Program-made: the position numbers and the translations under genes | The notes under the pieces: model-generated | The model's database searches: none | What the model saw: the letters and a program-made list of their open reading frames with translations, nothing else | Told to the model about the DNA's origin: nothing | Part shown: positions 1 to 64,000 of the stretch, piece by piece | Layout of the letters: every line of letters starts with the position of its first letter | Position numbering within the stretch: position 1 is the first letter of the stretch | From: Patescibacteria group bacterium | GTDB taxonomy: Bacteria; Patescibacteriota; Patescibacteriia; PEXW01 | DNA length: 64,000 bases | Direction of reading: 5' to 3' | Assembly (NCBI GenBank): GCA_041671325.1 | Contig: JBAZBR010000003.1 | Location: forward strand, 68,506 to 132,505

Positions 1-462
1 ACTATTATCATTCGGCAGGTGGGAGTGGCTTTTCCGAACGGCAATCCGTTTTACGTCCGGCAGTTCCAGCAGCAAGTTTATGCCATCCAGCAAAGTTTTG
101 AATTGCTGGCTGGTATTCACGGCAAGCTCAAACACAGAAGCGCTTTAATTACCGACCGCGGTTCAATGGATAACTCGGCATATTTACCGGGCGGAATCCG
201 GGAGTACCAAAGGGTTTGCCACACCAAGGCCAGCTTTGAATTAGCCAGGTATGCCAGGGTTATCCATCTTGGTATGCCGCCTCGGGACGTATACGAAGAA
301 CATAAGCAGAAAAATCCGGCACGAACCGAGATTTATGAGCAAGCCTGTGAACTTCATGCAAAAATCGCCACTGCTTGGTTAGGGCATCCCAATTACGTTT
401 TGGTTGATGAGCAGGCTTGGGATTCCAAGATTCAAGTGGTCAGGAATATTCTGACACAATAA
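1..462 (+). CDS. P-loop kinase/ATPase-like protein, C-terminal fragment. The reading frame is open back to the window start.
   Basis: The track ORF runs 19..462 with a GTG start. The frame has no stop back to position 1, so the gene is truncated by the window. Family assignment is weak (AAA_28 or nucleoside-kinase-like). Confidence 0.3.
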   Translation, partial: TIIIRQVGVAFPNGNPFYVRQFQQQVYAIQQSFELLAGIHGKLKHRSALITDRGSMDNSAYLPGGIREYQRVCHTKASFELARYARVIHLGMPPRDVYEEHKQKNPARTEIYEQACELHAKIATAWLGHPNYVLVDEQAWDSKIQVVRNILTQ

Positions 463-525
463 AAAATGCAAATTTGAAAACACCCTAATTTGGATGATTG
501 GGGTGTTTTTGTTTTAATTAACCTT

Positions 526-1419
526 TCAGGTTTCACTGACCACGGCTAAAGTAATTGCCGCAACTAGCGTAATTATTATGCCCGCATATTGATGGCGTTG
601 CAGACGTTCTTTATTGATGATGATACCCAAAAGAGCGGCTAGGGCAATATAGCTTTCGGTTATAGCTATAGTAATTGAAATAGGGATAACCAAAACTGCC
701 GTAGCATAGGCGACCCAGGCCAGGTTATCAAATATCCCTTGGATGACAATTGGCCGCCAATGTTTTTTCGCATGCAGAAAAGACGTTCGCACTTCTTTTC
801 TGATAATCATCCAGAGTAAGCATAATATGGCCAAAGCCGTGTGGATTCCCCAGATTGCTAGTAAAGGTTTTGAGTGCTGGCTTAAAATTCCAGTAAAAAC
901 ATTTGTCATTGCTGATAAAACCGTAGCAATTCCAGCTAATATTACTCCACGTTCAAGTAAAGGCTGTTTACGCAAAAAATGCCACCAGCGTCTGGGCTCA
1001 TGGTGAATAACCGTGATGATTAAGCCGATAAAAATGATTATCGCGAGTAACAATTGAAATGAGGTGATTTTTTCGCCAACAATAATAATGCCAATAGCAA
1101 TGGTAATTGGCAGTTCAAAGCTCATTACCGGTTCAATGACTGAAAGTTTTCCGAGACCCAGAGACTTAAAAAGAAAAATTGAATAGACAAAGGTGACTAT
1201 TCCAGTAAATCCAAAAAGCATAACCAGATTGCTTTGCCTGAAGAAAAGCGAAATATCTGACCAGACAAAAGGCAACAAACCAAATAATCCGAACGTGCCA
1301 ATAAAAAATAATGCCGGTACAGCGCCGACCGCCCGGACTGAACGCTGGATAGCAAAGTCGCCAAATCCCCAGGCTAAAAATGCGATAAATGCGGCAAGCA
1401 GGCCAGCTAAGGGTGACAT
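526..1419 (-). CDS. EamA/DMT-family membrane transporter
   Basis: 297 aa with about 10 hydrophobic helices. The duplicated five-helix architecture is typical of the drug/metabolite transporter superfamily. Confidence 0.5.
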   Translation of the reverse strand: MSPLAGLLAAFIAFLAWGFGDFAIQRSVRAVGAVPALFFIGTFGLFGLLPFVWSDISLFFRQSNLVMLFGFTGIVTFVYSIFLFKSLGLGKLSVIEPVMSFELPITIAIGIIIVGEKITSFQLLLAIIIFIGLIITVIHHEPRRWWHFLRKQPLLERGVILAGIATVLSAMTNVFTGILSQHSKPLLAIWGIHTALAILCLLWMIIRKEVRTSFLHAKKHWRPIVIQGIFDNLAWVAYATAVLVIPISITIAITESYIALAALLGIIINKERLQRHQYAGIIITLVAAITLAVVSET

Positions 1420-1453
1420 ATATGGATGAAGTATATCACCTGGTTATATAATA

Positions 1454-2740
1454 TTAGGAAACTGAAACCTGTTTTTCTAACCAGCTAATAACTTTTTTAT
1501 TAGTCAGCACCATTTTCAAATAATCCTTGTAATCTTCGGATTGTAATTGTTTCAAGACTTCAGGCTGGTTTGAGTAACGCAAGCTTTCTGCGGAGATTTC
1601 CCTTTCCATTTCTGAGTCGCTGGCATTGAGGTTTTCTTTATCAGCCAAAGTCCTCAAAACCAAAGCCACCTTGACCCGAGTTTCAGCCTTGGGCACAAAT
1701 TCCTTTTTCAGGTCGTCTTTGGATTTCTTGATGCTGGAAAGATAGTCTTCAAACTTGCCGCCATCTTGGCCAATGGCATGTTCCAATTCATGGAGCATTT
1801 TGTCAGCTTCTGCTTCAATTAAAATTTCTGGCAATTCACCAATGGTGCATTTGGTTAAAACTGCTTCCAGCATGGCTTGTTCGAATTTTTGCTGGGTTTT
1901 GATTTTGGCTTCTTGATGCAGGTTTTCTTGGATCTTGGCGCGCAAGTCTTCCATAGATTCAAACTTGCCTAATTTTTTTGCAAAATCATTGTCTAAAGCG
2001 GGCAAACTGACATCATATACCGCTTTTAGCGTGACCTTAAAATCTGCTTGCTTGTTTTGCAAATCTTTTTTGCCATAATCCTTGGGGAATGTCAGTTTGA
2101 ATTCCTTAACTTCATTTTCTTTCATGCCAATGATTTGCTCTTCAAAACCCGGAATAAAAACCTTTTCACCGATGGTTAAGGGATAATTTTGGCCTTTACC
2201 GCCATCCAAAGGCACATTATCCAAATAAACGTTAAAATCCACATCCGCCCGGTCACCAGTCTTGGCTGGCCGGTTAGCGCGCGCTTCAGCACTGTGCATT
2301 TTTTGCAAACCCTTGAGAGTTTCTTCAACTTTTTCCGGGTCAATGACTGCTGGTTTTTTCTCAACCTTAACAGAAGCAATATTGCCAATTTCTATGCTGG
2401 GCAAGATGGCGACTTGGGCCGTATAAACAAAGGGATTGCCCTCAGCCAGTTTTTCCAAAGAGATTTTTGGCGAACCCAAAGACTTGATTTGCTTTTCCTG
2501 GATGGCCTGGAAAAAAGAATCTTGCACTGCCATTTCCGCGGCTTCTTCCAAAAGCCCTTTGGAGCCGATTTTTTTCTCCACAATGTCCCGGGGCGCTTTG
2601 CCCGGCCTAAAGCCGGGAATTTTTATTTCTTCAGCCAGATGGTTGACGGCTTTGGTAATATACTTGGAAAATTCTTCAGGCGAGAGTTCGATTTTCAATT
2701 CAAGCAGGCTTTTGGGTTTTGGTTCAGAACTTATTTGCAT
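1454..2740 (-). CDS. tig: trigger factor
   Basis: N-terminal ribosome-binding signature GFRPGKAP, followed by PPIase-like and C-terminal helical domains. 428 aa. Confidence 0.85.
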   Translation of the reverse strand: MQISSEPKPKSLLELKIELSPEEFSKYITKAVNHLAEEIKIPGFRPGKAPRDIVEKKIGSKGLLEEAAEMAVQDSFFQAIQEKQIKSLGSPKISLEKLAEGNPFVYTAQVAILPSIEIGNIASVKVEKKPAVIDPEKVEETLKGLQKMHSAEARANRPAKTGDRADVDFNVYLDNVPLDGGKGQNYPLTIGEKVFIPGFEEQIIGMKENEVKEFKLTFPKDYGKKDLQNKQADFKVTLKAVYDVSLPALDNDFAKKLGKFESMEDLRAKIQENLHQEAKIKTQQKFEQAMLEAVLTKCTIGELPEILIEAEADKMLHELEHAIGQDGGKFEDYLSSIKKSKDDLKKEFVPKAETRVKVALVLRTLADKENLNASDSEMEREISAESLRYSNQPEVLKQLQSEDYKDYLKMVLTNKKVISWLEKQVSVS

Positions 2741-2820
2741 AAAATATCTTTAAGGTTAGATTTTTACCCTAACTTAATTTTTGGGATTGGTCAATAATTT
2801 AGATACTCATCGGGCAATAA

Positions 2821-2852
2821 AATAGGGCCGAAACTTTTAGTTTCGGCCCTGT
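2821..2852 (-). terminator. intrinsic terminator, possibly bidirectional
   Basis: Hairpin GGGCCGAAAC-TTTTAG-TTTCGGCCC. On the minus strand it is followed by a T-rich tract, downstream of the 2865..3338 gene. Confidence 0.5.
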
Positions 2853-2864
2853 AATGTGAGCACT

Positions 2865-3338
2865 TCAGGTGCGGATCAGTGCGGACTTTTGTTTTTCAAG
2901 CGCCTTTTTCCAGGCCAGATTATTGAAGTCGTGCGTGTTCCAATAATCTTGACGGCTTCGGCTTTCTGACACTCGGATTCCGTACCACCAATAGAATTGG
3001 CACAGCAAATATGTAAACTGCGCCATACCCGCAGAAAGGGCGCTGGGTTTTTTACTGATGAAAGTTTCGTTATACGCGCGCCAAGCTCGCCGGTTTTTAA
3101 TTGATTCAGGAATGAGTGCGTTAAGGCCCCCGAAGACGTATCGAATGACCAGGATGATGGCCACCATGATTTCTAGAAGCAAAGCATCACTCCAGGTCAT
3201 TTCATATCGATGGCCGAGTTTTAATTCCAGCATGACCAGGCAAACCACAACGTAAATTAAAACCGGGTAGCGCTTGTACTCATCAGTCCACATATTTGAC
3301 CAAATACTTTCGGTATTCAAAATGGATCGTTTTTTCAT
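2865..3338 (-). CDS. hypothetical membrane protein
   Basis: 157-aa ORF with two or three TM helices and no recognisable family. Confidence 0.4.
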   Translation of the reverse strand: MKKRSILNTESIWSNMWTDEYKRYPVLIYVVVCLVMLELKLGHRYEMTWSDALLLEIMVAIILVIRYVFGGLNALIPESIKNRRAWRAYNETFISKKPSALSAGMAQFTYLLCQFYWWYGIRVSESRSRQDYWNTHDFNNLAWKKALEKQKSALIRT

Positions 3339-3478
3339 TTAAAACGCTCCTTTTCGGGTTAATGGGTTAAATACCGATCATTTGAATCTTGTGTTTTCAA
3401 AGAAATGTTTATATTAAGTTAGCATAATCCAAAATAAAGTCAATACTTCACCCTAGCGCAAAAGCCGCTTAAATTATT

Positions 3479-3510
3479 GCTTGACAGCAAGAAGCTTATC
3501 AAGTATTTTG
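3479..3510 (+). promoter_or_regulatory. sigma70-like promoter candidate
   Basis: TTGACA, a 17-nt spacer, then TATTTT, about 85 nt upstream of ORF 3593. A GGAG ribosome-binding site lies 7 nt before that ATG. Confidence 0.35.
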
Positions 3511-3592
3511 ATTTGCGTAATTGTTACAAAGGTGGTAATTTTATTTAAACAAAAAAATCGAAAAAAGTTCATTTCTCAAAGACGGAGCATAT

Positions 3593-3874
3593 ATGCAGGA
3601 AAGTCTTTCGTTGACACAAAAGGCCAGGGTTTCATTGAGGTCCTATGCCAAGTTTGAGTCAATCGCGTTATTCGCATGCCGGTTAGCAATTGCGCTTTCC
3701 GTAGTAGCATTTTTTCTTTGTTTAGTATTCCCTAATATGCTGACGTTCCTTGGAGCATGCTTTATCGCGCTTGGGGCTGGTAGCTTCAAGATAATGAAAG
3801 ATTTATGTCGAAATATCCAAGAGCAAATAAGACAAGCCATGGTTGATCAACTTACAGGGAAAGGAGTGCTTTAG
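3593..3874 (+). CDS. small membrane protein (hypothetical)
   Basis: 93 aa with 2 TM helices, a good ribosome-binding site and an upstream promoter-like element. Confidence 0.45.
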   Translation: MQESLSLTQKARVSLRSYAKFESIALFACRLAIALSVVAFFLCLVFPNMLTFLGACFIALGAGSFKIMKDLCRNIQEQIRQAMVDQLTGKGVL

Positions 3875-4134
3875 GGGATTCTCTGTTTTGCCAAATTTAT
3901 TTCTCAAGCGGGCTGATTCACAAATTAGCCCGTTTTAGTTATGTTTAAATTTGTTTTAATAAGTTATCTAATCACTAAATACCCTTGCAAGTGAACAAAG
4001 TCGCGTTTTAATTTTAAATTTGGTCAATCTTTTCAATTGAATCTAATCGGTTATGAAAAGTGCACGATTTGACAGATGTATTAAATGAATTTAGAGTCAA
4101 GCTAAACAAGTGATCTTTTAAAAAAGGAATATAT

Positions 4135-4641
4135 ATGCAACCCGAGATAATGACAGTTTGTTATCCCATAAACGGCGCGCAAATAATACTTGGTTACAAA
4201 AAGGTCCGTTTAGGCGCTGGTTTGTATAATGGTTTTGGTGGCCGACTGGAAGTGGACGAAAAAATTGACACAACGGCTGCCAGAGAATTTACCGAAGAAA
4301 GCGGATTGAAAGCTGAGGAAATTGAAAAAATCGGGATCACACTCATTACTTATGAATCTGGTGAAAGGCCTATCCAACTTCATCTGTATTTAGTCTCAAA
4401 ATTTTTTGGAGAGCTGAAAGTGACAGATGAGATGGATCCAAAACAATTCCCCTTGACTGAAATTCCTTATGAGCAGATGTGGCAGAATGAGAAATTTTGT
4501 TTACCACTGATAATCCAACGGCAATATTTTGTTGGGCATTTCCATTACGACAGCAAAGCCAGTCGAAAGATGTTAACTAACAAAATTATTGCTCTGGACC
4601 ATGCTCCTATACCGGAAGACCTGAATTTTATAACTCGCTGA
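4135..4641 (+). CDS. Nudix hydrolase
   Basis: Nudix box GGRLEVDEKIDTTAAREFTEESGL (GX5EX7REUXEEXGU). AGGA ribosome-binding site. A hairpin plus T-run terminator at about 4634-4668. Confidence 0.8.
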   Translation: MQPEIMTVCYPINGAQIILGYKKVRLGAGLYNGFGGRLEVDEKIDTTAAREFTEESGLKAEEIEKIGITLITYESGERPIQLHLYLVSKFFGELKVTDEMDPKQFPLTEIPYEQMWQNEKFCLPLIIQRQYFVGHFHYDSKASRKMLTNKIIALDHAPIPEDLNFITR

Positions 4642-4735
4642 TTTTTTAGATCAGCGGGTTTTTATTATTGTTAATCATTAAGAAAAGACAGGCGTTTGAG
4701 ACCTGTCTTTTTGAAATTGCATATTAGTAATCTTG

Positions 4736-5296
4736 CTAGAAATTGGACTCAGTGCCCCCTGGCTTTTTGGCCTTGTCAGCGCCGAAAAAGTGTTCAAAGA
4801 CGTTCCGCTGTGTAGCGTCGTGCTTGTAGAATAAATACCAAGGCCGGATCCGGTTGACCAAATCTTCCCATGAGGCATTTTTGGCCAGCAGGGAGTCGCG
4901 CTCAGCGCGGGTGGCTTTATGCGCAGCCTCTTCTTTGACCAATTTTTCTTGGACTACGGGCAACATTACATTGGCCGGCATAAGTTCGTCGACCTTATCC
5001 TTAAGACTGTCGATTTTGGCCTCTTGTTTGGCAAGTTGGGCCTTCAATGATTTGGCCAGTTTTTGGCTGGCTTCGTTTTTCTGCATCAAGGTATCATAGG
5101 CCGACTGCAGGGCAAAGATTTTACCTCGGTAATCTTCCGTGCTTTGTTTCAGGGCAGCCACGTCACCTGTCAGCTTGTCGTTATCCGCTTTTTGGGTACT
5201 GACCGTGGCTTTAAGGTCAACCTTTTCCTGGTCAGTGCAACCAATGGCCCAAAGCAATGATAGGGCCAGGAAGATAGCAACGATATACCGGAACAT
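4736..5296 (-). CDS. coiled-coil lipoprotein
   Basis: Signal peptide ending in the lipobox LWAIG|C, then a long heptad-rich helical region. Confidence 0.5.
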   Translation of the reverse strand: MFRYIVAIFLALSLLWAIGCTDQEKVDLKATVSTQKADNDKLTGDVAALKQSTEDYRGKIFALQSAYDTLMQKNEASQKLAKSLKAQLAKQEAKIDSLKDKVDELMPANVMLPVVQEKLVKEEAAHKATRAERDSLLAKNASWEDLVNRIRPWYLFYKHDATQRNVFEHFFGADKAKKPGGTESNF

Positions 5297-5408
5297 ATTT
5301 TTGCTCCTTTCCGGTTTTTTTAAGGGGTTTATTGGTAAAGGACTTATTTTTAATTAGTTAAAAAGCCTAACATTATTTAGAAAAATGTCAAAGTTTTAAA
5401 TTTTATAA

Positions 5409-6860
5409 TTAGGTTTTAGGTCTTTTATCGACAATCCGTTTTTCCTTCAATTCACTTTCCATGCCAATCATCTGCAGGACCTCCTGCAGTTTTTTTTGCA
5501 CGATTATTGGAGTAATGCCAGTTTCGGATAAAATTCTTCGGTTTACATCCCTGGACAATTCATCAAAATTTACATTTGGCTTTGGGGCAAGGTATAAAAT
5601 CATTTCGTCAACTTCATAGGGGTCATTATTAACCTTGCCAATTTCCAGTTGCCATTCATCCAGATCCTTAATGCCGGAAAGGACAGGATAAAACGAATTA
5701 AGGTTAATTAATTCGCCTTTGACTTTAGTCAAGTGGAATTCTTTGATATCGGATTTCCTTTGGATATCCCGGGAAATTTGGGGCACATTGCGGCCGCAAT
5801 GCGGGCAAGGCTGCCAAGTTAAGCCTTGGATCATATCGCCAGTTTTGTACCTGACCATGACTGTGCCGCGCCAATTCAAGCTAGTGTACACCAGTTCACC
5901 TGGCGTGCCTTCGGGCACCTGATTGCCTTTTTCATCAACCACTTCAAAAATTTCCATATCTGGGTAAGTGTGGTAACCACTTTCTTCACTGCATTGCGAC
6001 CAAGCGGTCTTGCCTTCAGTCATGGCATAAGTGGCCAGGATTTTGGTTTCATAAGCACCAACCTCTTTAAGTAGTTCTTTGACTTTCCCCCGCAAGCCTT
6101 CACTGACCCTTTCTCCGCCAAAAACTACGAATTCCAAACCTGACCAATTCCGTTTTTGAGCCACGGCTTCACGCAAAATATGGTAAAAATATCCGGGAAT
6201 GGAAGTCACGACCTTGGCTTTTAAGGTTTCAATGGCGTCAATGATTTTAGGCGTACCTAGAATCTTGCCGCCACCAGATTGTAAAGTGGTCAGTTGCAAG
6301 GAGGAAGTGGCGAAATAAGTTAGCCAAAAAGCCAAATGCGGGGCATAGGGAAAGGCATTAACTACTACGGCGTCATTGGGGATGCCTAGGGTCTGGAAAA
6401 GCCTTTGCGCGGTTTCCTTGATGGTGTCCAAATCTTTAGTAGTATAACCCACGGCTGTAGGCAAGGCAGTCCGGCCAGTGGTGAAATGCAAATGGACGGG
6501 CTTGTATTCCCATTCCAGTTTTCTTTTGAAGTCCAAACCCGCCAGTTTTTGGAAAAGTATTTTGATCAATTTTGATTTGGGTGCGTATTTTTTCAGCAAG
6601 GCTTCATCAGGTTGCAGGATGAATCGGCGGGATTTGCCTGGGTCTTCAGCCGTAGGCGCCAGGTCAATTTTGGAAGTAAAAGGGATTTTTTGCAAATCAG
6701 CAATGGTTTTGATGTCAGTGAATTTTAAATTATGTTTTTCAAATAGTTCGCGGAAAAACGGCGAATAAGGCAGTTCATGGTGGAAAAACCTTTTGAGGTT
6801 TTTATTTTGGAGACTGAGTATTTCGGTTTTGTTCAAGTGGGAAAGGGTAAGCCAGTCCAT
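5409..6860 (-). CDS. adenylate-forming enzyme, PaaK/CapK (phenylacetate-CoA ligase / F390-synthetase-like) family
   Basis: 483 aa. ANL-type phosphate-binding loop HFTTGRTALPT (like SSGTTGKP). The N-terminal region resembles PaaK. Confidence 0.6.
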   Translation of the reverse strand: MDWLTLSHLNKTEILSLQNKNLKRFFHHELPYSPFFRELFEKHNLKFTDIKTIADLQKIPFTSKIDLAPTAEDPGKSRRFILQPDEALLKKYAPKSKLIKILFQKLAGLDFKRKLEWEYKPVHLHFTTGRTALPTAVGYTTKDLDTIKETAQRLFQTLGIPNDAVVVNAFPYAPHLAFWLTYFATSSLQLTTLQSGGGKILGTPKIIDAIETLKAKVVTSIPGYFYHILREAVAQKRNWSGLEFVVFGGERVSEGLRGKVKELLKEVGAYETKILATYAMTEGKTAWSQCSEESGYHTYPDMEIFEVVDEKGNQVPEGTPGELVYTSLNWRGTVMVRYKTGDMIQGLTWQPCPHCGRNVPQISRDIQRKSDIKEFHLTKVKGELINLNSFYPVLSGIKDLDEWQLEIGKVNNDPYEVDEMILYLAPKPNVNFDELSRDVNRRILSETGITPIIVQKKLQEVLQMIGMESELKEKRIVDKRPKT

Positions 6861-6872
6861 TTTTTTAAATAA

Positions 6873-7508
6873 TTAATAAGGCGAGGGGCGATTAGCCAAT
6901 TGGCCGATCATTGCCATAATCTCACGGGTAGTCTTAACAAGCAAGTCTTTGGTGATTTGCTCTAGGGGGATTTTAGGGAAATGCATTGGCTTGCCAATTC
7001 GTAAAAGCATGTCCTTTTTGAACATTAAACTGGCATATAAGCCTTGGTTAAAGGTCCAAGTTGCGGGCCCGTCAAAACCAAAAGGGACGACTGGAGTCCC
7101 TGTCCAATGGGCTAGCCTAGCAACCCCGGTTTTTCCGGGCATTAAAAATGGGGCAGAATTTCTCATGCCTTCTGGAAAAATTGCAACTGGATTACCATAA
7201 TCCAGTTCTTGTTTTAGGAATTTTAGACTATCTCCAGGATCGCGTTCGTCTTTACCAATCACACCCAACCAGTCAAAAGCCAGTTTTTTACCAAAAAATT
7301 TTACAACCTTGTCAAAAGACAGAAAAACCAAAGGCCTTTTAATCTGTGAGTAGACTGCGCCCATGATAAAAATCGGGTCGGGTGAGCCAATGTGGTTGCC
7401 TGCCAAAATAAAAGGTCCGGATTTCGGTAAATTTTCCAAACCGGAAATTTCCTTAAACCTTTTTAGGCCGAGCCTTAAAAACCACCTTAAGCCAATGTAC
7501 CTTTTCAT
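6873..7508 (-). CDS. plsC: 1-acyl-sn-glycerol-3-phosphate (lysophospholipid) acyltransferase
   Basis: HX4D motif NHIGSPD and a downstream FPEG motif. 211 aa. Confidence 0.7.
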   Translation of the reverse strand: MKRYIGLRWFLRLGLKRFKEISGLENLPKSGPFILAGNHIGSPDPIFIMGAVYSQIKRPLVFLSFDKVVKFFGKKLAFDWLGVIGKDERDPGDSLKFLKQELDYGNPVAIFPEGMRNSAPFLMPGKTGVARLAHWTGTPVVPFGFDGPATWTFNQGLYASLMFKKDMLLRIGKPMHFPKIPLEQITKDLLVKTTREIMAMIGQLANRPSPY

Positions 7509-8134
7509 CCTATATAAATTTTATTGGCGAAATTGGCGATAGGCGCCATAATTGCCTGATTAACTTTTTTTAAGAGATTATTGTCAATAGTCAAATTATA
7601 CCAGGGCGAAAGGTCAAGAGGCTTGCCGATTTTAATCTGCACACGACCAAAAACCAAGTCCCTTCGGTGGTCTGCAGGTTTTTGGGGCGGGGGTGAGGTG
7701 CGGATTAAGCTGATGGGAATTACCGGTACTTTAGTCATTAAAGCTAATCTAGCTGCGCCGGTTTTAATTTTGCCAATTTGGTTGGAGGAATTTACACCGC
7801 CTTCAGGATAGATTAAGACTATTTCACCCCTATTTAATAAATTTTTAGCAGACTCAAAAGATCTTGAACGGTCTGGGTAAAGCGGGATTGTGCCCAGCCA
7901 ATTTTGGATTAATTGGGAATGGAAAATTTTCCATTTGGCAATCACGTGGATTTTCCGATTTTTAAAACAGCGCATCAAAGTGGTGATTAATAACTGCGGG
8001 TCTTGCAGGCCCACGTGGTTAGAAACCAGCAAAATCGGTCCGCGGGCGGGAATATTTTCCAAACCCTCCGCTGACGCAATTCGCCAGCGGAGGAAAATGG
8101 GGTAGATGATGTTTTTAATAAACCCGTAGGCCAT
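7505..8134 (-). CDS. lysophospholipid acyltransferase (second PlsC-family copy)
   Basis: HX4D motif SNHVGLQDP and a YPEGG motif. It overlaps the downstream plsC by 4 nt (ATGA), which suggests translational coupling. Confidence 0.7.
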   Translation of the reverse strand: MAYGFIKNIIYPIFLRWRIASAEGLENIPARGPILLVSNHVGLQDPQLLITTLMRCFKNRKIHVIAKWKIFHSQLIQNWLGTIPLYPDRSRSFESAKNLLNRGEIVLIYPEGGVNSSNQIGKIKTGAARLALMTKVPVIPISLIRTSPPPQKPADHRRDLVFGRVQIKIGKPLDLSPWYNLTIDNNLLKKVNQAIMAPIANFANKIYIG

Positions 8135-8163
8135 TTTTAAGTTTCAAGGCCAAAAAGGAGGCT

Positions 8164-10170
8164 TTACAGCTTTAAGTTTATCAGCAAACCAACGATCAAT
8201 AAAGCCACGATGTTGATAATTTTAATCATCGGGTTGATGGCTGGGCCAGCCGTATCTTTATAGGGATCGCCGACCGTATCGCCAGTCACCGCGGCTTTGT
8301 GGGCTTCTGAACCTTTGCCGCCAAAATTGCCAGCCTCGATATATTTTTTGGCATTGTCCCAGGCGGCGCCGCCAGAAGTCATGGAAATGGCTACGAACAA
8401 GCCGGTAATGATTGAACCAACTAGCATGCCGCCTAAAGCGATTGGGCCTAAGATCAAGCCAACTAAAATTGGGGCTAAAACTGGGATCAGGGCTGGTACA
8501 TACATGGCCCTGATCGCGCCTTTGGTCACAATATCAACAGCTCGGCCATAATTGGGCTTTTGCGTACCCTGCATAATACCCGGCATTTCCCGGAATTGCC
8601 GGCGAACTTCCTCAACCACATAACCCGCGACTTTGCCGACAGCTTGCATGGCTTTGGCGCCAAAAAAATACGGCAAGAGTCCGCCTATAATCAAACCAAT
8701 TAAAATATTTACATCATTTAAAGAAAAATCCAAAGCATAACCCCGGTCAGCAAATTCTTGGGTATAAGCCGAGAACAATACTATTGCAGCTAAACCCGCA
8801 GAGCCAATGGCATAGCCTTTAGTTACGGCTTTGGTGGTATTACCCACGGCATCCAAAGGATCAGTCACATCCCTGACTTCTTTTGGCAACCCAGCCATTT
8901 CCGCAATACCGCCGGCATTGTCAGTGATGGGGCCAAAAGCATCAATAGTCACGATAATGCCAGTCAAAGACAACATGGCCATGGCGGCAATGGCTACGCC
9001 ATAAAGCTCAGCTAAAGAATAAGCGCCCCAAATGCCTGCGGCAATAACCAAAACTGGCAGGACGGTGGCTTTCATACCCACGGCCAAGCCGGTAATTATA
9101 TTGGTGCCATGACCGGTTCGGGAAGCTTCAGCAATAGACCTGACCGGGCGGTATTTAGTGGAAGTGAAATATTCGGTGATGACCACGATAGCAGCAGTCA
9201 CAGTCAAGCCAATTAAGCTAGAAAGGTAAATATTCATGACGCTGTACATGCCATTATCTTTCATTAACCAAGAAGTGATGGGATAAAAGAATATGGCTGC
9301 AATCACGCCAGAAGCAATCAAGCCTTTGTACAAGGCGCCCATAATTTTTTGCTTTTTACCCAACCGCACGAAAAAGGTACCCAAGATGGAAGCGACAATT
9401 GAAATAGCGCCTAAAGCCAGGGGGAATAAAACTGGTTTCTCATCACCGGAAAACATTAGAAAGCCCAAGAGCATGGCGGCAACGGCCGTGACGGCATAAG
9501 TCTCGAATAAATCCGCGGCCATGCCTGCATCATCACCGACATTATCCCCCACATTATCGGCAATTACCGCTGGGTTTCTGGGATCGTCCTCAGGAATGCC
9601 AACTTCAATTTTACCGACTAAATCAGCCCCCACATCCGCGGCTTTGGTGAAAATCCCGCCGCCCAGACGGGCAAAGATAGAAATTAAGGAACCCCCAAAG
9701 CCCAGGCCGATTAAAGCTTTAACGTCTTTGGTCAGCCAGTAAAATCCCGCCACCCCAAGCAAACCCAAACCCACGACCAATAAGCCGGTAACGGCGCCGC
9801 CGCGGACTGCGACTTTTAAGGCGCTGGCTAAGCCAGTCTTGGCCGCTTCGGCTGTGCGGACATTAGCTCTAACTGCAATGTTCATGCCTATATAACCGGC
9901 CAGGGCGGAAAAAACCGCGCCTACTAAAAAGCCAAAAGCCGTGTTGTGGTTGATTAAGAAGAAAATTATTACAAACAAAACAATAGCAATCCAGGCCACA
10001 GTTTTGGTCTGCCGGTTTAAATATGCCTTGGCCCCGTCTTGGATGGCTTTAGCAATTTCTTTCATTTTATCCGAGCCTTGGGGCAAACCTAAAATCCATT
10101 TAGCCAAGCCCAAGCCAACCAAAATGGCAAGGGTTGCCGCAATGATTGATATCAGTAAAATTTGCGTCAT
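8164..10170 (-). CDS. hppA: membrane-bound proton-translocating pyrophosphatase (H+-PPase)
   Basis: 668 aa, polytopic. Signature DNVGDNVGD and the GG...AAWDNAKK motif. Confidence 0.9.
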
Positions 10171-10203
10171 ATTGCTATGAGTTAATTAATAAAGATTGAA
10201 ATA

Positions 10204-11661
10204 TTATTCTTTTTTAGATTTTTTCTTTTTTCCATCCTTTTCGGTTTTGTTTGCATCAGGTTTTTTTACTTTTTCATCAGTATCAGTTTTTTCCGCTGTA
10301 GTTTTGTCTTCTGTTTTTTCTTCCACGACTTCAGATTTTTCTTCTTGAACAACTTCTTCTACTTTGGTATCTTCAGTCTTTTCTTCAGTTTTCACTTCGG
10401 CCTTAACTTCAGTATCTTCGACTTTTGCTTCAACGCCTTGGGCTTTAATACCTTCACCCACAATATCAATGCGCCAGCCAGTTAATTTGGCTGCCAGCCT
10501 CACATTTTGGCCAGATTTGCCGATAGCCAAAGATAATTGGTCTTCTTTTACTTCCACCCTGGCGGTGTGCTGGGCTTCATCAAGATTGATGGAAATGACT
10601 TTGGCCGGGGAAAGCGCATTGCCAATAAAAGCAATCTGGTCTTCTGACCATTCAATAATATCAATTTTTTCACCGCCCAATTCATTAATGACGGTTTGCA
10701 CGCGGCTGCCTCTTTGGCCCACGCAAGACCCAATCGGGTCGATATTCGGCTGGAGCGAAACCACGGCGATTTTAGAGCGGAAACCAGCTTCCCTGGCCAC
10801 TGCTTTTATTTCCACGGTTTTGTTTTGGATTTCCGGCACTTCAGTGGCGAATAATTTCCTGACCATTTCCGGGTGGGTGCGGGAAACGATGATTTCCGGG
10901 CCTTTGGTAGTGGCATTCACGGACACAATATAAACCTTGATCCTGGCGCCAGCCCGGTATTGTTCGGTTGGCAGTTGTTCGGCTGGGGGCATGATGGCCA
11001 TAGTGTGGCCAATATCAAACATGACTAATTTGCCTTCTTGCCTTTGGACATTAGCATTAATCATTTCGCCTTCTTTATCTTTGTATTCCTTAAAGACAAT
11101 TTCCCGTTCAGCCTCGCGTAATTGCTGGATAATAACCTGTTTGGCGGTTTGGGCAGCCATGCGGCCATAGGCGGCTGGCGGAAAAAGTTCGGTTTTGATT
11201 ACGTCTTCGATTTTCGCGCCTTTTTTCAGGACCTTGGCATCGGTTAAAGAAATTTCAGTTTTAGGGTCAAACCTTTCAAAAATTACCTCTGGTTTTTCTT
11301 CAGTTTCGGTTTTTTCTTCCATGGCTTCATGGGCTTCTTCTTCAGTCCTGACCACGGTTTCCCCGGCTGCGACTTTGGCTTCCCTTTCAGCTTCCTCGGC
11401 TTCCATTTTGGCTTTGCGTTCGGCGTCATAGGCTTCGGTCTTGGCTTTTTTTTCATCGTCAACCACGGTTTTCACGTCAAAAACCCGGGAAGAACCATCT
11501 TCCAAGCTAAAATCAACCTTGATATTTTGATCTTTACTGCCGAAGTCTTTGCGATAAGCCACGGCTAAAGCCGATTCCACGGTATGCAAAACCGATTCCA
11601 TGGGGATGCGTTTTTCATCAGCAATCTGCTTCATGGCCTGGATAATTGGATTTTCTGGCAT
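10204..11661 (-). CDS. nusA: transcription termination/antitermination factor NusA with a K/E-rich C-terminal tail
   Basis: NusA N-terminal domain, an S1 domain, and KH domains (GSCVGQRGSRVQ). The last 60 or so residues are low-complexity and rich in K, E and T. Confidence 0.85.
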   Translation of the reverse strand: MPENPIIQAMKQIADEKRIPMESVLHTVESALAVAYRKDFGSKDQNIKVDFSLEDGSSRVFDVKTVVDDEKKAKTEAYDAERKAKMEAEEAEREAKVAAGETVVRTEEEAHEAMEEKTETEEKPEVIFERFDPKTEISLTDAKVLKKGAKIEDVIKTELFPPAAYGRMAAQTAKQVIIQQLREAEREIVFKEYKDKEGEMINANVQRQEGKLVMFDIGHTMAIMPPAEQLPTEQYRAGARIKVYIVSVNATTKGPEIIVSRTHPEMVRKLFATEVPEIQNKTVEIKAVAREAGFRSKIAVVSLQPNIDPIGSCVGQRGSRVQTVINELGGEKIDIIEWSEDQIAFIGNALSPAKVISINLDEAQHTARVEVKEDQLSLAIGKSGQNVRLAAKLTGWRIDIVGEGIKAQGVEAKVEDTEVKAEVKTEEKTEDTKVEEVVQEEKSEVVEEKTEDKTTAEKTDTDEKVKKPDANKTEKDGKKKKSKKE

Positions 11662-11738
11662 GTGTTTATTGATTAAAAAAGAAAACAGTCTATTTTGACT
11701 GCCTGGTACAAGTATACAGGAGTGGTAGGAGTTGTCAA

Positions 11739-11841
11739 CCCCGCACCACTTTCTATAATAATCATTTATATAATTTCAATATATTCAGCAAAATAACAAC
11801 TTTAATAATTTGTCTATATTTGATTAGAAAGTGGTGCGGGG
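11739..11841. repeat. inverted-repeat element family 'CCCGCACCACTTTC', copy 1
   Basis: Perfect 15-bp terminal inverted repeats, CCCCGCACCACTTTC and GAAAGTGGTGCGGGG, flank about 73 nt of AT-rich sequence. It lies in the divergent nusA / ORF11923 intergenic region. Confidence 0.6.
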
Positions 11842-11922
11842 TCAACCCTAGATTGACAATTAACTTAAGGCCTGCTAAGATTTTGGGAAATAAAAATAAA
11901 GTTAGATTTTTTCAGATTGTGA

Positions 11923-12459
11923 ATGTCAATTCTCTTTGACAATGTAAGAACTAAATACGCTTGCATAAAAGTGCCTTTTAACTGGTCTTTATTGTATGAT
12001 AATGAAGACCTAATCATAAACCACCCGATAGGGTCCTGGATACAGGAGAAACACATGGAAACAAAAGAACTGTCCCAGCAATTGCTTAAAGGGTCAGAAA
12101 GAATCAACGTGATGAAGCAAGAGATTCACAACATCATCGCTATGACTTTTGGCTTCTTGGGCGAGTCTGACCTTTCTAAGTATAAGTATCTACAATTAAT
12201 TATGGAGTTTACTTCTGGAAGATTCCGCTGGGAAATCACCAAAAGGAAATATAACTCCATTGAGCTTCTTTTTCGACTTGACAGTCAGGCACCTGGACAA
12301 GGACACAGCAATTATTGGGATAATATTGAAAATTTCCCGCCCTCCTGGGTACTCATACTGCATGATGGACTCCCGGATTTCTTGGCAAACATGTTGAAGG
12401 TTTTTCCTCAGCTTGAGAAGAGGTTCCAGCCCCTGCTTCTTGCCGCGACAATAAAATAG
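11923..12459 (+). CDS. hypothetical protein
   Basis: 178-aa ORF with no recognisable motifs. Confidence 0.35.
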   Translation: MSILFDNVRTKYACIKVPFNWSLLYDNEDLIINHPIGSWIQEKHMETKELSQQLLKGSERINVMKQEIHNIIAMTFGFLGESDLSKYKYLQLIMEFTSGRFRWEITKRKYNSIELLFRLDSQAPGQGHSNYWDNIENFPPSWVLILHDGLPDFLANMLKVFPQLEKRFQPLLLAATIK

Positions 12460-12461
12460 CT

Positions 12462-12511
12462 TTTTTAAAAAAGACTCCCTAAACTTTTTGGTCGGATGGG
12501 GGTCTTTTTTA
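12462..12511. terminator. bidirectional intrinsic terminator
   Basis: Hairpin AAGACTCCC...GGGGGTCTT with a T-run on one side and an A-run on the other, between the convergent genes 11923(+) and yraN(-). Confidence 0.45.
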
Positions 12512-12513
12512 AA

Positions 12514-12864
12514 TTAGCTAATATTTTCCAAATGGGAAATTTTGGGTGGTTGAATATCGGTTTCTATGGCAATAACATCTAAACGATAGTCTTTAATTGT
12601 TTTGTGGCTATCTAAATACCAGTTAATGGAATTTTTAAGTCTTTCCAGCTTATTTCCAGGTATAGAATCTTCTGGATTGCCAAAGACATTTGAGTTTCTT
12701 AGCTTGACCTCAACGAATACTAAAGCTTGTTGGTCTTGGCAAATCAGGTCGATTTCCCCAAAAGGCGTGCGGACATTCCTTTCTAGGATTTTAAAACCCC
12801 GCTTTTTAAGATATTCAGCGGCCATGGTTTCGCCTTTTTGGCCTTGAGTTTGGGTTTGACCCAC
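12514..12864 (-). CDS. yraN: YraN-family (UPF0102) endonuclease
   Basis: 116 aa. The GE...YL...G...L.RN...GEIDLI...VFVEVK pattern is typical of YraN. It sits next to rnhB, as in many bacteria. Confidence 0.7.
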   Translation of the reverse strand: MGQTQTQGQKGETMAAEYLKKRGFKILERNVRTPFGEIDLICQDQQALVFVEVKLRNSNVFGNPEDSIPGNKLERLKNSINWYLDSHKTIKDYRLDVIAIETDIQPPKISHLENIS

Positions 12865-12869
12865 TGTTT

Positions 12870-13424
12870 TTATTTGCGAAAAACCAAGGCAAAATGATAA
12901 GGCCCAGGTTTGAATTCTTCCACAAATTCAAAACCGGCATCTAGCGCGGTTTCGTGGATCATTTTTGGATCAGCTAAATTTTCTTGGGTCGGGCCCATTT
13001 TCATGCCACTGACTTTCCAGTCAATAATCAAGAGCCGGCCTTTGGGTTTTAACATCCGGTAGGTTTCCCGCAAAATGTCAGTGTGCCTTTTGGATTGGAA
13101 TAACAAATTAATCAACAGGCTGACATCCACGATTTCATCCCTGACCAATCTGGCGCCGCGGAAAATTTCCAAGTTGGACCAAACCGGGACAATGTTTACC
13201 AAGCCGGCCAGCCTGGCTCGGCTGACTAAATTTGACAAGGCGGATTTCAAAACATCAATGCCAAAAACCGTACCTTTGCTGCCGACCATTTTGGCCGCCT
13301 GCAAAACAAAATAACCCGAACCACCGCAGCCTAAATCCGCCACGACCTGCCCTGGGCCAACACCCATGCGGTGCAGGATTTTGTCAGTCTGGAATAAAGT
13401 TGTGCCTGAAGGGATTTTTGCCAT
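12870..13424 (-). CDS. class I SAM-dependent methyltransferase
   Basis: Motif I VADLGCGGSGYF and a Rossmann fold. 184 aa. Confidence 0.6.
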   Translation of the reverse strand: MAKIPSGTTLFQTDKILHRMGVGPGQVVADLGCGGSGYFVLQAAKMVGSKGTVFGIDVLKSALSNLVSRARLAGLVNIVPVWSNLEIFRGARLVRDEIVDVSLLINLLFQSKRHTDILRETYRMLKPKGRLLIIDWKVSGMKMGPTQENLADPKMIHETALDAGFEFVEEFKPGPYHFALVFRK

Positions 13425-13426
13425 AA

Positions 13427-14128
13427 TTATTTTTTACGTTTGGCCTTGGTCGCTTTTCCTTTCTTTAGAACTAATCGTTTTTTGGGCTTCTTGCTAACTT
13501 TGGGTTTTTTCTCCAGCATATCCTTAACTGGGGAAAAGCTTTTCCGGTGTTCGGGGCTGACCCCATGCTTTAATAATAGCTTTCTATGCAAACTCGTGCC
13601 ATACCCCTTGTGCGTGGCAAATTCATATTTTGGATGGGAACGATGGATTTCTGAACTCATTAACCTATCCCTGACAACTTTGGCAATTATGGAAGCGGCA
13701 CCAATGGATCTTTCCAAAGCATCGCCATTAATGATATTCACGACTGGCCGGTTGCCATAAGTGATTTTAAAAGCATCAACCAAAATTGCCTGAGGCTTAA
13801 CGTGTAATTTTTTTACGGCCAGGGTTAAAGCTTCCAAATTGGATTTTTGGATGCCTTGCTCATCAATTTTTTTAGCCGGGACCAGGTGGACAGACCAGGA
13901 AATGGATTTTTTTGTAATTTGCACAAAAGCTTTTTCCCTTTGTTTGGCTGAAAGCATCTTGCTGTCAAAAATATTTTCTGGAATATTTTCTACATCCAAA
14001 ATCACGGCTGCGGCCACCAAAGGTCCAGCCCAACTGCCCTTGCCCGCTTCATCCACGCCAGCGATTAACCGGTGGCCAGCTTTTCTCAATTTTTTCTCAT
14101 GGTGGTTAAGGGGCTTCTTTTTTGGCAT
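13427..14128 (-). CDS. rnhB: ribonuclease HII with a lysine-rich C-terminal tail
   Basis: Active-site region GVDEAGKGSWAGPLVAAAV. The C-terminus KKPKVSKKPKKRLVLKKGKATKAKRKK is a basic extension. Confidence 0.85.
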   Translation of the reverse strand: MPKKKPLNHHEKKLRKAGHRLIAGVDEAGKGSWAGPLVAAAVILDVENIPENIFDSKMLSAKQREKAFVQITKKSISWSVHLVPAKKIDEQGIQKSNLEALTLAVKKLHVKPQAILVDAFKITYGNRPVVNIINGDALERSIGAASIIAKVVRDRLMSSEIHRSHPKYEFATHKGYGTSLHRKLLLKHGVSPEHRKSFSPVKDMLEKKPKVSKKPKKRLVLKKGKATKAKRKK

Positions 14129-14264
14129 ATAACAAGAGTATAGCTTACTTCCTGGAATTTTTCACTTGCCTCTTGACATTTTTATAAAATTTGTTAGGAT
14201 TTTTAGTTCTTAAAACAAAGTCACTTAACACCGAAAATTAACAATTAACCTGGGGGATACAGCC

Positions 14265-14885
14265 GTGTTTATGGGGATTTGGAAAGAACTTTGGATTGTC
14301 TTTAACTTGAGAAAGGCAATAAGACATTTGTTCTTTAGTTGCCTAACTTTTCTCATAATAATTTTTTTAGCTGGGCTTTTAGTGCCTCTTCCAAAGCAAA
14401 AACTTCTAGAGGTGTTTGCTCTAACTTTCACCATGGAAGGAATGGCGTACATTTGTTATTGGTCAACAGATCGAATAAATGCCGCGCCAGCTATTTTAGT
14501 TGGCTATTTCTTGGCCTGCATAATTGCCGTAATTGACGTCAGCTTGCTTGGCATATACAGAGGCTTGAATTTCTTTTTCATCTTGTCGGGGACTTCTGTC
14601 ATCTGGTATGCCTATTTCGCAATAAAAGAGTCGATCAAGGCAGGACGCAGAAGCATTAAATTTTTGCTTCCTGCTGGCGCCATTGGCTTGTCAGCAATTT
14701 TCCTGATCTTGTGGGTTGGTATTATTACCCCGGAAAAGTCGATTCATCTAAGCCCTGATCACTCTGACGACTTGGTTTTAATCGAAAGCAAGTGGAAAGC
14801 CGGAGCCGAGGGATTCCACTCAAGTGAATGTAACATTCCGACACCAGCGCCTGCCGCAGTTTCAACATTGATTGATAGTGTTTAA
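14265..14885 (+). CDS. hypothetical membrane protein
   Basis: 206 aa with 5 or 6 TM helices. Coordinates are taken from the ORF track. Confidence 0.4.
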   Translation: MFMGIWKELWIVFNLRKAIRHLFFSCLTFLIIIFLAGLLVPLPKQKLLEVFALTFTMEGMAYICYWSTDRINAAPAILVGYFLACIIAVIDVSLLGIYRGLNFFFILSGTSVIWYAYFAIKESIKAGRRSIKFLLPAGAIGLSAIFLILWVGIITPEKSIHLSPDHSDDLVLIESKWKAGAEGFHSSECNIPTPAPAAVSTLIDSV

Positions 14886-14899
14886 CAAAGCTAATTCAA

Positions 14900-14928
14900 A
14901 AGACCTTTCCGTAAGGGAAGGTCTTTTT
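14900..14928 (+). terminator. intrinsic terminator
   Basis: Hairpin GACCTTTCC-GTAA-GGGAAGGTC followed by TTTTT. Confidence 0.65.
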
Positions 14929-14989
14929 GCTATAAAAATATCGTTATCAATTTTAAACAAAATTAAAAGGGCGCTGGCGTCCGTATAAT

Positions 14990-15456
14990 ATAATGATTAA
15001 TGGGACTGCGCCCTTTTGTAGTCTAATTAGTAGACAAGGGCCGCAGGGCTTAAAGTTCCTTCTATTAAGAAGCCCTAAACCCTGCAGCGATTGCCATCAA
15101 CCTAATTAAACTTTGCATTCTCCGTTAGCCATGAATTCTGCGGAGAATAATGACTACCACTCTTGTGGTTATACCTCTCACCAATAAAGGCTTAAAGGTT
15201 AACCTTTTAGTTCCAGTGATTTTTTATAATCCCCTGGATTTTTGTTTTTCAGACAGGCTCATGGTTGCCTATGACGAGCAGTAGAACAGAAGCTTAATAA
15301 CGCGTTAGACTAATGCCAGCTGTTGCCACTTCTCAATCAACAAGAGTAGTTTGCTTGTTTAAAGAGCATTTTTTATTATTTCTAGCCATAGTATATCACG
15401 GTTTTGACTGGGTGTCAACAATCTGTCTTGGCTAAGATTAGCCAAGAATTATTTTT
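14990..15456 (+). ncRNA. candidate structured noncoding RNA of unknown identity
   Basis: About 470 nt lie between two plus-strand intrinsic terminators. There is no ORF of 60 aa or more. A TATAAT -10 box sits at about 14983. Several internal hairpins are present, and an ACAGAAGCTTA stretch recalls RNase P CR-V, but no GGAAAGTCC P4 partner was found. Confidence 0.25.
15427..15456 (+). terminator. intrinsic terminator
   Basis: Hairpin CTTGGCTA-AGAT-TAGCCAAG followed by AATTATTTTT. Confidence 0.5.
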
Positions 15457-16012
15457 GGGTCTTTTGCCAATTATGGAAAGCGCTTTTAACCTTGTTGGTT
15501 ACCTTGGGGATGGGGATTCGGGAGGTGTCCAGGACATAATCGTAATTACTTGGTTGGAAGATGTTTACTCGGTAAAGCTTTTTATAGCGCTTGGTGTCAG
15601 AAGCGATTCTTTTCTTCATGCTGGCGATTATAACCGCGATTGAAGTCAGGTTATTATCTTCATTCCTGTCCAAGTGTAGGCTTTGTTTGATCCTCCTGGC
15701 GCCTTCAGGGAAAGACACGTTAAAGAAGACTTTAAAACTCTCGGGTAAGAAATAAAAAGCCATGCGGCCACTGATAATGATGTTTTTTTTGGCATGAGCC
15801 GTCTTGGTCAACAACTCGTCAAAGTACTGATCCCCGAATTTGGGATTTTTTTCTGACCATTTATTAAATTCAGCTAAAGTCATGCCCTTTTTCAAGGCTA
15901 CTTGCCTTCTTAAGCTGCCCACGTCCAGGGTTGGGCAATGCAAGATCTTGCCTAAGCGCTTGGCAATAGTGGATTTACCTGAACCTGGCATGCCATTGAT
16001 AGTGATGATCAT
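15449..16012 (-). CDS. cmk: cytidylate kinase, archaeal/AAA-type (Cytidylate_kin2)
   Basis: P-loop GMPGSGKST. The spacing of motifs, including SGRMAFYFLPE and DTKRYKKLY...YDYVLDTSRI, matches archaeal-type CMP kinases. Confidence 0.6.
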   Translation of the reverse strand: MIITINGMPGSGKSTIAKRLGKILHCPTLDVGSLRRQVALKKGMTLAEFNKWSEKNPKFGDQYFDELLTKTAHAKKNIIISGRMAFYFLPESFKVFFNVSFPEGARRIKQSLHLDRNEDNNLTSIAVIIASMKKRIASDTKRYKKLYRVNIFQPSNYDYVLDTSRIPIPKVTNKVKSAFHNWQKTQK

Positions 16013-16947
16013 ATTTTTACGGATAGTTTTTTCTTTTTAGCATCTTGAACTTCCCGGTAGGAGAGAAAAAGGAAGATGCCAAGGAGTGCAAAGGTATTTA
16101 CAGGCGCTAACCAGAAAGGAAATTCCTGACCAAAACTTTCTAAGACCATAATTGCGCCTAACATGCCAATTGAATACATGGCGCCGTTTTTTAAATAGGC
16201 AAAACGGTTGATCAGGTTCAAACCCCGGATGGTGAATTCCCTGACCACAAAAGCGCCAATGCCATTGCCGATAATAATCAGGGGAATTGACAGGGTGAAG
16301 GCAAAAGCGCCAATTACGCCGTCAATGGAAAAAGACATGTCCAGAATTTCCAAATACAGCAATTTGCTCCAGGCGCTCATATGGCTGCTGGTCAATTGTT
16401 TTTCTTTTTCTTCCGCGTTTTTCTTAAAGCCATCTGTCACAAAGAACAAGGTCGTGCCGATGGAAGCGGCTAAGGCCAGCATGGAATCGGTTTTGACGGA
16501 AAAATAAATTATAAGCGTGAAAAAAATTGAAGTTACAGCGTAAAACCACATTGATTGCTTATGGATGAAATGTTCCACCAAAAAGGCATATTTTTTTTCT
16601 TCCAAAAAAAGCCAGCCCAAAAAAACCAAGATTAAATACATGCCGCCACCTAAAAGCAAAAATGGTTTGGACTGGTTTAAATAAGTTTCAATGTCTTTGT
16701 TACTGGAAAACGCGGCCGTGAAAACTTGGACCACGGAAAGGTCGGGGTTTGCCAACCAGACAATGACGAATGGCAAAATTCCGCGGACAATAAAGACGGC
16801 AAAGATTAAACCCCAGGTTAAAAAGATTTTCCGATATTTTTCTGAAACGGTTTTTAAGACATGGGCGTTAACCACGGCATTATCTATGCTGCTGATGATT
16901 TCAAACAGACAAAGGCCGAGGATGACAATGAGGAAGTTGAAAAGCAT
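16009..16947 (-). CDS. TerC/DUF475-family integral membrane protein
   Basis: 312 aa, polytopic. N-terminal E..SIDNAVV motif. Overlaps cmk by 4 nt. Confidence 0.4.
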   Translation of the reverse strand: MLFNFLIVILGLCLFEIISSIDNAVVNAHVLKTVSEKYRKIFLTWGLIFAVFIVRGILPFVIVWLANPDLSVVQVFTAAFSSNKDIETYLNQSKPFLLLGGGMYLILVFLGWLFLEEKKYAFLVEHFIHKQSMWFYAVTSIFFTLIIYFSVKTDSMLALAASIGTTLFFVTDGFKKNAEEKEKQLTSSHMSAWSKLLYLEILDMSFSIDGVIGAFAFTLSIPLIIIGNGIGAFVVREFTIRGLNLINRFAYLKNGAMYSIGMLGAIMVLESFGQEFPFWLAPVNTFALLGIFLFLSYREVQDAKKKKLSVKI

Positions 16948-16949
16948 TT

Positions 16950-17282
16950 CTATAAGATAATTAAATCGTGTTTAAAATATTTTTCTTGAAATTCTATAAG
17001 CTGTTCAATTGATTCTTGTGTAAAATTTTCATTAGCAACAACCAGTTTTTCTTCATCACCGACTCTTTTTACAATAGCGATGACCTTACCGGTGAATTTC
17101 TTTAATGGTTCTTTCGGCCCAAGTACATAAGCATCAATGGGCTCATTATCAATTTCAGAACTTGCACCGGATATATAACCATAATTAAGAGGATAAATCA
17201 GATCAAAGTCAGGATGTTTGGAACCAATTGGTCGGTCGATTACTACCCGTACTTCTTTTCTTAAATATTTTTCAATATTCAT
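16950..17282 (-). CDS. minimal inorganic pyrophosphatase-like protein (family I PPase homologue, 110 aa)
   Basis: YPLNYGYI...IDNEPIDAYVL aligns with the PPase YPxNYGxI...DGDPLDVLV region, but the protein is about 65 aa shorter than canonical PPases. Confidence 0.4.
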   Translation of the reverse strand: MNIEKYLRKEVRVVIDRPIGSKHPDFDLIYPLNYGYISGASSEIDNEPIDAYVLGPKEPLKKFTGKVIAIVKRVGDEEKLVVANENFTQESIEQLIEFQEKYFKHDLIIL

Positions 17283-17295
17283 AAGCTAAATATAG

Positions 17296-17400
17296 CTAGA
17301 AAATATTAATCTGTCATTCTGAACCCTGAGCGAGTGTAGCGAGTCGAAGGGGAAGAATCTCCCGTTCTTACGGGATACGAAATAATGATTATTCTGTTTT
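17296..17400. repeat. partial copy of the GTCATYCTGA palindromic repeat family
   Basis: TGTCATTCTGAACCCTGAGCGAGTGTAGCGAGTCGAAGG matches the left end of the copies at 55767, 61567, 62085 and 63606. The right end is degenerate. Confidence 0.4.
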
Positions 17401-17659
17401 CTTGGACATCCACGTTTTGATTACCCTTTCTGGTTTCAGAAAGGGTAAAGGTATATTAGAAAATTGGGGATTTTTGATTCGCTCAAAACTAGGATTATCA
17501 GTGCTAATTGGGAACGGCTCAGCAAAAATCCCCAAACCCCTGACGCTAACTTGCTTTATTTAATCTAACCCCTCACCCCCGCCCTCTCCCAAAGGGAGAG
17601 GGGGTGTGGGTTTAGGATAAGAAAAACCCGCCATATTGCAGACGGGTTTAAAGGCGCGT

Positions 17660-18106
17660 TTAGATGTTGAGCAGGTATGCACAAAGCGTAGATTTCTGAA
17701 TTTTTGATCGGGCATAATCTATGAATACCGCGCTAAGCCACGCGTATATTATTATCCCGGTTATCAACACGGCAGTGATGATTAAATCGTATACCCCATC
17801 AACAATCGGTCGAAGCGGTAGGTGAAGGTTGATCATTATTATCCAGACTAGAAACACCATAAAGGCAATGATACCAAATACTTTTAACAATTCGCACCCC
17901 AACATCCACGGCATAATCCTTGAGGGGGATTTCGCTGTTCCGAATATCACCCAGCCAAACATGGCTAAAGCAACGCCAAATAACAGAAGGGGGATATACG
18001 TTGTGTTATCAGCGAGCCAATGATAGGTTAGGCCATAAGCAACACCGATTGTGAAAACAATTAGTCCGGCTATGCCAACCTTAATGCGCATTTTTAAGTC
18101 TTTCAT
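17660..18106 (-). CDS. hypothetical membrane protein
   Basis: 148 aa with 4 TM helices. A terminator hairpin AAACCCGCC..GGCGGGTTT lies just downstream on the minus strand at about 17622-17652. Confidence 0.4.
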   Translation of the reverse strand: MKDLKMRIKVGIAGLIVFTIGVAYGLTYHWLADNTTYIPLLLFGVALAMFGWVIFGTAKSPSRIMPWMLGCELLKVFGIIAFMVFLVWIIMINLHLPLRPIVDGVYDLIITAVLITGIIIYAWLSAVFIDYARSKIQKSTLCAYLLNI

Positions 18107-18317
18107 ACTCTCCTCACAATTTTGAGTTTAGTTTTGTTTTATAAAAGCCTACTCTATGGTATTTGGAGCGTCAAGATGTGAAAAAATCGGAGTAGAAGCT
18201 TCAGCTTCTGATTTGTTATTACTAAGAGACTTAAGTCTCTACTCCCTTTACTTAAACAGCAAGATTGTTGTGTCCCTGCCTACGGCAGGTCCTCGCAATG
18301 ACAATAAAAAAGCAACC

Positions 18318-18350
18318 AAAAAGTCCTCGTTCTCACGAGGACTTTTTAAC
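18318..18350 (-). terminator. intrinsic terminator of pnp
   Basis: AAAAGTCCTCGT-TCTC-ACGAGGACTTTTT, immediately after the pnp stop codon. Confidence 0.6.
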
Positions 18351-18352
18351 TC

Positions 18353-20650
18353 TTAGAATCTTTCCCGACCGCCGCGGCCATGGGGTGGCGGGCCAGAAAA
18401 TCTGCGGTTGCCGCCATGGAAACCATTTTCTCGTTGCGGGCTGTTATCAATAGCAGAATCAGGAATGACCAGATCACTGTCCGCGCCTAAAGCTTTTACT
18501 GACAAGCTAATGCGGCCGCGTTCTTTATCAACCTCCATGACTTTAACTTTCAATTTCTGGCCAACCTGGACGACATCAGAGACCGCGCGAATGCGGGCGC
18601 TGGCAAATTCTGAAATGTGGACCATACCGTCTTTGCCTGGAGCCAGTTCAACAATGGCGCCGATTTCCGCCCCAGAATTTCGGTCTTTCATGATTTGGGT
18701 GACTGTCCCTTCAATAATTTCACCTGGTTGCATTTCGCGAGTGATGTTCTTGATCCAGTCTTCAGCCTTGGTGGCCATTTCCGCGCTGGTGCAGGTAATG
18801 AAGATCAAGCCGCTTTCTTCAATATCAATCTTGATAACATCTGCCCCGCCGCACTCATCAATAATCTTGTTAATGGTTTCCCCGCCTTTGCCAATAACTT
18901 CGCGAATAAGTTCTGGGTTGATTTGCAAAGTGGTAATCCTGGGTGCGTATGGTGAAAGTTCTTTGCGTGGTTCGGCAATGGCGCCTTTCATAACTTCCAG
19001 AATTTTCAACCTGGCTTTTTTAGCGCCAGCCAAGGCTTCTTCCACCATAGCCATGGTCAAACCATCAACCTTGATGTCAACTTGCATGGCGGTGACGCCA
19101 TTCTTGGTGCCAGCGACTTTAAAATCCATGCCGCCGGAATGATCTTCAATGCCTTGGATATCAGTAATGACTTTATAATTTTCAGGTTTGTTCGGGTCAA
19201 CCAGCAAGCCCATGGCAATGCCAGCGACTGGTTCAATAATCGGCACGCCCGCATCCATCAGGGCCAAGGTTGAACCGCAAGCCGAAGCTTGGGAAGTGGA
19301 ACCATTGGAAGCCAAAACTTCAGAGACCACGCGAATGGTATATGGGAAGGTTTCTTTAGGCGGCAAGACGGGTTCCAAAGCGCGTTCAGCCAAAGCGCCA
19401 TGGCCAATTTCTCTTCGGCCAGGCCCGCGATTGGGTTTGGCTTCGCCAACGGAATATGGCGGGAAATTATAATGGTGCATGTAACGTTTCTTGCCAGTCT
19501 CTTCCATGCCATCCAAAGTCTGTTCATCACCGGGCGAGCCCAAAGTAATAGTTGAAAGCACTTGGGTTTCACCGCGTTGGAACAAGCCTGAACCATGAGT
19601 GCGGGGGATAAATGCCACTTCTGCTGAAAGCGGACGGATTTCATCATAAGCCCGGCCGTCAACTCTTTTGCCGGTTTCCAAAACATAAGTCAAAGCTGCA
19701 TGATCAATCATTTCGGAAAGCATGGTTATGCCAGCCAACCTCATGTCTTTAGAAACTTCGTTATCGGCTTTTAATTGTTCGTCCAATTCCTTGGTCAAAG
19801 TTTCGATCACGGCTTTTTGGTCTTTCTTAACCGTGCTGGCAAAAATGCTGTTGCGCTTTTCTTTGGTCAAGAATGCTTCGACTTTGGCTTTAACCTTTTC
19901 CCGTTCTTCATCGGCTTCAGCATTAGACATGGGATTAATTTTTTCTTTGCCTGTGGCTTTAACCACTTCATTAATCAAATCGACAATTTTTTTGATATGC
20001 TTTTGCCCGAATTTAACGGCTTCCAAAATGGTTTCTTCTTTAACTTGTTTGGCGCCAGCTTCAATCATGACGGCTTTTTCGGCGCTGCCAGCCAAGATTA
20101 AATCCAAGTCGCTTTTTTCGCGAGCTTCAGTCGTCGGGTTCAAAACCCATTCGCCGCCAATCTGGCCAACGCGAACGCCAGCAATCGGGCCGTTCCAAGG
20201 TATTTCCGACATGGTTAAAACCGTGGCTGCGCCAATTAAGGAAGGGATGTCAGGATCATTTTCTTGGTCCACTGACAAGACTAAAATACTGACTTGCACA
20301 TCATTTCGCATGCGGTCGTCAAACAAGGGCCGAATTGATCTATCAATCATGCGGCCGGTCAGCACGGCTTCATCAGTCGGCCGGCCTTCCCGTTTGATAA
20401 AGCGGGAGCCTTTAATTTTGCCGGCGGCATACAAGCGTTCTTCGTACTCAACCATGAGTGGGAAGAAATCAATGCCTTCCCGAATGGTGTTGGAAAGCAC
20501 CACCGCGGCTAAGACCATGGTATCGCCATAGCGAACTGTGCAGGCGGCATTGGCCAGACCCGCATATTTACCCGTTTCTATGGTTAGGGTTTTCCCGCCA
20601 ATCTCGGCGGAAAATGTTTTTATATCAGACATATCTTTTCTGCCCTGCAT
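18353..20650 (-). CDS. pnp: polynucleotide phosphorylase with a Gly/Arg-rich C-terminal tail
   Basis: 765 aa with two RNase PH domains, a KH domain and an S1 domain. The C-terminal tail is NGFHGGNRRFSGPPPHGRGGRERF. Confidence 0.9.
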   Translation of the reverse strand: MQGRKDMSDIKTFSAEIGGKTLTIETGKYAGLANAACTVRYGDTMVLAAVVLSNTIREGIDFFPLMVEYEERLYAAGKIKGSRFIKREGRPTDEAVLTGRMIDRSIRPLFDDRMRNDVQVSILVLSVDQENDPDIPSLIGAATVLTMSEIPWNGPIAGVRVGQIGGEWVLNPTTEAREKSDLDLILAGSAEKAVMIEAGAKQVKEETILEAVKFGQKHIKKIVDLINEVVKATGKEKINPMSNAEADEEREKVKAKVEAFLTKEKRNSIFASTVKKDQKAVIETLTKELDEQLKADNEVSKDMRLAGITMLSEMIDHAALTYVLETGKRVDGRAYDEIRPLSAEVAFIPRTHGSGLFQRGETQVLSTITLGSPGDEQTLDGMEETGKKRYMHHYNFPPYSVGEAKPNRGPGRREIGHGALAERALEPVLPPKETFPYTIRVVSEVLASNGSTSQASACGSTLALMDAGVPIIEPVAGIAMGLLVDPNKPENYKVITDIQGIEDHSGGMDFKVAGTKNGVTAMQVDIKVDGLTMAMVEEALAGAKKARLKILEVMKGAIAEPRKELSPYAPRITTLQINPELIREVIGKGGETINKIIDECGGADVIKIDIEESGLIFITCTSAEMATKAEDWIKNITREMQPGEIIEGTVTQIMKDRNSGAEIGAIVELAPGKDGMVHISEFASARIRAVSDVVQVGQKLKVKVMEVDKERGRISLSVKALGADSDLVIPDSAIDNSPQRENGFHGGNRRFSGPPPHGRGGRERF

Positions 20651-20762
20651 GAGTCCCTAAGTTAGCAGTCAGAGTCCCGTGATGAAAAATCAATGAAGCT
20701 TTGACTGAGAACTAGTAAACCAATGCCAGGGTGATTAATTAAAAATAACTTAATGAATAAAT

Positions 20763-21302
20763 TTATCGGCGCGTAATCCGAATGCGGCTCATTTGCGCCA
20801 AGCGGCTGGGAATCAGGAATTTTCTTTTGTCTTTGGAAAGGTCGGTGAACAAATCCACGGCCTCTTTTAATTTAGCTGAAGAACTTTCGCCAAAAGCCAT
20901 GCCTTCCACCCTGACGCCTTCGTGCTGCAGGGCTTGGACCAAAGGCACGAAATCCCCATCACCCGTAACTAAGACCACGACATCCAGTTTTTTGGCATAG
21001 CGCAAGGCATCAATAGTAATGCCTACGTCCCAATCGCCTTTTTTGGTGCCGTCAGCAAAAACCTGCAGATCCTTCATCCTTAATTCAAAGCCAACTTTGG
21101 TTAAATTCGCCAGGAATTTTTCTTCTTCAGAAGTGGGCGTGGCAATGCCATAGGCAAAAGCCCGGATAAGTTTTCTCCCGCCAACTGCATTTTCCAGAAT
21201 ACTGCCAAAATTTGGCCGAGCGCCATGGATGCGCTGGGCAGTGTGGTAAAGGTTTGAGAGGTCGACGAAGACGCCGATCCTTTGTTCGGCATTAGAAATC
21301 AT
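20763..21302 (-). CDS. NYN/LabA-like (DUF88) nuclease-domain protein
   Basis: The FVDxxNLY ... [13 protein letters not shown] pattern is typical of NYN domains. It lies between rpsO and pnp. Confidence 0.55.
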
Positions 21303-21598
21303 TCGGCGGGAGCGGTTGGAATAATATAGGTTTCACTTTTCAGTTTAAGTTTTTTGGTCAAAGCTTCAAAGCGGGTATTGTCTTCGCGCTGCAAATAAGT
21401 CAATAATCTGCGCCTTTGCCCGACTTTTTTCAGCAAGCCCCGGCGGGAAGAAAAATCTTTCTTGTGGGCTTTTAAATGGCCGGCTAATTGGTCTATTTCG
21501 TATGACAAAATTGCCACCTGGACTTCGGGTGAACCAGTGTCGCCATCGTGGGTTTTGAACTTTTTAATAACCCTGTCTTTTGCAGTCTTGTCTAACAT
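21299..21598 (-). CDS. rpsO: 30S ribosomal protein S15
   Basis: [11 protein letters not shown]...[24 protein letters not shown]. Alignment to E. coli S15 favours the internal start MLDKT (21598) over the track start at 21640. Confidence 0.8.
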
Positions 21599-21721
21599 AG
21601 TTTTTCCTTTCGCGATGGCCGAGATTAAGGATTGGTCCAAAATCCAAGCAATCGTACCTTAATGAATGAGTGAAAAGATTATAAGTTTAATCAGGTTTTT
21701 TGTCAAGATATTGTTTAAATA

Positions 21722-22400
21722 AAAAAATCGCCCCGAGCAATGGTCTGCCCGGGGCAAAAATCAATTTTAGCGACCTTGTCCCCTGATTATCTGGCAGGTT
21801 TTCCCTATACCAGTCCTCATCAGGGGAGTTAAATGCCGGTTTTCAGCTGCATTTAACCTCCAGCCGTTTTTTTGGCGCGCAGGTGCCCTTCTGTTTCCCC
21901 GCAGTCCCGTAGGACTACGAGCGCGTGTCTTGACTTATTAGACGGGGTTTTTACTGACCCTTGGCAGCCAAGGGCTTTTTAAGCCCTTAAGCATAGACAA
22001 CCAAACGCACCACCTCCTATGTGCAACCTTTAGCTTTCCGCGGTATTTTTAGTGTGGGGAAGTTGGTTGCAGTTTCAACCCCGACACTTTCGACTAAGGT
22101 TTTGTGGTAAACCAAGTTTGCTTGGCTCACCGTTGTCACTGGCTCTACGTTAGAGTCAGCTTCTTCTTTGGCTTCGCCTATTCTGGTCGCCCTTAATCGG
22201 GGATTTTACTTAACCCGAAACTTTTGGGCATCTGGCCAGAACTTGGCGTCGCCGACCGAGCCGATCAGGCGGCGCGGTTGGTGTTGCCGGTGTTTGTGTT
22301 GTTTCCCATCAAATCAATGTGTTGCCGACACCTTCGAAGTGCCCTCATAGAATTCCTCCGCGTTTTGAGGTGAATCACCAGCCAAAAAATTAATTCGAGA
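21722..22400. other. about 650-nt GC-elevated noncoding region with multiple hairpins and terminators on both strands. Candidate structured RNA(s) of unknown identity.
   Basis: A minus-strand terminator at about 21722-21760 (CCCCGGGCAGACCATTGCTCGGGG followed by a T-run). A plus-strand terminator at about 21960-21985 (CCCTTGGCAGCCAAGGG followed by CTTTTT). A TTGTCA-N15-TAAATA element at about 21694. Only short, implausible ORFs. Confidence 0.25.
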
Positions 22401-22604
22401 GCTGATGAATAATCCAGTATACACGGTTTAAAATATTTGTCAACCCCATATATAAGATCTTCTGATGTTATACGCAAAGAGGTTTTAGTATGGGCAAAAA
22501 GTAACAAGGATTCGGGAAGCGAAGCTTGCAAAAACATATTTAAAAGCCCGCGGTTCGTATAAAAACTACTTTGCAGGCTTTTTTGTAGGTTTTGGACTAC
22601 GCAA

Positions 22605-22886
22605 TCAACTTTTTTTCCTGAAATTGATGTAGACGAGGAGGCTGAGCCCCTGTAATGTGCCAAGAAAAACAGAGGATGTTACTCCCATGGTCGTAGCAAG
22701 GATTGGGTCGATGATCCGCCCTATACCATACCCGGTAGCTCCCCAGCAGACAAAACTTCCGATTACCGCAAAATAAGTTGCCTTGTCGCTTTTGCGATAA
22801 TCGTACTTTCTGATGTATCTCCTGGCGAGAACGATGAAGCTTGCCCACAGTGCTGCTATTCCAATTATCCAAAGAACTTTCTCCAT
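22605..22886 (-). CDS. small membrane protein (hypothetical)
   Basis: Three TM helices. The internal Met (MEKVLWII) is the likely start. Confidence 0.4.
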   Translation of the reverse strand: MEKVLWIIGIAALWASFIVLARRYIRKYDYRKSDKATYFAVIGSFVCWGATGYGIGRIIDPILATTMGVTSSVFLGTLQGLSLLVYINFRKKS

Positions 22887-22912
22887 GAATGTCCTCCTTA
22901 TTTTTAATTGCA

Positions 22913-23647
22913 TTAAGCCTTAACCAATGTCATTTCCAAACGCACCCGGTCGGGGAAATCTGAAAATATGCCATCAACTCCCATATTGATGAATTCCCGG
23001 ATTTCCGCCTGTTCATTAACCACTGAAACTAAAAATTTGAAACCTTGGGCATGAGCCAAAAGCACTTGTTGCTGATTGACCATCTTTTTGGACGCAATCA
23101 AATAACTGAGACCCAGGCCCTGGTAAGCTTTAAGACTCAGCGGCCATTGGTAAATAATAAGGCCAATTTGGATATCCGGTCTTAGCCGATGAAAAGCGGC
23201 GATTTCCTGGAAACTTGTAGAGGTTACCAGAATATCTTCGGCTTTCCAGTCAGCGCGCATGGTTGCGTCAAGCTGAGAAAGTTTTTCGGCCAGCATAGCG
23301 CCAGTCCCGCGACTTTTTAATTCGACATTCAGCGTTATGCAACTGCCAGCCAGAATTTCCAAGACTTCATCCAAGGCAGGCACCCATTCCCCTTGGCTGT
23401 CTTGGATCTTGAACTGCTGGATTTGAGCAAGAGTCAGACTGGAAACGTCGCCTAGGCCGTTTGAGGTCCGGTCGACGCTGGCATCATGAATCACGGCTAA
23501 TTTGCCGTCAGCAGTAGCTTGGACATCAAGTTCGATCATGTCGGCGCCTAATTGTACGGCCAAAGTAAAAGCCGCCAGGGTGTTTCCCGGTCTATAACCA
23601 GAAGCGCCTTGATGAGCAATTACTAACATATTCACCGTTTTTCCCAC
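22913..23647 (-). CDS. glycerophosphodiester phosphodiesterase
   Basis: GDPD signature HQGASGYRPGNTLAAF..GADMIELDVQ.T.DG..VV.HD. 244 aa. Confidence 0.8.
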   Translation of the reverse strand: MGKTVNMLVIAHQGASGYRPGNTLAAFTLAVQLGADMIELDVQATADGKLAVIHDASVDRTSNGLGDVSSLTLAQIQQFKIQDSQGEWVPALDEVLEILAGSCITLNVELKSRGTGAMLAEKLSQLDATMRADWKAEDILVTSTSFQEIAAFHRLRPDIQIGLIIYQWPLSLKAYQGLGLSYLIASKKMVNQQQVLLAHAQGFKFLVSVVNEQAEIREFINMGVDGIFSDFPDRVRLEMTLVKA

Positions 23648-23773
23648 CTTTCTACTTTTGTTTATTATTTTTCAAATAGCTTTTAGCTTTGATTTTCTAA
23701 AAAGAAATTACCTTTCTGCCTAGCTAAAGTCAAGGATTATGTTTTTTAAAAAAAGTGTCGTATAATATCCGCG

Positions 23774-24715
23774 ATGGCTAATTCCCTTGCTAAACTCTTA
23801 AACGACTTTTTGACTTATTTGGAGATTGAAAAAAATGTCTCGCCTTTGACTGTGAAGAATTACGATTTTTACTTGAGGCGCTTCATGAGCTGGGGCAACC
23901 TAAAAGATCCTCAAGACATCACCTCAGAAAAGGTCAGGCAATACCGTTTGTATTTAAATCGTCTACTCAATCAGCAAAAAGAAGCCTTAAAAGCTTCCAC
24001 TCGGAATTACCACTTGATTGCTCTGCGTTCTTTTTTGAAGTATTTATCCAAACGGGATGTTAAAGCTTTGGCTCCGGAAAAGGTGGAACTAGCTAAGCAG
24101 CCTGAACGGCAGGTAAATTTTTTAGAAGGAGCAGATTTGGAAAGATTTTTAGAAGCGCCTTTAAAAACCAATGAACATAATTTGGTTAAGTTCCGGGACA
24201 AGGCAATTTTGGAAATGCTTTTTTCCACGGGCTTGCGGGTTTCCGAATTGGCGGGTTTAAAAAAAGAAAACGTGAATTTGGAAAAAGAGGAATTCACGGT
24301 CCGAGGCAAGGGTGGAAAATTGCGGGTAGTTTTTCTTTCCCATACGTCCAGGCATTTTTTGGGCGAATATTTGAATAATCGGAATGACCAAGAGCCCTGG
24401 ATGTTTTTGCGGCATGACCGGGCCATTAAAAGATCGGCCGAACATTTAAAACCTTTGACTCCCAGGTCAATCCAAAGGATTGTCCAATATTATGCCAAAG
24501 CCGCGGGCATAACCAAAAGGGTCACCCCGCATACCTTGCGCCATTCTTATGCCACGGATTTATTAATCAATGGCGCAGACATCCGTTCAGTCCAATCCAT
24601 GTTGGGCCACGCTTCCATAACAACCACGCAAATTTACACGCACGTCACCAATCAGCAGCTAAGGGAAGTTTATAAGGCTTTCCATGCCAGAAGAAGAAAA
24701 GACAAAGAGGATTGA
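23774..24715 (+). CDS. tyrosine site-specific recombinase (XerC/XerD-like, or island integrase)
   Basis: The C-terminal catalytic box HTLRHSYATDLL...LGHASITTTQIYTHV contains the R..H..R..Y residues. The gene ends at TGA and lies directly upstream of a tRNA cluster. Confidence 0.8.
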   Translation: MANSLAKLLNDFLTYLEIEKNVSPLTVKNYDFYLRRFMSWGNLKDPQDITSEKVRQYRLYLNRLLNQQKEALKASTRNYHLIALRSFLKYLSKRDVKALAPEKVELAKQPERQVNFLEGADLERFLEAPLKTNEHNLVKFRDKAILEMLFSTGLRVSELAGLKKENVNLEKEEFTVRGKGGKLRVVFLSHTSRHFLGEYLNNRNDQEPWMFLRHDRAIKRSAEHLKPLTPRSIQRIVQYYAKAAGITKRVTPHTLRHSYATDLLINGADIRSVQSMLGHASITTTQIYTHVTNQQLREVYKAFHARRRKDKED

Positions 24716-24761
24716 CCTAGGTTCAAGAATTAATTACTATTCGAATTCAGATTGAAAATTT

Positions 24762-24836
24762 GTCCCTATAGTTCAACGGATAGAACGAGAGCCTTCTAAG
24801 CTCTAGATGGAAGTTCGATTCTTCCTGGGGACACCA
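24762..24836 (+). tRNA. tRNA-Arg(TCT)
   Basis: Hand fold. Acceptor GTCCCTA/TGGGGAC, anticodon loop CTTCTAA, T-loop TTCGATT, 3' CCA encoded. 75 nt. Confidence 0.75.
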
Positions 24837-24965
24837 AGAGAATTATTAACAATTTTCCCCTTACAGGTTCTCCGCCACCGAAAGATTTTAGAGGCGGATC
24901 CGCCTCTTGCACCAAAGGCGCATCTGCCTCTGGCACGAGGCGGAGATTCCTGCTGAGGGCACCAG
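24837..24965 (+). repeat. palindrome-rich spacer ending in a tRNA-3'-end-like GGGCACCA
   Basis: Contains the perfect 16-bp palindrome GAGGCGGATCCGCCTC, and CTCCGCC...GGCGGAG long-range pairing. It ends in ...GCTGAGGGCACCA directly before tRNA-Val. Confidence 0.3.
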
Positions 24966-25042
<77 letters not shown>

Positions 25043-25230
25043 CGCGCGCACGCGCCTTTCACCTTTCGTGAACGCGCAAGCTTGTTCACTACAGGTTCCA
25101 GGCGCAGCTCGCTTGCCCCGTTTTATCTATAGATAAAACGGGGACCCCGGTTGGATTCTGCAAGCGTACCGCTTACCCCATCCGCCTTTGGCGAGATGGG
25201 GACCCCAAATGAATAAAAATGTTATCATAA
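25043..25230 (+). repeat. tRNA-trailer structured element (Val copy; divergent member of the trailer family)
   Basis: Starts immediately after CCA with CGCGCGCACGCGCCTTTCACC. It contains perfect hairpins CCCCGTTTTATCTATAGATAAAACGGGG and CCCCATC..GATGGGG, each followed by GGGGACCCC, and CGTACCGCTTACCCC resembling the GTGCCGCTnTCCCC punctuation of the other copies. Confidence 0.4.
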
Positions 25231-25234
25231 ATTT

Positions 25235-25507
25235 ATGAAATATTTCGTCGGCATCATTTTAATAGGCATAGGCTTTGTAATCATCTGGAAGTCAGATTGG
25301 CTTATGAACAATCTGGGCCGGATTGATTGGGCCGAACAGCATTTGGGTATGGATGGCGGGACGCGCTTGTTGTATAAGTTAATTGGTGTAGTTTTGATAA
25401 TCGGAGCTTTTCTTTTAATGGGCGGTGGCTTGTCTAAAGGTGCGAAGAAAGTTTTCACTCCCAGTGGTCCTACTGATATAGAACAGCCGCAAAGTGAAGG
25501 ATTATAG
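25235..25507 (+). CDS. small membrane protein (hypothetical)
   Basis: 90 aa with 2 TM helices. No clear ribosome-binding site. Confidence 0.3.
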   Translation: MKYFVGIILIGIGFVIIWKSDWLMNNLGRIDWAEQHLGMDGGTRLLYKLIGVVLIIGAFLLMGGGLSKGAKKVFTPSGPTDIEQPQSEGL

Positions 25508-25528
25508 AAATTGAAAAATAATTTTTAT

Positions 25529-25604
25529 GGGCCGTTAGCTTAGCTGGTAGAGCGCCGCGTTTGCAACGCGGAGGTCGCCGGTTCGAATCCGGCACGGTCC
25601 ACCA
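25529..25604 (+). tRNA. tRNA-Ala(TGC)
   Basis: Hand fold. Acceptor GGGCCGT/ACGGTCC with the G3:U70 alanine identity pair. Anticodon loop TTTGCAA, CCA encoded. Confidence 0.8.
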
Positions 25605-25850
25605 CGCGTCATTGCGAGCGACGGGTTTCGTGTGGCAACATTTGTTGCCCCACTGCACCCTCTGCTCGCATGCCGCTTTCCCCACGCGCCAGTTCCGCCG
25701 CGTGGGGCCCCCAGGAAGATTTTCGTTCGTGTGCCGCTTTTCCTCACGAATGCGTGCTCCTCCCCCTCGACTCCGCTCGGGGTCGTGCGATCCACATTCG
25801 TGAGGTCAGGTTTCACAAACGTGCCGTTTTCCCAAAAAATATATGCAAAT
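25605..25850 (+). repeat. tRNA-trailer structured element, copy U1
   Basis: CGCGTCATTGCGAGCGACGGGTTTCGTGTG, then hairpin GGCAACATTTGTTGCC, then CCACTGCACCCTCTG-CTCGCATGCCGCTTTCCCC. Further modules end in GTGTGCCGCTTTTCC and GTGCCGTTTTCCC. About 60% GC against a background near 40%. Confidence 0.55.
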
Positions 25851-25962
25851 ATCCAATCACAAAGCTATTGTGTTTTTTTGAAAATGTATTAGCATTAAAG
25901 ACATAAAAAAATAGTTAACCCTTTTCTCTTTTCAAAAAATCAAAAGGAAGGAGGGCCGAGCT

Positions 25963-26346
25963 TTGAAAATCAAACAGCTAGGCAGACATTTGCTTATTGA
26001 ATTCATTGGTTGTGACCCGAAGTTGCTTAACAATCTTCGGGCAATTAAGCGGATGTGTCGGCAAGCGGTTCTGGAATCTGGAGCCACAATTGTCGGGGAT
26101 CGTTTTCATAAGTTTGCTCCCCACGGCGTTTCGGGTGTTTTTTTACTCGCAGAATCACACTTCTCATTCCATAGCTGGCCTGAGTACGGCTACGCGGCTG
26201 TGGACGTTTTCACCTGCGGTGAAAAGGTTGATCCCGAAAAAACGCGTATTTACTTGAAACGCGAACTCAAGGCTAGAAGGGCTTTTATAAGAAGGGTCAA
26301 AAGAGGCATACCTTCCGAAAAAAATGGGGTAATACCTCACAAATAG
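25963..26346 (+). CDS. speH: S-adenosylmethionine decarboxylase proenzyme (class 1B, pyruvoyl-dependent)
   Basis: GRHLLIEFIGCD...AESHFSFHSWPEYGYAAVDVFTCG, with the E|S self-cleavage site. 127 aa. GC content is higher than in the surrounding genes. Confidence 0.85.
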   Translation: MKIKQLGRHLLIEFIGCDPKLLNNLRAIKRMCRQAVLESGATIVGDRFHKFAPHGVSGVFLLAESHFSFHSWPEYGYAAVDVFTCGEKVDPEKTRIYLKRELKARRAFIRRVKRGIPSEKNGVIPHK

Positions 26347-26519
26347 CTGGCTATTTCCAAAGGCCTGGACGAATTTTCGTTCAGGCCTTTATTTATAAAT
26401 TTAACTTTTATTATTGACCAATTCCTGGTAATTTATTAGTATTCGAAAGCTTTAGTGATATGTTTGAATATCTAATGCGTGATGGGTGTCAATAGAGAAT
26501 AAAATAATTGATATTCCCT

Positions 26520-26546
26520 GCGGTGGCCATGGTGTAGTGGTAACAC
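26520..26546 (+). pseudogene. tRNA-His 5' fragment (positions -1 to about 25)
   Basis: GCGGTGGCCATGGTGTAGTGGTAACAC matches the first 26 nt of the intact tRNA-His 150 nt downstream, then diverges. Confidence 0.6.
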
Positions 26547-26673
26547 CCCGCACTACTCACTTCGTTCGAGTGCGAGGGCAGGCAGAGGCAAGTCTGTATC
26601 TCTTGTAAAAAACCACAAAGGTAAGTTTAATTTTCAATTATCATTTATAATATTGAGTAATGCTGTGCATGGG

Positions 26674-26748
26674 GGTGGCCATGGTGTAGTGGTAACACAG
26701 AGGCTTGTGGAGCCTTTATCTCGGGTTCGATCCCCGATGGCCACCCCC
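26674..26748 (+). tRNA. tRNA-His(GTG) with genomically encoded G-1
   Basis: Hand fold. G-1 opposite discriminator C73, acceptor GTGGCCA/TGGCCAC, anticodon loop TTGTGGA, T-loop TTCGATC, CCA encoded. Confidence 0.75.
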
Positions 26749-27135
26749 ATGCACAGCAACCAAAACATATGGTTCGGGTTGGGAATAACAGCAGATCCTC
26801 GAGAACAAAATAAAAGTAAAAAACGAGACCCCGCCCAAGTGGCGGGGCCGATGGCCACCCCAAGGTGGTTGCCACCGCAGGGAATATCAGAGGCTTGCCT
26901 GTCCCGTACTTGAGCCTCGCGAATAGTACGGGATGGAGCCCCCGAACCACCTTGGGTTCGGGGCATGCTTTATCTCGGGTTCTCCGCCACAAAAAAAATA
27001 ATGCGGATCCCCCGCCTACCGAAGCCTCGTGCGGCGGGCAGGCGCCGGATGGCGGGAGATCCCCCAGCCTCACCCGACGAGCGTGCGAGTCAAGGCGGGC
27101 GATGGCCACCCCAAGGTGGTATTCTATGATATAGA
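26749..27135 (+). repeat. GC-rich mosaic of tRNA-His fragments
   Basis: The 3'-end copy CCGATGGCCACCCCAAGGTGG occurs at about 26848 and about 27099. An internal copy at 26888..26982, CAGAGGCTTG-[70-nt insert]-CTTTATCTCGGGTTC, reproduces the anticodon-to-T-arm region with an insertion. About 60% GC. The track ORFs here are judged spurious. Confidence 0.5.
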
Positions 27136-27576
27136 CAAATTATCAAATTAAATGTGCAATTATGAACAATATATTTGTTTGGATTATATTATGTGCGGTA
27201 AGTCTAATATTAGGAATATTAAGTTATGTTGCCGCATATAGAAGGGGAGTTGGAGACATAAAGAATCACCCCAAGATTTTCAGGTTTTTTGAAATATATC
27301 GCCATTTTGTCGGTTACTTTTTTTCAGCAGTTATTGGTTATTATTTTATTAAAGTAAGATGGCCCTACATACATCAAACGGCAGTACTTTCTCTCGGCGA
27401 TTTTATTTTAGGAATTGCATTCCTTTTTGGCGTTTTAGGCTGGTGGCCGTATTTAATCAAAAATATTACTGAGGGAGTGGAAGCTATTATTAATAAACGG
27501 TTAGGAAAATAATTGATTTATTACCTGAATAATAATTTTAAAATTATGTGCGAGTCAAGGCGGGCGATGGCCACCC
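27083..27576 (+). mobile_element. small cassette bounded by a perfect 30-bp direct repeat derived from the tRNA-His 3' end
   Basis: GTGCGAGTCAAGGCGGGCGATGGCCACCCC occurs at 27083..27112 and 27547..27576 and flanks ORF 27162..27512. Confidence 0.5.
27162..27512 (+). CDS. small membrane protein (cassette cargo)
   Basis: 116 aa with 3 TM helices, very AT-rich, flanked by the 30-bp direct repeats. Confidence 0.4.
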   Translation: MNNIFVWIILCAVSLILGILSYVAAYRRGVGDIKNHPKIFRFFEIYRHFVGYFFSAVIGYYFIKVRWPYIHQTAVLSLGDFILGIAFLFGVLGWWPYLIKNITEGVEAIINKRLGK

Positions 27577-27678
27577 CCGCTTACCTCTTAACTGGTACTA
27601 AACCAGCTTTTTCCCATTTTTATTAAAAAGAAAATCCCGCTAATCTGGAAGATTAACGGGATTGAACCTGCAATATTG

Positions 27679-28191
27679 CTAATGTCGATAGCCCGGCTTA
27701 TCCCGGCCACCGAAATAGACGCCGAGCAGGATTTTGAAGTCCGGCATATCACCAATGCCGTACCGAGCTTCAAGGCTATACCGGTGAGAATCCCCGAGCG
27801 GCAGGGTAATGCCACCGAGGACCGAAATGCCGATTTCCGTATCGCTGTTGCCTGATTTGTACTTGAACAAGGCCAACGATGGCCCCAATCCAATATATAA
27901 ATCCGAGTTGCTTCTGGGTAGGGCAAGGGAAACTCTAAAGTCAGCGTTGACCAAGACCGAGGTCAAACCATCTCCAAACCCGACATCGGCGCTGGGCGTG
28001 AAGCGGACAAATTTCCAGTATCCAAGCATACTCTGCAAACCAATGGTGAATTGGTTAGGGTTGGAACTGTAGCCTGCTCGGGCGCCAAAACTCCAACCCG
28101 GATCTTGATCCGCGGCGAAAATACTGGAAAAACCGAATGAAAACAGCGTCAGGAATAACGCCATGCTTAAACACGTTACTCTACGCATCAA
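27679..28191 (-). CDS. secreted beta-strand-rich protein, outer-membrane beta-barrel-like
   Basis: Signal peptide ending ..SSIFAA|DQD, then alternating hydrophobic and Gly-rich beta-hairpin pattern, as in the OmpW/PF13505 family. GC about 50%. There is no C-terminal aromatic residue, so the OMP assignment is tentative. Confidence 0.3.
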   Translation of the reverse strand: MMRRVTCLSMALFLTLFSFGFSSIFAADQDPGWSFGARAGYSSNPNQFTIGLQSMLGYWKFVRFTPSADVGFGDGLTSVLVNADFRVSLALPRSNSDLYIGLGPSLALFKYKSGNSDTEIGISVLGGITLPLGDSHRYSLEARYGIGDMPDFKILLGVYFGGRDKPGYRH

Positions 28192-28433
28192 AACCTCCGT
28201 ATTAAAGGGTCAATTTTTGTTCTGTGCATCTTAACCCAGGGCATAAATTTGCGCAAGGCTATATCCGTTATCTGCGATTTTTATGACCAAGAGCCCTTGG
28301 AAAACCGAATCCAGGAGATCGGTTCTTAAAATGCCTTGGGGATTATTAAGATAATACGTTTAATAAATGAATTGATAATACAAAAAAATCCACCAACACA
28401 TGGCTGGCGGATTTGAAAAATCGACTTTGCTGA

Positions 28434-28841
28434 TTACTTGATGATGTGCTTTTTTTTGAAATCGACCATTCTTTCGGCGAATGATTTGTCAGTAATTGCC
28501 GTAGTGAAGATTTGCCATTCGCGAACCCCAGCTTTTTTAAGGGTTGCAACCGTGTGTTGGTCTTCCGCGAAAACAGACAGCACCACCAACAAAAAATGAT
28601 TATGGCGGTTGAACAATCTAGCCAAACGCAAGCCCTTTGCGTCTCCCGGATGCCTGATCACCAAAATATGGGGATTAAATTTGGATATTTGACTCAGCGG
28701 ACCGTTAGGACCGCTTAAGGAAGCACCTTCTGGCAAATCCTGAAAAACCTCAACAGTAAATTGGCGAGTTCGTCTTACGGCTCTTATATATCCTTTATAA
28801 CAATCAGGCAGGCCATAAAAAGCAATTTTTACCTTTTTCAA
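28434..28841 (-). CDS. hypothetical protein
   Basis: 135-aa ORF with no family assignment. Confidence 0.35.
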   Translation of the reverse strand: MKKVKIAFYGLPDCYKGYIRAVRRTRQFTVEVFQDLPEGASLSGPNGPLSQISKFNPHILVIRHPGDAKGLRLARLFNRHNHFLLVVLSVFAEDQHTVATLKKAGVREWQIFTTAITDKSFAERMVDFKKKHIIK

Positions 28842-29010
28842 GTAAATCCTCCTTTCAAAAAAACGGTTTTGATTTTAAATGAGCTTATTACCGCTCTTAG
28901 GTTCTGTCAAGCGATTGATGCAATACTTTTAGGTTAATGCCTTGACATAAGTAATAAAATTATGTAATGTCAGGAATTATTTAATTTTGCTATGATATAC
29001 CCATAAACCT

Positions 29011-30612
29011 ATGGCAGAAATTTCAGATTTCCCAAAAAGCATGCAAAAAGTCATTAAGGCTTTTGAAGAGCCTGTGCCGAATTTGGAAGCCCCGCCAGGC
29101 GTGCCCAGAATCAAATTAAACGAGGTCATTGGCCGCGTGGCTTGGGTTTATGAAAAATTAAGAAACTCAATTGAATTCCAGGAAGAGCATTTGTTGCGGC
29201 GGAACAGCATTGAGCGGATTTTGCGCCGGAAAATTTTGTTGGAAAACCGGAACATCATTGATGCCAGGTTATTGATCTATGAATTAATCCGCGCCCGGTA
29301 TTTACCCAATAACGCCTTGCCCGAAGTTATCATCGGCATTGTCCAAAACTATATCGACCGGTACTTGGCGCTTTTGGACCATTTAAAATTGCGGCGCACA
29401 GACCCGGATGACCGGAAATTAATCCATTGGGTGATCAGCGTGGCTTCGGCGGATATTGAAGAACGGCTAAATCCCAGCATCCGGGAAGACGCCTTGGTGG
29501 AATTAATGTATGCCACCATCAGGAATAACTTGATTTTGCCGGAAAACGTGCCAGCCGGCCAAGAACAGGATATCTTGGTTTATTTGGCCATCCATCGGGC
29601 TTTGATAAAATCCGATGACGCAATTTTACGCTACCACCTTTTCCGGTGGGCTTACCCAAATTGGCAAAACCCAGACCATGCCGTGACTGAGCAGGTCAGG
29701 CAAAATTTTGGAAATTTTGTCGAAACCATAGAAAAAAGGATCCATCATCCGCTTTCCGAAAGGCTGATGGTCATTTGCCGGCAATACACCATTCCGTTTT
29801 TGGTTTTAGCTGATGTCTTTAAGGATAAACCTCAAGAAGTCAGGCTTTTATTGACCAGTCCGCAGACTTTGGCCGAGGCTACTGAAAAAGCCATGAAAAA
29901 TCGGATAAAATTTGCCGGTTCCAGGCTCAGGCGGACAACCATCCGAAGCATTATTTATAGTTTCACCACTAAATTGCTTTTAGCCCTGGTCCTGGAACTG
30001 CCTTATGAAGTTTACGTCTTAAAGCTCAGTAATTTTGTCCCGCTTTACGTTAACGGTCTTTTCCATCCCCTGTTAATGTCATTCATTGGTTTGACCGCCA
30101 GGGTGCCTGGCAAAAAAAATACGGAGTTAGTTATCCAAGCAGTCCAAGAAATAATCAATCCTTCTCGGCCCAGGGTAATTTTCGCAAAAAAAATCAAGCC
30201 CCGGCCAAGGAGAAAATTAAGGACTTTTGCTTTTAACCTGGCTTACCTAGCAACCTTTGTGTTAATTTTCGGCGGTTTGGCCTTGCTCTTACATAAATTT
30301 TATTTCAATTGGGTAAGCATCATCATTTTCCTTTTCTTCTTATCGGTCATCAGCTTGTTTGGCATGCGCATCCGGCAGGTAGTCAAGGAATTGACGATTT
30401 TGGACAAGAGGGAAAATTTATTCCTTTTGCTTTTAAGCTTTATTTCCCTGCCGATCTTGAAGGTTGGCCAATGGTTTTCCAAAAAAATCCCAAAATTCAA
30501 CTTATTCATTTTTATTCTTGATTTTATTATTGAAGCGCCATTTAAAATCTTCGTCGAAACCGTGGATGAATGGCTGAATTTCTTAAAGGAAAAACGGGAA
30601 GAGATATCTTAA
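29011..30612 (+). CDS. hypothetical membrane protein with an N-terminal soluble domain and C-terminal TM helices
   Basis: 533-aa ORF with normal codon usage. The C-terminal 150 aa contain 4 TM helices. Confidence 0.45.
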   Translation: MAEISDFPKSMQKVIKAFEEPVPNLEAPPGVPRIKLNEVIGRVAWVYEKLRNSIEFQEEHLLRRNSIERILRRKILLENRNIIDARLLIYELIRARYLPNNALPEVIIGIVQNYIDRYLALLDHLKLRRTDPDDRKLIHWVISVASADIEERLNPSIREDALVELMYATIRNNLILPENVPAGQEQDILVYLAIHRALIKSDDAILRYHLFRWAYPNWQNPDHAVTEQVRQNFGNFVETIEKRIHHPLSERLMVICRQYTIPFLVLADVFKDKPQEVRLLLTSPQTLAEATEKAMKNRIKFAGSRLRRTTIRSIIYSFTTKLLLALVLELPYEVYVLKLSNFVPLYVNGLFHPLLMSFIGLTARVPGKKNTELVIQAVQEIINPSRPRVIFAKKIKPRPRRKLRTFAFNLAYLATFVLIFGGLALLLHKFYFNWVSIIIFLFFLSVISLFGMRIRQVVKELTILDKRENLFLLLLSFISLPILKVGQWFSKKIPKFNLFIFILDFIIEAPFKIFVETVDEWLNFLKEKREEIS

Positions 30613-30834
30613 AGAAGTTGTGGCCACAAGTTTTAATTGTAGACATCAGTATGGTTGTGGTATTTGCTCATAGATAAAGAATTCCATAAAACCACACCCC
30701 TTAACGCTATGGAGTTCTATACCAAAAACCTGCAACGATAACTATAAGCAGAAATTGACGTTAAATTAAAAAATTTGTGTTCTAAAACTGGTCTGATATA
30801 ATGATTTCACCTCATTATTAACCCAAAAAAGCCT

Positions 30835-31926
30835 ATGAGCAAAATCAAGCTTTATACCAGCATTGGCGCTATGGCGCTGATTGCCGCTTTTGTGATTGGC
30901 GTAAAAGCCAATACTGCCGAAGCCGCAACCACAACCAATGCCATCAAGGTCCAAGGTACAATCACCGCCATCAGCGGCACCACCCTGCCAGCAGTCATAA
31001 CCATGACTTCAGGCGCCACTACTTACACAGTAAATATTGCTTCAACTACAAAAATTGTCAGGAAATATAATGGCAGTTCAGACTTATCGGAATTTATTGT
31101 TGGCGACATTATTCAGGTAACTGGAAAATTATCTGACGCAGCCACAAATACCATTGATGCAACAACCATTAAAGACCTTTCAGTCCAGAGGATCGGCGGG
31201 AATTTCAAAGGTTATATTGTTGCTTTAGACTGTACAAACAATAAATTTACTTTTAAACCAACCGACCGGGAGCAACAAACAGTAATCGTGAACAGTTCAA
31301 CAAAAATTATCCGCAATGGCCTGAAAATAAAATGCACGGATTTAGTCGCTAAAGAAAAGACCAAGGTTATTGGTATTTGGCGTACAACCACCAAAGAAAT
31401 CATGGCTGATCGGATTATCGTCTATACTAAATCAATTTCCGGCACGATTTCTGGAATTACCTTGACTGACGGTGGTTTGCCCGCAACTTTGACGGTGGCT
31501 TTGAAGAATAAGCAAACTTGGACGGTAAACGTCACTTCTACCACTAAGCTGTTCCGGAAGTTTTTAGGCAAAGCCACTATCGAGGAATTCCTTGTCGGCG
31601 ACAAGATTGAAGCCCACGGTTCTTTGGCTGAAACCAACACCCTCAATGCTTTAATGGTTAGGAATACTTCAATCTCAGTCAAATATTCGGACTTTAAAGG
31701 CACGGTCAAATCTATTGACGCTGTAGCCGGGACTTTTGTCTTACGGATAAACAGCAAAAAATACGGCGACATTACCGTTACCACCTCTACCAGCACAAAG
31801 TATTATGATCATGAAACCGTAAAAGCCTTTACCGATATTGCGGTCGGTGACAAATTAAAAGTCTTAGGAGCTTATACTTCCTCAACTAAAAAGTTGGCGG
31901 CCACCAGGGTTTTTTGGCAGGACTAA
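30835..31926 (+). CDS. secreted repeat protein (DUF5666-like beta-rich repeats)
   Basis: Signal peptide, then about three repeats of roughly 90 aa with the recurring motif TTK(I/L).RK(Y/F).G...(L/I).EF.VGD.I...G. Confidence 0.5.
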   Translation: MSKIKLYTSIGAMALIAAFVIGVKANTAEAATTTNAIKVQGTITAISGTTLPAVITMTSGATTYTVNIASTTKIVRKYNGSSDLSEFIVGDIIQVTGKLSDAATNTIDATTIKDLSVQRIGGNFKGYIVALDCTNNKFTFKPTDREQQTVIVNSSTKIIRNGLKIKCTDLVAKEKTKVIGIWRTTTKEIMADRIIVYTKSISGTISGITLTDGGLPATLTVALKNKQTWTVNVTSTTKLFRKFLGKATIEEFLVGDKIEAHGSLAETNTLNALMVRNTSISVKYSDFKGTVKSIDAVAGTFVLRINSKKYGDITVTTSTSTKYYDHETVKAFTDIAVGDKLKVLGAYTSSTKKLAATRVFWQD

Positions 31927-31976
31927 GTAATATAGTGAAATAAAAAATAAAGCTCGGGTTAAATACCCGGGTTTTA

Positions 31977-33605
31977 TTATACTAAAAACGTGAACACGCC
32001 TAGGTAAACAAAGAAGACTAAAAATAAGTAAATTTCTTTATAAATTTTACGATTTAAAAAATACCAAACCAGGCCAGCGGTTGCAATTGAAATTATCAAT
32101 AGGCTGTTATTTTTTAAGATGATCGGCATGATAATTAAAAAAATCAAGGAAGCGGCTGAAAGGATTAACTTGCTTTTTTCCAGACCAAAAACAACGGGCA
32201 AGGTCTTAATATCGGCAAGTTTATCGCCTGCATAATCTTTAAAATCCTTGATATTTGAAAAAATAAAAATGCCTATGAGGATTAGCCAAAGGTATTTGCT
32301 CGGAAAGGCTAGGAGTTTTTGGTCTGGAGCTAACAGAAAAAAGCCGCTCAAAGTCATAAGCAAGGCATTAAAAGCTTGCGATATTGAGGAGCTTAAAAAA
32401 TGCCTTTTAAGTTTTAAGGGCGGGACTGAATACAGGAAAAAACTAATTTGGAAAAGCAGGAAAAAAATGAACAGATTATAAGGCAATAATAATGCGCCAT
32501 ATAAAATCAGCAATAAAATCACAATACCAACAAGCTTTGTTGTTGGCATAGACAAAACGCCGGTTATTAAAGGCCGGCTATGATTAGAGACCGTGTCGAT
32601 ATTAATATCTTCAACATCATTCACAATTACTGCCAAAGCAAAACTTAAAGCAATAAGTATAAAGAAAATCATCAGGCTAACAATGTTTTGAAAGTTTGAA
32701 AAGTTTAATGCGGGAAAAGATTTAGCGCTTATTCCTAGGCCCAAAATTCCAAAACCAAAATAATACAGCGTCCTTTCCCAGCGGAAATTTTTGAGCCAAG
32801 CCAGCCAAACTTTCCGGTTAATAACGGCAAAGAGGATAAATAATTCAAACAAGATTATCAGGAAAAAACAGCTGGAAATAAGGATATTAAATTGCTCCTC
32901 AAACTTAAAAGCCGGATCGATCTTGAAGACCAAAGGTACGGTATTCAACCAGCTGAAATTGAAGATGTTGGCAAAAAAATCTTGGATATTTTGGTATTGG
33001 AAGCCCCGGCGATTGGCCAATAAAAGCAGGCTGGGGAAAGCGTCAATAAAAAAAACCATTAAGTAGCTGAAAACACCGGCCAGTATAACCTTGCTTAATT
33101 TTTTTGTATGTTTATAAACAAAGACCAGAATGCCAATCAGTAAAACCAAAATTTCTATGCGGATACCCAAAGTTAAATGCTGCTGGGAAATTGGGCCAAA
33201 AAAACTGAAGAAATTTTTAAGCAATTCCCCGGGTGAATTAAAAAGGTAAGACATTTGGGTATTGCCCGGGCCAAAAAATATCAAGTCAATAATTGGAGCC
33301 AGCCAAATGATGGGTAAAACCTTTACGCCTAAATCCAGCAAATCCAGGATGGGTTTTTTAGTTAAAGCCCAAATTATTAAGATAATGCCAAATAAGACGC
33401 TTAAATATAGGAAAGGATAATGAATGAAGGTTGTGGCCAGGGAGGTAAAATTTCCCGAAGCATGCGGACTGGAAAAGTTTTCCAATAAAATCCTAACCAA
33501 AATGATGCCTAGCAAGCTAAAAAAAATCTTGAAGAATTTCGCCATTGGGCTGTTATCGGGATTTGGATGAGTAGTATTGGTAATCATTATTAATAAGCAT
33601 AGCAA
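31977..33605 (-). CDS. polytopic membrane protein with a C-terminal UbiA-family prenyltransferase domain
   Basis: The NDVEDINIDTVSNHSRPLITG motif (NDxxDxxxD) lies in the C-terminal half. 542 aa with more than 12 TM helices. Confidence 0.5.
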   Translation of the reverse strand: MLCLLIMITNTTHPNPDNSPMAKFFKIFFSLLGIILVRILLENFSSPHASGNFTSLATTFIHYPFLYLSVLFGIILIIWALTKKPILDLLDLGVKVLPIIWLAPIIDLIFFGPGNTQMSYLFNSPGELLKNFFSFFGPISQQHLTLGIRIEILVLLIGILVFVYKHTKKLSKVILAGVFSYLMVFFIDAFPSLLLLANRRGFQYQNIQDFFANIFNFSWLNTVPLVFKIDPAFKFEEQFNILISSCFFLIILFELFILFAVINRKVWLAWLKNFRWERTLYYFGFGILGLGISAKSFPALNFSNFQNIVSLMIFFILIALSFALAVIVNDVEDINIDTVSNHSRPLITGVLSMPTTKLVGIVILLLILYGALLLPYNLFIFFLLFQISFFLYSVPPLKLKRHFLSSSISQAFNALLMTLSGFFLLAPDQKLLAFPSKYLWLILIGIFIFSNIKDFKDYAGDKLADIKTLPVVFGLEKSKLILSAASLIFLIIMPIILKNNSLLIISIATAGLVWYFLNRKIYKEIYLFLVFFVYLGVFTFLV

Positions 33606-33723
33606 TCCCTAAATGCCAAGGCAATGAAAAATTTCCCACTTGGAAAATATTGGTTAGAATAGTTTAAAATAAAACCGCCACATCTTTGTAGATAGGCGGT
33701 TAGGAACTTGTTGCGGCTTTGGA

Positions 33724-34674
33724 TTACTTCGCTTGCCCCAACTGAGCTTTGAGAGTTTCATAACGAAGGTTGTACTTGGCTAACACCTGTGTAACTTCAC
33801 CAGTGGCATCATTCAGCATTGCCAGAAGCAAGCAGGTGGTATCGACTATTTCCCGATCGTTAATCTGCGCCTCATAGCAGGCGCTTACCAGTGCGAGTTT
33901 GGCAAGCCTAGACATGGGAACACAATTTAGCGTCCTCGGCGTCCGTCGAATCACGATTTTGAGCTTTGCGAGATCCAGCCGAAGTCTAAAGGGGTCATCA
34001 GTAAGTATGGCAATGGTTTCGAGCTGTTTTTTCAGAGTTTGAATATCGACGCCCGCATTAGTAAGCCGGCTCACTGCTGGATCTGCCTTAAAATTGAGGA
34101 GACTTCGGAGGAAGTGACAGATGAGTGTTTCGCTGTTTCCCAGGCGAGCGGCATCTGCCTGGGCTTGGCTTAGGATATCGCGAACCGTTTCCGAAATTGG
34201 AATTTCGATTTGGTTTTCGTATTTTCCGCCGGCGTCCCCACTATTAATCATCAGCAGTTCTTCATAGGCTTCACGGTAGCCGAAGTCCTGGGCTGCCAGG
34301 GCTTGCGCTGCCACACACTCAACGTCTTTTAACAGCGCCAGCAGAATATGCTCGGGTTCAATGCTTTGGGACCTGAAAAATCTTGCTTCAAGCCCTGAGA
34401 ATTCCAGAGTTCTTTTAGCGTTAGCTAGTAATGGCAAATCTTTTGGGATTGATGTTTGCCCACAGGGTGGCGTTGTTGTCTCTTCGATGAATTTCTTCAG
34501 CTTATCCAGATCAACCATGGCATTAACCATGATGTCCTTAGCCTTGTTATTTGCATGGCCGAGAATACCCAGAAGCAAGTGTTCAGTGGCGATGTGGTCG
34601 TGCTTTAGGCGCACGGCTTCACTCTTGGCAGCTTGCATGACTGTCCTAGCGGCGTCAGAAAACATCTCGTTCAT
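33724..34674 (-). CDS. Clp N-terminal-domain (double Clp_N repeat) protein with no ATPase domain
   Basis: Two repeats of the ATEHLLLGIL / EPEHILLALL type, typical of the ClpA/B/C N-domain. 316 aa. Confidence 0.55.
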   Translation of the reverse strand: MNEMFSDAARTVMQAAKSEAVRLKHDHIATEHLLLGILGHANNKAKDIMVNAMVDLDKLKKFIEETTTPPCGQTSIPKDLPLLANAKRTLEFSGLEARFFRSQSIEPEHILLALLKDVECVAAQALAAQDFGYREAYEELLMINSGDAGGKYENQIEIPISETVRDILSQAQADAARLGNSETLICHFLRSLLNFKADPAVSRLTNAGVDIQTLKKQLETIAILTDDPFRLRLDLAKLKIVIRRTPRTLNCVPMSRLAKLALVSACYEAQINDREIVDTTCLLLAMLNDATGEVTQVLAKYNLRYETLKAQLGQAK

Positions 34675-34906
34675 TCTTTACTCCTCATTATCTAAGGTTT
34701 AGTTTTCAAAGTTCAGGTTTAAAGGTTTTGTTATCCCTTATAGCAACATCGGGTTTTTTAATAGCCTGGTTGCTTATATAGGGTTTAATTCATTTAATCA
34801 GGAAAGTCAAGAGTTTTTTTCATAAAAAACAACCCTTGACGATCCATATAGTAATGGTGGGTTGTAACGGGTTAGCTATCTCGCCTAGCTCCAAGGCAAT
34901 AATGGG

Positions 34907-35095
34907 TTATGTGTAGAAAATTGCGATCGTGCAGTTGACGAAGGGTTTTCCTTGAGTGTTGATCTCGGCGGTTGTACTGACATGCTGGCTCAAAATGTTC
35001 GTCTTTTTGGAATTCTCCGCGAGCCATTCATTGACTGCCGTCTCAAGGCTACCGACCTTGTTAATGACGTCTTCAGTAAAGATTTTTACCTTCAT
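34907..35095 (-). CDS. small hypothetical protein
   Basis: 62-aa ORF with plausible composition. Confidence 0.25.
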   Translation of the reverse strand: MKVKIFTEDVINKVGSLETAVNEWLAENSKKTNILSQHVSTTAEINTQGKPFVNCTIAIFYT

Positions 35096-35244
35096 GCCCA
35101 GGCCTCTTTTTGTGCCAATAACGGAATTGTTACTGGAATGGGTATTTTAGTCGAAGACCCATGATAAAGTCAAGAGCTTGTTGGAAAAATAATTGAGTAC
35201 CAAAAACGGCTCAATTCGAGCCGTTTTGTTGATTCTTCCCGATT

Positions 35245-38200
35245 TTATCGCGGGATGAGCCGTACCACACTGGCACCCAAGACCCGGCCTTTGCTGTAAG
35301 TCATTCGTTTGATGGTTTGTCGGCCGTCGCCATTGGTTACAGTAACATCGTAAGTGCTATTCTTCAGTTTTGAAATTGGTACTGTGGCCAGCAGAGTCTT
35401 GCCGTTTTTGACTTGGACTTTGCTGGCCTTTACTGCGCCGACGCTTAAAGTTGCTTTGCCAGAAAAATTGGTGCCGGTAACTTCTAACACCATGCTTTTG
35501 CTCGTCCTGCTCTTGAGCGTGAACTTCGAAACCGTGGGCTTTTTCTTGGAAGTGCCAGCGACCGCGAATTTTGACAAGTGCGTGGTCGTGAGGGTAGCGA
35601 CGTTGTCGACTGTGTCTACCAAGCCTGAGGCGCCCGCAGTATCCCAAGTCTCGGTCTGCGGATTCCAGTATTTGGTAGCTAAGCCTTTTTCCCGTAAGCC
35701 ATTATTCACCACAGCGGATTGGGTGTAGGGCAATATAATGGTTGCGGGCAAGTCGAGGGCTTTCTTTTCCCGGCCGGTGGCATCAAAGGCCTGCACTTCA
35801 TAGGCGAGCGAGGCGGGCCGATCTAAGGTGGTGGGGTCAATGTCGACTGTCGGGGTTACGCTAAGCGTGACCGTGCCGCTGGTGTCCAAGGCAAACGGCG
35901 GAACCGAAACATTGGTGCCGTCGGGCAAGCTGACGCTTAAGCCATCATCGGCATTGCCAGTCTTGGTGACTGGCCCGGGAACATTTATGCCTGAATCTTT
36001 GACCGTGAGGTTCGTGGTGGTGGTACCGGTTTTAGCGGAAACTTCAGTTGGTTCACTGCTTACTAAACGCTTGCCGCTGATATCCGTGGCAATGATTATC
36101 CATTTCTCGCCGCTCTTTACCGGCAGGCTATAGGCACCTTTGCTGTTGGTAGTTGTTGAAACTTGCGCGCCATCAGAAGAGTAAGCCGTGACCGTAGCGC
36201 CGGGCTCCACTTTTTTGCCGGTTTTTACCGTGCCCGCAAGCGTGGCATTAGCCGTGGTAAAAGCCAGATTTATAGTTGTTGTTGACCCGCCGCTAACTTT
36301 TATTGCCTTGCCGTCTGGCGCCAGCTGGGTTTCTGGGACTGACGGCGTTTCACCTACGGTTATCAGGTAAGTGCCATTCGGCACCTTGGCCGTGTAGACG
36401 CCCAGTTCATCCGTTTCTACGGTGACCGTGATAAGGTCATTGGGATTTGTGTTCGCACTGTTCTCCAGTGATGGCCGGTTGTCCAGCGTCACTGGCACCC
36501 GCGCAACAATTGTTCCAGCTGCGTCTTTCACTGTGCCTGTAATAGTATTCGTTCCCTGGATAACCGTGAGGTTGCGCGCAACGCTTTGGCCGGCTTTTAC
36601 CGTGATGCTGTTTTGTCCGGCTGGCCGGTTGATGAGGCCAGCGGTAAGCGTCGGATCTTCAATATCATAGTCATAAAGCCAAGTACCAGCCGCTAGCGGG
36701 AGCGAGAAGGTGCCGTCAGAGGCGGTATTTGTACTGGTGAAGTTCCCTTCGCTGTCAACCGCAATAACGCTGATGGTCGAACCAGGGCTGGTTATAAAAG
36801 TTCCATCCGGAAGTTTCAGCGTTCCTGTGAGCGTGGCATCGTAAGCTTTCAACTGGAGGTCTTGGGTGGCGTTTGAGCCTTGGAGGGCGACTTTTTTTTC
36901 AGCCCCGCCAGCGTAATCCGCACCAGGAGCAGCTTGAATGCCCAGAACGACTTTATTGCCGGAGATGTCCGAGGAAGAGAAGCGGATGTTGAAGGTGCCG
37001 TCAACCACCGGGGCGCTTACCCGGGCGCTATTCGAGGTTGTCCGAACGTAGGCACTGCCGACAAAATCCGTAATGACTGCGCCCGCGCTATTGAGAACGC
37101 GGCCTTGCGCCGTCCGGTCGAGATCTTTCACTTGCAGGCGGAGCCCGGTTGCGGTTTGGCCGTTGGTAACCGTGGTTGCTACGGGGGCGACTAGGCTATG
37201 TCCGATATCATTTGAACTTAAGCCAACAGTCCAAGTGCCAGCCCCGACGGTCAGGTCAAAGCTGCCGTCAGAACCGGTCGTCGCGCTTGGCCGCAGGGTT
37301 GTGCCATCCTGAATTGCCTGTACCTGAATGTTGCCCATCGCCCTGTTCTTGGTGTCCGTCACCGTCCCTTTCAGGTGAGCGCTGTCGACTTCGGCGGTCA
37401 CAGTGCCTAAATCAACGCTACCGCCTTCGGTCATTACAAAAGTCGTTTTGGCAGGATCGAATGACTTGCCGCGCAAGTCGCCATGGTATGCCGAGATGGT
37501 GTAGATGCCCGGAGTCAGGAAGACGCTGACAGTCGAGGTCGAAGCATCGACCTTGCGTATGGTGCCAACGCCATCGGCCCGCCGGAAGCTAATGTCCGCA
37601 TTAAAGTCGCTCGTCGTCAGCCCCCGGCCATCGCTATTCAGCAATGTGACTGTCACCTTGCCTGTTGCTGGGGTTACCGTGAAGTTGAGCGTCTGGCTTT
37701 GCGTTGTGGTGTCGCTGGCAAAGTCCACGCGTTGCGGTGGAGTCTCGCTGATCCAGCGTTGCGTGTACTCGGAAAGGTCAACAGCTGGCTGTGCGAACCA
37801 AGTCCCGCCGACGACGGTTGCAGTGTATACACCGCTTGGGTTAGTACGCACCGAAACATTGCTCGCGCTTGCTATGTTGTACGGCACCAGCGTGACTACT
37901 GCGTCAGCGACCGCAGTACCATCGGGGAAAGTTACCGTGCCTGTGAGCGTTTTCGATGTTGCTATAAATTGAAAGTTGACGCCCGGGTGTGACGTACCGT
38001 CGAAGTTGAAGTTGTTGAGGTTTGCGTTGCTGTTTACCTTGTTGTAACCATCGACATCGCGCGGCTCCACAACGTAGTTTGTGCCTAGCGTGAGGTCTGC
38101 AGTGAAACTGTATGTTCCATCAGCCATCGTTAAGACATTCGGTATTGTAGAGCTCCCATTTGGCGTATGCAGCTCCATGATTACATCTTTCATGGGTGCT

Positions 38201-38352
38201 CCCGTTGTCGTTGTTACTGTCCCGGAAACTACATTGGTGATGGTTACAGCCTGGGCGGGTGAAATCAGCGTACCAGGGCAGGAAATTAACAAAGCGGACA
38301 GCGCGATTATTGACGACAAGCGCTGCCAGGTTTTTCGATTGGCTTTTTTCAT
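35245..38352 (-). CDS. large secreted cell-surface protein with tandem Ig-like/CarboxypepD_reg-like beta domains and a C-terminal IPT/TIG-like domain
   Basis: 1035 aa. Signal peptide. Rich in T, G, S and V, with repeated GTVT/DG..V motifs. GC content is markedly above the genome background. Confidence 0.6.
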   Translation of the reverse strand: MKKANRKTWQRLSSIIALSALLISCPGTLISPAQAVTITNVVSGTVTTTTGAPMKDVIMELHTPNGSSTIPNVLTMADGTYSFTADLTLGTNYVVEPRDVDGYNKVNSNANLNNFNFDGTSHPGVNFQFIATSKTLTGTVTFPDGTAVADAVVTLVPYNIASASNVSVRTNPSGVYTATVVGGTWFAQPAVDLSEYTQRWISETPPQRVDFASDTTTQSQTLNFTVTPATGKVTVTLLNSDGRGLTTSDFNADISFRRADGVGTIRKVDASTSTVSVFLTPGIYTISAYHGDLRGKSFDPAKTTFVMTEGGSVDLGTVTAEVDSAHLKGTVTDTKNRAMGNIQVQAIQDGTTLRPSATTGSDGSFDLTVGAGTWTVGLSSNDIGHSLVAPVATTVTNGQTATGLRLQVKDLDRTAQGRVLNSAGAVITDFVGSAYVRTTSNSARVSAPVVDGTFNIRFSSSDISGNKVVLGIQAAPGADYAGGAEKKVALQGSNATQDLQLKAYDATLTGTLKLPDGTFITSPGSTISVIAVDSEGNFTSTNTASDGTFSLPLAAGTWLYDYDIEDPTLTAGLINRPAGQNSITVKAGQSVARNLTVIQGTNTITGTVKDAAGTIVARVPVTLDNRPSLENSANTNPNDLITVTVETDELGVYTAKVPNGTYLITVGETPSVPETQLAPDGKAIKVSGGSTTTINLAFTTANATLAGTVKTGKKVEPGATVTAYSSDGAQVSTTTNSKGAYSLPVKSGEKWIIIATDISGKRLVSSEPTEVSAKTGTTTTNLTVKDSGINVPGPVTKTGNADDGLSVSLPDGTNVSVPPFALDTSGTVTLSVTPTVDIDPTTLDRPASLAYEVQAFDATGREKKALDLPATIILPYTQSAVVNNGLREKGLATKYWNPQTETWDTAGASGLVDTVDNVATLTTTHLSKFAVAGTSKKKPTVSKFTLKSRTSKSMVLEVTGTNFSGKATLSVGAVKASKVQVKNGKTLLATVPISKLKNSTYDVTVTNGDGRQTIKRMTYSKGRVLGASVVRLIPR

Positions 38353-38376
38353 ATTTTTCTTGGGTTAATACTAAAG

Positions 38377-39480
38377 ATGCAAAATAAGTATATTATTAAT
38401 TATTTTATAAGTCCACATAATTTGAGCTATACTGAGGTTATGCAGAAAAAAGGAGGATTTACCCAGCACCACTTTTCGTTAAAACGCTATAATCATAGCA
38501 AAAGACTTTTATTGGAAAGTGGTGCTGGGTTTACCTTAATTGAGGCTTTGATAACCATTTCAATTTTTGGCATTGCCGCAGTGGTTTTGGGTTCAGCTTT
38601 GGTGAATATCCGCCTTAATAGGGCTAATCGCTCGGATGCTGCCTCGGGGTTTTTGGCGCAGTCCGAAATTGAAGCAGTCAGATCCCTGCCCTTTGGAGAA
38701 ATAACCAACCAGACTAACGGGTCTTTTCGGAATGTGCTTTTTCAGCAAGGAACTTGGGCAGTTGCGAGTCATGCTTTTGCACCTTCGGGGAATCAAGTTA
38801 TTGAATTAACAGGAAGTGGGACAGGCGATATAAGCGGTCTGGCAATTGTACCAGCCGGGAGCGGTATTACTGATGGCAGTATTGTGGCTTATATGAATGT
38901 CAGGAATGAAAGTCCCAGTAATTGGCAGGCGGGTTTTTTGTTCCGGGCCAAAGACCGAGAAAATTCCTATCGGGTTTGGTATTCCAGCAGTCAAATTAAA
39001 GTTCAAAAAGTCGTGGCTGGTACAGTAACGGATATTTATTCTCGTAACCAAGCTTTTTTAAAAAATACCTGGTATAAGCTTGAAATCGTTTTAGCCACCA
39101 GCAGTATAAACGTAAAGCTGAATGATATCCCCTTAACCGGTATGCCAATTACCGATTTAACTTTTACAAAAGGGGCGGTTGCGCTTTTTGGGTCTAATGG
39201 CGCCAGTTTGGATGTCGATTCATTAAGCGTGGTCCAAGGCGCCAATACCCTTAGTTGGAATTTTGATTCTGGTGAAACCCTTGGCAATTTACCAATTGGT
39301 TGGGAAAGGTTTGGGGTTTATGATTTGCCCCAAGGTACGGCAGTCTTAAGTATTACCGATGCGGAAGTTGGTTTTACGGATATTAAGAAAATTACAGTTC
39401 AGGTTGGTTATACAATCGACAGCGGCACCCGCACCCAAACCATAGAAACTTTAATTTCCCAAGGAGGGATAGCCCAATGA
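38377..39480 (+). CDS. type IV pilin-like protein (prepilin-type N-terminus) with a large C-terminal domain
   Basis: Prepilin cleavage/methylation motif G|FTLIEALITISIFGIAA. The true start may be the internal Met at about 38437. Confidence 0.6.
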   Translation: MQNKYIINYFISPHNLSYTEVMQKKGGFTQHHFSLKRYNHSKRLLLESGAGFTLIEALITISIFGIAAVVLGSALVNIRLNRANRSDAASGFLAQSEIEAVRSLPFGEITNQTNGSFRNVLFQQGTWAVASHAFAPSGNQVIELTGSGTGDISGLAIVPAGSGITDGSIVAYMNVRNESPSNWQAGFLFRAKDRENSYRVWYSSSQIKVQKVVAGTVTDIYSRNQAFLKNTWYKLEIVLATSSINVKLNDIPLTGMPITDLTFTKGAVALFGSNGASLDVDSLSVVQGANTLSWNFDSGETLGNLPIGWERFGVYDLPQGTAVLSITDAEVGFTDIKKITVQVGYTIDSGTRTQTIETLISQGGIAQ

Positions 39481-40040
39481 AAAACCACGGCGTTAGTATA
39501 GTTGAAATGATCATCTCAATCACTATCCTGGGAGTGATAAGTTTTATTATGGTCACCATTTTTTTTGCTTCGGATAGAGTGACCAAGGGCCAGCAAATTG
39601 GCAGTACCATCCAAACTGAAAATATTTTTGGTCAAAACATGATGAGAAAAAATTTGAAAGATGCTACGGGGATTTTAACCAATGTAACTATTGACGCTAT
39701 AACCTATACAACTAATGAACAAAACCTGGTCTTTAAAGTTCCCAGTATAAATGCCAGCGGCGATATAATTAACAGCACCTGGGACACTTTTGTTTATACC
39801 TCAAGCGGAACCTACCCCACTGCCCAGGTTAAGCTTTTGATTTCACCCGATGCTTCAAGCAGCCGTCCAGCTTCCAGCCAAGTCATGGTGAGTCTCGTGG
39901 ATAATTTACAATTTCGTTATAATTCAAATACTATTAGCGATATAAGCTATGTTGACATCACGCTTAGGACAAAAAAAACCGAGGGCGAGCATTCGCGCCG
40001 ATTTACCACGGAAACTCGGGTTACTCTGCGGAATTTTTAA
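39477..40040 (+). CDS. type IV pilin/pseudopilin-like protein
   Basis: N-terminal G|VSIVEMIISITILGV class III signal motif. Overlaps the upstream gene by 4 nt. Confidence 0.6.
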   Translation: MKNHGVSIVEMIISITILGVISFIMVTIFFASDRVTKGQQIGSTIQTENIFGQNMMRKNLKDATGILTNVTIDAITYTTNEQNLVFKVPSINASGDIINSTWDTFVYTSSGTYPTAQVKLLISPDASSSRPASSQVMVSLVDNLQFRYNSNTISDISYVDITLRTKKTEGEHSRRFTTETRVTLRNF

Positions 40041-40059
40041 AAATCGCCAGGGCCAAACC

Positions 40060-41913
40060 ATGGTTTTTGTAACAATACTTTTGGTTTTATTAGTTTCTGG
40101 GATTTTGATATTGGCCAATAAGTTATTAGTGGATCGAAGTGCTCAAGTTGCAATCAAACAAAGAGAAAACGCCCAGATTGTGGCTGAAGCTGGAATTGAC
40201 CATGCCATTTGGTGCTTAAACCATGGTTCTGAATGCGCCAATCCTTTCATTGGTGAAACTGGCTCAGTTACCAGCGGCGAATTTATTTCCACCGTAACTT
40301 CACCGAGCTCAAAAACCCGGTTGGTTGAATCTATTGGTTACATTCCCAGTCAGGCCAACCCAAAATATAGCAAAACCATCAAAGTGACATTAACGACTGA
40401 CACAGCCAATGTAGCTTTTAATTATGGGGTACAAGCCGGGGTTGGGGGAATTGAATTGGGCAACAATGCTTACATTCAAGGGAATGTTTATGCTAATGGT
40501 CCGGTGATTGGCACAAATGGCTCTTATATAACTGGTGATGCAATCTTGGCTATGAGTTCGCCTACAACAGATGCTAATTACGATCCAAGCGTTAGCCCTT
40601 TGTATACTCGGGACATCGGCACTTCTTCCAGTACAGAATATTTAGCGCAAAGCTTCATTTCCACCCTGAATGAGAAAATTTACAGCATTGATCTAAAGAT
40701 TGCTCAACATAATAATCCTAGTTCAACCATAACCCTATATATTTATTCTGATAACAGCAACAATCCGGGTAGCAATATTTCTGGTAGTGGCCAGCAATTA
40801 ATTGTCAGCATACCAAATGATTCTCCAGCTGGCTGGGAAAACGGCTGGACCAATCAAGTCTTTAACCCTTCCACGATGCCTATTTTAATTCCTGGAAATA
40901 AGTATTGGTTGGTAGTTAAAGTCAGCTCCTCAAACTCCACTAGGTATTGGACACTGGCCAGGAATAACGATGATGCTCTTTTTGCTGATGGGACGGCTAA
41001 GTTGGATGGGGATTTGACTGCCATGCCTGGTGCTTGTGCTGGTGGTTGTGATATTGCTTTTAAAATAAATATGGGAGGCATCGCTCCTACGCTAGACGTG
41101 GCGGGTAAACCCGGTATTTGTGATAACGCCGGTATCTGCGGAAACGGGCATTCAAGGAATATCAAAGACACGACTTTTGGCGCAGGTAAAAAAGCTTATT
41201 ACCAAAATCTTACTGGCACAGTCAAGGCTGATGGCGGGGCTGATACCTGCACCGAGGGTGAGAACGGGCCGTATTGCTTTGATGATTCTCCGGATTTACC
41301 ACCCCAAAATTTTCCGGTTTCTGATTCGCAAATCGCCCAAATGGAAGCCCAGGCAGCCAGTGGCGGCACTGAATCCGTAAATTGCAATATTCCCGATGGT
41401 TCAACCATTGGCCCCAAAAAATATAATTGCGACGTATTTTTGAATGGGACAGTGACCATGGCTGGCACAATTTGGGTGAATGGAGACTTAACCATAATTA
41501 ACAATGCCATACTGCAGTTAGCTGAAGGCTATGGGAATAATAGCGGCACCATAATTGCTGATTATTCGAGCAATCAAGCTTTGAAAGGCCGGATAATTTT
41601 AAGCAATAATGGCGACCTCAAGGGCAACTCAAATCCGGAAACTTATGTCATGGCAATTTCTGCTTATCGGGACCCTTTGAATATCACTTCAGCCATTGAT
41701 GTTTCTAATAATTTAGCCGCTGCAGTTTTGTACGCGCCTTATGGCATAGTAGCCATCAACAATAATGCTTCTTTAAAAGAAGTCACCGCCCAAAAGATTG
41801 ATATTGCTGAAAACGGTTCAGTCATTTATGAATCAGGCTTGGCTAATGTGAATTTCACGGGCGGGCCTGGGGCTTCCTGGATAATGAAGCCGGGGTCGTA
41901 TCAAACGGAATAA
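40060..41913 (+). CDS. pilus-associated large protein (putative minor pilin or tip adhesin, PilX-like N-terminal anchor)
   Basis: The likely start MVFVTILLVLLVSGILILA is a hydrophobic anchor. The ORF track begins at 39949. A large beta-rich C-terminal domain follows. Confidence 0.45.
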   Translation: MVFVTILLVLLVSGILILANKLLVDRSAQVAIKQRENAQIVAEAGIDHAIWCLNHGSECANPFIGETGSVTSGEFISTVTSPSSKTRLVESIGYIPSQANPKYSKTIKVTLTTDTANVAFNYGVQAGVGGIELGNNAYIQGNVYANGPVIGTNGSYITGDAILAMSSPTTDANYDPSVSPLYTRDIGTSSSTEYLAQSFISTLNEKIYSIDLKIAQHNNPSSTITLYIYSDNSNNPGSNISGSGQQLIVSIPNDSPAGWENGWTNQVFNPSTMPILIPGNKYWLVVKVSSSNSTRYWTLARNNDDALFADGTAKLDGDLTAMPGACAGGCDIAFKINMGGIAPTLDVAGKPGICDNAGICGNGHSRNIKDTTFGAGKKAYYQNLTGTVKADGGADTCTEGENGPYCFDDSPDLPPQNFPVSDSQIAQMEAQAASGGTESVNCNIPDGSTIGPKKYNCDVFLNGTVTMAGTIWVNGDLTIINNAILQLAEGYGNNSGTIIADYSSNQALKGRIILSNNGDLKGNSNPETYVMAISAYRDPLNITSAIDVSNNLAAAVLYAPYGIVAINNNASLKEVTAQKIDIAENGSVIYESGLANVNFTGGPGASWIMKPGSYQTE

Positions 41914-41993
41914 GTATTTATAATAATTAATAAACTTAAGTGCTGGACACAATGGCCATCCGTTTGTAAACTATCCGTACTAATCAGAAAAAT

Positions 41994-42905
41994 ATGTTGC
42001 ATAAATTAATCATTATTGGTTCTGGTCCAGCTGGCTTGTCAGCGGCAATTTACGCTGCCCGAGCAGAATTAAAGCCTATTGTCATCTCAGGCAAAGTTCC
42101 TGGCGGACAATTGACCCAAACTTCAGCCGTGGAAAACTTTCCAGGCTTCATAAGCATCCAGGGATCGGAACTTATGCAAAAAATTCGGGAGCATGCCGCG
42201 CAATTCGGCACGAAATTTGTTGAAGGCGAGGTGACCAAAGTCGATTTTAAAACTAAACCTTTCAAGATTTGGGTTGGCGAGGAAGTTTTGGAAGCGCAAG
42301 CCGTTATTGTGGCTACTGGTGCCACAGCCAAGTGGCTGGGATTACAAAACGAACAAAGATTGCAAGGCAAAGGAGTTTCGGCTTGCGCCACCTGTGATGG
42401 TTTTTTCTTTAAGAATAAGGATGTGATCGTAGTTGGCGGCGGAGATACGGCCATGGAAGACGCCACTTTTTTAACCAAGTTTGCAAACCAGGTTACAATC
42501 GTCCACCGTCAGGCCGAATTGACTGGCAGCAAGATAATGCGCGAAAGGACTTTAAACAATCCTAAAATTAAGGTCAAGTTTAACTCCGAAGTCGTGGATG
42601 TGTTGGGTCAAAATAGCGTCGAGGGCGTAAAAATCAAAAATAATCAAACTGACGAAACTGAGGATTTCGCCTGCCAAGGCTTGTTCGTGGCTATTGGCCA
42701 TAAGCCAGCCACGGATGTTTTTACAGACCAATTAGAATTGGATCGCGGCTATATTAAAGTCCACGATATCACCCATACTTCAGTAAAAGGCGTCTTTGCC
42801 GCGGGTGATGTGCAAGACCCACGCTACCGCCAAGCCATTACTTCAGCTGGCACGGGTGTCATGGCCTTGATTGACGCGGAAAAGTATTTGGAAAGTTTGG
42901 GGTAG
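41994..42905 (+). CDS. trxB: thioredoxin-disulfide reductase
   Basis: FAD motif GSGPAG, redox-active CATC, and NADPH motif GGGDTA. 303 aa. Confidence 0.9.
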   Translation: MLHKLIIIGSGPAGLSAAIYAARAELKPIVISGKVPGGQLTQTSAVENFPGFISIQGSELMQKIREHAAQFGTKFVEGEVTKVDFKTKPFKIWVGEEVLEAQAVIVATGATAKWLGLQNEQRLQGKGVSACATCDGFFFKNKDVIVVGGGDTAMEDATFLTKFANQVTIVHRQAELTGSKIMRERTLNNPKIKVKFNSEVVDVLGQNSVEGVKIKNNQTDETEDFACQGLFVAIGHKPATDVFTDQLELDRGYIKVHDITHTSVKGVFAAGDVQDPRYRQAITSAGTGVMALIDAEKYLESLG

Positions 42906-43017
42906 AAAATTTAAGACCAAGATTTATTAAATCTGGTTTTTTATCAACCTAAAAAATAGCATATAATGGCAAAAACGGTGAGGGTGGATTTCCCTAACTG
43001 AATATAAAGTGAGGGTA

Positions 43018-43974
43018 TTACGTTTTTACGGAGTCGATTATCAAATCCAACATTTCGGAAAATGAGATACCGGCAGCTTTTGCTTGCTGGGGAAGTAAAC
43101 TCGTTTTTGTGAGTCCTGGGATGGTATTCGTTTCAAGATAATAAAATATTTTTCCATTTAAGATGAAGTCGGAACGGGACATGCCGCGACAGCCAAATAT
43201 TACATGAGCTTTTAGAGCCAGTTTTTTAACTTCATGGGTTTGCTTGAGGGTGAGGTTCGCAGGGGTAATTTCCGCACTTCCACCTACACAATACTTTGCC
43301 TTGAAATCGAAAAAAGAAGAGCTTTTGGGGATGATTTCCGTTGGCGGGAGTGCAAATGGTTTCCCTGATTTTTCTAAAACACTGCAAGTAATTTCCCTGC
43401 CCCTGATAAATTTTTGGATCATAATGCGGGAATCATATCGAAATGCGGAGTTTATTGCCTTTTTAAGATCCGCTTTCCTTTTGACGATATTGACGCCATA
43501 GCTTGATCCTTGTGAAACCGGTTTAACAATACACGGAAAGAAATTCCATCTTATTTGTTTATCGGAAAAAACTTTGTACGATGGAACGGAAAATTTTGAA
43601 AATTGCACGATTTTGTTTGAAAGATCTTTGTCCATTGCAATGGCCGAGACGGAAGCATTTGATCCGGTATAAGGCAGGCCGAGAGATTCAAGTATTGATT
43701 GAATTTTACCGTCTTCTCCAAATGGGCCATGGAGAGCAATAAAGGCAATCTTGTATTTTGTTTTTAGCATATGTTGTAACGCATTTGCTAGACCAAGACT
43801 TTTGTGGCCATTAAATGACCACAATCCCTTTTTTGATATTATGCATGTGGAGACCTGATATTTTGATTTATCTAAAAATCGTGTGACCATTCTTCCGCTC
43901 GCAAGTGATACGCTATGTTCATCAGACGACCCACCAAAGATTGTTAGTATTTGTCTTTTAATCATATTTATCAA
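43018..43974 (-). CDS. ddl: D-alanine--D-alanine ligase
   Basis: N-terminal ILTIFGGSSDEHSVSLASG and an ATP-grasp C-terminal region. 318 aa. Confidence 0.8.
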   Translation of the reverse strand: MINMIKRQILTIFGGSSDEHSVSLASGRMVTRFLDKSKYQVSTCIISKKGLWSFNGHKSLGLANALQHMLKTKYKIAFIALHGPFGEDGKIQSILESLGLPYTGSNASVSAIAMDKDLSNKIVQFSKFSVPSYKVFSDKQIRWNFFPCIVKPVSQGSSYGVNIVKRKADLKKAINSAFRYDSRIMIQKFIRGREITCSVLEKSGKPFALPPTEIIPKSSSFFDFKAKYCVGGSAEITPANLTLKQTHEVKKLALKAHVIFGCRGMSRSDFILNGKIFYYLETNTIPGLTKTSLLPQQAKAAGISFSEMLDLIIDSVKT

Positions 43975-44578
43975 AAGTTTGAGATTGGGATTCTTTTTCT
44001 AATTCCCTTTTGAGTTCACCGATCCTTTCTGCAATTTCATCTTTTCTCGCTAATGTATCATGTGAAAGTTGGCTCATCAATTCCTTTAATTCATCACCAG
44101 ATAGCTTATTTATGAGGGGGTAATGAGGATATAATAGCCAATGAATTTCATTTCTTTCGCCCCTTGCGGAGTCAGTCTTTCCAGTCCACATTAAATGGTA
44201 TTTTAATGCAAGTTCATTATCTTCTAAATTTGGGAAAATCTCAAAGTTTCTATTCCCCACTTCTTCATTCATAAGAAAGTGTATATCGACATCTGTAAGG
44301 CGTGAATCTTTCTTTCTTGGCCCATAAAAAGATGATCCCGAAAGAGCAATTAATTGGGCTTCGTCTTCAGGTATATTGTGTCTACTAATTAACGCAGGCA
44401 GTTCTTCATTTGTGAGATCGATTATCTCTCTAAGTCGTTTTTCTCGGTTCTCACCTTTTAGAAAGCTACTACTAAATTCTTGCCAGTATCTTCGCTCTTC
44501 TTCTTCCTGAAATGAAGGAATATTAGTAAATCTGCCAATTCTCTCTCGTGAATCTATTTGGTGGAACTTTCTATGCAA
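43958..44578 (-). CDS. nucleotidyltransferase-fold (pol-beta superfamily) protein
   Basis: GSSFYGPRKKDSRLTDVDIHFL fits the minimal nucleotidyltransferase motif hG[GS]x9-13Dh[DE]h. The C-terminal region is helical. Overlaps the ddl start by 17 nt. Confidence 0.4.
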   Translation of the reverse strand: MHRKFHQIDSRERIGRFTNIPSFQEEEERRYWQEFSSSFLKGENREKRLREIIDLTNEELPALISRHNIPEDEAQLIALSGSSFYGPRKKDSRLTDVDIHFLMNEEVGNRNFEIFPNLEDNELALKYHLMWTGKTDSARGERNEIHWLLYPHYPLINKLSGDELKELMSQLSHDTLARKDEIAERIGELKRELEKESQSQTFDKYD

Positions 44579-44814
44579 AATTTTTCTGTGAAGTTTCCAA
44601 AGTTCATATTCAAAACGGCGAATTTCTGGGGGTACATTTTCAAGCCAAAATTTGAATCTTTTATTTTCAAAATCAATTGGTTCATTTTCTCTATCTGAAT
44701 ATGGACGTGTTTCTTTTTCAAATATTATTTCATTTCATTATTTTCAGAAGTTGGTTTTGTAGATTGGTTATTCATACCTTAAAAATAGTACGGTTTGGAT
44801 AAATCGAAGAGGAG

Positions 44815-45408
44815 TTAAAATTTATCCTTTAGCTTTTCAACAAACCTCAATAAGTGCTTGTCGGTTTCAGTTCCGCAATCCAACTTGTCGCACTCAGCAA
44901 AAGTCAGCCACTCGTACCCGCTGAATTCCCTTTGGAAATCTTCGGTTGAATCATCCAGAGGCATGGTTGAATCGAACAAATGCAAATACCACAAATCCAC
45001 ATCAGTATGTCCGGCAAATTTGCCAACAGTGGTCACTTGGGAAAGAAAAAAGGGGCTTTCAGTTTCACCTTGGGCAAAATTTGGGTTTAGGTTTAACTCT
45101 TCTTTCAGTTCCCGGACTGCCGCATCACGAGGCAATTCATTTTTATTAACGTGTCCGCCGCTTGGCAGAAGCAGGCCAGAGCCCCGATGGTGGAAAAGCA
45201 GTAGTTTCCTTTTAGATTTGTCAAAGAGAACGTTGTAGCAGACCAAATGCTTGGGCGGGATGGCCGGTTTTTCTATCCTAAAAATTTCAACTCCGCTTTC
45301 AATCCAGGCAAGCGTATTTTGCAAATGGTCCCGCTCCATTTCGTCAAATGCGTCTATCTCCCGAATAATGGAGACAATTTTATTTCTAATAGGTTCTTTC
45401 ATATCCAA
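44815..45408 (-). CDS. Nudix hydrolase
   Basis: Nudix box GGHVNKNELPRDAAVRELKEELNL. Confidence 0.7.
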   Translation of the reverse strand: MDMKEPIRNKIVSIIREIDAFDEMERDHLQNTLAWIESGVEIFRIEKPAIPPKHLVCYNVLFDKSKRKLLLFHHRGSGLLLPSGGHVNKNELPRDAAVRELKEELNLNPNFAQGETESPFFLSQVTTVGKFAGHTDVDLWYLHLFDSTMPLDDSTEDFQREFSGYEWLTFAECDKLDCGTETDKHLLRFVEKLKDKF

Positions 45409-45556
45409 ACCATATCACTTTGGAATTAAAATTTAAAGGAACTGATAACTTAAACGTACAAGCATAGGAAATTTTTCAAAAAAGAAAAGCGCCTGAGTTT
45501 TATTTCAAGCGCCTTAAACTGATTTTTTTATTTCAATGACCAGGAATGTCGTTTAG

Positions 45557-45865
45557 TTATTCCTTTCGAATGGTTTGCTTTAAAATTTCCGCGATACAAA
45601 GCATCAAATTTGTCACAGTCAACTTCCCAACATACAAAGGAGAAGTTTTAAGACCTTCCCATTCAGCTTGGCTTTTACCGACCAATACAATACCGATGAC
45701 TTTTTTTTCTTCTTTCAACCAATGAAGGGCAGTATCCGGATCTTCACAAACGATGAGATCCGCTTCAGCCGGCGGCGTGATAGTTGCGTTTAAAAGCGTG
45801 AGATGAGATCCAAGAGCTTCAACAACTACCTCGTTTTTTAAGATAATTCCAACCTTCATGATCAA
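45557..45865 (-). CDS. hypothetical protein (degenerate receiver-like fold?)
   Basis: 102 aa with the alternating beta/alpha pattern KVGIIL / DLIVCE / IGIVLVG. Confidence 0.3.
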   Translation of the reverse strand: MIMKVGIILKNEVVVEALGSHLTLLNATITPPAEADLIVCEDPDTALHWLKEEKKVIGIVLVGKSQAEWEGLKTSPLYVGKLTVTNLMLCIAEILKQTIRKE

Positions 45866-46019
45866 TACCTCTTTCTATATTGAGTTGTAGTTTTTTCAAA
45901 GTGCTTATTTTCGAGAATTTTCTATGATAGTTTTAAAAAAGTCTTTTGTCAATATTTTAAAAAGTTATAACTTAAAATAAAACTCCCGAAGTCCATTCAG
46001 GAGTTTTTGGAAAAACAGC

Positions 46020-46514
46020 TTAATAATTTTTCCCCAATGAAGGGAGCCCACCGCTGAGAGAACCGATTGAACAAGGATTTGGGATTAACCCCTTCAAAAA
46101 GGTTTCAGCATGTTCTGGATTGTCTAAAATCCAATCCAATCCTCTTTGTATGCATTTGGTACAGGCAGCCAGGCCAGCGAGTCTGTCCTTTTTTATCAAC
46201 ATGCTCGCTTGGCTAAAACTTTCTGTTTCAAAAATGTGTAGATCAGGGATTTTGGAAAATTCATTGAGGAGAATTCGATCAACCGCTATGGTTTTGGACA
46301 TATCAAGCAATATTATGCGCTCTGTTAGTCCACCCCGTGGGCCAATCAGCAACTCAACAAACAGTCGGAGTTCGCGAACCTCGCAAGCAAAGTACAAGAA
46401 TTTTTGTGAAGGATCAGCAAGAACCCGGTTTTTTTCGAGCTTTGACCAACTCCTCATCACCCAGTCGTACACATCGTAGATATTTTGAATACCCATCGTT
46501 CCACCCTTTTTCAA
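46020..46514 (-). CDS. hypothetical protein
   Basis: 164-aa ORF with no family assignment. Confidence 0.35.
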   Translation of the reverse strand: MKKGGTMGIQNIYDVYDWVMRSWSKLEKNRVLADPSQKFLYFACEVRELRLFVELLIGPRGGLTERIILLDMSKTIAVDRILLNEFSKIPDLHIFETESFSQASMLIKKDRLAGLAACTKCIQRGLDWILDNPEHAETFLKGLIPNPCSIGSLSGGLPSLGKNY

Positions 46515-46595
46515 GCCTAGTTTTGTTTCCTAATACCTTATATTTAAATGATTTTACAGTCAAGAGTTTGGCAAAACCAAAGTCAAACTGCTAAT

Positions 46596-47078
46596 ATGGC
46601 AAATATGCCAAGCATCAAAACCCGCTTGATTTTAATAAGCGTTTTATCGTTTTTAGGAATTGTAGTTTCCGGTTACAGTTTAAAAGCCCATTACAATGTG
46701 GGTGTGGCGACTTTTTGTGATATTAATAACACCATTAATTGCGACGCCGTTAACCACAGCTGGGCCAGTGAAATTGCGGGGGTACCTGTGGCCTTGGTTG
46801 GCATCATTGGCTATGCCTTAATTTTATTGGGTAGTTTGTGGTTGTTATTCATAAAAAAGATCACCAATTTCACTTGGGGAGCTTTGGCTTTGGCCAGTTT
46901 GGGCGGTTTGGTTTTTTCTCTGTTTTTAACTGGCGTAGAAATTTTCAGCCTAAAAACTTACTGCCTGCTCTGCATCACTTCGCAGTTATTGATGTTAGCA
47001 ATCGCCTATTTGGTTTGGCGTACCTCTGTGGCGCGTCAGGGTTTGCGTTCTTGGTTTTTTTCGTCCTCTTCTTCTTGA
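46596..47078 (+). CDS. vitamin K epoxide reductase (VKOR)-family thiol-disulfide oxidoreductase
   Basis: Four TM helices, a loop Cys pair (CDINNTINC) and the active-site CLLC in a TM helix. The start is taken at the internal Met; the track ORF begins at 46548. Confidence 0.6.
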   Translation: MANMPSIKTRLILISVLSFLGIVVSGYSLKAHYNVGVATFCDINNTINCDAVNHSWASEIAGVPVALVGIIGYALILLGSLWLLFIKKITNFTWGALALASLGGLVFSLFLTGVEIFSLKTYCLLCITSQLLMLAIAYLVWRTSVARQGLRSWFFSSSSS

Positions 47079-47296
47079 GCTGCCAATTTGGAGAGTTTAT
47101 TTACTACCCAAACCACAATAACCGTAACGATAATCGCATAAAGGAACTTGGCAATTAAGCCACTGGCATCCCCGAAGATTTTTTCAAACAAAGCTTTGAC
47201 GGCTTCGTTCCAAGCCAAGGCCGCCACCAAACTTAAAGCTCCGGTCAATAAAGTCCGGATCTGATCTTTGATTTTATTATGGATTTTGTCTGACAT
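47036..47296 (-). CDS. small membrane protein (hypothetical)
   Basis: 86 aa with 2 TM helices and an acidic C-terminus. Converges on and overlaps the VKOR 3' end. Confidence 0.35.
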   Translation of the reverse strand: MSDKIHNKIKDQIRTLLTGALSLVAALAWNEAVKALFEKIFGDASGLIAKFLYAIIVTVIVVWVVNKLSKLAAQEEEDEKNQERKP

Positions 47297-47319
47297 AACT
47301 TGAGTATAGCAGATGTTGA

Positions 47320-47423
47320 TCCCGCACCACTTTCCATAGCAAGGTTGGGTAATAGATTAAATATTCATCTAGGAGAAATATCTTTCGTCTTGACCTTAGA
47401 TATTGTTGGAAAGTGGTGCGGGA
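47320..47423. repeat. inverted-repeat element family 'CCCGCACCACTTTC', copy 2
   Basis: Perfect 17-bp terminal inverted repeat TCCCGCACCACTTTCCA / TGGAAAGTGGTGCGGGA flanking 70 nt. It lies in the divergent region upstream of pilT. Confidence 0.6.
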
Positions 47424-47644
47424 TTGACGAAAAGCAAAAAACGTGATAGAATATAGATATAAAATAAAAACAAATATGAAAAAAACCACCTCCATGTTTC
47501 CTAATGGTCAAATCAGTTTGGTCATGCTTGGACAAACTATGTATTATTCCAAATCCTCTACTGGCCTGGGCAAGCGTTTGACCCAGCAAGTTTTTAGCAT
47601 TTTTAAACCTGCACCTAAGCGTCATATCTTAAAATTTTCCAATT

Positions 47645-48691
47645 ATGATAAAAATTGACGATCTTTTTAAACTAGCAGTAGATAAACGGGCTTCGGATGT
47701 GCACATTGTGGCCAACAAGCCGCCGATTCTGCGCATTGATGGGGAGCTGATTGAAGTCGAAGGCATGCCCCCGCTTTCCTCCAAAGATACCCAGGCTTTA
47801 GTTTTTTCAATTCTGAATGATAAGCAAAAACAGCTATATATCGCTGATCGGGAATTAGATATGTCTTATGAATTGATTGATGGTAATCGTTTTCGCGTCA
47901 ATTGCCATTGGGAAAGGAATAATGCCGGCTTAGTAGCCAGAATTATTTCCATGCAAATCCCGACCATGGAAGATTTGTTATTGCCTCAAGTGGTCTATGA
48001 TCTATTGCGATTGAAACAGGGCTTGATTTTGGTAACCGGGCCAACCGGCTGCGGCAAATCCACCACCCTGGCCGCCATGATTAATTTTATTAATAATGAA
48101 CGGTCTGCCCATATCATTACCCTGGAAGACCCGATTGAATTCTTGTATGAATCTAACAAATCCATAATCAAACAAAGGCAGTTGGGCACAGACATGATTT
48201 CTTTTGGCGATGCCTTGAAGCATGTTTTGCGCCAAGATCCGAACGTCATCATGGTGGGTGAAATGCGGGATTTGGAAACCATTGCCGCCACTATTACTTT
48301 GGCCGAAACCGGACACTTGGTCTTGGCCACCCTGCATACTTTTAATGCTGCCCAAACCGTTGACCGCATAATTGATGTTTTCCCGCCATACCAGCAGGAT
48401 CAAGTCAGGATCCAGTTATCTTTGTTTTTAAAAGGCATTATTTCCCAACAGCTATTGCATAGGGTGAATGGCGGCCGGATTGCTTCTCGGGAAATATTAA
48501 TTAACTCTCCAGCTATTTCCAACTTAATCCGTGAAAACAAGGTTGCGCAAATAAAGACGGTTTTGCAGACTTCAGCTGATGAGGGCATGGTTACCATGGA
48601 TCAGGATTTGAAGCGCCTGTTTGATGCTGGAGAAATAACCGAAGAAATTGCCAGAACTTACATGTTGAATCCGGAAAACCTAAAGCAATAA
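47645..48691 (+). CDS. pilT: type IV pilus retraction ATPase PilT
   Basis: Walker A GPTGCGKST, and the ITLEDPIEF and GEMRD motifs. 348 aa. Confidence 0.85.
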   Translation: MIKIDDLFKLAVDKRASDVHIVANKPPILRIDGELIEVEGMPPLSSKDTQALVFSILNDKQKQLYIADRELDMSYELIDGNRFRVNCHWERNNAGLVARIISMQIPTMEDLLLPQVVYDLLRLKQGLILVTGPTGCGKSTTLAAMINFINNERSAHIITLEDPIEFLYESNKSIIKQRQLGTDMISFGDALKHVLRQDPNVIMVGEMRDLETIAATITLAETGHLVLATLHTFNAAQTVDRIIDVFPPYQQDQVRIQLSLFLKGIISQQLLHRVNGGRIASREILINSPAISNLIRENKVAQIKTVLQTSADEGMVTMDQDLKRLFDAGEITEEIARTYMLNPENLKQ

Positions 48692-48782
48692 AAATTTTAG
48701 GGAATATAAAAAATACTCCGAAGATCAGGCGGGGTATTTTTTTATTTGCGATTTTATAGCTTAAATGTTAATTTTCTTTCAT

Positions 48783-48858
48783 GCGCCCATAGCTCAATGG
48801 ATAGAGTACATGGCTTCGGACCATGGGGTTGGGGGTTCGACTCCCTCTGGGCGCACCA
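48783..48858 (+). tRNA. tRNA-Arg(TCG)
   Basis: Hand fold. Acceptor GCGCCCA/TGGGCGC, anticodon loop CTTCGGA, T-loop TTCGACT, CCA encoded. Confidence 0.75.
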
Positions 48859-49090
48859 CGCGTCATCACGTGCGACGGGTTTCGTGTGGCAACATTTGTT
48901 GCCCCACTGCACCCTTTGCACGCGTGCCGCTCTCCGTGCGAAGCCTCGCTTAACCACAGAAACGCGTACTCCTTCGCTTTACTCAGTCCGTTCCTCGTTT
49001 CTGTGGCGTTTCGAGTTTTTTCCGTGCGTTCCTCATTTATGAGGTAGGTTCCGTTCGCGTGCCGCTCTCCCCAAATTTGTTTTCAACAAA
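48859..49090 (+). repeat. tRNA-trailer structured element, copy U2
   Basis: CGCGTCATCACGTGCGACGGGTTTCGTGTG, then hairpin GGCAACATTTGTTGCC, then CCACTGCACCCTTTGCACGCGTGCCGCTCTCC. A second module ends CGCGTGCCGCTCTCCCC and is followed by the hairpin CCCCAAATTTGTT..AACAAATTTGGG. Confidence 0.55.
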
Positions 49091-49171
49091 TTTGGGACTA
49101 GGTTGTGCCATAAACGGTTACAGACTATTGCTTTTAATTCAGTTTATTTGTAAATTTAAGTCATTCAATTT

Positions 49172-49247
49172 GGGAGCATAGCTTAGCTGGTAGAGCAGAC
49201 GCCTCTTAAGCGTACGGTCGGGGGTTCGAATCCCTCTGCTCCCACCA
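49172..49247 (+). tRNA. tRNA-Lys(CTT)
   Basis: Hand fold. Acceptor GGGAGCA/TGCTCCC, anticodon loop CTCTTAA, T-loop TTCGAAT, CCA encoded. Confidence 0.7.
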
Positions 49248-49606
49248 ACCTACGTTTCGCAGACGGAACTTCGGTTGGCAGGCCAAAAACCTACAATTAT
49301 TAGTTTATTGCTATTTTTATGTGGTTTGTATATGGATTGTCATGCAAAGACGACTATCTTTATATCGGATCAACCAATAGTTTAAAACGTCGTGTGTTTG
49401 AACACGATGCTGGCAAATGTTTAACTTCAAAAAACAGATTGCCCTGTAAATTAAAATTTTATATTGCTGTTAACACAGAAAAAACCGCTAGAAATTTGGA
49501 GAAATATTTAAAAACTGGTTCAGGTAAGGCCATTCTAAAAAAACGAATTTTAACTGACGAAGCTTCGTCGAAAGACGAAGCGTAGTCAGCCCCTCTGCTC
49601 CCACCA
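49248..49606 (+). mobile_element. about 359-bp insertion carrying a GIY-YIG nuclease gene, integrated exactly after the tRNA-Lys CCA with a 16-bp duplication of the tRNA 3' end
   Basis: CCCTCTGCTCCCACCA occurs at 49232..49247 (the tRNA 3' end) and again at 49591..49606. The second copy is immediately followed by the canonical trailer start CGCGTCATCGCGAGCGG. Confidence 0.6.
49319..49585 (+). CDS. GIY-YIG nuclease, YhbQ/UPF0213-like
   Basis: WFVYGLSCKDDYLYIGSTNSLKRRVFEHDAGK(C) matches WF[LV]Y.[LI]...D..LY[TI]G.T..[DS]..RR...H..GKG of E. coli YhbQ-type GIY-YIG proteins. 88 aa. Confidence 0.8.
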   Translation: MWFVYGLSCKDDYLYIGSTNSLKRRVFEHDAGKCLTSKNRLPCKLKFYIAVNTEKTARNLEKYLKTGSGKAILKKRILTDEASSKDEA

Positions 49607-49790
49607 CGCGTCATCGCGAGCGGCGGGTTTCGTGTGCCCCGCCCTGGCGGGACCCACTGCACCCTTTGTTCGCGTGCCGCTATCCCCAATTTTTAATAAA
49701 AAATTGGGGACCCCACGAGACATTAGCTTTCACAGGTGTGCCGCTTTTCCCACGCGCCAGTTCCGTCGCGTGGGGCTCCTGAATATACAA
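49607..49790 (+). repeat. tRNA-trailer structured element, copy U3 (displaced from tRNA-Lys by the GIY-YIG insertion)
   Basis: CGCGTCATCGCGAGCGGCGGGTTTCGTGTG, then a different hairpin CCCCGCCCTGGCGGG at the same position as GGCAACATTTGTTGCC in U1 and U2, then CCACTGCACCCTTTGTTCGCGTGCCGCTATCCCC. Further modules are GTGTGCCGCTTTTCCC and ACGCGCCAGTTCCGTCGCGTGGGGC, which are shared with U1. Confidence 0.55.
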
Positions 49791-49877
49791 AATTTAGCCT
49801 GAATTAAATACAAGAAGTTTTTATTGTTTAATTTTTTAGAGATTCGAAGGGTGATAAAGGCTTAAGTAGGCATACTA

Positions 49878-50198
49878 TTGTATTTTTTTAATACAGATGA
49901 TAATTTGGAAACGCACAAATTGATTAATAAGTTGATGGAAAAAGCTGAAATTCCAACTGAAAGTCATGAAAATAGGGAAAACCAAGGAAAACTGTATGCA
50001 TTTCCTGACGGCCGTTTTCGATTTTTCTATTCAATTGTAGATAACCAAATGGCTATATTCAGGGTTAGGGAAGATATTACGCCATCAATTAGAGCCGAAC
50101 AAAAAGGCATACCCCGTGGATCATCGATTATGCCCGCGAATGAAGAGCAGGTTCAGACCTGGCTTGATGGCCATCCGGATTATAAAATTATTGAATAA
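49878..50198 (+). CDS. hypothetical protein
   Basis: 106-aa ORF. Weak RelE/ParE-like feel, not supported by motifs. Confidence 0.3.
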   Translation: MYFFNTDDNLETHKLINKLMEKAEIPTESHENRENQGKLYAFPDGRFRFFYSIVDNQMAIFRVREDITPSIRAEQKGIPRGSSIMPANEEQVQTWLDGHPDYKIIE

Positions 50199-50305
50199 AC
50201 AAGCGAAACCAAGACTTGGCTGGGGTTTGACGCTTTTTTAATTGACATTTTACCAGGATATATTAGGTTTAGTTAACAAAAACAGAAATCAACAAGGAGG
50301 TTGGC

Positions 50306-50665
50306 ATGGCCCAAGAAACGCAACAAGTTGAAAGTCCAGCAAGCCTATTTAAACATAAGGCCGAAATAGTAAAAGGCCAATTTGCAGATGCTCATACCCA
50401 GTTAAATAATATCCTCCAATTCCTTAGTCATCCGATAGGTGAAGTGCATAAGGAATTTGTTACCGAAGCTTATTTTCTTTTTTGCGCTTTTACTAAAGCG
50501 CCTTATTCTGACGATAAGTATTGCGGCCTGCATGAATTGAATCTGGCTTTGGCTAATTATTTGGCAAATAGTGTCCCTGACAAGACCTTGCTTGCCAAAG
50601 CCACCAAATGGCAGGAATTCATAGTCTTTGAAGCTTGGTTCAAAAAGATATATCGTTGGTTATAA
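50306..50665 (+). CDS. hypothetical protein
   Basis: 119-aa ORF. Confidence 0.3.
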   Translation: MAQETQQVESPASLFKHKAEIVKGQFADAHTQLNNILQFLSHPIGEVHKEFVTEAYFLFCAFTKAPYSDDKYCGLHELNLALANYLANSVPDKTLLAKATKWQEFIVFEAWFKKIYRWL

Positions 50666-50699
50666 AAAAAGCCCCCGAGATTTTGAGGGCTTTTTCTAA

Positions 50700-50978
50700 T
50701 TATTTTTTTAAGGCGTCTTTTAAGGCTTTGCCAGCCTTGAATTTGGGTACGCGGACCGCGGCAATCTGGATTTTTTGCGTGGGGTTTTGGGGGTTAACGC
50801 CAGTCCTGGCCGAACGTTGTTTGGCCATGAACGTGCCAAAACCAGTCAGGGTAACTTCTCCGTTAGCTTTCATAGTTTCAGTGGTAATGGACATAAAAGC
50901 GTCTAACATGTCTTCGGCCTGTTTGTTGGTAATGCTGATTTTTTCCGCAATTTTTTGAATAAGTTCGGCTTTGTTCAT
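50700..50978 (-). CDS. hup: DNA-binding protein HU
   Basis: MNKAELIQKIAEK...GFGTF....R.ARTGVNPQT...I.I.A...P.FKAGKALKDA. The start is taken at the internal Met; the track ORF begins at 51032. Confidence 0.85.
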   Translation of the reverse strand: MNKAELIQKIAEKISITNKQAEDMLDAFMSITTETMKANGEVTLTGFGTFMAKQRSARTGVNPQNPTQKIQIAAVRVPKFKAGKALKDALKK

Positions 50979-51021
50979 AGGACTCACCCCTTTTGGGCAA
51001 TTAAAAGTTTGGATATGAATA

Positions 51022-51804
51022 TTATACCTCAAATTCCTTGTCTAGTCTGGAAATTTTCTTTACTTGGTTTTTCGGGCTAATTTCAATCAAGATTGAATTA
51101 AAAATCACCGGTCCATGCTCGGCAATTTCGTGCGGTTTCTTGTCACCGCTTAAAAACCTGGGCATGATGGCCGCCTTATCCACGCCAATGATGCCATCCC
51201 GCAACCCGGTCATGCCAACATCGGTGATATAAGCCGTGCCATTAGGCAAGAGGCGGGCATCAGCCGTAGGTACATGGGTATGCGTGCCAATGACTGCCAC
51301 TACGCGGCCGTCCAAGTGCCAGCCTAAAGCCACTTTTTCACTGGTAGCTTCAGCATGCATATCTACAATTATCAAATCAGCCTTGAATTTGGTTAACAGC
51401 AGATCAGCCGCGGTAAAGGGCGAAGTTGCTTCTTGGATCATAAAAGACTGGCCGCTTAAATTTATGATTAGGACCTTTCTTTTTTTGACTACAATGATTT
51501 TTGCGCCTACGCCTGGCAAGCCCTCTTCGTAATTTGCCGGCCGGATAAGATTGGAATTTTCATCAGCCAGCAAAGCATTGGCATCGGTCTTGCTGAAAGT
51601 GTGGTTGCCGCCAGTGCCAAAATCTATACCGGCATTTTGCATCTCTGCCCAAGTTTTTTTAGTCAAACCTTTGCCGTGCGCTAAATTTTCCACATTGGCA
51701 ATGACCAAATCGATTTTTTTCAATTTTTTAAGTTTTGGCAAAACCTTGGCCACAGCCAAGCGGCCGGGTTTGCCTACGATATCGCCGATGAAAAGAATGT
51801 TCAT
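51022..51804 (-). CDS. YmdB-like metallophosphoesterase (2',3'-cyclic-nucleotide phosphodiesterase family)
   Basis: N-terminal MNILFIGDIVGKPGR (TIGR00282-like) and a metal-binding GNH motif. The start is taken at the internal Met. Confidence 0.65.
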   Translation of the reverse strand: MNILFIGDIVGKPGRLAVAKVLPKLKKLKKIDLVIANVENLAHGKGLTKKTWAEMQNAGIDFGTGGNHTFSKTDANALLADENSNLIRPANYEEGLPGVGAKIIVVKKRKVLIINLSGQSFMIQEATSPFTAADLLLTKFKADLIIVDMHAEATSEKVALGWHLDGRVVAVIGTHTHVPTADARLLPNGTAYITDVGMTGLRDGIIGVDKAAIMPRFLSGDKKPHEIAEHGPVIFNSILIEISPKNQVKKISRLDKEFEV

Positions 51805-51943
51805 AGACAAAATATACCGAAAGCCAGGTAACAAAGCAATGCATCTAATAAATTGACAAAGGAATTTTATCTAGATAGTGTAAGGTATAAAGACTTTTTC
51901 TTTGAAAACTAAATAACTAATAGCATAATTAAGGAGGTTTGAA

Positions 51944-52717
51944 ATGAACCGTGGTCTTCAAGTCTTTTCGGCTTGTGCGCTTGGCGCGTTACTGGGCACG
52001 CTAATTGCCAGCCAATTCACTTCGCTTTTTTGGCTGGTTGGCCCTCTGAGTGGCGGAATTTTCGCCTATTTGGCCTATGATTTCCAGGTAGTCAAGCAAA
52101 ATGCGCGTTTAGCCTGGCAAAGGGTCTGGGGCTGGCAATTAACCAGAGCGAAGGCGAAAAAAATCGGGCTTATAACCCTTTCTTCGTTTTTTGGTCTGGT
52201 TTGGCTTGGCTTGGCTTATATTAGCGCAGAAACATTGTCACTTTCAGCCGAGGCTAATCAACTAATAGGCGTACTAATAAGTCCGTGTTTATTATTTATT
52301 TGCGTATGTGGGACAGTGATTTCTTTTGCCATGCTTATTCCTGAAATTGTAAATGGCCAGGATAAAGAAATGGTCCGATGGCTGTTGGTTTTTACAAATC
52401 CTCTCACTTTCTTTGAGGTAACCATTCCATATTTAACGTGCTGGATAATCTACAAATCATGTAAAAACAGGAAAAGAATATTTTCCGAACTTGGAATGGC
52501 AGTCGTAGATATTGGCAAGTTTATTTTGATCTTTTTAAAGTTGACTCACAGCCAAATTCGTTTGACTTGCCTGGTTGACGCGACCATTGGCGCTATAGCC
52601 GGACACTTGCTCGGCAACAACCTTTTAATCGGCGCTTTAGTCGGAGGGATTCTGGGCGTCTTGAATTTTGAGATCCTTTCCAAACGCGTCTTCAAGCTTG
52701 TGTCCATGCGTTCCTAA
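51944..52717 (+). CDS. hypothetical membrane protein
   Basis: 257 aa with about 7 TM helices. Confidence 0.4.
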   Translation: MNRGLQVFSACALGALLGTLIASQFTSLFWLVGPLSGGIFAYLAYDFQVVKQNARLAWQRVWGWQLTRAKAKKIGLITLSSFFGLVWLGLAYISAETLSLSAEANQLIGVLISPCLLFICVCGTVISFAMLIPEIVNGQDKEMVRWLLVFTNPLTFFEVTIPYLTCWIIYKSCKNRKRIFSELGMAVVDIGKFILIFLKLTHSQIRLTCLVDATIGAIAGHLLGNNLLIGALVGGILGVLNFEILSKRVFKLVSMRS

Positions 52718-52842
52718 TTCTTTCATTAAAAACCCGTCTGTTGTTAAGACGGGTTTTTGCTACTCAAAAGGATGATTGACAGCTAATTTTTAATAAGATA
52801 GTTTGTTAGTGAATAGAAACAAAAAGCCAAAAAGGAGGAGTC

Positions 52843-53391
52843 ATGGATTTACGGCCTGTTCCTTTAAATTCTTTTCTTACGGACTTGGTTAGTATTTCCC
52901 AAAGCACATTCGATACCCTGATTAAGATGGAAGAGTTTGCTGAAGACAAAAATATCAAACAGCCGAATGGGTATTTGTCGGTTTTGGATGTAGCTACTGG
53001 CAAACTCCTACTCTGCCAGCACCTAGGGACCGCGACGGTTGAGGTTAAGGCAACGGATGTTGTCGGCCCGGATTATCTGCGCTTTTTAGACAGCAACCTC
53101 AGACTTGCTTTGGCAAACGCTATCCGGCTTTGGTCTGCGTATAAGCAATTCAAAACCTGCGTTACGGCTTCTCAATGCGCCAACCGCGATAATCATGAAG
53201 GCGGTGGAGCCGTGGCTTCCAAGCAAGTAATTCTCTCTGTCGCAGGTTTAGGCGGAGAAGCGAGCGAGGCTCTAGCAATCGGCATTGCTGTTCAAATGAA
53301 TTTCTTTGCCATGTCAAAGACTCAAGCCCTGGAGATTGCTAGAACGACTCATAACCCTTTAATCCGGCCGTTGCTCATTGAAGTGCTTTAA
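52843..53391 (+). CDS. GlcG/DUF336 (HbpS-like) family protein
   Basis: C-terminal GGGAVASKQVILSVAGLGGEASEALAIGIAVQ resembles the GGxxI..DG..IGAIGVSGG core of DUF336. Confidence 0.35.
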   Translation: MDLRPVPLNSFLTDLVSISQSTFDTLIKMEEFAEDKNIKQPNGYLSVLDVATGKLLLCQHLGTATVEVKATDVVGPDYLRFLDSNLRLALANAIRLWSAYKQFKTCVTASQCANRDNHEGGGAVASKQVILSVAGLGGEASEALAIGIAVQMNFFAMSKTQALEIARTTHNPLIRPLLIEVL

Positions 53392-53678
53392 AGTTTTTTC
53401 CTGATTTATTAAAGGTCGCTATTGAGGCGGCCTTTTTCATTTTCTAAAAATTTTCATTAAAAAAATCATCCAGCGCCGGCAGGGACACCGGCGCTGGAAA
53501 AATCTTTAAATTCGTTAGGAAGGAGGCAGGATTGCCACGTCCCCTTCGGCTCCTCCTCGACAAGCTCGGAGTCGCTTTGCTCCTCCTCGCAATGACAGAA
53601 TAACCTCGCAAGGAAATAGAAAGATTGTAAAATACTCCCTCTCCCTTTGGGAGAGGGTCCACGAAGTGGGAGTGAGGG

Positions 53679-54020
53679 TTACTCGGAAATTAATTGACTA
53701 ATCTTTTCTAAGACCGCCTCAGGATTTTTCTGTAAATCATTAGCCCAAATGCGAATCACTTTATAGCCACATTCTTTAAGATAAGCATTTCTTTGTTTAT
53801 CTTTGGTTATTTGGGATGGATTAGCATGTCCGCTTCCATCTAATTCGATTATCAACTTCTTTTCCCGACAACAAAAATCAGTAATATATCTGCCGATTGG
53901 GAATTGACGGTGAAACTTCAGACCTGAGAAATGCCTATTACGCAAATAAAACCATAATTTTAATTCATGGGGGTTCTGTAATTTTCTTTGTCTTCTAGCT
54001 AGTGGAGTAAGTTTCTTCAT
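53679..54020 (-). CDS. DUF559 / Vsr-like endonuclease-domain protein
   Basis: RQRKLQNP.E..LW..LR...F.G.KF.RQ..IG.YI.DF.C....L.IE.DG..H pattern. It is flanked by CCCTCTCC..GGAGAGGG palindromes. Confidence 0.65.
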   Translation of the reverse strand: MKKLTPLARRQRKLQNPHELKLWFYLRNRHFSGLKFHRQFPIGRYITDFCCREKKLIIELDGSGHANPSQITKDKQRNAYLKECGYKVIRIWANDLQKNPEAVLEKISQLISE

Positions 54021-54082
54021 TTTTTGTCCACCTCACCCTCGATCCCTCTCCTGTATAGGAGAGGGAGGGGTGTTTTTTAAAA

Positions 54083-55624
54083 TTACCTCGCGTACTCTAT
54101 AACCCGGCGTTCTCTTATTACCGTAACCTTGATTTCGCCAGGATACTGCAGTTCCTTTTCAATGTTATTGGCGATTTCCTTAGCCATTTTCATGGCGGTA
54201 TAGTCATCAATTTTTTCTGGGGAGACAAAGACCCGGATTTCCCGGCCAGCCTGGATGGCATAAGCCTTTTCCACGCCTTCAAAGCCTGTGGCGACTTTTT
54301 CCAAGTCTTCCAATCTTTGGATGTATTGTTCAATAGAGTCTTTGCGGGCGCCGGGACGGGAGCCAGAAATGGCGTCAGCCACTTTGACAATGACTGCTTC
54401 CAAAGTCTTGGGCTGGTCTTCATGGTGGCCAATGCACATGTAGGCGATTTCTTCAGGGATCTTGAATTTTCTTCGCAGAACATCGTAACCGATTTCCGTA
54501 TGCGTGCCCTGGATATCATGGTCTAAAGCCTTGCCGATGTCGTGCAATAAGCCGCCGCGCTTGCAGACGCTGACATTGGCACCGAGCTCTTCAGCTAACA
54601 AGCCAGCCAAATTTGAAACCTCAATGGAATGTTGGAGAACATTTTGGCCGTAAGAAGTCCGGTATTTTAATCGGCCCAAAAGCATTAACAATTTCGGGTC
54701 CATGCCCGCCAAACCCACTTCATAAGCCGCGTCTTCGCCGGCTTTTTTCATATCCTTGGCAATTTCTTTTTTGGCTTCATCCACATATTCCTCAATGCGG
54801 CCGGGATGGATGCGGCCATCAGCCATTAAATGATCCAAAGCTTTTTTGGCCACTTGCCGGCGGACTGGCGAAAAGCCGGAAACAATAATTGATTCCGGGG
54901 TTTCGTCGACAATCACTTCAACCCCAGTCAGTAATTCCAAAGTCTTGATATTCCGGTCTTCTTTACCGATTATTCGGCCTTTCATTTCTTCATTAGGCAG
55001 GTTGACAATCGTAGTCGTGGTTTCCGCCGTATGCGGGGAAGCCACTTTTTGGATAGCCAGACTGATCAAGTTCTTGGCCTGCTTTTCCATTTCTTCGCCG
55101 GATTCTTCCTGGAATTTCTTGATCCTTTGCAAAAGTTCGTCCTTCATGTCCCGTTCTGTGGCATCTAAAAGCACGCGCTTGGCTTCTTCCTTGGTTAGGC
55201 CCGCGATTTTTTCCAATTTTGCCACTTGCAGTTCCCGAATTTTTTCCAATTCAGTGCGGATGTTATCCATCCGATTTTCCTTGTCCTTCAGGCTCACCTG
55301 CTGTTTTTCCAATTGCATTAATTTTTGGTCAAAGGCGTTTTCACGTTTTTCCAGCCTTTCCTGCAAACTGTCAATCTGTTTGCGCCGCGCGCTATCTTCA
55401 TTCTTGGCTTCTTCAATCAATTTTAAAGCTTTCTCTTTGGCACCAAAGAGAATATCTTTTTCTTTTTGCCTGGCTTCATCCAAGGCCTTTTGCAGCCTTG
55501 ATTCAGCGCCTTCAAGTTGCTTGGCAGCCCATACTTTGCGAGCAAAATAGCCAACAAGGATGCCGCCGATCGTGCCGACGGGCAGGAAACCCAGCCAAAA
55601 CCAAATAGAGAGGGAATTGTCCAT
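54083..55624 (-). CDS. rny: ribonuclease Y
   Basis: N-terminal TM helix, coiled coil, KH domain (IGKEDRNIKTLE) and HD domain (LLHDIGKA). 513 aa. Confidence 0.85.
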   Translation of the reverse strand: MDNSLSIWFWLGFLPVGTIGGILVGYFARKVWAAKQLEGAESRLQKALDEARQKEKDILFGAKEKALKLIEEAKNEDSARRKQIDSLQERLEKRENAFDQKLMQLEKQQVSLKDKENRMDNIRTELEKIRELQVAKLEKIAGLTKEEAKRVLLDATERDMKDELLQRIKKFQEESGEEMEKQAKNLISLAIQKVASPHTAETTTTIVNLPNEEMKGRIIGKEDRNIKTLELLTGVEVIVDETPESIIVSGFSPVRRQVAKKALDHLMADGRIHPGRIEEYVDEAKKEIAKDMKKAGEDAAYEVGLAGMDPKLLMLLGRLKYRTSYGQNVLQHSIEVSNLAGLLAEELGANVSVCKRGGLLHDIGKALDHDIQGTHTEIGYDVLRRKFKIPEEIAYMCIGHHEDQPKTLEAVIVKVADAISGSRPGARKDSIEQYIQRLEDLEKVATGFEGVEKAYAIQAGREIRVFVSPEKIDDYTAMKMAKEIANNIEKELQYPGEIKVTVIRERRVIEYAR

Positions 55625-55766
55625 AAAAATTGTAGGATTTTAATTTCATAAGGGGTGTAACAAACTTCGACAAATTTATTGAAAAATTTAAGTTAGTTAG
55701 CAAAAATTAATCTACCATAATTGAATTGGGGGAGTAAAGGGAGGGGCGTCATAAACAAGCCACTTT

Positions 55767-55868
55767 TGTCATTTCGAGCGAAGCGAAGCGAAGTCGAGAA
55801 ATCTCGTTTTATTCAACTTAGATTCCTCGGTTCACCCCACCAAATGGTGTGGCTCACTCGGAATGACA
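55767..55868. repeat. GTCATYCTGA palindromic element (MITE-like), copy
   Basis: Terminal inverted repeats TGTCATTTCGAGCGAAGCGAAG and CTCACTCGGAATGACA. About 102 nt, upstream of clpP. Confidence 0.55.
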
Positions 55869-55875
55869 AGAAAGT

Positions 55876-56460
55876 TTAAGAGGCTTTATTGATTATCTTA
55901 TCAATAATGCCGTATTTCTTGGCTTCTTCCGCAGACATGAACTTGTCCCGATCGCTGTCATCTTCGATTTTTTTGATGGTTTGATTAGTGTGGTGGGCCA
56001 AAATCTGGTTGATCCGGTCCTTGATTTTCAAGATATGTTCGGCGCGGATCTTGATGTCCGAAGCCTGGCCTTCGGTGCCGCCCATGACTTGGTGGATGAG
56101 GATTTCCGAATTCGGCAAAGCGAACCTTTTGCCTTTAGCCCCGCCTGCCAGAAGTACGGCGCCCATGCTGGAGGCCATGCCTACGCAAATGGTGCTGACA
56201 TCAGGCTTGACGTATTGCATGGTGTCATAGACTGCCATGCCAGCCGTGACTGAACCGCCCGGAGTGTTGATGTAGATCTTGATGTCTTTTTCCTTGTCCT
56301 GGTTTTCCAAGAACAAAAGCTGGGCAATGACTGTGTTGGCCACAGCATCATCAATCATTTCGCCCAAAAAGATGATGCGGTCTTTTAAAAGCCGGGAATA
56401 AATGTCATAGGCCCGTTCGCCAAAATTGGATTTTTCAATAACAGTTGGGACTAAATACAT
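55876..56460 (-). CDS. clpP: ATP-dependent Clp protease proteolytic subunit
   Basis: Catalytic triad context GMASSMGA (Ser), H and D. 194 aa. Confidence 0.9.
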
Positions 56461-56555
56461 AAGGGTAATTTCTAGTTAATTTTATGGAGTTTTTAGGGCA
56501 ATAAGTTATAGCCCTGTTTTTAGGTTATATAAGTAAAAGGGGTTTTGGTCAAGAG

Positions 56556-57447
56556 TTAATTTAATTTGGGTATACCTAGTCAAATGGAACAGGCTTGAGC
56601 GAGATTGATAAGTAGTTATAGGGTGAATCAAATATTTCGGGATGGCTAAATCTTAAGGTAAATTCAGCCACTAATTCCGGCAGGTAATCTGGAGTGACAT
56701 GGTGATACATTCTTCTAATAAAGGTTCTTAAATTGCCGAATAATCCTTCAATCTCTGAGGTTAAGCCAAACTCAAAACTTCTATGTATATCGACTTGATG
56801 TCTAACTTGCCACCAGCGGTTAATACCTTTGTAGATGGCTGAACCATCAGTTTGCAAGCAACTTTTAGGTTCAACGGTTTGGAAGATAAATTGACTCGCC
56901 TCTTGTTTGTCGACTGAGTTTTTGAAAATAACTTGGTGGGCTAGATTTTTAGAGCCAGCTTGTTTAGCCATCAAAAGGGAAAGATCTTTAAAGTAGGCTT
57001 CATCCATTTGAATCTGACCATTTAAAATCGGCTCAAATTGGGGTAAATGGAGCCTAAAGATCCTAAACCAATGTCTAACTGTCATTTCGCTTAAGTGGCA
57101 AAGTTTTTGAGTTTGGAGTACAGGAATCTTTTGAGTCCAACACCAAAGTAAAGCATAAAAGGTGCGTAAGTTTAGTTTTAGGCTTCTAAGCCAAGTGCCA
57201 GACAAGAGGCTAAAAGGTTGACGACAATTTCGGCAACGATATCGATTTTCTGATAAGTAGACCCGTCTTTGGTGACAACGGGGACAAAAGAGATGGCTGC
57301 CAAATATTATTCTTCTAAGCTTCTTTAGAATTTGAGCTTCTGAAGGGAGCTGTTTTAAGAGGGCAATCATATGTAACGCAAGGTTAATGATAGTTAAAGT
57401 CAGCTTAACCTTGTTCCAAATGGTTTAGTATACCCTTTAATTTACCC
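56556..57447 (-). mobile_element. IS1595-family insertion sequence (boundaries approximate)
   Basis: Imperfect terminal inverted repeats around AATTTAATTTGGGTATACC (left) and GGTATACTAAACC..AATT (right) bracket the transposase gene. Confidence 0.45.
56576..57370 (-). CDS. IS1595-family (ISXO2-like) DDE transposase
   Basis: N-terminal zinc ribbon CPRC...CRNC. DDE region IQMDEAYF ... QTDGSAIYKG. Confidence 0.7.
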   Translation of the reverse strand: MIALLKQLPSEAQILKKLRRIIFGSHLFCPRCHQRRVYLSENRYRCRNCRQPFSLLSGTWLRSLKLNLRTFYALLWCWTQKIPVLQTQKLCHLSEMTVRHWFRIFRLHLPQFEPILNGQIQMDEAYFKDLSLLMAKQAGSKNLAHQVIFKNSVDKQEASQFIFQTVEPKSCLQTDGSAIYKGINRWWQVRHQVDIHRSFEFGLTSEIEGLFGNLRTFIRRMYHHVTPDYLPELVAEFTLRFSHPEIFDSPYNYLSISLKPVPFD

Positions 57448-57558
57448 TTGACAAATTTTGTATTTGTGCTATGCTAATCTGTTTTCTGCAAATAAAAAGA
57501 AAAATAGCAAAAGTTGAAAAAACAATAACTGATTAATTTTACACAAAGGAGTGTCTGT

Positions 57559-59454
57559 ATGTGGTTACTTATGGTACTGCTCGGAACCATTAATCCGAAC
57601 TTCCAGCAGCTGAAGGATGGAAACGTTGGTCGTTACATCGGGATGACCATTTTACGAGCTTTTGTTTCCTTGATGTTGGTCGGTCTGGTCCAGTTTTATT
57701 TCGTGTTGCCGGCGATGTACTGGCCGAAATACCTCTGGGTCATTTTCTTTCCGATTTTATGGAACTGCATCATCACCTGGATCGAGATCATGGATGATAA
57801 CGATACCATCGTACCAGCCGGAGTCCTCACGGTGATTTTGGCGATACTGCTGGTCGTATCGATGGTGGTCGGCATATCCCCGTACACCAATACCGAAGCG
57901 AATCTTCGGCCATTGATGAACATCAAGATTGCGGACAATCTGCCGTCTGAACAACAGGATAAGCTTGACCTGAACCATATTTTGTCAGTTCCGCCGGAAA
58001 TGGCCAGTTGGAAAGCCAATAAGGTCATCAGCGGCGGTGGAAAGAATTATGGCGCTTTTTTCCAAGTCGGGACTCTGGAACTTCAGAAAATCCAGGGACG
58101 TCAGATGTATGCCGCCCCGTTGATCTATAACGGGTTCATGGCGTGGTGGCGGTCAGACGGGACACCGGGTTTTGTCCTGGTGGATGCGGAAGATCCAAAC
58201 CTGGATGCGCGGTTGGTCATCCTCGACCAGCCGATGAAATATTTGCCAGAGGGCAACTTCGGCGACAACCTGGAGCGGTACCTGTACAATCGCGGTTACA
58301 GCGATTATACCCAGTACGAACAGGTGTTCGAGGTCAACGACAGTCTGAGGCCGTATTATGTCGTGACGCTGACGAAGTTTTCGAGCGGTTTTACCGGCGA
58401 GGTCGTGGAAAAAGTATTGCTGGTCGACCCGATTACCGGCAGTATCCAGTCGTTTGTACCGGGCACCACACCGCAATGGGTTGACCGCGCATTTCCACGC
58501 GCGTTAGCCACCCAATATGCGGAATGGTGGGGTCAGTACATTCATGGGTGGTGGAACCAGTTCATCGGAGGAAGCAAGGATGTCCTGAAACCGGTAGGCG
58601 GGGTAATACTCGTCTATGGAAATTCAGAACACCCGGATTTCTTTATCCAGATGACCAGCCACACCGAAAATGATCAGTCGCTGGTCGGATATTTCCTGTT
58701 CAATAGCCATCTCAACGAGGCGATGTATTACGTCATCGGGGCCGGGACAGGAAAGAGTTACGGCCACAGTGCGTCCGTCGAAACTCTGGTTGAGGCCAGG
58801 GAAGAGGTGACGACTCCGAAGTTCCACACCAGTTTTATCACGTATTATCCCAATCTGTACGGGGAACCCACCTGGGTCGTGCCGATCATCTCGCCGAACC
58901 ATTTGGTGGAGAAAATTGCATTCGTTCATGCTCCGAATTCCCAGGCCTCAAACGCCGTGGCAATCGGGAACAACAAGACCGAAGCGCTTTCCGCCTATTT
59001 GGAACTGTTGGCCAGGGTCCGGTCTGAGTCAATCGGTAAAGTACCGACTGACCAGGCGAACCTGATGGTCGCCAGCGGTCCGGTCTCGCGGATCGGCATG
59101 GTGCCACTCACCGATGGGATACGGTATTTCATCGAATTGAACGACATGCCGAACCGGATTTTCCAGGTGCCGCCCGGCACTACACCGGGAATCCTAGCCA
59201 TGACCCGTGAAAAAGACATTGTTCGTCTCCAGTACCTTGACACGAAAGAAGGGGTACTGAGCGTCCAGCAATTCATCAATACGCGGTATGCCAACCTCAC
59301 AGTAAGTCCGGAACAAAAGACTTATGATGAACAGGTGACCGAACAGCGAGGCACGGAAAAGGATAAAGCGGAATACCTTGAGCTTCTGAAAAACCAGAAA
59401 AGGCTTGATGAGCTCAGGAAGAAGTTTGGGGAGACTGTTACCCCCGACAAGTAG
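57559..59454 (+). CDS. hypothetical membrane-anchored protein (GC-rich, next to the IS)
   Basis: 631 aa. Four N-terminal TM helices, then a large soluble domain. GC content is well above the genome background. Confidence 0.45.
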   Translation: MWLLMVLLGTINPNFQQLKDGNVGRYIGMTILRAFVSLMLVGLVQFYFVLPAMYWPKYLWVIFFPILWNCIITWIEIMDDNDTIVPAGVLTVILAILLVVSMVVGISPYTNTEANLRPLMNIKIADNLPSEQQDKLDLNHILSVPPEMASWKANKVISGGGKNYGAFFQVGTLELQKIQGRQMYAAPLIYNGFMAWWRSDGTPGFVLVDAEDPNLDARLVILDQPMKYLPEGNFGDNLERYLYNRGYSDYTQYEQVFEVNDSLRPYYVVTLTKFSSGFTGEVVEKVLLVDPITGSIQSFVPGTTPQWVDRAFPRALATQYAEWWGQYIHGWWNQFIGGSKDVLKPVGGVILVYGNSEHPDFFIQMTSHTENDQSLVGYFLFNSHLNEAMYYVIGAGTGKSYGHSASVETLVEAREEVTTPKFHTSFITYYPNLYGEPTWVVPIISPNHLVEKIAFVHAPNSQASNAVAIGNNKTEALSAYLELLARVRSESIGKVPTDQANLMVASGPVSRIGMVPLTDGIRYFIELNDMPNRIFQVPPGTTPGILAMTREKDIVRLQYLDTKEGVLSVQQFINTRYANLTVSPEQKTYDEQVTEQRGTEKDKAEYLELLKNQKRLDELRKKFGETVTPDK

Positions 59455-59535
59455 TAATGTTTATTCTGACTTGATTTTGCTCTTGGGTGCAACCAACCGT
59501 GGTTGCACCCTATTTTTTTGATACTTAAAATTTAA

Positions 59536-60510
59536 TTAAACTGACTCTATTCTCCAACCAGTTGGTGTATGAATTAACTTGCCTGGCACGGAAAAGCCCG
59601 CGGCTTTTTTGTGGCCGCCGCCGCCGAATTTTTGGGCAAGTTCGGAAACATCTACGTCTTCGTGTGTGGTTCTTAAACTGACTTTTACAAAACCGCTTGA
59701 ATCCTCTTTTAAAACCATGATGATTTTGGCATCCTGCAGAGCATTCAAGAAATTGGAAATGCCTTCCAAATCTTCATCCGTGGCTTCGCATTCGGTTAAG
59801 TCAGTTTGGGTTAAAACCGTACTGACCACGCCATCCGCATGCCTAGTTAATCTATCCAAAGCCCGGCCCCATAATTTAAGAGTGTTAACCGTCTTATTCC
59901 TGACCGTAAAATTGGTGATAGTCCGGAATTTTGCACCTAAGCCTAAAAGCTTGCCGGCAATTTCCATGGAAGATTGGGTGGTACCCAGATTTGAAAACCC
60001 GCCTGTATCAGTCAAAATGCCGGTCAAAATGCAAGTGGCCATGTCTTTGGTTATTTGGATTTGCTGGCTATCAAAAAACTGGTAAACCAATTCCGAAGCC
60101 GAAGAAGCAGTTGGTTCAACTAGGTTGATTTTCCCAAAACCTGGATTAGTGGGATGATGGTCAATATTAATAATTATTGGCTCACCTTTAATTTTTTCCA
60201 ATAAATGCCCGACGCCCGAATATGACAAACTGGAAGAATCTATAAAAATCACCAGATCAAAAGGGATACGGATGATTTCCTCATCCGTATATAAAAGGTG
60301 TTCCCAAAGCGGCAAATAGCGCAAATGCTGGGGTACGGGATGAAGGCAGTAGAAATGGAAGTGTTTGCCAATGTCCCTCAGCCAATTTGCCATAGCCAGA
60401 TTTGCCCCCAGGGTGTCGCCATCCGGTTTTTGGTGGGCAATCAGCAGGATTTCCTCCGCCTGGTCAATGGCCTTTTTGATTGTTTCGAAAGTTTGAAGTT
60501 TGTCTGACAT
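59536..60510 (-). CDS. nrnA: DHH-family phosphoesterase (NrnA-like nanoRNase / pAp phosphatase)
   Basis: DHH motifs HQKPDGDTLG and NIDHH, plus the DHHA1 motif GGGH. 324 aa. Confidence 0.8.
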   Translation of the reverse strand: MSDKLQTFETIKKAIDQAEEILLIAHQKPDGDTLGANLAMANWLRDIGKHFHFYCLHPVPQHLRYLPLWEHLLYTDEEIIRIPFDLVIFIDSSSLSYSGVGHLLEKIKGEPIIINIDHHPTNPGFGKINLVEPTASSASELVYQFFDSQQIQITKDMATCILTGILTDTGGFSNLGTTQSSMEIAGKLLGLGAKFRTITNFTVRNKTVNTLKLWGRALDRLTRHADGVVSTVLTQTDLTECEATDEDLEGISNFLNALQDAKIIMVLKEDSSGFVKVSLRTTHEDVDVSELAQKFGGGGHKKAAGFSVPGKLIHTPTGWRIESV

Positions 60511-60556
60511 AAATTAAATAGCTGGGTAGTATAAGCTAACCAGTTGGGTGCGTCAA

Positions 60557-60663
60557 GCCCCGCACCACTTTTCATCAAAATCCAGAACCTAAAAGCAGGC
60601 TTTTTAGTCGGTATTAATATCTAACTAATTTACTTAACCTTTTTATGAAAAGTGGTGCGGGGC
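60557..60663. repeat. inverted-repeat element family 'CCCGCACCACTTTC', copy 3
   Basis: Perfect 19-bp terminal inverted repeat GCCCCGCACCACTTTTCAT / ATGAAAAGTGGTGCGGGGC flanking 69 nt, upstream of nrnA. Confidence 0.6.
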
Positions 60664-60717
60664 CAAGGGCTGGGGAGGTTTGGTTTTGGATCGTGAAAAT
60701 AATCCGTCGCAATGAGG

Positions 60718-61188
60718 TTATTTTCCCTTAATTCTTTTTTCCTCCTCAAATTTTTCTAAAGCAGTATTAAATTTATCATTGGCGGCATTAACTTCCAAAA
60801 TTAAATGGTCAATAATCCCATTGAATAGGTTTGAATTTTTTTCATCAGGCCAAAGCTTCCTATCCTTTAAACTGGAAGCAATGTCCTGGCCTCTTCTTTG
60901 CCCGAATTCCAAAACATTGACCATGGCCAAGTTAAGCCGGCTAATTAATTTTGATTTATCTTCGTTGGGTAAATTTTCTTCATCAAGAATCTTTAATAAT
61001 TCTTCATAAGTTTCATAATAACCACTAATCACAATCTCTTTGGCTATTCGAATATCATCTTCCCCATACAAACCATTAGTCTGGCGGATTTGCGATTCCC
61101 AATCAGCAAAAAATTTTTCCCGATCCCAAGGTCGGCCAGGCATTTCATCGCTAATAGTCGAAATTTCTCGTCCTTCGAATTGGGTCAT
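60718..61188 (-). CDS. hypothetical protein
   Basis: 156 aa, all-alpha and acidic. Confidence 0.35.
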   Translation of the reverse strand: MTQFEGREISTISDEMPGRPWDREKFFADWESQIRQTNGLYGEDDIRIAKEIVISGYYETYEELLKILDEENLPNEDKSKLISRLNLAMVNVLEFGQRRGQDIASSLKDRKLWPDEKNSNLFNGIIDHLILEVNAANDKFNTALEKFEEEKRIKGK

Positions 61189-61201
61189 AAGAAAACAATA
61201 A

Positions 61202-61558
61202 TTAATTTACCAACTTTTCTTCCCTTCTAACCTTATCTAATAACGCCTCGATTTTTTGGGCCTTTCTTTCCCGCACATCAATGACAAAATGCAATGAAGG
61301 GATTCTTTGTAGGACCAAAGTCTTCATCAATTCATGCTGGAGAAAAGGCAGGCGTTTTTTTATTAAAGCCAAGGCTCCGGCTCCGTATTCATCGGGAATA
61401 ACCGAAAGGAAAATTTTAGCATGGCGGATATCACCCGTGGTTTCCACGCGGATAATGCTGACTAAAGCCGGTGGCGGGAAATTAAATTCAGTTAAAAAAA
61501 TTTCTCCAAGTTTTTGCTGGAGCAGGGAATTTAATTGGTTGATGCGTTTTGAGGGCAT
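61202..61558 (-). CDS. rbfA: ribosome-binding factor A
   Basis: R..R..E.I..E...F....V.I..VE.T.D...A.IF pattern. Downstream of infB, as in the canonical operon. Confidence 0.8.
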   Translation of the reverse strand: MPSKRINQLNSLLQQKLGEIFLTEFNFPPPALVSIIRVETTGDIRHAKIFLSVIPDEYGAGALALIKKRLPFLQHELMKTLVLQRIPSLHFVIDVRERKAQKIEALLDKVRREEKLVN

Positions 61559-61566
61559 AAATGTTT

Positions 61567-61671
61567 TGTCATCCTGACGACCTGACCATGGACAGGGAGG
61601 AAGGATCTTTATAAGGATTGAATATTTATGAAGATTCTTCGTCCTCGATCAGGCTCGGACTCAGAATGACA
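61567..61671. repeat. GTCATYCTGA palindromic element (MITE-like), copy
   Basis: TTGTCATCCTGACGACCTGACC...GTCCTCGATCAGGCTCGGACTCAGAATGACAG. It starts 9 nt upstream of the rbfA start codon. Confidence 0.6.
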
Positions 61672-61686
61672 GAAAAAGTTAGTTCT

Positions 61687-62076
61687 TTAGACGCCTTTCA
61701 CCTTGATCCAACTAAGTTTCTGCCATTTGATTAGTTCCTCGGAATAAGGCAAGCCTTTGGGGATGGGGTTAAGGCAAAGTATTTTAATATGTTTATATAA
61801 GGTCAAGTTTAAGCCAATGGCAAAGGCAATTTCCGCAAAAACGCTGGGGCCAATATAATTCGAAACCCCTGATTTTTTAAGATTTAAAACAAACACCTCA
61901 TCAGTCTTAGTAATAGCCTTATAAAAATTTGAGTGTAGTTTTTTGTAATTCAAGCCGACTTTGTTGTTAAATTTTGGATATGCCAAAACTTTATAACCTT
62001 TATTCTCTAAATTTTCTTTCCAGTCAATAGCCTCTTTATAAAAAGACGTACTAGCCGATATAACTACTTTTTTCAT
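61687..62076 (-). CDS. nucleoside 2-deoxyribosyltransferase-like (Nuc_deoxyrib_tr/YtoQ-like) protein
   Basis: N-terminal KKVVISASTSFY (like KIYLAGP.F) and C-terminal SVFAEIAFAIG (like GTAFEIGYA) with a conserved Glu. 129 aa. Flanked by two copies of the MITE-like element. Confidence 0.35.
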   Translation of the reverse strand: MKKVVISASTSFYKEAIDWKENLENKGYKVLAYPKFNNKVGLNYKKLHSNFYKAITKTDEVFVLNLKKSGVSNYIGPSVFAEIAFAIGLNLTLYKHIKILCLNPIPKGLPYSEELIKWQKLSWIKVKGV

Positions 62077-62084
62077 ATGATTAT

Positions 62085-62224
62085 TGTCATCCTGACGACC
62101 TGCCTATGAGCAGGGAGGAAGGATCTTAATAAGGCTAAAATTTATAAAGATTCTCCCGCCTACCTTCGCCAGACGAAGTTCGGCGGGCAGGTCGTCCTCG
62201 ATCAGACTCGGATTCAGAATGACA
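62085..62224. repeat. GTCATYCTGA palindromic element (MITE-like), longer variant
   Basis: Same termini as the 61567 copy, in the same orientation, with an internal 30-nt insertion. It lies between the infB stop and the start of the 62076 gene. Confidence 0.6.
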
Positions 62225-62230
62225 GGGATG

Positions 62231-63997
62231 TTAATTTTCTAACTTCCTCGGGACTAATTTTTCTTCTACGAAAACCAAGGTATCACCTTCTTGTAAACCG
62301 TTTACGCCAACCAATTTCAAACCGCATTCGTCATTCAGGCCGACTTCGCCGACATTTTGTTTATTTTTCTGTAATTGTTCCAAATTAACTTGGCCTAAAA
62401 CTTTATTATTCCGAAAAGCCCTAACTTTGGCTTTGGCTTTAATAGTACCTTCTGTAACCTTAGCGCCGAGAATCGTGTTCTTGCCTTCAGCCCGGAAAAT
62501 TTTCAAGATCCTGGCTTGGCCAATAGCTTCTTCCACGATATCTGCGCCTAGTCTTTCTTCCAAACCTTTTTTAATATCATCTAAAAGTTCATAAATTACC
62601 GTATAGGTTTTGACTTTAGCTTTGGTATTGGCAACGGCTTTTTGGTTGGCGCTGACATTAAAGCCAATCAGCCAGGCGCCAGCTTGTTCCGCGCGCAAGA
62701 CATCCGCTTCATTAATATCGCCCAAAGCTTGGCCCACAACTTCTGGCCGCACTTCTTTGAAAGTGAAAGTTTTCAAGCTTTCCAAAATGGCTTCCAAAGA
62801 ACCAACCTTGTCGGCTTTCAAAAATAACGGAAGTTTTTTGGCTTCACCATCAATACCTTTGCCCGCAATAACCGAAGCGGTTTTGGCTGATTCCCGAGCT
62901 TTTATCTGCATCAATCTTAAAGTCGCCTCTTGTTGTTTCATTAATTTCCTGGCAGCCTTTTCGTTTTCCGGCGCTTCCAAAACATCACCCACGGCTGGCG
63001 CGGCTTTCAGACCTAAAATAACCACAGGCATGGAAGGCGGGGCATGCTGGGTCATTTGCCCATTCCAATCTTTCAAACTTTTTACTTTGCCAATGACCGA
63101 GCCTGCGGCAATAAAATCCCCGACATTTAAGGTGCCGTTTTGGATTAAGATAGTTGCCACTGGGCCTTCGCCTGGATCAACATGGGATTCAATGACCGTG
63201 CCCACGAGTTTGCCTTTGGGATTGGCCATAAGCAGGTCTTTTTCCATGTCCGCGACCAGTAAAATTGATTCCAGCAAATCATCAATGCCTTTGCCTGACT
63301 TGGCTGAAACGCCCACGGTAATAACTTTACCGCCCCAATCTTCGGGTTGCAGGTTGATGGAAGCCAATTCAGTTTTGACTTTTTCCAAACCAGCGCCTTC
63401 CTTGTCAATTTTATTAATGGCCACCACAAAAGGGATTTTGGTACGTTCGATAATATTCAAAGCTTCGCGAGTTTGGGGTTTGATGCCGTCATCCGCGGCA
63501 ATCACCAAAATACAGACATCGGCAATATTCGCGCCGCGGGAACGCATGGCCGTGAAAGCTTCATGGCCGGGCGTATCTATAAAGGTGATCGCGCGCCCCG
63601 CGCGGTCATCCCGAGTCCCTCGAGGGATCCCTCCCTCGCTTTCGCTCTGTCGGGATGATTGTTCCTCCATTGTCGGAACAATCACCTGGTAAGCGCCAAT
63701 ATGCTGGGTAATGCCGCCGTGTTCTTTGCCTGCGACATTGGTTTTACGGATGACATCCAACAAGCTGGTTTTGCCATGGTCAACATGGCCCATGACCACG
63801 ACGACTGGCGGCCGAGGAGTGGTTCTGTCTTTATCAGCCGAAATAATTTCCGAAACTTTTTTCGCCAAGTCAGTTTCCCTTTCCGAAGTGGTTTTTTCTT
63901 TTTGCGGTTTTATTTCCGCGCCAAAATCCGAACCGACAATAGAGGCCGTATCAAAATCAATTTCTTCGTTTAAAGTCGCCAGAATTCCATTCTTCAT
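62231..63997 (-). CDS. infB: translation initiation factor IF-2, carrying an in-frame palindromic insertion in the G domain. The N-terminus may extend beyond the window.
   Basis: G1 GHVDHGKTSLLD, G3 DTPGH, G4 NKID, and a C-terminal beta-barrel. About 24 extra residues sit between AYQV and ITFIDTPGH compared with other IF-2 proteins. Confidence 0.85.
   Translation of the reverse strand: MKNGILATLNEEIDFDTASIVGSDFGAEIKPQKEKTTSERETDLAKKVSEIISADKDRTTPRPPVVVVMGHVDHGKTSLLDVIRKTNVAGKEHGGITQHIGAYQVIVPTMEEQSSRQSESEGGIPRGTRDDRAGRAITFIDTPGHEAFTAMRSRGANIADVCILVIAADDGIKPQTREALNIIERTKIPFVVAINKIDKEGAGLEKVKTELASINLQPEDWGGKVITVGVSAKSGKGIDDLLESILLVADMEKDLLMANPKGKLVGTVIESHVDPGEGPVATILIQNGTLNVGDFIAAGSVIGKVKSLKDWNGQMTQHAPPSMPVVILGLKAAPAVGDVLEAPENEKAARKLMKQQEATLRLMQIKARESAKTASVIAGKGIDGEAKKLPLFLKADKVGSLEAILESLKTFTFKEVRPEVVGQALGDINEADVLRAEQAGAWLIGFNVSANQKAVANTKAKVKTYTVIYELLDDIKKGLEERLGADIVEEAIGQARILKIFRAEGKNTILGAKVTEGTIKAKAKVRAFRNNKVLGQVNLEQLQKNKQNVGEVGLNDECGLKLVGVNGLQEGDTLVFVEEKLVPRKLEN
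63591..63683 (-). repeat. palindromic element of the GTCATYCTGA family inserted in frame within infB
   Basis: TCATCCCGACAGAGCGAAAGCGAGGGAGGGATCCCTCGAGGGACTCGGGATGA (minus strand), plus the hairpin GTTCC-TCCATTGTC-GGAAC. It encodes IVPTMEEQSSRQSESEGGIPRGTRDDRAGRA. Local GC is about 65%. Confidence 0.55.
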
Positions 63998-64000
63998 TAG

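Follow-up and report, generated by a model that had tools for sequence, protein, structure and literature searches.

The CGTC-tagged REPs, a class that includes dRS3/NTS of Neisseria and RPE-4/RPE-6 of Rickettsia, are palindromes of 20–40 bp characterized by a 5′ CGTC tag (or TGTC/CCTC), an 8–9 bp stem running from complementary AT, a loop of 4–5 nt and a short unpaired 3′ tail with the consensus CCA, and a genome carries them in many scattered copies (Di Nocera et al. 2013, PMC3733652). In that paper, tRNA appeared only in enzyme names, namely those of tRNA synthetase and pseudouridine synthase genes with REP insertions, and no placement at tRNA ends was given. Chenal et al. (2025, PMC11893778) characterized the Ssn proteins, single-domain GIY-YIG (cd10448) ssDNA nucleases. 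Their hairpin sites are known as NTS/SRM, the NTS being CGTCATTCCCGCG...GGGAATC, and are bound and cut in single-stranded form only, a few nt upstream of the tag. The catalytic residues of SsnA were Y6, Y17 and E64, with mutants listed, and the words tRNA and Patescibacteria are absent from the main text of the paper.

In the window, which is the whole 64-kb stretch of DNA analysed here, part of a 209.9-kb contig of an uncultured member of the Patescibacteria close to Kerfeldbacteria, four elements (U0 to U3) were characterized next to tRNA genes. The reading judged to have an even chance of being right is that these are lineage-restricted, GC-rich, imperfectly palindromic REP-type DNA repeats of a Kerfeldbacteria-like lineage, most like the CGTC-tagged class and placed 3′ of an encoded CCA. 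On this best reading, the new finding is a variant of REP-like DNA palindromes that is tied to tRNA ends.

Organization and distribution of the U elements

The U elements constitute one family of modular hairpin arrays with symmetric, covarying Watson–Crick pairing, always placed on the tRNA strand in one orientation and always starting at the first base after a CCA (CCA+1). The features of the two loci, all on the + strand, were as follows (bits without further mention refer to a covariance model built from U1–U3):

24966–25042, +, tRNA-Val(TAC) with encoded CCA (ARAGORN; Rfam tRNA 75 bits); U0 begins at the next base
25043–25120, +, U0 rod and punctuation (GCTCGCTTGCCCC); 31.4 bits, same fold architecture
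25116–25207, +, U0 downstream modules: CCCC-hairpin-GGGGACCCC (25116–25143); ACCGCTTACCCC and hairpin (25176–25201)
25529–25604, +, tRNA-Ala(TGC) with encoded CCA (ARAGORN, Rfam)
25605–25684, +, U1 rod and punctuation ATGCCGCTTTCCCC; 105.7 bits, fold
25680–25835, +, U1 downstream modules: hairpin A (25680–25707); GTGCCGCTTTTCC (25731); long hairpin B (25742–25805); GTGCCGTTTTCCC (25821)
48783–48858, +, tRNA-Arg(TCG) with encoded CCA (ARAGORN, Rfam)
48859–48938, +, U2 rod and punctuation GTGCCGCTCTCCG; 102.5 bits, fold
48936–49097, +, U2 downstream modules: GTGCGAAGCCTCGCTTAACC...ACGCGTACTCC; GTGCCGCTCTCCCC (49059); terminal AT-rich hairpin (49070–49096)
49172–49247, +, tRNA-Lys(CTT), intact gene (ARAGORN, Rfam)
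49248–49590, +, GIY-YIG cassette between tRNA-Lys and U3 (Pfam GIY-YIG 2.1e-11)
49591–49606, +, 16-nt direct repeat of the tRNA-Lys 3′ end (CCCTCTGCTCCCACCA); U3 begins at the next base
49607–49688, +, U3 rod with its own apical hairpin CCCGCCCTGGCGGG, and punctuation GTGCCGCTATCCCC; 92.9 bits, fold
49684–49781, +, U3 downstream modules: AT-rich CCCC...GGGG hairpin (49684–49709); GTGTGCCGCTTTTCC (49736–49750); hairpin A (49749–49774)

U1, U2 and U3 shared an imperfect palindrome of 72–75 nt (the rod), downstream of which lay hairpin modules with GTGCCGCTnTCCC as punctuation; U0 was a divergent member of the family. The blocks CGGGTTTCGTGTG (at 25622, 48876 and 49624) and CCACTGCACCCT (at 25650, 48904 and 49654) each occurred exactly three times in the window, and identity over 80–82 nt of rod reached 88% between U1 and U2, 79% between U1 and U3 and 76% between U2 and U3, with the U0 rod at 54–59% to the other three. 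The covariance model, besides its own members, picked up U0 and no further + strand copy in the 64-kb window. In U1 the rod was composed of CGCGTCAT, a stem (stem a), the helix GGGT/ACCC, a 3 × 3 internal loop TTC/TGC, the helix GTG/CAC and the apical hairpin GGCAACATTTGTTGCC. This hairpin was common to U2, and U3 carried an unrelated one in the same place.

The first-pass annotation had already proposed the alignment of U1–U3 through common blocks, the exchanged central hairpin of U3, a GC content of about 60% (54–62% was measured, versus 43.5% for the window) and a start at the first base after the CCA, all of which were verified, the last one for U0, U1 and U2 at tRNA genes located where it had put them. 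Its placement of U3 behind tRNA-Lys was correct as to the start at CCA+1, but the CCA belonged to the 16-nt duplicate of the 3′ end and not to the gene itself, the intact tRNA-Lys lying 359 nt upstream of U3.

Regarding the downstream modules, the recurrent punctuation motif that had been proposed was recovered: GTGCCGCTNTYCC, with one mismatch allowed, matched the window nine times versus 0.44 expected, and seven of these matches fell inside U1–U3. The claim that modules were shuffled in order did not hold, since the copies differed by the presence or absence of modules with no true reordering; the ACGCGCCAGTTCCGYCGCGTGGGG hairpin stood directly 3′ of a punctuation motif in both U1 and U3, and the U3 copy of hairpin A was 93% identical to that of U1. 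Moreover, the U2 module GTGCGAAGCCTCGCTTAACC...ACGCGTACTCC was homologous to the second modules found in two related genomes, L029 and L031, these second modules having GAAGCCTCGCTT(T/A)ACC...CGCGTRCTC in common across the three genomes.

The search of relatives with the covariance model revealed divergent U homologues in L029 (25.9 bits) and L031 (18 bits), starting at CCA+1 of remnants of tRNA-Gly and tRNA-Val, respectively. No U-type rod was present anywhere in the contig of a third relative, L035, whose tRNA-Arg(TCG) and tRNA-Lys were identical to those of the window and whose spacer between them, where U2 stands in the window, was unalignable and AT-rich; similarly, none was found at tRNA-Val or tRNA-Ala of L019 and L020. 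The family is therefore patchy among close relatives and sits on different tRNAs in different genomes. In wider databases, the exact U core gave 16 matches among 185,579 GTDB species genomes, all in GC-rich non-CPR genomes and at chance level according to a rough estimate of about 20, and six loci in JGI metagenomes, all without tRNAs and likewise read as chance.

Pairing of the rods and the possibility of a trailer RNA

Each copy folded as a long hairpin starting 1 nt after the CCA, with RNA fold z-scores of –5.8, –3.4, –2.6 and –3.1 for the four copies, the rod comprising about 26 pairs interrupted by internal loops. U0 preserved the same architecture with a 4-bp helix ACCU/AGGU where the others had GGGU/ACCC. 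A six-sequence alignment was taken from the cmsearch output because MAFFT misaligned U0, and it leans towards the structure of the model; in it, 125 of 135 cells were paired and 19 of 23 pairs presented double-sided changes, versus 28–54% paired cells in slid controls. The pairing was almost purely Watson–Crick (0–3 G-U pairs per rod), the minus strand folded equally well or better than the plus strand, and no RNA-specific strand bias was found when both strands were folded and G-U pairs counted. Symmetric folding and rare G-U pairs are what a DNA palindrome gives. The covariation is genuine but is therefore no pointer to RNA, contrary to the first-pass view of it as the variation expected of a functional RNA structure.

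It is nonetheless conceivable, if unlikely, that the U elements are functional RNA structures in the 3′ trailer of pre-tRNAs, or small RNAs derived from it, kept by selection on the transcript; the rod could, for example, be cut by RNase III, or position an endonuclease right after the encoded CCA, as a processing or stability signal. Such a role would agree with the invariable location on the tRNA strand exactly from CCA+1, the homologues of L029 and L031 included, with stable folds whose unpaired UUC/UGC loop and GCCGCUnUCCCC tail are conserved, and with pairing that survived many double-sided changes. Moreover, other tRNAs of the clade carried long hairpins from CCA+1 (GCCTTCGC...GCGAAGGC in L033 and L038), tRNA-His had a perfect 22-bp leader/trailer helix, and some other 3′ signal would be needed because no canonical terminator follows the U-bearing tRNAs. 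An intrinsic terminator role for the U elements themselves was rejected, as no hairpin followed by a T run was found on the + strand inside U0–U3. The pilT terminator just upstream is canonical.

The distribution of the elements, however, argues against selection on the transcript. L035 lacked the rod despite identical tRNA-Arg(TCG) and tRNA-Lys, which argues in the direction of unimpaired maturation of the upstream tRNA when U is absent; in L019 and L020, U was likewise missing from the orthologues of tRNA-Val and tRNA-Ala; within the window no U element directly followed the own CCA of tRNA-Arg(TCT), tRNA-His or the intact tRNA-Lys; and the homologues of L029 and L031 stood behind dead tRNA fragments. 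To this are added the missing strand asymmetry, the few G-U pairs and the lack of Rfam relatives: only six tRNAs passed the gathering threshold in the window, and nothing was detected over U0–U3 even at E ≤ 1 with lax filters. Among trailer RNAs, the E. coli 3′ETS-leuZ starts right after the tRNA 3′ end and is freed by tRNA processing, and the known trailer-derived sRNAs are short, unstructured and conserved with their tRNA operon, whereas the U element is a long palindrome with a patchy occurrence among strains. If the rods were RNA processing signals after all, they would suggest that organisms with a minimal set of RNases mature the 3′ ends of CCA-encoding tRNAs by a route that has so far gone unrecognised.

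The first-pass statement that the elements matched no described RNA family stood as far as Rfam is concerned. Among DNA repeats, however, there is a published class to which the rod foot bears a likeness, namely the CGTC-tagged REPs and NTS/SRM (PMC3733652, PMC11893778). The first pass had offered two readings, tRNA-trailer sRNAs that RNase Z would release and a mobile modular element at tRNA 3′ ends; the latter was the better supported one, in view of the patchy family and of homologues following the remnants of other tRNAs. Its assignment of the organism to Patescibacteria was right as well.

Likeness to palindromic DNA repeats and a possible mechanism

At the foot of the rod, U1–U3 presented a CGTC tag, an AT-started stem (foot pairs AT...AT in U1 and AT...GT in U2 and U3) and a GCC tail, the 3′ tail being (A/G)TGCC with its GCC followed by the conserved GCTnTCCCC. 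All three began with CGCGTCAT; since they are recent copies, their tag counts as one observation. U0 started with CGCGCGCA, without the CGTC tag, and the homologues of L029 and L031 carried GCTC. Like CGTC-tagged REPs, these are oriented palindromes with AT-started stems, which are intergenic, downstream of genes, clustered and modular, and whose stems vary while the structure is kept; their 5′ tag and short C-rich 3′ tail may be counterparts of the tag and tail of that class. The differences are that the rods, which measure 72–75 nt and contain internal loops among some 26 pairs, fail the size and stem rule of that class (20–40 bp, 8–9 bp stems), that the tail is GCC(GCTnTCCCC) and not CCA, that U0 is untagged, and that the window holds four copies, all of them at tRNA 3′ ends. 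This last difference counts against the REP-type reading, because copies of a selfish repeat should also lie away from tRNAs. So does the fact that the elements invariably begin at CCA+1 and run in the direction of the tRNA, because a selected pre-tRNA processing signal would show the same.

The comparison with the Ssn system revealed a CGTCAT immediately 5′ of the hairpin and a directional element in both cases and, here, a single-domain GIY-YIG gene of 88 aa 21 nt upstream of U3, the other three copies being without one. The C that is critical right after the SRM palindrome is replaced in U by TGCC, and the SRM pattern HGTCWYN(0-2)YYVSBRHN(0-5)WNVSBRGN(0-2)RNCYNB had no match on either strand of the window. 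GTCAT-led motifs were found 13 times in the window versus 2.2 expected; a looser scan for GTCAT plus palindrome was dropped (30 versus 18 expected, with Markov shuffles reaching 29). Palindromes tagged with TGTC were also noticed in the window, away from tRNAs.

REP/BIME repeats associated with RAYTs (IS200/IS605-like Y1 transposases) share with U the character of hairpin repeats, putatively acting as ssDNA in the case of U, in mosaic clusters, with a foot tag and insertion beside a short target. They differ from it by the GTAG tag, absent from either foot of the rods, and no RAYT or transposase-like ORF was seen in the neighbourhood of any copy. Likewise, MITE features, i.e. terminal inverted repeats and duplications, were not found in the U arrays. 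A different set of elements, TGTCAT...ATGACA at 55766–55869, 61566–61672 and 62084–62225, looks MITE-like, and the gene-between-repeats layout at 61566–62225, away from U, recalls that of Ssn/SRM.

If the U elements are REP-type repeats, their hairpins would act as single-stranded DNA in replication, repair or transformation, and a hairpin-specific nuclease would nick within a few nucleotides of the CGTCAT tag, on its 5′ side, which is the boundary between tRNA and trailer. The candidate nuclease would be a single-domain GIY-YIG protein of the kind encoded upstream of U3, by analogy with SsnA, whose cut falls about 3 nt 5′ of its own NTS (PMC11893778). Repair or gene conversion over the common CACCA|CGCGTCAT junction could then copy the element to other tRNA ends, whereby the junction would become a recombination break point, and the elements would be passively co-transcribed as tRNA trailers that need removal during 3′ maturation.

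A wider proposal is put forward tentatively, as possible rather than probable: the boundary after the encoded CCA may, in Patescibacteria and in one or more genomes resembling Ignavibacteriota, be a dedicated landing and breakage site for ssDNA hairpin elements, with the U rods as sites for a site-specific ssDNA nuclease cutting at the tRNA 3′ edge, cassettes of bare single-domain GIY-YIG genes entering the same site with duplication of the tRNA end, and the breaks driving tRNA gene replacement, in which new genes are nested in old ones and the old ones are peppered with GC-rich hairpins. Were such a site real, the widespread Ssn-like GIY-YIG proteins would gain a concrete natural target and role. 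The REP-type reading, if true, would mean that palindromic repeats of this type also occur in the Candidate Phyla Radiation, where they are unusually long and composite, make tRNA 3′ ends a specific home of such repeats (unmentioned in PMC3733652 and PMC11893778), and tie small single-domain GIY-YIG nucleases to tRNA gene turnover.

The GIY-YIG cassette and recombination at tRNA loci

The tRNA loci are recombination mosaics of old tRNA fragments, nested replacement tRNA genes and GIY-YIG cassettes. The cassette next to U3, the only copy accompanied by a GIY-YIG gene, was delimited by a left-end motif ACCTACG...CTTCGGTTGGCAGGCCAA (49248–49286) and a right end CTGACGAAGC...GCGTAGTCAGC (49554–49590), both ends being conserved in the relatives L041 and L044; no match to the left end was obtained in a viral scan. 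Its ORF (49319–49585) encodes a protein with distant likeness to the UPF0213 structures 1ZG2 (E 0.0035) and 1YWL (E 0.014), whose putative catalytic residues, read by eye from the translation, would be Y5, Y15 and E61, a spacing comparable to Y6/Y17/E64 of SsnA (PMC11893778). Since the cassette has an end motif of its own (ACCTAC...GGCAGGCCAA), different from the rods, its GIY-YIG protein may have nothing to do with U. For the cassette, and not for U, the phage T4 SegB (PMC2330249) offers a comparison, as the gene of this free-standing GIY-YIG homing endonuclease sits in a tRNA gene cluster and, on spreading, takes neighbouring tRNA sequence with it; SegB, however, has a DNA-binding domain and cuts dsDNA, whereas the cassette protein is a bare catalytic domain of 88 aa and its cassette lies between direct repeats of a tRNA 3′ end.

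Such repeats also bring to mind the integration of mobile elements, and it would be possible, though improbable, that the U arrays are the att-flanking arm scars of phages, plasmids or islands integrated at tRNA 3′ ends by a tyrosine recombinase and later mostly deleted. Direct repeats of tRNA 3′ ends do exist (16 nt for tRNA-Lys; 13–15 nt, three times, for tRNA-His), and the old tRNA fragments break at the anticodon loop and the T-loop, reportedly described by Williams in 2002 (Nucleic Acids Res 30:866) as the classical integrase crossover sublocations. A tyrosine recombinase gene is found at 23774–24715, and it is well established that integrating elements leave fragments of tRNA genes behind (PMC9897764, PMC3293823). 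Nevertheless, that recombinase was rejected as the integrase of an element, as it is the housekeeping Xer of the clade, with 60–91% identity across hundreds of genomes and a conserved gene order running from Xer over tRNA-Arg, tRNA-Val and a 90-aa gene to tRNA-Ala. Moreover, no tRNA-end repeat flanks U0, U1 or U2, those of tRNA-Lys and tRNA-His bracketing other inserts; an integrase att site is specific to one tRNA, but the same element stands behind four; and similarity to phages or plasmids was found neither in the scan of IMG/VR with the exact U core nor by BLAST of U1 against plasmids and phages. An assembly artefact, with repeats wrongly joined or collapsed in a metagenome contig, is hardly credible as their origin, for although the assemblies of relatives often break 150–400 bp after pilT, at the repeat-rich tRNA locus, the U copies are mutually distinct (76–88% identity) with unique flanks, divergent homologues come from independent assemblies of other samples (L029, L031), and the GIY-YIG and PilT proteins of the window are on record from NCBI, JGI, Logan and ENA sources.

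In practical terms, U-type elements break related assemblies just after pilT, the tRNA fragments they create can be miscalled as genes, and the tRNA loci of these reduced genomes become fast-evolving mosaics. An array at 26848–27578 is punctuated by tRNA-His 3′ ends, and by analogy the punctuation GTGCCGCTnTCCCCA of the U elements might itself be a worn tRNA 3′ end.

Hairpin elements behind tRNA genes

Six tRNA genes lie in the window, each of them + strand and with an encoded CCA, together with four GC-rich hairpin-repeat elements (U0–U3), which form one family and are placed as follows:

25043 onward, + strand: U0, from the next base after the tRNA-Val CCA
25605 onward, + strand: U1, from the next base after the tRNA-Ala CCA
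48859 onward, + strand: U2, from the next base after the tRNA-Arg(TCG) CCA
49172-49247, + strand: intact tRNA-Lys gene, parted from the 3′-end duplicate before U3 by a 343-nt insert with an 88-aa GIY-YIG ORF
49607 onward, + strand: U3, after the CCA of a second copy of the last 16 nt of tRNA-Lys (49591-49606)

The first-pass annotation, which had placed such elements at CCA+1 of four tRNAs, holds for tRNA-Val, tRNA-Ala and tRNA-Arg(TCG) and needs correction for tRNA-Lys, since U3 lies behind the 3′-end duplicate. Its observation proved otherwise real and carefully described: both core blocks it named occur in three copies each and no more in 64 kb, and the U elements contain 54–62% GC versus 43.5% for the window. 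Each element opens with a rod, an imperfect palindrome of 72–75 nt, in which fold prediction placed a GCG/CGC helix outermost. Inside it lie a stem of 7–9 bp, a 4-bp helix (GGGU/ACCC in U1–U3, ACCU/AGGU in U0), a symmetric 3x3 loop (UUC/UGC; UAC in U0) and, innermost, a GUG/CAC helix followed by a variable apical hairpin. On the 3′ side of the rod stands GCCGCTnTCCCC, and then come 1–3 more hairpin modules, each closed by the same punctuation, a motif with 9 matches in the window versus 0.44 expected, 7 of them within U1–U3.

A covariance model built from U1–U3 scored these at 93–106 bits and U0 at 31.4 bits and revealed no further + strand copy in the window, the remaining strong matches being the U loci on the opposite strand (35–37 bits). 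No Rfam family matched the U elements, even when E<=1 was allowed and filters were relaxed, in line with the annotation, which had not recognised a described RNA family. None of U0–U3 has a hairpin-plus-T-run terminator. The exact U core was absent as a real match from the genomes of 185,579 species, one genome per species (16 matches, all in GC-rich non-CPR genomes, close to a rough chance estimate). It was likewise not found beside a tRNA in JGI metagenomes, where the six loci found were ascribed to chance, or at all in IMG/VR, and BLAST revealed no U similarity in plasmids or phages.

Pairing symmetry and distribution in relatives

When six members were aligned to the covariance model, standard pairs occupied 125 of 135 pair cells and 19 of the 23 pairs showed at least one double-sided change, counts that lean on the model, since cmsearch fits the alignment to its structure, and that represent about four independent lineages because U1–U3 are near-duplicates. 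With the 3′ partners slid by 1–2 columns as a control, 28–54% were paired. The step from this covariation to a functional RNA, taken in the first reading, is unwarranted: just 0–3 G-U pairs occur per rod, and the minus strand of the rods folds equally well or better, both as RNA and as DNA (RNA folds, minus versus plus, of –40.9 versus –38.8 kcal/mol for U1 and –42.1 versus –31.0 kcal/mol for the homologue at L031, a locus from another genome). Under transcript-only selection, G-U pairs, which are broken on the other strand, normally build up, while a DNA palindrome lacks this asymmetry. The covariation is thus evidence that the hairpin is important, but not that its importance lies in the RNA form.

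Neighbouring proteins assign the window, part of ENA contig k141_1044463 (209.9 kb), to Patescibacteria near Kerfeldbacteria. Two of its tRNA loci were compared with the same loci fetched from related genomes. In L035, with a 93% identical PilT and identical tRNA-Arg(TCG) and tRNA-Lys, a covariance search of the whole contig with filters off detected no U-type rod, and the spacer between the two tRNAs, where U2 lies in the window, was AT-rich and unalignable. Similarly, no U-type rod follows tRNA-Val or tRNA-Ala in L019 and L020, or tRNA-His in L019. Divergent homologues, each beginning at the CCA of a tRNA remnant, were found elsewhere:

L029/L030, 4685-4765 (25.9 bits): at a 3′ remnant of tRNA-Gly
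L031, 12170-12254 (18 bits): at the remnant of an old tRNA-Val

The second module of each can be recognised as that of U2, GAAGCCTCGCTT(T/A)ACC...CGCGTRCTC, and the U family thus predates the window genome. It always begins at CCA+1 on the tRNA strand, is patchy in close relatives and changes its tRNA partner.

Between the two possibilities originally raised, a modular mobile element at tRNA 3′ ends is better than a trailer RNA, and we give an about even chance to the U elements being REP-type palindromic DNA repeats that occupy tRNA 3′ flanks and spread from one to another. A trailer structure under selection in the pre-tRNA, or a small RNA derived from the trailer, would suit the strict CCA+1 start and orientation of U, and other tRNAs of the clade also have hairpins at CCA+1, but the existence of a strain that naturally lacks U and the absence of strand bias in the pairing make this rather unlikely. 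That the elements are scars of integrase-borne elements is quite improbable, considering that the same element lies behind four different tRNAs without flanking repeats and that no element integrase was found. The tyrosine recombinase just 5′ of the first tRNA cluster shows 60–91% identity across many genomes, in a conserved order of Xer, tRNA-Arg(TCT), tRNA-Val, a 90-aa membrane protein gene and tRNA-Ala, and is the housekeeping Xer of the clade. An assembly artefact is scarcely credible.

GIY-YIG cassettes and CGTC-tagged repeats

The insert between tRNA-Lys and U3 (49248-49606, including the 3′-end repeat) is a conserved unit. The tRNA CCA is followed by ACCTACG...CTTCGGTTGGCAGGCCAA, an AT-rich stretch, a single-domain GIY-YIG ORF of 83–88 aa, TGACGAAGC...GCGTAGTCAG and a tRNA 3′-end repeat of 16–20 nt. 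Its position shows that U3 was beside tRNA-Lys before the cassette arrived. Cassettes with the same ends were found at tRNA-Ser on another Patescibacteria contig (L041 1640-2040; protein 72% identical to that of the window) and, in a Melioribacteraceae genome, at tRNA-Ser(GCT) (L044 4834-5345; 62% identical), with tandem GGCAGGCCAACCTAC units downstream, while L035 retains the left-end motif alone (2645-2685). The cassette thus spans different phyla, at tRNA-Lys and tRNA-Ser in Patescibacteria and tRNA-Ser(GCT) in Melioribacteraceae. No description of a tRNA-end-specific GIY-YIG cassette was found in the searchable literature, the nearest analogue being phage T4 SegB (PMC2330249). In the 2 kb of L041 that hold tRNA-Ser(TGA) and tRNA-Ser(GCT) (300-2040), two GIY-YIG genes were called (598-840, 1760-2011). 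A further GIY-YIG-like frame, read by eye at about 957-1200, runs straight into tRNA-Ser(GCT), which is present as a live gene, three further 3′-end copies and one 5′ fragment.

The defining features of CGTC-tagged REPs, to which Neisseria dRS3 belongs, are a terminal tag, CGTC (with TGTC and CCTC variants), stems opened by complementary AT and a short CCA-like tail (PMC3733652). Work from 2025 showed that a longer dRS3 form, NTS (CGTCATTCCCGCGMAVGCGGGAATCYRG), is bound by SsnA, a single-domain GIY-YIG nuclease of 94 aa, which recognises the hairpin as single-stranded DNA only and cuts a few nucleotides upstream. Across bacteria, related hairpins termed SRM flank the homologues of SsnA (PMC11893778). 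The U1 rod has a CGTC-type foot, CG-CGTC-AT-stem...stem-AT-GCC, and the gene for a single-domain GIY-YIG protein stops 21 nt short of U3, which fits the Ssn/SRM setting. However, the published SRM pattern has no match in the window, the rods are two to three times longer than the CGTC-tagged REP/SRM class permits, the critical C of SRMs is absent at the base after the U palindrome, and U0 lacks the tag; U is therefore a new variant resembling the class, not a member. As such a variant, the mobile modular reading of U can be tied to CGTC-tagged REPs.

Also in keeping with the Ssn/SRM setting, GTCAT-led motifs number 13 in the window versus 2.2 expected, and TGTCAT-tagged, CGTC-REP-like palindromes lie away from tRNAs:

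17313 (+), 18302 (–), 53596 (–), 55766-55869, 61566-61672 and 62084-62225

The last two are near-identical composite copies of about 107 nt, TTGTCATCCTGACG...CAGAATGACAG, enclosing a minus-strand ORF (61687-62076; 129 aa, no known family) that was inserted between rbfA and infB, so that 61566-62225 is a repeat-gene-repeat cassette. A homologous copy of the composite repeat follows the old tRNA-Val in L019 (11654-11752).

tRNA loci as mosaics

The most interesting aspect of the U elements is their context of nested, fragmented tRNA genes with hairpin repeats and GIY-YIG cassettes, for which tRNA ends may be landing sites. The tRNA loci of this clade are recombination mosaics. For example, 3′ of tRNA-Arg(TCT) stand the final 20 nt (24945-24964) of another tRNA-Arg(TCT) allele, the one whose live gene in L019 they match at 95% identity; the T-loop of this remnant is split by a 74-nt double-hairpin insert, TCCGCC...GGCGGAG (24871-24944), and the remnant directly abuts tRNA-Val (region 24837-24965). 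Similarly, tRNA-His (26674-26749) is nested in an older fragmented tRNA-His (region 26522-27578), whose T-loop holds a TCCGCCAC... insert (26983-27057) homologous to that at 24871-24944:

26522-26546: old tRNA-His 5′ part, with a promoter-like site upstream (26414-26442)
26968-26982 and 27100-27113: old tRNA-His 3′ pieces, split by GC-rich hairpin inserts
26848-26862 and 27565-27578: extra tRNA-His 3′-end copies

The new tRNA-His is enclosed by a 22-bp perfect helix of leader, acceptor stem and trailer (26661-26682 / 26737-26758), and a 116-aa membrane-protein ORF (27162-27512) lies between the two copies of a perfect 30-nt direct repeat (27083-27112 / 27548-27577). The nested new tRNA genes of relatives also have a leader complementary to the trailer. 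In L019, a new tRNA-Ala is nested at anticodon-loop position 35/36 of the old one, between inverted repeats CGATAACTTT/AAAGTTATCG, and a new tRNA-Val is followed by a GIY-YIG gene and the old tRNA-Val from its D-loop on. Old tRNA-Arg halves, 5′ and 3′, flank the live gene in L020 and L029. In L031, GC-rich hairpins have been inserted into the D-, anticodon and T-loops of an old tRNA-Val, and the anticodon of an old tRNA-Arg is immediately followed by the start of a GIY-YIG ORF.

Nested or fragmented tRNA regions in relatives
L019: 11194-11650, 12051-12252
L020: 11020-11243, 12541-12700
L031: 10980-11425, 11911-12170
L029: 4100-4690

For DNA repeats spreading between tRNA flanks, a hairpin-specific nuclease would recognise the U hairpins as single-stranded DNA and, by analogy with SsnA, whose cut about 3 nt 5′ of the tag is arithmetic from oligonucleotide lengths (PMC11893778), might nick at the boundary of CCA and CG. 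Repair or gene conversion over the common junction of CACCA and CGCGTCAT could then copy U to other tRNAs, turning the CCA boundary into a break point, and the elements would be passively co-transcribed and then trimmed off. U0 ends in GGGGACCCCAAATG in the window, and GGGGACCCCAAATGCA in L020 and its variant GGGTCCCAAAATGCA in L031 precede tRNA-Val instead, in L020 behind the old tRNA-Arg end. These sequences give the appearance of a tRNA-Val inserted precisely between a CCA and the trailer belonging to it, an arrangement that fits such a break point.

Independent assemblies of close relatives (L033, L034, L036–L039) end 145–364 bp past the pilT stop, at the tRNA-Arg(TCG) locus, which points to assembly breaks caused by repeats and to fast rearrangement here. 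L033 has the tRNA on the opposite strand, and L038–L040 retain just CACCA with the trailer hairpin GCCTTCGC...GCGAAGGC. Moreover, inverted pairs (A/G)CCCCGCACCACTTT...AAAGTGGTGCGGGG(T/C), 22–70 nt apart around AT-rich DNA and usually joined to TTGAC, were observed at several sites:

Window: 11738-11842, 38461-38530, 47319-47424, 60557-60663
L020: 10948-10990
L029: 4040-4075

Such pairs are possibly conserved operators or palindromes close to promoters; in L020, TTGACG-17 nt-TAGAAT comes after the right arm, ahead of the tRNA cluster.

Follow-up and report, generated by a model that had tools for sequence, protein, structure and literature searches.

Partial tRNA copies, mini-cassettes and GC-rich hairpins surround a live tRNA-His gene in a patescibacterial genome

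Architecture of the tRNA-His locus

In the window, by which we mean the whole 64,000-nucleotide stretch of patescibacterial DNA analyzed here, an intact tRNA-His(GTG) gene with an encoded G-1 spans positions 26674-26749 (ARAGORN; Rfam tRNA model, 62.3 bits), as an earlier note on this DNA had recognized. Its CCA is not encoded, the gene reading CCCA, and a proper CCA follows the 3' copies at 26849 and 27100. The trailer of the live unit is the exact reverse complement of its leader, yielding a perfect 22-bp inverted repeat or helix (26661-26682 / 26737-26758), and the live gene is surrounded by a second perfect inverted repeat of 19 bp (26509-26527 / 26871-26889; 100% complementary); folding of 26505-26893 gives z = -9.2. 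The presence of three leaders, each exactly 13 nt long and two of them perfectly paired, suggests a defined mechanism. Leader and trailer also pair at 11-12 of 13 positions, with differing sequences, in L003, L005, L007, L015, L021 and L027 among the loci fetched for comparison. Because these six relatives show similar pairing with different sequences, we downgraded the candidate reading of the 22-bp inverted repeat as the terminal repeat of a MITE.

Three exact copies of the tRNA 3' end lie downstream of the gene, as had been reported: the + strand carries CGATGGCCACCCC at exactly four sites, 26735 (within the gene), 26849, 27100 and 27565, far above the chance expectation of 0.1, and none of 100 shuffles reached 5. 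A perfect 30-bp direct repeat (27083-27112 and 27548-27577, the second copy lying one base beyond the start of 27547 first given for it) brackets an ORF at 27162-27512, whose 116-aa product is membrane-like and an orphan, with no hit in Pfam or NCBIfam. The downstream region can thus be parsed into three units (a, b and c; Table 1), each ending in a tRNA 3' copy, which is the layout expected of serial 3'-end insertion. At either end, units b and c carry the same sequences (AAGGTGGT ... GTGCGAGTCAAGGCGGGCGATGGCCACCCC), and AAGGTGGT is common to the junction at 26862-26889 and to 27113-27120. No ORF in units a and b is plausibly coding, the only ones of at least 60 aa overlapping the tRNA and GC-rich hairpins on both strands, and unit a bears a minus-strand terminator-like hairpin at 26827-26849. 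The most distal 3' copy abuts a native-looking downstream flank and a terminator-like hairpin that, based on its consensus match, probably marks the original end of the tRNA-His transcription unit. The GC content of the area in 1-kb windows (0.45-0.48) does not deviate strongly from that typical elsewhere (0.40-0.45). At gathering thresholds Rfam recovered only tRNAs, and at relaxed E-values it returned nothing credible in 24600-27800.

Table 1. Features of the tRNA-His locus in window coordinates; tRNA positions follow tRNA-His numbering
Feature	Coordinates	Strand	Remarks
Promoter-like site	26414-26442	+	TTGACC-17-TAGTAT; upstream of dead 5' copy; consensus match only
Outer inverted-repeat arm	26509-26527	+	13-nt leader (26509-26521) + GGTGGC; pairs perfectly with 26871-26889
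psi1 block	26522-26546	+	exact copy of tRNA-His positions -1 to 25 (25/25)
Insert Iu	26547-26582	+	36-nt GC-rich hairpin within psi1; CCCGY..CTAY...GGG(A)CAGG family
psi1 continuation	26583-26602	+	CAGAGGC (positions 25-31), 7 degenerate nt, TATCTC at 26597 (44-49)
Live unit	26661-26758	+	13-nt leader, tRNA-His(GTG) 26674-26749, 13-nt trailer
Unit a	26748-26861	+	114 bp; no ORF; ends in 13-nt 3' copy 26849-26861, then CCA
Junction	26862-26889	+	AAGGTGGTT, then GCCACC + reverse complement of outer leader (second 19-bp arm)
Unit b	26862-27112	+	251 bp, 64% GC; ends in 30-bp repeat copy 1
psi2 block	26888-26897	+	CAGAGGCTTG; positions 25-34
Insert I2	26898-26933	-	36-nt hairpin; Iu family, inverted; between positions 34 and 35
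psi2 block	26934-26940	+	TGGAGCC; positions 35-41; weak alone as 7-mer, supported by correct order
Insert I3	26941-26967	+	27-nt hairpin; CCCCGAACC/GGTTCGGGG; contains reverse complement of CCCAAGGTGGTT
psi2 block	26968-26982	+	CTTTATCTCGGGTTC; positions 41-56
T-loop insertion	26983-27057	+	GGTTC^GA; double hairpin TCCGCC..GCGGA + TCC(C)GCC..GGCGGGA
psi2 block	27058-27064	+	GATCCCC; positions 57-63; alternative copy at 27006-27012
Spacer	27065-27099	+	35 nt; ends GACGAGCGTGCGAGTCAAGGCGGG; loose likeness to GIY-YIG cassette right end (see text)
30-bp repeat copy 1	27083-27112	+	contains psi2 3' end (27100-27112); CCA and AGGTGGT next
Unit c	27113-27577	+	465 bp, 33% GC; starts AAGGTGGT; ends in repeat copy 2 (27548-27577)
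Terminator-like hairpin + T run	27592-27606	+	just past last 3' copy; consensus match only

Reproducibility and phyletic distribution

The locus is reproduced in independent data. Over 20 kb, ENA ERZ27249449 is 99.985% identical to the window, its three mismatches all falling near 29960-29974, outside the locus. Logan contigs of SRR6484324 and SRR18595301, which begin at 26718, extend through the locus, the latter with 100% identity and the former with 3 mismatches in 5.8 kb, at unmapped positions. That the mosaic reflects chance matches or the assembly collapse of two tRNA-His loci, the latter being a possibility raised in the earlier note, is in our estimate exceedingly improbable: contigs built from short reads are indeed broken within the tRNA (26703 and 26718), but three assemblies from different runs agree across 26718-27577, as does L001 across the whole locus, and chance expectations are far exceeded.

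Comparison with relatives, which that note had recommended, showed that the locus is not universal, since L005, L006 and L027, with identical tRNA-His, have no fragments at all, which would make the mosaic a gain specific to its lineage. All contigs recovered from within the population were identical, and no strain with an emptier site was found. Among the neighboring genes, homologs of a 170-aa protein are not syntenic, and SpeH and a 169-aa protein were seen only on the same three or four identical contigs.

Possible serial 3'-end integration and the neighboring recombinase

Serial integration at the tRNA 3' end, the interpretation originally offered for this locus, fits the units of 114, 251 and 465 bp, but it leaves aside the 5' and internal fragments as well as the hairpin inserts and nested inverted repeats, which cannot result from 3'-end integration alone. 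In its explicit form, this account would have a tyrosine recombinase, either an integrase or the nearby Xer-type enzyme hijacked as by IMEX elements, serially integrate small circles at a 13-30-bp att core in the 3' end of tRNA-His, with each event regenerating the gene and pushing the old end downstream. The 3'-end direct repeats bounding units a, b and c, with the distal copy abutting what looks like native flank, are in line with it, as are the shared ends of units b and c, which one cassette family would have, the small palindrome CCACC-CCAA-GGTGG, which is like recombinase core sites, and a recombinase gene 2 kb upstream.

However, that gene, at 23774, which the earlier note had placed in the same 4-kb neighborhood, does not bear out this role. 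Its product is of the Xer type (XerC, 246 bits; XerA_Arch, 238.5 bits with a cut-off of 220) and scores 133 and 76.5 bits with the integron-integrase models TIGR02249 (cut-off 265) and NF011946 (cut-off 435). The gene lies outside the units, and its 3' end is likewise found near tRNA-Arg(TCT) in two distant relatives, adjacent in L003 and at ~1.7 kb on the opposite strand in L010; it looks like a conserved core gene rather than an island integrase. No integrase, nuclease or recombinase gene is present within units a, b and c or elsewhere in the His locus, units of 114-251 bp would be very small as circular substrates, and psi1, the internal blocks, the hairpin inserts and the inverted repeats are left unexplained. 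Nor was the 30-bp repeat encountered elsewhere with different cargo, a check that the note had suggested: its att-like 22-mer gave only two chance matches in JGI metagenomes, in high-GC coding sequence, and its 16-mer gave 25 in viral contigs, none extending past the query. Taken with these points, integration by a tyrosine recombinase is an unlikely origin for the locus.

Partial copies and GC-rich hairpin inserts

Besides the solitary 3' ends, the locus contains two interrupted partial copies of tRNA-His, which we term psi1 and psi2. The 5' copy in psi1, previously described as 27 nt long from 26520, is exact over 25 nt (26522-26546), and only one of the two additional bases matches. Based on the short matches past its 36-nt insert, psi1 probably reaches to about position 49, and it is directly followed on the 3' side by an AT-rich spacer (18% GC). 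The previously reported internal copy likewise stands in its two flanking blocks, CAGAGGCTTG at 26888 and CTTTATCTCGGGTTC at 26968, but the supposed 70-nt insert between them resolves into two hairpins around TGGAGCC. In a parse made by hand, the psi2 blocks together with the 13-mer at 27100 cover tRNA positions 25-76 in order (52 nt), and the best automatic collinear chain for the psi2 region scored 50, whereas 500 shuffles averaged 15.6 and never exceeded 32. As positions 25-31 are present in both psi1 and psi2, these are two separate partial copies rather than halves of one gene, and we rejected on account of this overlap the candidate scenario of one old gene split by a new one. Across its four hairpin insertions psi2 has kept 52 of 52 tRNA bases with zero substitutions, which is odd for old neutral debris; to account for it, one must invoke very rapid insertion, gene conversion by the live copy, or selection. 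Taking these elements together, we lean neither way strongly but favor viewing the locus as one functional tRNA-His among presumably non-functional relics of that gene's own earlier states, namely psi1, psi2 and two solitary 3' ends.

The inserts interrupt the tRNA sequence at positions 25/26, 34/35, 41/42, 56/57 and 63/64. Three of those in the His locus constitute one family of 32-37-nt hairpins that aligns with a hairpin at 62155 in the window; Iu, in particular, aligns with 27011-27046 as well as with that copy. The 37-nt hairpin at 62155-62191 is a discrete unit, a clean insertion absent from the paralogous repeat at 61566-61672; for the His-locus inserts, the empty sites are those read from the intact tRNA. 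The nested member of the family, a 32-nt CCCG..CAGG hairpin, lies at 27011-27042 inside the double-hairpin element of the T loop. The same double-hairpin element recurs at the same T-loop position at 24871 in the window and at 816 in L011, and is accordingly found in the T loop of three dead tRNA copies from two genomes; it further occurs in the D loop of two other copies, at L015 and L062, where the stems covary. All GC-rich modules adjoining tRNAs are on the tRNA strand.

These features led us to weigh an RNA-level alternative, whereby the fragments would be exons of a split, permuted or multi-intron tRNA-His from which the hairpins are removed, with the helices guiding processing. Multi-intron, split and permuted tRNA genes occur in archaea, in Thermoproteales and Nanoarchaeum, and resemble the present locus in their exact blocks, their short structured inserts at non-canonical positions and their long leader/trailer helices. 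The psi2 blocks are exact, ordered and interrupted by insertions only, the inserts lie in loops and junctions like archaeal introns, stability is very high in both the 19-bp outer helix and the 22-bp inner one, as the above z-score attests, and the tRNA-strand orientation of the GC-rich modules would also be expected. Yet, unlike in the archaeal cases, an intact gene is present and the exon set is incomplete, with psi2 lacking positions -1 to 24 and psi1 overlapping it at 25-31; furthermore, one insert of the same family is inverted and another lies in a non-tRNA repeat, neither of which is intron-like. Inspection by eye of the 34/35 boundary, and of that boundary only, found no 3-4-3 bulge-helix-bulge, and psi2 by itself folds just modestly better than shuffled sequence (z = -2.3). 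The organism is also bacterial (it has PNPase), and we know of no tRNA splicing endonuclease in bacteria. We hence consider a role as exons very improbable.

Comparable architectures at other tRNAs

The arrangement recurs at other tRNAs and in other genomes. Partial tRNA copies were found near 9 of 43 tRNAs in the loci fetched for comparison, and repeat-bounded mini-cassettes at tRNAs are common in Patescibacteria, where their usual cargo away from this locus is a gene for a GIY-YIG nuclease of ~85 aa. In the window itself, tRNA-Lys (49172-49247) is followed by a gene for an 88-aa GIY-YIG protein (PF01541, 44 bits, residues 1-69), whose closest solved structures are UPF0213 proteins (E 0.0035), and then by a 16-nt copy of the tRNA 3' end. 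The same succession of tRNA, GIY-YIG gene and 3' copy is seen at tRNA-His in L004 and L013, and the GIY-YIG layout is also found at tRNA-Ser in L062, L065 and L067, as well as in L070 (from an Ignavibacteriota genome) and L089. Every complete GIY-YIG gene examined lies directly behind a tRNA or tRNA fragment, and the cassettes regularly end in a 13-21-nt tRNA copy a few bases past the GIY-YIG stop codon. The literature searched yielded no report of GIY-YIG cassettes that have tRNA 3' ends as their boundaries.

Two of these loci parallel the His locus in further respects. In L062, tRNA-Ser has behind it a series of three cassettes (178, 175 and 394 bp), of which the two nearest the tRNA are GC-rich and have no ORF, and upstream of the intact tRNA lie a 21-nt 5' fragment and a GIY-YIG gene; thus, 5' and 3' fragments coexist at one locus, as at tRNA-His. 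The tRNA-Val of L011 displays comparable nesting: an exact 36-nt 5' copy and then a 13-nt leader precede the intact gene, which is followed by an exact inverted copy of the leader and an insertion-laden 3' remnant whose sequence is distinct from that of the live gene.

In the GIY-YIG cassettes, a hairpin is present in each of the left and right modules, which are inverted copies of each other, the cassette-end model R1 giving a reverse-orientation hit on the right end (E 0.006). On the + strand of 26500-27600, the canonical cassette-end models R1 and R2 detected nothing; the connection between the His locus and the GIY-YIG cassettes therefore consists in shared architecture, the sequence at 62155 and patterns written after seeing the data. 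The likeness of the spacer ending in GACGAGCGTGCGAGTCAAGGCGGG to the right end of GIY-YIG cassettes is of this last kind, coming from a relaxed pattern composed after the spacer had been seen, with the covariance model giving no detection. We also entertained the GC-rich inserts as solo ends of GIY-YIG cassettes; the covariance models did not support this, the one link, a weak one, being the 62155 hairpin as the only non-cassette hit of the cassette-left-end model (17.6 bits, E about 1e-3). In viral contigs, the cassette left end CTTCGGTTGGCAGGCC gave 18 chance matches, in coding sequence.

Proposed origin of the locus

We propose, with middling confidence, that the locus is made up of stacked relics, left as small tRNA-targeting elements struck it again and again. 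Small selfish elements, common in Patescibacteria, would repeatedly insert at or replace tRNA-His while carrying or regenerating the displaced tRNA segment, such that a working gene always survives. One type of event would deposit 3'-end cassettes ending in a copy of the last 13-30 nt, giving rise to units a, b and c, in an architecture that matches the ~85-aa GIY-YIG nuclease cassettes behind other tRNAs. In a second type, GC-rich hairpins of 25-75 nt would land in loops and junctions of the tRNA sequence, where they could persist only in dead copies. The data show directly how the locus is built, that it is reproducible, that its architecture recurs at other tRNAs and genomes, and that the hairpin insert is a discrete unit. 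We infer this mechanism and the order of its events, with a GIY-YIG (Ssn-like) nuclease or break repair as the driver. Counting against the proposal are the absence of nuclease and recombinase genes from the His locus, the failure of the cassette-end models to detect anything there, the substitution-free state of psi2, the uniform 13-nt leaders and the finding of no strain with an emptier site. To our minds the chances are balanced that the locus is mostly dead debris that points to small, poorly described, tRNA-targeting selfish DNA.

At a further remove, and only tentatively, the locus could be the fossil stack of mini-elements that regenerate their target and home to tRNA genes, a class as yet undescribed that may be spread through Patescibacteria and, judging from the GIY-YIG hits, also Ignavibacteriota and Bacteroidota. 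Its autonomous form would be a cassette of ~350-400 bp that encodes a single-domain GIY-YIG nuclease like Ssn, has inverted ends with hairpins and brings its own copy of the tRNA 3' end; non-autonomous forms would comprise GC-rich cassettes without ORFs and hairpins of 25-40 nt inserting at T, D and anticodon loops. The repair or insertion chemistry might have left the perfect 13-nt leader/trailer palindromes as its signature.

Alternatively, no dedicated element might be involved. Patescibacteria take up DNA, and incoming DNA with its own tRNA gene could have recombined repeatedly, one side joining by homology and the other illegitimately, tRNA genes being the only stretches conserved between diverged relatives, so that the gene would be replaced and partial copies left behind, with the hairpin repeats as independent passengers. 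Consistent with this, the dead 3' remnant behind tRNA-Arg(TCT) (24866-24964, ...CTGAGGGCACCA) has an acceptor stem unlike that of the live gene and resembling the tRNA-Arg of L009, and the old 3' part of tRNA-Val in L011 is similarly distinct from its live gene; live genes beside relics can therefore be replacement alleles. Each shell also has its own leader/trailer helix. However, the copies at the His locus are all identical and thus none carries a foreign marker, and neither the regular 13-21-nt tRNA end just past the GIY-YIG stop nor the fixed T-loop position of the double hairpin is explained. On balance, uptake and recombination seems to us an improbable source of the mosaic.

If, under the proposal of tRNA-targeting elements, the GIY-YIG link holds true, it would explain the shortness of many contigs with GIY-YIG genes, as repeated mobile elements break assemblies, and also the GC-rich 'junk' at CPR tRNA loci. 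The locus further provides a means of testing a long-standing idea, namely that tRNA-targeting parasites are absorbed by broken or decoy copies of tRNA. In metagenome-assembled genomes, such mosaics can mislead both tRNA annotation and att-site prediction.

Relationship to known systems

tRNA genes are classic landing sites for large integrative elements, and islands and prophages are reportedly integrated in tRNA and tmRNA genes, with tandem accretion at one tRNA. Like these, the His locus has direct repeats of the 3' end, a regenerated gene, old ends displaced downstream and stacked inserts; unlike them, it has units of 114-465 bp as opposed to kilobases, no integrase, 5' and internal fragments in addition, dead copies riddled with hairpins, and a live gene nested in the shell of an older one. 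The same tRNA-landing logic would operate at miniature scale and without an integrase in otherwise streamlined genomes. Integron arrays similarly consist of small head-to-tail units with one ORF or none and a shared end resembling a recombination site, with a tyrosine recombinase alongside, but the shared end here is a tRNA 3' end rather than attC, and the recombinase fails the integron-integrase models.

With respect to the hairpins, REP/BIME elements with their RAYT transposases are small mobile GC-rich palindromes. So are the GC clusters of yeast mitochondria (PMC4478555). Both recall the present inserts, GC-rich hairpins 25-40 nt long that show clean presence or absence, either orientation and nesting within an AT-rich genome; however, the hairpins here concentrate in tRNA-derived sequence (T, D and anticodon loops) and no associated transposase was identified.

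Among GIY-YIG proteins, SegB of phage T4 is a free-standing homing endonuclease in a tRNA gene cluster. SegB is reported to drive segmental amplification (PMC13096335). As in the cassettes, a GIY-YIG gene sits among tRNA genes, with SegB breaks driving the copying or duplication of neighboring DNA. SegB is nonetheless larger, has a DNA-binding domain, is a phage gene and comes with no regular duplications of tRNA ends or hairpin termini. Members of the Ssn family are GIY-YIG nucleases with a single domain; they cleave single-stranded DNA, and NTS/SRM hairpin repeats flank them (Nat Commun 2025, PMC11893778). The NTS-ssnA-NTS layout has been likened to an insertion sequence (PMC11893778). The word tRNA is absent from the main text of PMC11893778, the His locus has no nuclease gene, and the published SRM pattern HGTCWYN(0-2)YYVSBRHN(0-5)WNVSBRGN(0-2)RNCYNB has 0 matches in the 64-kb window, with 0.2 expected. 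Were the GIY-YIG link correct, it would place the recently described Ssn-type single-stranded DNA nucleases in the context of mobile elements and identify tRNA gene 3' ends as their target. The tRNA cassettes resemble the Ssn arrangement in having a single-domain GIY-YIG gene of ~85-90 aa with hairpin-bearing inverted modules on both sides, and related short hairpins are scattered in the genome.

Anatomy of the tRNA-His locus

The window is bacterial: PNPase, a Xer-type recombinase and SpeH are all encoded in it, with the gene order Xer recombinase, tRNA-Arg(TCT), tRNA-Val, a 90-aa ORF, tRNA-Ala, SpeH and the tRNA-His locus. ARAGORN and Rfam both recognize a sole intact tRNA-His(GTG) in this locus; its first 25 nt are repeated exactly upstream, and its last 13 nt, CGATGGCCACCCC, recur in exact extra copies at 26849, 27100 and 27565 against a chance expectation of 0.1 matches. 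The intact gene, its fragments and the perfect 30-bp direct repeat enclosing a 116-aa ORF, all claimed in the earlier note, are confirmed. The collapse of an assembly, which that note held out as an alternative, is ruled out: the mosaic is not an artefact because an ENA contig (ERZ27249449; 99.985% over 20 kb, with three mismatches, all outside the locus) and Logan contigs of SRR6484324 and SRR18595301, spanning from 26718 across the locus, agree with the window. The SRR18595301 contig is 100% identical and that of SRR6484324 has three mismatches, at unmapped positions, in 5.8 kb. The sole three differences from the ENA contig are packed within 15 bp (29960-29974) inside a 533-aa ORF (29011-30612).

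A hand parse of the dead 3' partial copy, psi2, recovers tRNA positions 25-76 in correct order as exact blocks totalling 52 nt with zero substitutions, separated by a 36-nt hairpin, a 27-nt hairpin, a 75-nt T-loop insertion and a 35-nt spacer; the best automatic collinear chain in this region scores 50, the shuffle maximum being 32 (n=500). In the dead 5' partial copy, psi1, the 25-nt fragment is followed by a 36-nt insert and then by CAGAGGC and TATCTC. As positions 25-31 are present in both, we reject the possibility that they are halves of one gene and regard them as two separate dead copies.

Features of the window and of two comparison loci
Feature	Location	Description
Xer recombinase	23774-24715
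tRNA-Arg remnant	24866-24964	dead 3' part of another tRNA-Arg allele, behind live tRNA-Arg(TCT)
tRNA-His(GTG)	26674-26749	intact
psi1 fragment	26522-26546	exact copy of first 25 nt
psi2 blocks	26888; 26934; 26968; 27058; 27100	in order CAGAGGCTTG; TGGAGCC; CTTTATCTCGGGTTC; GATCCCC; CGATGGCCACCCC then CCA
Outer inverted repeat	26509-26527 / 26871-26889	19-bp, perfect
30-bp direct repeat	starts 27083 and 27548	perfect
Unit a	26748-26861	114 bp; no ORF; terminator-like hairpin, minus strand
Unit b	26862-27112	251 bp, 64% GC; begins AAGGTGGT, finishes GTGCGAGTCAAGGCGGGCGATGGCCACCCC
Unit c	27113-27577	465 bp, 33% GC; begins AAGGTGGT, finishes GTGCGAGTCAAGGCGGGCGATGGCCACCCC
tRNA-Lys(CTT) cassette	49172-49690	cassette ~360 bp: left module, 88-aa GIY-YIG gene (49319-49585), right module, 16-nt tRNA 3' copy (49592-49607)
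~80-nt GC-rich element	25605-25685; 48859-48935; 49608-49690	begins CGCGTCAT; directly after CCA of tRNA-Ala, tRNA-Arg(TCG) and duplicated tRNA-Lys end
(G)TGCCGCTnTCCCC - hairpin - GGGG(A/C)CCCC modules	25113-25205; 25669-25830; 48923-49100; 49673-49780	+ strand only; only beside tRNA genes
~107-nt repeat	61566-61672; 62084-62225	inverted ends TGTCATCCTGACGA...TCAGAATGACA; intergenic, between minus-strand genes; second copy bears 37-nt hairpin
D-loop double hairpins, 30-31 nt	L015 (reverse complement, about 2485-2545); L062 878-935	in 5' pseudo-copies of tRNA-Arg (L015) and tRNA-Ser (L062)

Nested shells and parallel loci

The live tRNA-His lies inside a perfect 22-bp helix of 13-nt leader, acceptor stem and 13-nt trailer, while in the outer 19-bp repeat the leader and acceptor strand of psi1 pair with GCCACC and a trailer directly ahead of psi2; folding of the region so spanned gives z = -9.2. 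Leader and trailer pair at 11-12 of 13 positions, with differing sequences, in six relatives (L003, L005, L007, L015, L021 and L027), and in the remaining 17 loci compared they pair no better than with shuffled trailers. Such pairing characterizes a single lineage subgroup among the tRNA-His genes of Patescibacteria, and on this ground we interpret the outer repeat as an older tRNA-His gene's shell, inside which the live gene now sits. The pairing lengthens the acceptor stem to ~22 bp (window 26661-26758, 13/13; 11-12/13 in the six relatives), and may represent a processing signal. In the window the trailer helix stands in place of an encoded CCA.

A tRNA-Val in a contig from another genome (L011; JBBUDB010000016, oriented 600-880) is nested in the same manner: behind 36 nt that repeat its 5' end exactly come a leader of 13 nt and the intact gene, then that leader again as a perfect inverted copy of 18 bp and, last, an insertion-laden 3' remnant, which bears the perfect palindrome CCTGCCTGCCGGCAGGCAGG and a T-loop double hairpin. 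Within the window, the T arm of the tRNA-Arg remnant (CAGGTTC...GATTCCTG) is split by a double-hairpin element. Since this remnant is of a different allele, with an acceptor end (CTGAGGGCACCA) resembling that of the L009 tRNA-Arg, its sequence suggests that the live tRNA-Arg(TCT) is a replacement.

Hairpin inserts

One member of a pair of paralogous ~107-nt repeats is cleanly interrupted at 62155-62191 by a 37-nt hairpin, CCCGCCTACC...GGCGGGCAGG, which aligns with inserts of the His locus at 27011-27042, 26547-26582 and, inverted, 26898-26933. The second insert family is a double hairpin, TCCGCC-loop-GGCGGA then (T/C)CCGCC-loop-GGCGG(G)A, which lies between T-loop C56 and G57 in three dead tRNA copies, two of them in the window (24871 and 26983) and one in L011, and in the D loop of two more (L015 and L062). 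In the D-loop examples the stems covary and the loops are conserved: they read TCCGCC-CGA-GGCGGA CCCGCC-TT-GGGCGGG versus CCAGCC-CGA-GGCTGG TCGGCC-TT-GGGCCGA, with the same loops CGA and TT. The hairpin inserts are small mobile palindromes favouring tRNA-derived sequence.

GIY-YIG cassettes behind tRNA genes

The cassette behind tRNA-Lys has canonical ends that are inverted and hairpin-bearing (left ACCTACG-hairpin-CTTCGGTTGGCAGGCC, right CTGACGAAGC-hairpin-GCGTAGTCAG), and an element with the same ends occurs behind tRNA-Ser in other Patescibacteria and one Melioribacteraceae genome (L062, L065, L067, L070 and L089). Its 88-aa protein has 298 homologues, which are spread over Patescibacteria, Bacteroidota and Ignavibacteria and in many cases encoded on very short contigs; in every context fetched the gene is directly 3' of a tRNA, and in most a 13-21-nt copy of the tRNA end follows within about 10-15 nt. 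Behind the L062 tRNA-Ser there are three serial cassettes of 178, 175 and 394 bp, and upstream of this intact gene are a 21-nt 5' fragment and a GIY-YIG gene. Directly after the cassette behind tRNA-Ser we also observed a gene for a 74-aa '23S rRNA intervening sequence protein' (PF05635; L089 1853-2077, L092 and L095).

Among described systems the nearest is the Ssn family of single-domain GIY-YIG ssDNA nucleases with hairpin-repeat flanks, whose gene and repeat layout was likened by its authors to an insertion sequence (PMC11893778). The word tRNA does not occur in the main text of that paper, and the published pattern of its hairpin repeat, SRM, has no match in the 64-kb window. The association that joins the ends of tRNA genes with hairpin repeats and very small GIY-YIG cassettes is phylum-spanning and apparently undescribed, and it is by exposing this association that the tRNA-His locus matters. 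Models of the cassette ends match the tRNA-Lys cassette strongly and give a weak hit to the hairpin at 62155 (17.6 bits, E about 1e-3); because they match nothing in the tRNA-His locus, its relics are tied to the cassettes by architecture, and indirectly.

Origin of the mosaic

The earlier note viewed the locus as a serial integration hotspot, with the nearby recombinase gene in attendance. This fits units a, b and c, the segments downstream of the live gene; a second terminator-like hairpin (27592-27606) directly adjoins the most distal 3' copy, a layout expected if that copy is the original gene end. However, psi1, the internal blocks, the hairpins and the nested shells, about half of the anatomy, need other events. 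The recombinase is of Xer type and fails the integron-integrase model, and the 3' end of its gene is also near tRNA-Arg(TCT) in L003 and L010; none of the three units contains an integrase gene, and a 22-mer search of JGI metagenomes did not find the 30-bp repeat elsewhere.

Exact matches to the first 25 nt of the tRNA-His were found in 25 species-level genomes, mostly labelled Patescibacteria/CPR; eight are labelled 'uncultured Gammaproteobacteria', which we suspect to be mislabelling. The 25-mer has no second copy at any of the 25 loci, and no segment of the mosaic beyond the tRNA itself is seen there, even in L005, L006 and L027 with an identical tRNA-His. Though these segments are not shared, the mosaic architecture itself is common: of the 43 tRNAs in the loci fetched, 9 have partial copies nearby. 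Behind tRNA-His, both L004 and L013 have a small GIY-YIG ORF, after which 12-18 nt of the tRNA 3' end are repeated, L013 having an additional 2.5-kb unit with another such copy.

The mechanism we consider most likely is that small tRNA-targeting elements insert and either bring along or restore the stretch of tRNA that they displace; another form of it is that their nucleases make breaks which are repaired with partial duplication. Displaced fragments, no longer needed, would then be places where hairpin elements can insert safely, whereas such an insertion would be lethal in a live tRNA gene. We consider the locus to be mostly debris. Three features of it, namely that psi2 has not a single substitution, that the perfect leader/trailer palindromes are constantly 13 nt long and that the psi1 leader recurs inverted ahead of psi2, keep alive a defined chemistry behind this anatomy and, with low probability, a role at the RNA level.

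Other GC-rich elements beside tRNA genes

The ~80-nt element, for which Rfam gives no match, folds into a long hairpin with a covarying outer helix (TGCGAGC/GCTCGCA, CACGTGC/GCACGCG and CGCGAGC/GTTCGCG); its copies resemble one another at 91-92%, and the other loci compared lack it. A module resembling (G)TGCCGCTnTCCCC - hairpin - GGGG(A/C)CCCC comes after tRNA-His in L006.

Follow-up and report, generated by a model that had tools for sequence, protein, structure and literature searches.

A probably mobile GIY-YIG nuclease cassette with inverted hairpin ends directly behind a tRNA-Lys gene in Patescibacteria

In the 64-kb stretch of Patescibacteria DNA analysed here (the window), the gene for tRNA-Lys(CTT) is followed directly by a small cassette, which is a real and probably mobile element specific for tRNA ends. 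The cassette corresponds to the 343 nt at 49248–49590. It contains a single ORF, coding for an 88-aa GIY-YIG protein, and two hairpins in inverted orientation, and it is followed by a second copy of the tRNA 3' end (Table 1). It is a member of a large and apparently undescribed family located behind tRNA-Ser genes in many phyla.

Table 1. Features of the cassette locus in the window.
Feature	Position	Strand	Evidence or remark
tRNA-Lys(CTT), intact, encoded CCA; insertion target	49172..49247	+	ARAGORN; Rfam tRNA 67 bits
Direct repeat copy 1 (tRNA positions 61–76)	49232..49247	+	
Left hairpin (H_L)	49245..49285	+	DNA fold, motif search, covariation
AT-rich leader	49286..49318	+	No sigma-70-like promoter predicted on + strand
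Single-domain GIY-YIG nuclease gene, 88 aa	49319..49585	+	Pfam, alignment, AlphaFold2
Right hairpin (H_R), inverted ("flop") H: CTGAC-GAAG..CGTAG-TCAG	49554..49589	+	
Direct repeat copy 2 (tRNA-Lys 3' end); 1 nt lies between it and H_R	49591..49606	+	
GC-rich modular trailer, abutting CCA of copy 2	49607..49780	+	
Native flank; TGAATA.. is directly 3' of CCA in L093	49781..49851	+	

The repeated sequence, CCCTCTGCTCCCACCA, is the last 16 nt of tRNA-Lys and spans the 3' strand of the T-stem, the 3' strand of the acceptor stem, the discriminator, and CCA. The earlier note on this DNA had reported its repetition, and the two copies are indeed exact. They are the only exact occurrences in the window, where 0.03 matches are expected by chance, and two copies were seen in 0 of 100 shuffles. 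The base 5' of the 16-mer is T in tRNA-Lys and C in copy 2. In a close relative with the same cassette layout (L098), the repeat is 17 nt long; judged from this locus, the repeat in the window probably also spans 17 nt, one of them mismatched. Copy 2 shows one difference in 17 nt between the window and L098, whose cassettes are 81% identical; conservation of copy 2 beyond the neutral level is not significant in this comparison (p ~0.14, our own binomial estimate). The repeat is a candidate target-site duplication, which may have been generated by a staggered cut.

The earlier note had also considered that the second 16-mer could belong to a second, degenerate tRNA gene. This explanation, like that of a chance repeat, has next to no probability and was rejected. 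Fragmented tRNA pieces are seen elsewhere in the genome, around tRNA-His at 26519–27115. However, a permissive Rfam scan of 48700–49900 detected no second tRNA, copy 2 is preceded by the GIY-YIG ORF with no tRNA-like signal, the number of matches expected by chance is far below one, and dozens of other loci are arranged in this way.

Empty and filled sites can be compared among related Patescibacteria. The window and L098 are filled, while L091, L093, and L096 are empty. The tRNA-Lys gene is 100% identical to those of L091 and L093. L093 has the same PilT-tRNA-Arg-tRNA-Lys synteny as the window and reads CCA/TGAATA.. at the empty site. The homologous flank resumes at 49781 of the window, and window 49812–49851 aligns with L093 2507–2546 (80%) with the same 31-nt offset. 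L091 reads tRNA/trailer, and its tRNA-Lys promoter region is common to the filled L098. L096 is without the cassette. These sites confirm that the insertion starts exactly after CCA, as the earlier note had claimed, and they are the cassette-free relatives for which it had suggested looking.

The trailer directly 3' of copy 2 reads CGCGTCAT..GGGTTTCGTGTG... As also noted earlier, the same trailer family directly abuts CCA at other tRNA genes, namely tRNA-Arg(TCG) at 48858 and tRNA-Ala at 25604; a variant abuts the CCA of tRNA-Val at 25042. The trailer is probably an independent CCA-abutting insertion, as it is absent at the orthologous position in L093. Because the empty site of L093 is without the trailer, the trailer may have arrived either before or after the cassette. 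The earlier proposal that the target is the junction between tRNA and trailer needs correction: members of the family are inserted at tRNA 3' ends whatever follows, and 96% of these are tRNA-Ser.

The protein, as the earlier note recognized, is encoded between the repeats and belongs to the GIY-YIG superfamily. Its residues 1–69 match Pfam GIY-YIG PF01541 (E = 2e-11, 44 bits, cut-off 22.6), the GIY/YIG tyrosines, Arg, and Glu are conserved, and the fold agrees. The predicted catalytic residues Y5, Y15, R25, H29, and E61 are invariant in an alignment of 37 homologues. Homologues are 79–100 aa long. The AlphaFold2 model (pLDDT 80) has a GIY-YIG fold and matches UPF0213, Slx1, and I-TevI, of which UPF0213 and Slx1 are the nearest. 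In NCBIfam, no model is matched above the cut-off; group I intron endonuclease is matched weakly, below the threshold. The nearest solved proteins are UPF0213/YhbQ (PDB 1zg2, 1ywl) and the nuclease domain of Slx1 (profile E = 1.7e-7 and 6e-4; Foldseek rank 1–5), which have the beta-beta-alpha-beta-alpha core in common with the 88-aa protein. The match to UPF0213 is restricted to the N-terminal residues 2–66, with ~31% identity. The protein ends with the motif KTGSGKAILKKRILTDEA. The C-terminal motif EKY(F/L)KTGSGKAILKKRIL is specific to the cassette family and is not seen in UPF0213 or Slx1. The assignment to GIY-YIG is thus sound, but the "full YhbQ/UPF0213 signature" of the earlier note was overstated, because the C-terminal half differs.

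Both ends of the cassette are hairpins. In H_L, the outer stem is formed by CCAACC (49245–50) and GGTTGG (49273–78), so that the 5' strand consists of the CCA of the tRNA and the 3 nt after it. Inside, the conserved TACG (49251–54) and CTTCG (49269–73) surround an inner stem-loop, and CAGGCCA follows. The DNA fold consists of the outer stem, a 1x1 mismatch, 1 bp, another 1x1 mismatch, and the inner stem. In the family, the outer stem of H_L is a covarying 7-bp stem beginning at the discriminator. With strict patterns, the H_L motif is present in 49 of 79 family loci; it adjoins a tRNA end in 44 of 79. H_R is the reverse complement of the H_L motif. It shares sequence with the conserved C-terminal codons (those for TDEA), and its CGTAG provides the stop codon TAG, which ends 73 of 88 family genes. 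The fold of H_R has a z of −4.1, and an equally good fold was found in 0 of 200 shuffles. H_R with a covarying stem accompanies 54 of 88 family genes; a stricter set gives 51 of 79. tRNA, H_L, H_R, and the repeat are found all together in only 27 of 79 loci when strict patterns are used. The earlier note missed both terminal hairpins and the family-wide pattern. No further copy of the cassette or of the H motif was found in the window. The only other match to the pattern, at 51502, lies within a ymdB-like gene and was rejected as spurious.

Extra copies at other tRNA 3' ends, for which the earlier note had proposed a search, are not seen in the window, but related cassettes are widespread in other genomes. 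Among 83 loci with homologous genes, 78 have a tRNA gene on the same strand ending less than 900 nt upstream, with a median gap of 117 nt. tRNA-Ser accounts for 75 of these 78 loci (96%), covering all four anticodons. The hosts are Patescibacteria, Bacteroidota, Ignavibacteriota, Marinimicrobia, Dehalococcoidia, and others. In 59 of the 78 loci, at least 10 nt of the local tRNA 3' end recur exactly at ~4–60 nt past the stop codon, while control positions give 6–9 nt. The copied tRNA end typically runs from position ~60/61 to the end, and 40 of the 78 loci have a perfect 13/13 copy of tRNA positions 61–73. In 52 of the 78 loci, the downstream copy matches the local tRNA better than any other of 31 distinct 13-mers. 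This indicates that the copy derives from the target and was not carried along with the cassette. Depending on the criterion, the downstream copies are decayed by point mutation or absent in about a quarter to half of the loci. The length of the repeat is variable: 13–20 nt at tRNA-Ser and tRNA-Lys, just GAGCCA at tRNA-Gln (L025), and about GCCA between miniatures, whereas in about 25 loci it extends at least 40 nt into H. Such variation fits poorly with a simple staggered cut.

Integrative elements that target tRNA genes classically leave a direct repeat of the tRNA 3' end, beginning at the T-loop boundary. The repeat in the window could accordingly be the att core left by Campbell-type integration of a small circle at a tRNA attB, with a host or phage recombinase acting in trans or with annealing at microhomology. 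The repeats have a constant left boundary and a variable right one, as for an identity block, and a circular H_R-core-H_L would resemble two inverted binding sites around a core. Even so, this origin is quite improbable. The 533-nt insert neither contains nor adjoins an integrase gene, and the family loci generally lack one. Given that the nearest relatives are at tRNA-Ser, a core brought in by the cassette should be Ser-like, but copy 2 in the window is of the Lys type at 16 of 16 positions; throughout the family, the downstream copies match the local tRNA.

Several observations suggest movement of the cassette. The closest relatives are located at different tRNAs (Lys, Ser-GCT, Ser-CGA, Ser-GGA, and Gln). 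In the tree, cassettes are grouped by host lineage and the isoacceptors are mixed. L050 contains tandem cassettes that are 96% identical, and one MAG has copies 90% identical on two contigs. Miniatures consisting of H_L and H_R without the ORF form arrays with periods of 62 and 81 nt (L039, L046, and L080), and a hairpin nested within another hairpin is found among them. In Chitinophagaceae, the flanks are mosaic; species of this family keep the cassette at the same tRNA, which indicates that many copies are old residents. PHROGs contain no match to the family, and no match was found among plasmids. Phages yielded two weak matches (32–36% identity), and IMG/VR one locus with no tRNA nearby. 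Based on this scarcity, the family is not typically viral or plasmid-borne.

The earlier note had suggested a homing-type or site-specific mobile element. Its second half agrees with the data: the cassette is probably mobile and specific for tRNA ends. A free-standing GIY-YIG homing endonuclease would make a double-strand break in a cassette-free tRNA allele, and recombinational repair would copy the gene in. The GIY-YIG domain with intact catalytic residues, the presence and absence at orthologous tRNA-Lys loci, and the weak sub-threshold similarity to group I intron endonuclease are compatible with such a process, which is nevertheless very unlikely here. Characterised homing GIY-YIG enzymes such as I-TevI and Seg are modular, whereas the 88-aa protein is a single domain without a separate DNA-binding domain. 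Homologous repair leaves no target duplication, but the insert is flanked by a duplication of 16–17 nt. Inverted hairpin ends, ORF-less arrays of two hairpins, and tandem cassettes are left unexplained, and the movement within lineages between non-homologous tRNA loci differs from homing.

The closest known system to the tRNA-end cassettes is the Ssn family. In the literature on GIY-YIG genes and tRNA ends, the only relevant work found is the paper describing this family as site-specific ssDNA nucleases with hairpin repeats called NTS/SRM (Chenal et al. 2025, Nat Commun 16:2388, PMC11893778). Ssn proteins are single-domain GIY-YIG proteins of ~94 aa, and their genes are flanked by hairpin repeats on both sides. 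They cleave ssDNA immediately upstream of the hairpin and are inactive on dsDNA and RNA. The repeats are also found gene-less and clustered; the authors called the architecture "identical to IS" and drew the analogy to REP/RAYT (PMC11893778). The cassette shares with Ssn a single-domain GIY-YIG protein within ~90–100 aa or close to it (88 aa) and hairpin-forming repeats 5' and 3' of the gene. In contrast, the SRM consensus HGTCWYN(0-2)YYVSBRHN(0-5)WNVSBRGN(0-2)RNCYNB has 0 matches in the window (mean of shuffles, 0.2) and 4 in 483 kb of family loci. Anchoring at tRNA 3' ends (mostly tRNA-Ser), duplication of the tRNA end, and the position of H_R over the stop codon are also unlike Ssn; the Ssn paper mentions neither tRNA association nor end duplication (PMC11893778). 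Ssn hosts are mainly Pseudomonadati, while the cassettes are in Patescibacteria, Bacteroidota, Ignavibacteriota, and others. By this comparison, which covers the published description and the SRM consensus, the cassette family may be either a member of Ssn (cd10448) or a sister family.

Ssn has been proposed to be a domesticated element modulating transformation, and SsnA restricts incoming ssDNA in Neisseria (PMC11893778). By the same reasoning, the cassette could be a gene that has been domesticated and does not move. It would be transcribed together with the tRNA, and the hairpins and the tRNA copy would act in RNA, for instance as processing or stability signals or as a decoy for RNase P/Z, or else the nuclease would benefit the host, for instance through restriction of incoming ssDNA. 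No promoter is predicted between tRNA-Lys and the ORF, and a joint transcript with the tRNA is probable. The same-strand tRNA in 78 of 83 loci, the retention at the same tRNA across Chitinophagaceae species, and the covariation of the hairpin stems could likewise reflect a function in RNA or for the host; Patescibacteria carry type IV pili, and pilT adjoins the locus. Domestication is still unlikely as the explanation of the whole. SsnA is inactive on RNA (PMC11893778). H_L and H_R are reverse complements, which makes them two different motifs in RNA but one site in two orientations in DNA. The downstream copy is decayed or absent in many loci, and empty sites, tandems, miniature arrays, and changes of the tRNA host point to movement.

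In REP/RAYT systems, a small nuclease gene is located between inverted imperfect palindromes with a conserved tetranucleotide of the CTAC/GTAG type, and gene-less doublets form arrays (see also the discussion in PMC11893778). The cassettes have these features too, but they resemble REP/BIME (REPIN)-RAYT (IS200/IS605-like HUH Y1) in layout only, including the doublets and arrays in L039, L046, and L080. RAYT is an HUH Y1 transposase, whereas the cassette enzyme is a GIY-YIG protein, and the specificity for tRNA 3' ends with a 16–17-nt target duplication is unlike REP/RAYT. As in classical IS and DNA transposons, there are terminal inverted repeats (H_L/H_R) and a target-derived direct repeat, but the sole ORF is the GIY-YIG gene and not a known transposase (DDE, HUH, serine, or tyrosine). 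The insertion at the tRNA 3' end, with a repeat that keeps the tRNA functional, is reminiscent of tRNA-targeting integrative elements, which combine such a repeat with an integrase. Casposons have inverted ends and a long (14–15 bp) target duplication. Unlike either, the cassette has no tyrosine integrase or Cas1; it consists of ~340 bp with one predicted hydrolytic nuclease of 88 aa.

Taken as a whole, 49248–49590 with the repeated tRNA end is rather probably one copy of a widespread, selfish, hairpin-bounded GIY-YIG cassette that moves by nicking. The unit is a minimal (~85 aa) single-domain GIY-YIG gene between two inverted copies of a conserved imperfect hairpin. It is inserted exactly after a tRNA 3' end, normally that of tRNA-Ser and here that of a tRNA-Lys with a tRNA-Ser-like 3' end. 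A stretch of ~16–17 nt from the T-loop/T-stem boundary to CCA is present in duplicate, and by this duplication the tRNA stays intact. By analogy with Ssn nucleases, it is inferred that the protein recognises both hairpins as folded ssDNA, one on each strand, and nicks a few nucleotides 5' of each, at CCA/H_L on the top strand and at H_R/repeat on the bottom strand. Host replication and repair would then copy or move the nicked unit to another tRNA 3' end. The chemistry of GIY-YIG enzymes is hydrolysis of DNA, and to our knowledge none joins DNA or has covalent strand-transfer activity; any "paste" step must therefore come from the host.

Few "hypothetical nucleases" of bacterial genomes are as common as the small GIY-YIG genes with a single domain. 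Their Ssn branch was characterised only in 2025 (PMC11893778). The cassette branch has an unusually clean anatomy: a fixed address, inverted hairpins, a target-derived repeat, miniatures, and natural empty and filled sites. The address, the tRNA-Ser 3' end, is universally conserved. With this anatomy, self-driven spread, the cut sites, and target duplication by a purely hydrolytic nuclease are all testable by oligonucleotides and PCR. The family also offers further hairpin/nuclease pairs for ssDNA tools, and, because of the cassette repeats, assembled Patescibacteria genomes are broken at tRNA loci. A more tentative possibility, which is doubtful at present, is that the cassettes represent a new class of autonomous mobile element, in which a minimal Ssn-like GIY-YIG ssDNA nuclease recognises the hairpin ends, insertion at tRNA 3' ends duplicates positions ~61–76, and ORF-less miniatures are mobilised. 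If so, they would be the GIY-YIG counterpart of RAYT/REPIN, and tRNA-Ser would be a safe harbour for them across many phyla.

The last 16 nt of tRNA-Lys(CTT), CCCTCTGCTCCCACCA, occur exactly twice in the whole window: at the tRNA 3' end (copy 1) and again downstream (copy 2), the two positions given in the earlier note. Shuffled sequence contains on average 0.03 occurrences, and in no shuffle are two seen. The segment between the copies is 343 nt in length and contains a single ORF, which encodes a GIY-YIG protein. Copy 2 is followed without a gap by a GC-rich trailer, CGCGTCAT..GGGTTTCGTGTG.., whose family directly abuts the CCA of tRNA-Arg(TCG) and tRNA-Ala elsewhere in the window, with a variant at tRNA-Val. 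These observations, too, agree with the earlier note. A degenerate second tRNA gene as the source of copy 2 is refuted, since no second tRNA turns up near the cassette in an Rfam scan at permissive settings, and the reading of copy 2 as a repeat stands. No promoter is predicted ahead of the GIY-YIG ORF; therefore, the gene is likely co-transcribed with the tRNA. By both sequence and fold, the protein is nearest to UPF0213 (1zg2, E = 1.7e-7) and to the nuclease domain of Slx1, which makes "YhbQ-like" no more than loosely right.

Coordinates of the tRNA-Lys cassette and of the GC-rich trailers (window positions unless stated)
Feature	Coordinates	Basis or remark
tRNA-Lys(CTT)	49172-49247	ARAGORN and Rfam
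Copy 1, last 16 nt of tRNA-Lys	49232-49247	exact match
Left hairpin	49245-49285	
GIY-YIG ORF, 88 aa	49319-49585	Pfam GIY-YIG, E = 2e-11
Right hairpin	49554-49589	tRNA-end copy begins one base later
Copy 2	49591-49606	exact match
GC-rich modular trailer	49607-49780	
GC-rich modular trailer	48859-49095	
GC-rich modular trailer	25605-25845	
GC-rich modular trailer	25043-25205	
GC-rich modular trailer	1278-1390 of L091	

Exact protein matches assign the window to a Patescibacteria (CPR) MAG, and its PilT protein places it near Kerfeldbacteria. In the relative locus L093, PilT is 93% identical to that of the window, and the DNA of the upstream genes, pilT and tRNA-Arg is ~76% identical. The gene order PilT-tRNA-Arg-tRNA-Lys is common to both. 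The tRNA-Lys of L093 is 100% identical to that of the window, and TGAATAAAAG.. lies directly 3' of it. The homologous flank in the window, TGAATATACAAAA.., is found at 49781. Positions 49812-49851 align to 2507-2546 of L093 (80%), and both are 31 nt from TGAATA. This flank homology and the equal offset indicate that the window carries 533 extra nt (49248-49780), corresponding to the cassette, the repeat copy and the trailer, and beginning exactly after the CCA of tRNA-Lys. In L096 (PilT 89% identical), tRNA-Lys is followed by a GC-rich trailer, with neither a cassette nor a second tRNA-end copy. The closest homologue of the protein (84% aa) is in L098, where the same cassette (81% nt) lies behind an almost identical tRNA-Lys with a repeat of 17 nt, TCCCTCTGCTCCCACCA. 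L091, located by a metagenome search for the predicted empty junction, shares with L098 a ~50-nt region upstream of the tRNA and reads from tRNA into trailer without a cassette. Empty sites, which the earlier note proposed to look for, are thus present in L093, L091 and L096.

A lineage-specific 119-aa ORF lies downstream of the cassette (window 50306-50665). Its homologue in L091 (6-360, minus strand; DNA 66% identical over 425 nt) is also next to tRNA-Lys, but upstream of it and on the opposite strand relative to the window arrangement. The tRNA-Lys neighbourhood has been rearranged among relatives. The contigs of close relatives L092, L094, L095 and L097 stop just after pilT or within tRNA-Arg; apparently, the repeats that flank the tRNAs interrupt short-read assembly here.

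Among 5.8 billion proteins searched, 298 relatives are found, all of ~80-100 aa; when 1.84 billion cluster representatives are searched with a profile, 1,952 pass E <= 1e-10 and 13,064 pass E <= 1e-3. Scanning one genome per species reveals at least 528 coding stretches, of which the best 80 loci were analysed together with context loci. Their hosts include Patescibacteria, Bacteroidota, Ignavibacteriota, Marinimicrobia/Fidelibacterota, Dehalococcoidia, Peribacteria and others. Upstream sequence of 300 nt or more is available for 83 genes of this set, and in 78 of them a tRNA on the same strand ends < 900 nt before the gene (median gap 117 nt). The target is thus the tRNA end, not the tRNA/trailer junction proposed in the earlier note. 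tRNA-Ser accounts for 75 of the 78 (GCT 32, CGA 19, GGA 12, TGA 12), and the exceptions are Lys (the window), Gln and Asn.

At least 10 nt from the 3' end of the gene's own tRNA recur without mismatch soon after the stop codon in 59 of the 78, typically 4-12 nt beyond it; control positions yield matches of at most 6-9 nt. On the left, the copy starts almost invariably at the T-loop/T-stem boundary (TCCC..), and its right limit varies. The copy of tRNA positions 61-73 is perfect (13/13) in 40/78. When the copies are compared with the 31 distinct tRNA 13-mers of the data set, 52/78 match their local tRNA better than any other, which indicates that the local target, and not an earlier site of the element, is the source of the copy. 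The nearest relatives of the window cassette are at tRNA-Ser, yet both window copies are 16/16 Lys-type. Judging from these matches, the downstream copy is derived from the local tRNA; with the absence of 49248-49780 from L093, the earlier note is supported in part, namely in that the unit was inserted at the CCA and that its repeat stems from the target. Integration at the tRNA by an integrase is quite improbable, as no integrase is present and the tRNA-end copies are of the local type.

The two hairpins, which do not figure in the earlier note, represent one motif in inverted orientations. The left hairpin is conserved and lies directly 3' of the tRNA. The 5' strand of its 7-bp outer stem consists of the discriminator, CCA and 3 nt; where CCA is not encoded, whatever sequence succeeds the discriminator is used. 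Next come TACG/TGCG, an inner stem-loop that varies, CTTCG, the 3' strand of the outer stem and CAGGCC(A). Covariation is seen in the outer stem; one position, for example, is A-T in 57, C-G in 23, T-A in 6 and G-C in 4. The right hairpin is the reverse complement, stem-CGAAG..CGTAG-stem, at the 3' end of the ORF. Its CGAAGC part encodes the conserved C-terminal peptide TDEA, and its CGTAG supplies the stop codon TAG in 36 of 54 detected cases (TAG is 73 of 88 stop codons in the family). The DNA folds of both agree: between the outer and the inner stem lies a single pair with a 1x1 mismatch on either side. The gene is thus enclosed by two inverted hairpin ends, which in turn lie between the direct repeats. 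Under strict patterns, the tRNA, both hairpins and the repeat are found together in 27/79 loci, and individually the left hairpin in 49, the right hairpin in 51 and the repeat in 56.

In L089 (3290-3345) and L076 (3285-3325), the hairpin after the downstream copy is inverted in its interior when compared with that behind the tRNA (TACGCCAAGGCTTCG vs GAAGCCTTGGCGTAG), with unchanged flanks, an in-place hairpin flip. The empty-site relative L093 has a separate block at 2476-2745, 150 nt downstream of tRNA-Lys. It comprises a GC-rich module located after GGGATTCGAAGGG; 19 nt copied from the 3' end of tRNA-Lys; a left hairpin 86% identical to that of the window; and a short degenerate remnant like the right hairpin, with no ORF. 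In this block, a tRNA-end copy and a hairpin thus lie away from the tRNA.

Units without the ORF (left hairpin, linker, right hairpin) occur in tandem arrays, with periods of 81 nt (L046 and L080) or 62 nt (L039), joined via GCCA-like ends mimicking the tRNA terminus. In L046, a hairpin is nested in the loop of a right hairpin. L050 contains two tandem cassettes, 96% identical, each followed by a tRNA-end copy, and one Marinimicrobia MAG has 90% identical copies on two contigs. In a neighbour-joining tree, the proteins cluster by host lineage and tRNA isoacceptors are mixed inside lineages, indicating moves between tRNA genes within lineages. Four Chitinophagaceae species have the cassette at the same tRNA-Ser(GCT), with mosaic repeated flanks. 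Downstream copies are often point-mutated or lost, and they act as footprints, not as parts that are strictly needed. An immobile element with an RNA-level or host-serving role gains some support from the strand bias and the long residence, but is unlikely, being at odds with the inverted symmetry that the hairpins have as DNA and with this evidence of movement.

L004 is a related contig from Patescibacteria. There (860-2040), the 3' end of tRNA-Ser(GCT) recurs four times downstream of the gene, and these copies set apart two GC-rich non-coding modules and the GIY-YIG cassette. Another small GIY-YIG ORF (~957-1199), unlike that of the cassette, terminates precisely at the tRNA 5' end, and 21 nt copied from this 5' end lie ahead of the ORF. 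A third GIY-YIG gene, UPF0213-like, lies after tRNA-Ser(TGA) at 598-840.

The GC-rich trailers begin immediately behind the CCA (CCA|CGCG..TTTCGT..), and then contain repeated units of the type GTGCCGCTTTCCCC, a hairpin and GGGG(A)CCCC. Like the left hairpin, their first stem pairs with CCA (CCACGCG/CGTGTGG). They are missing behind the orthologous tRNA-Arg and tRNA-Lys of L093, and so appear to be insertions themselves. tRNA-His(GTG) (26674-26749) lies amid duplicated pieces of itself (26519-27115): its 5' half at 26522-26545, its 3' end GATGGCCACCCCA at ~26851 and ~27102, and anticodon-stem and T-arm pieces at ~26890 and ~26960, with GC-rich hairpin modules between. The arrangement resembles the outcome of serial insertions that duplicate ends, or else a second tRNA-His that was shattered. 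Window 35000-38000 has a G+C of 0.51-0.58, vs ~0.42 in the rest, and no Rfam match at gathering thresholds.

The cassette is inserted exactly at the CCA, its repeat comes from the local tRNA, its hairpin ends are inverted, miniature and tandem derivatives exist, and it is present in some relatives and absent from others. In the mechanism that we suggest, each hairpin would be recognised by the nuclease on whichever strand presents it in the "flip" orientation, and the DNA would be nicked 5' of it. The nicks would then fall at the junction of tRNA and left hairpin on the top strand and at that of right hairpin and repeat on the bottom strand. Host replication and repair would copy or move the unit, and the duplication would leave the tRNA intact. 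GIY-YIG enzymes are hydrolytic, and the repeat is not constant in length: it is 6 nt at tRNA-Gln and ~4 nt between miniatures, and runs at least 40 nt into the hairpin in ~25 loci. A simple staggered cut as the source of the "target-site duplication" of the earlier note is thus unproven, and the repeat could alternatively have formed by annealing via the tRNA-end sequence. A classical homing endonuclease, also suggested there, is highly improbable, because the protein has no DNA-binding domain and homing gives no duplication, which is present here.

Ssn proteins are single-domain GIY-YIG proteins of ~94 aa (CDD cd10448), whose genes have hairpin repeats (NTS/SRM) on both sides (Chenal et al. 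2025, PMC11893778). Ssn binds the hairpin as ssDNA and cuts just upstream, and does not act on dsDNA or RNA; the authors point to an IS-like layout and the REP/RAYT analogy, and tRNA is not mentioned (PMC11893778). The published SRM consensus is absent from the window and effectively from the family loci (4 matches in 483 kb). Both systems have a small single-domain GIY-YIG protein and a gene between hairpins, whereas the tRNA-end cassettes differ in the hairpin, the tRNA-end address and the target duplication. By analogy, the family may work like Ssn and may be related to it. No literature linking small GIY-YIG genes to tRNA ends was found. The element is a variant of Ssn-like hairpin-flanked GIY-YIG elements, and its family-wide pattern of tRNA-end cassettes, undescribed to our knowledge, is striking.
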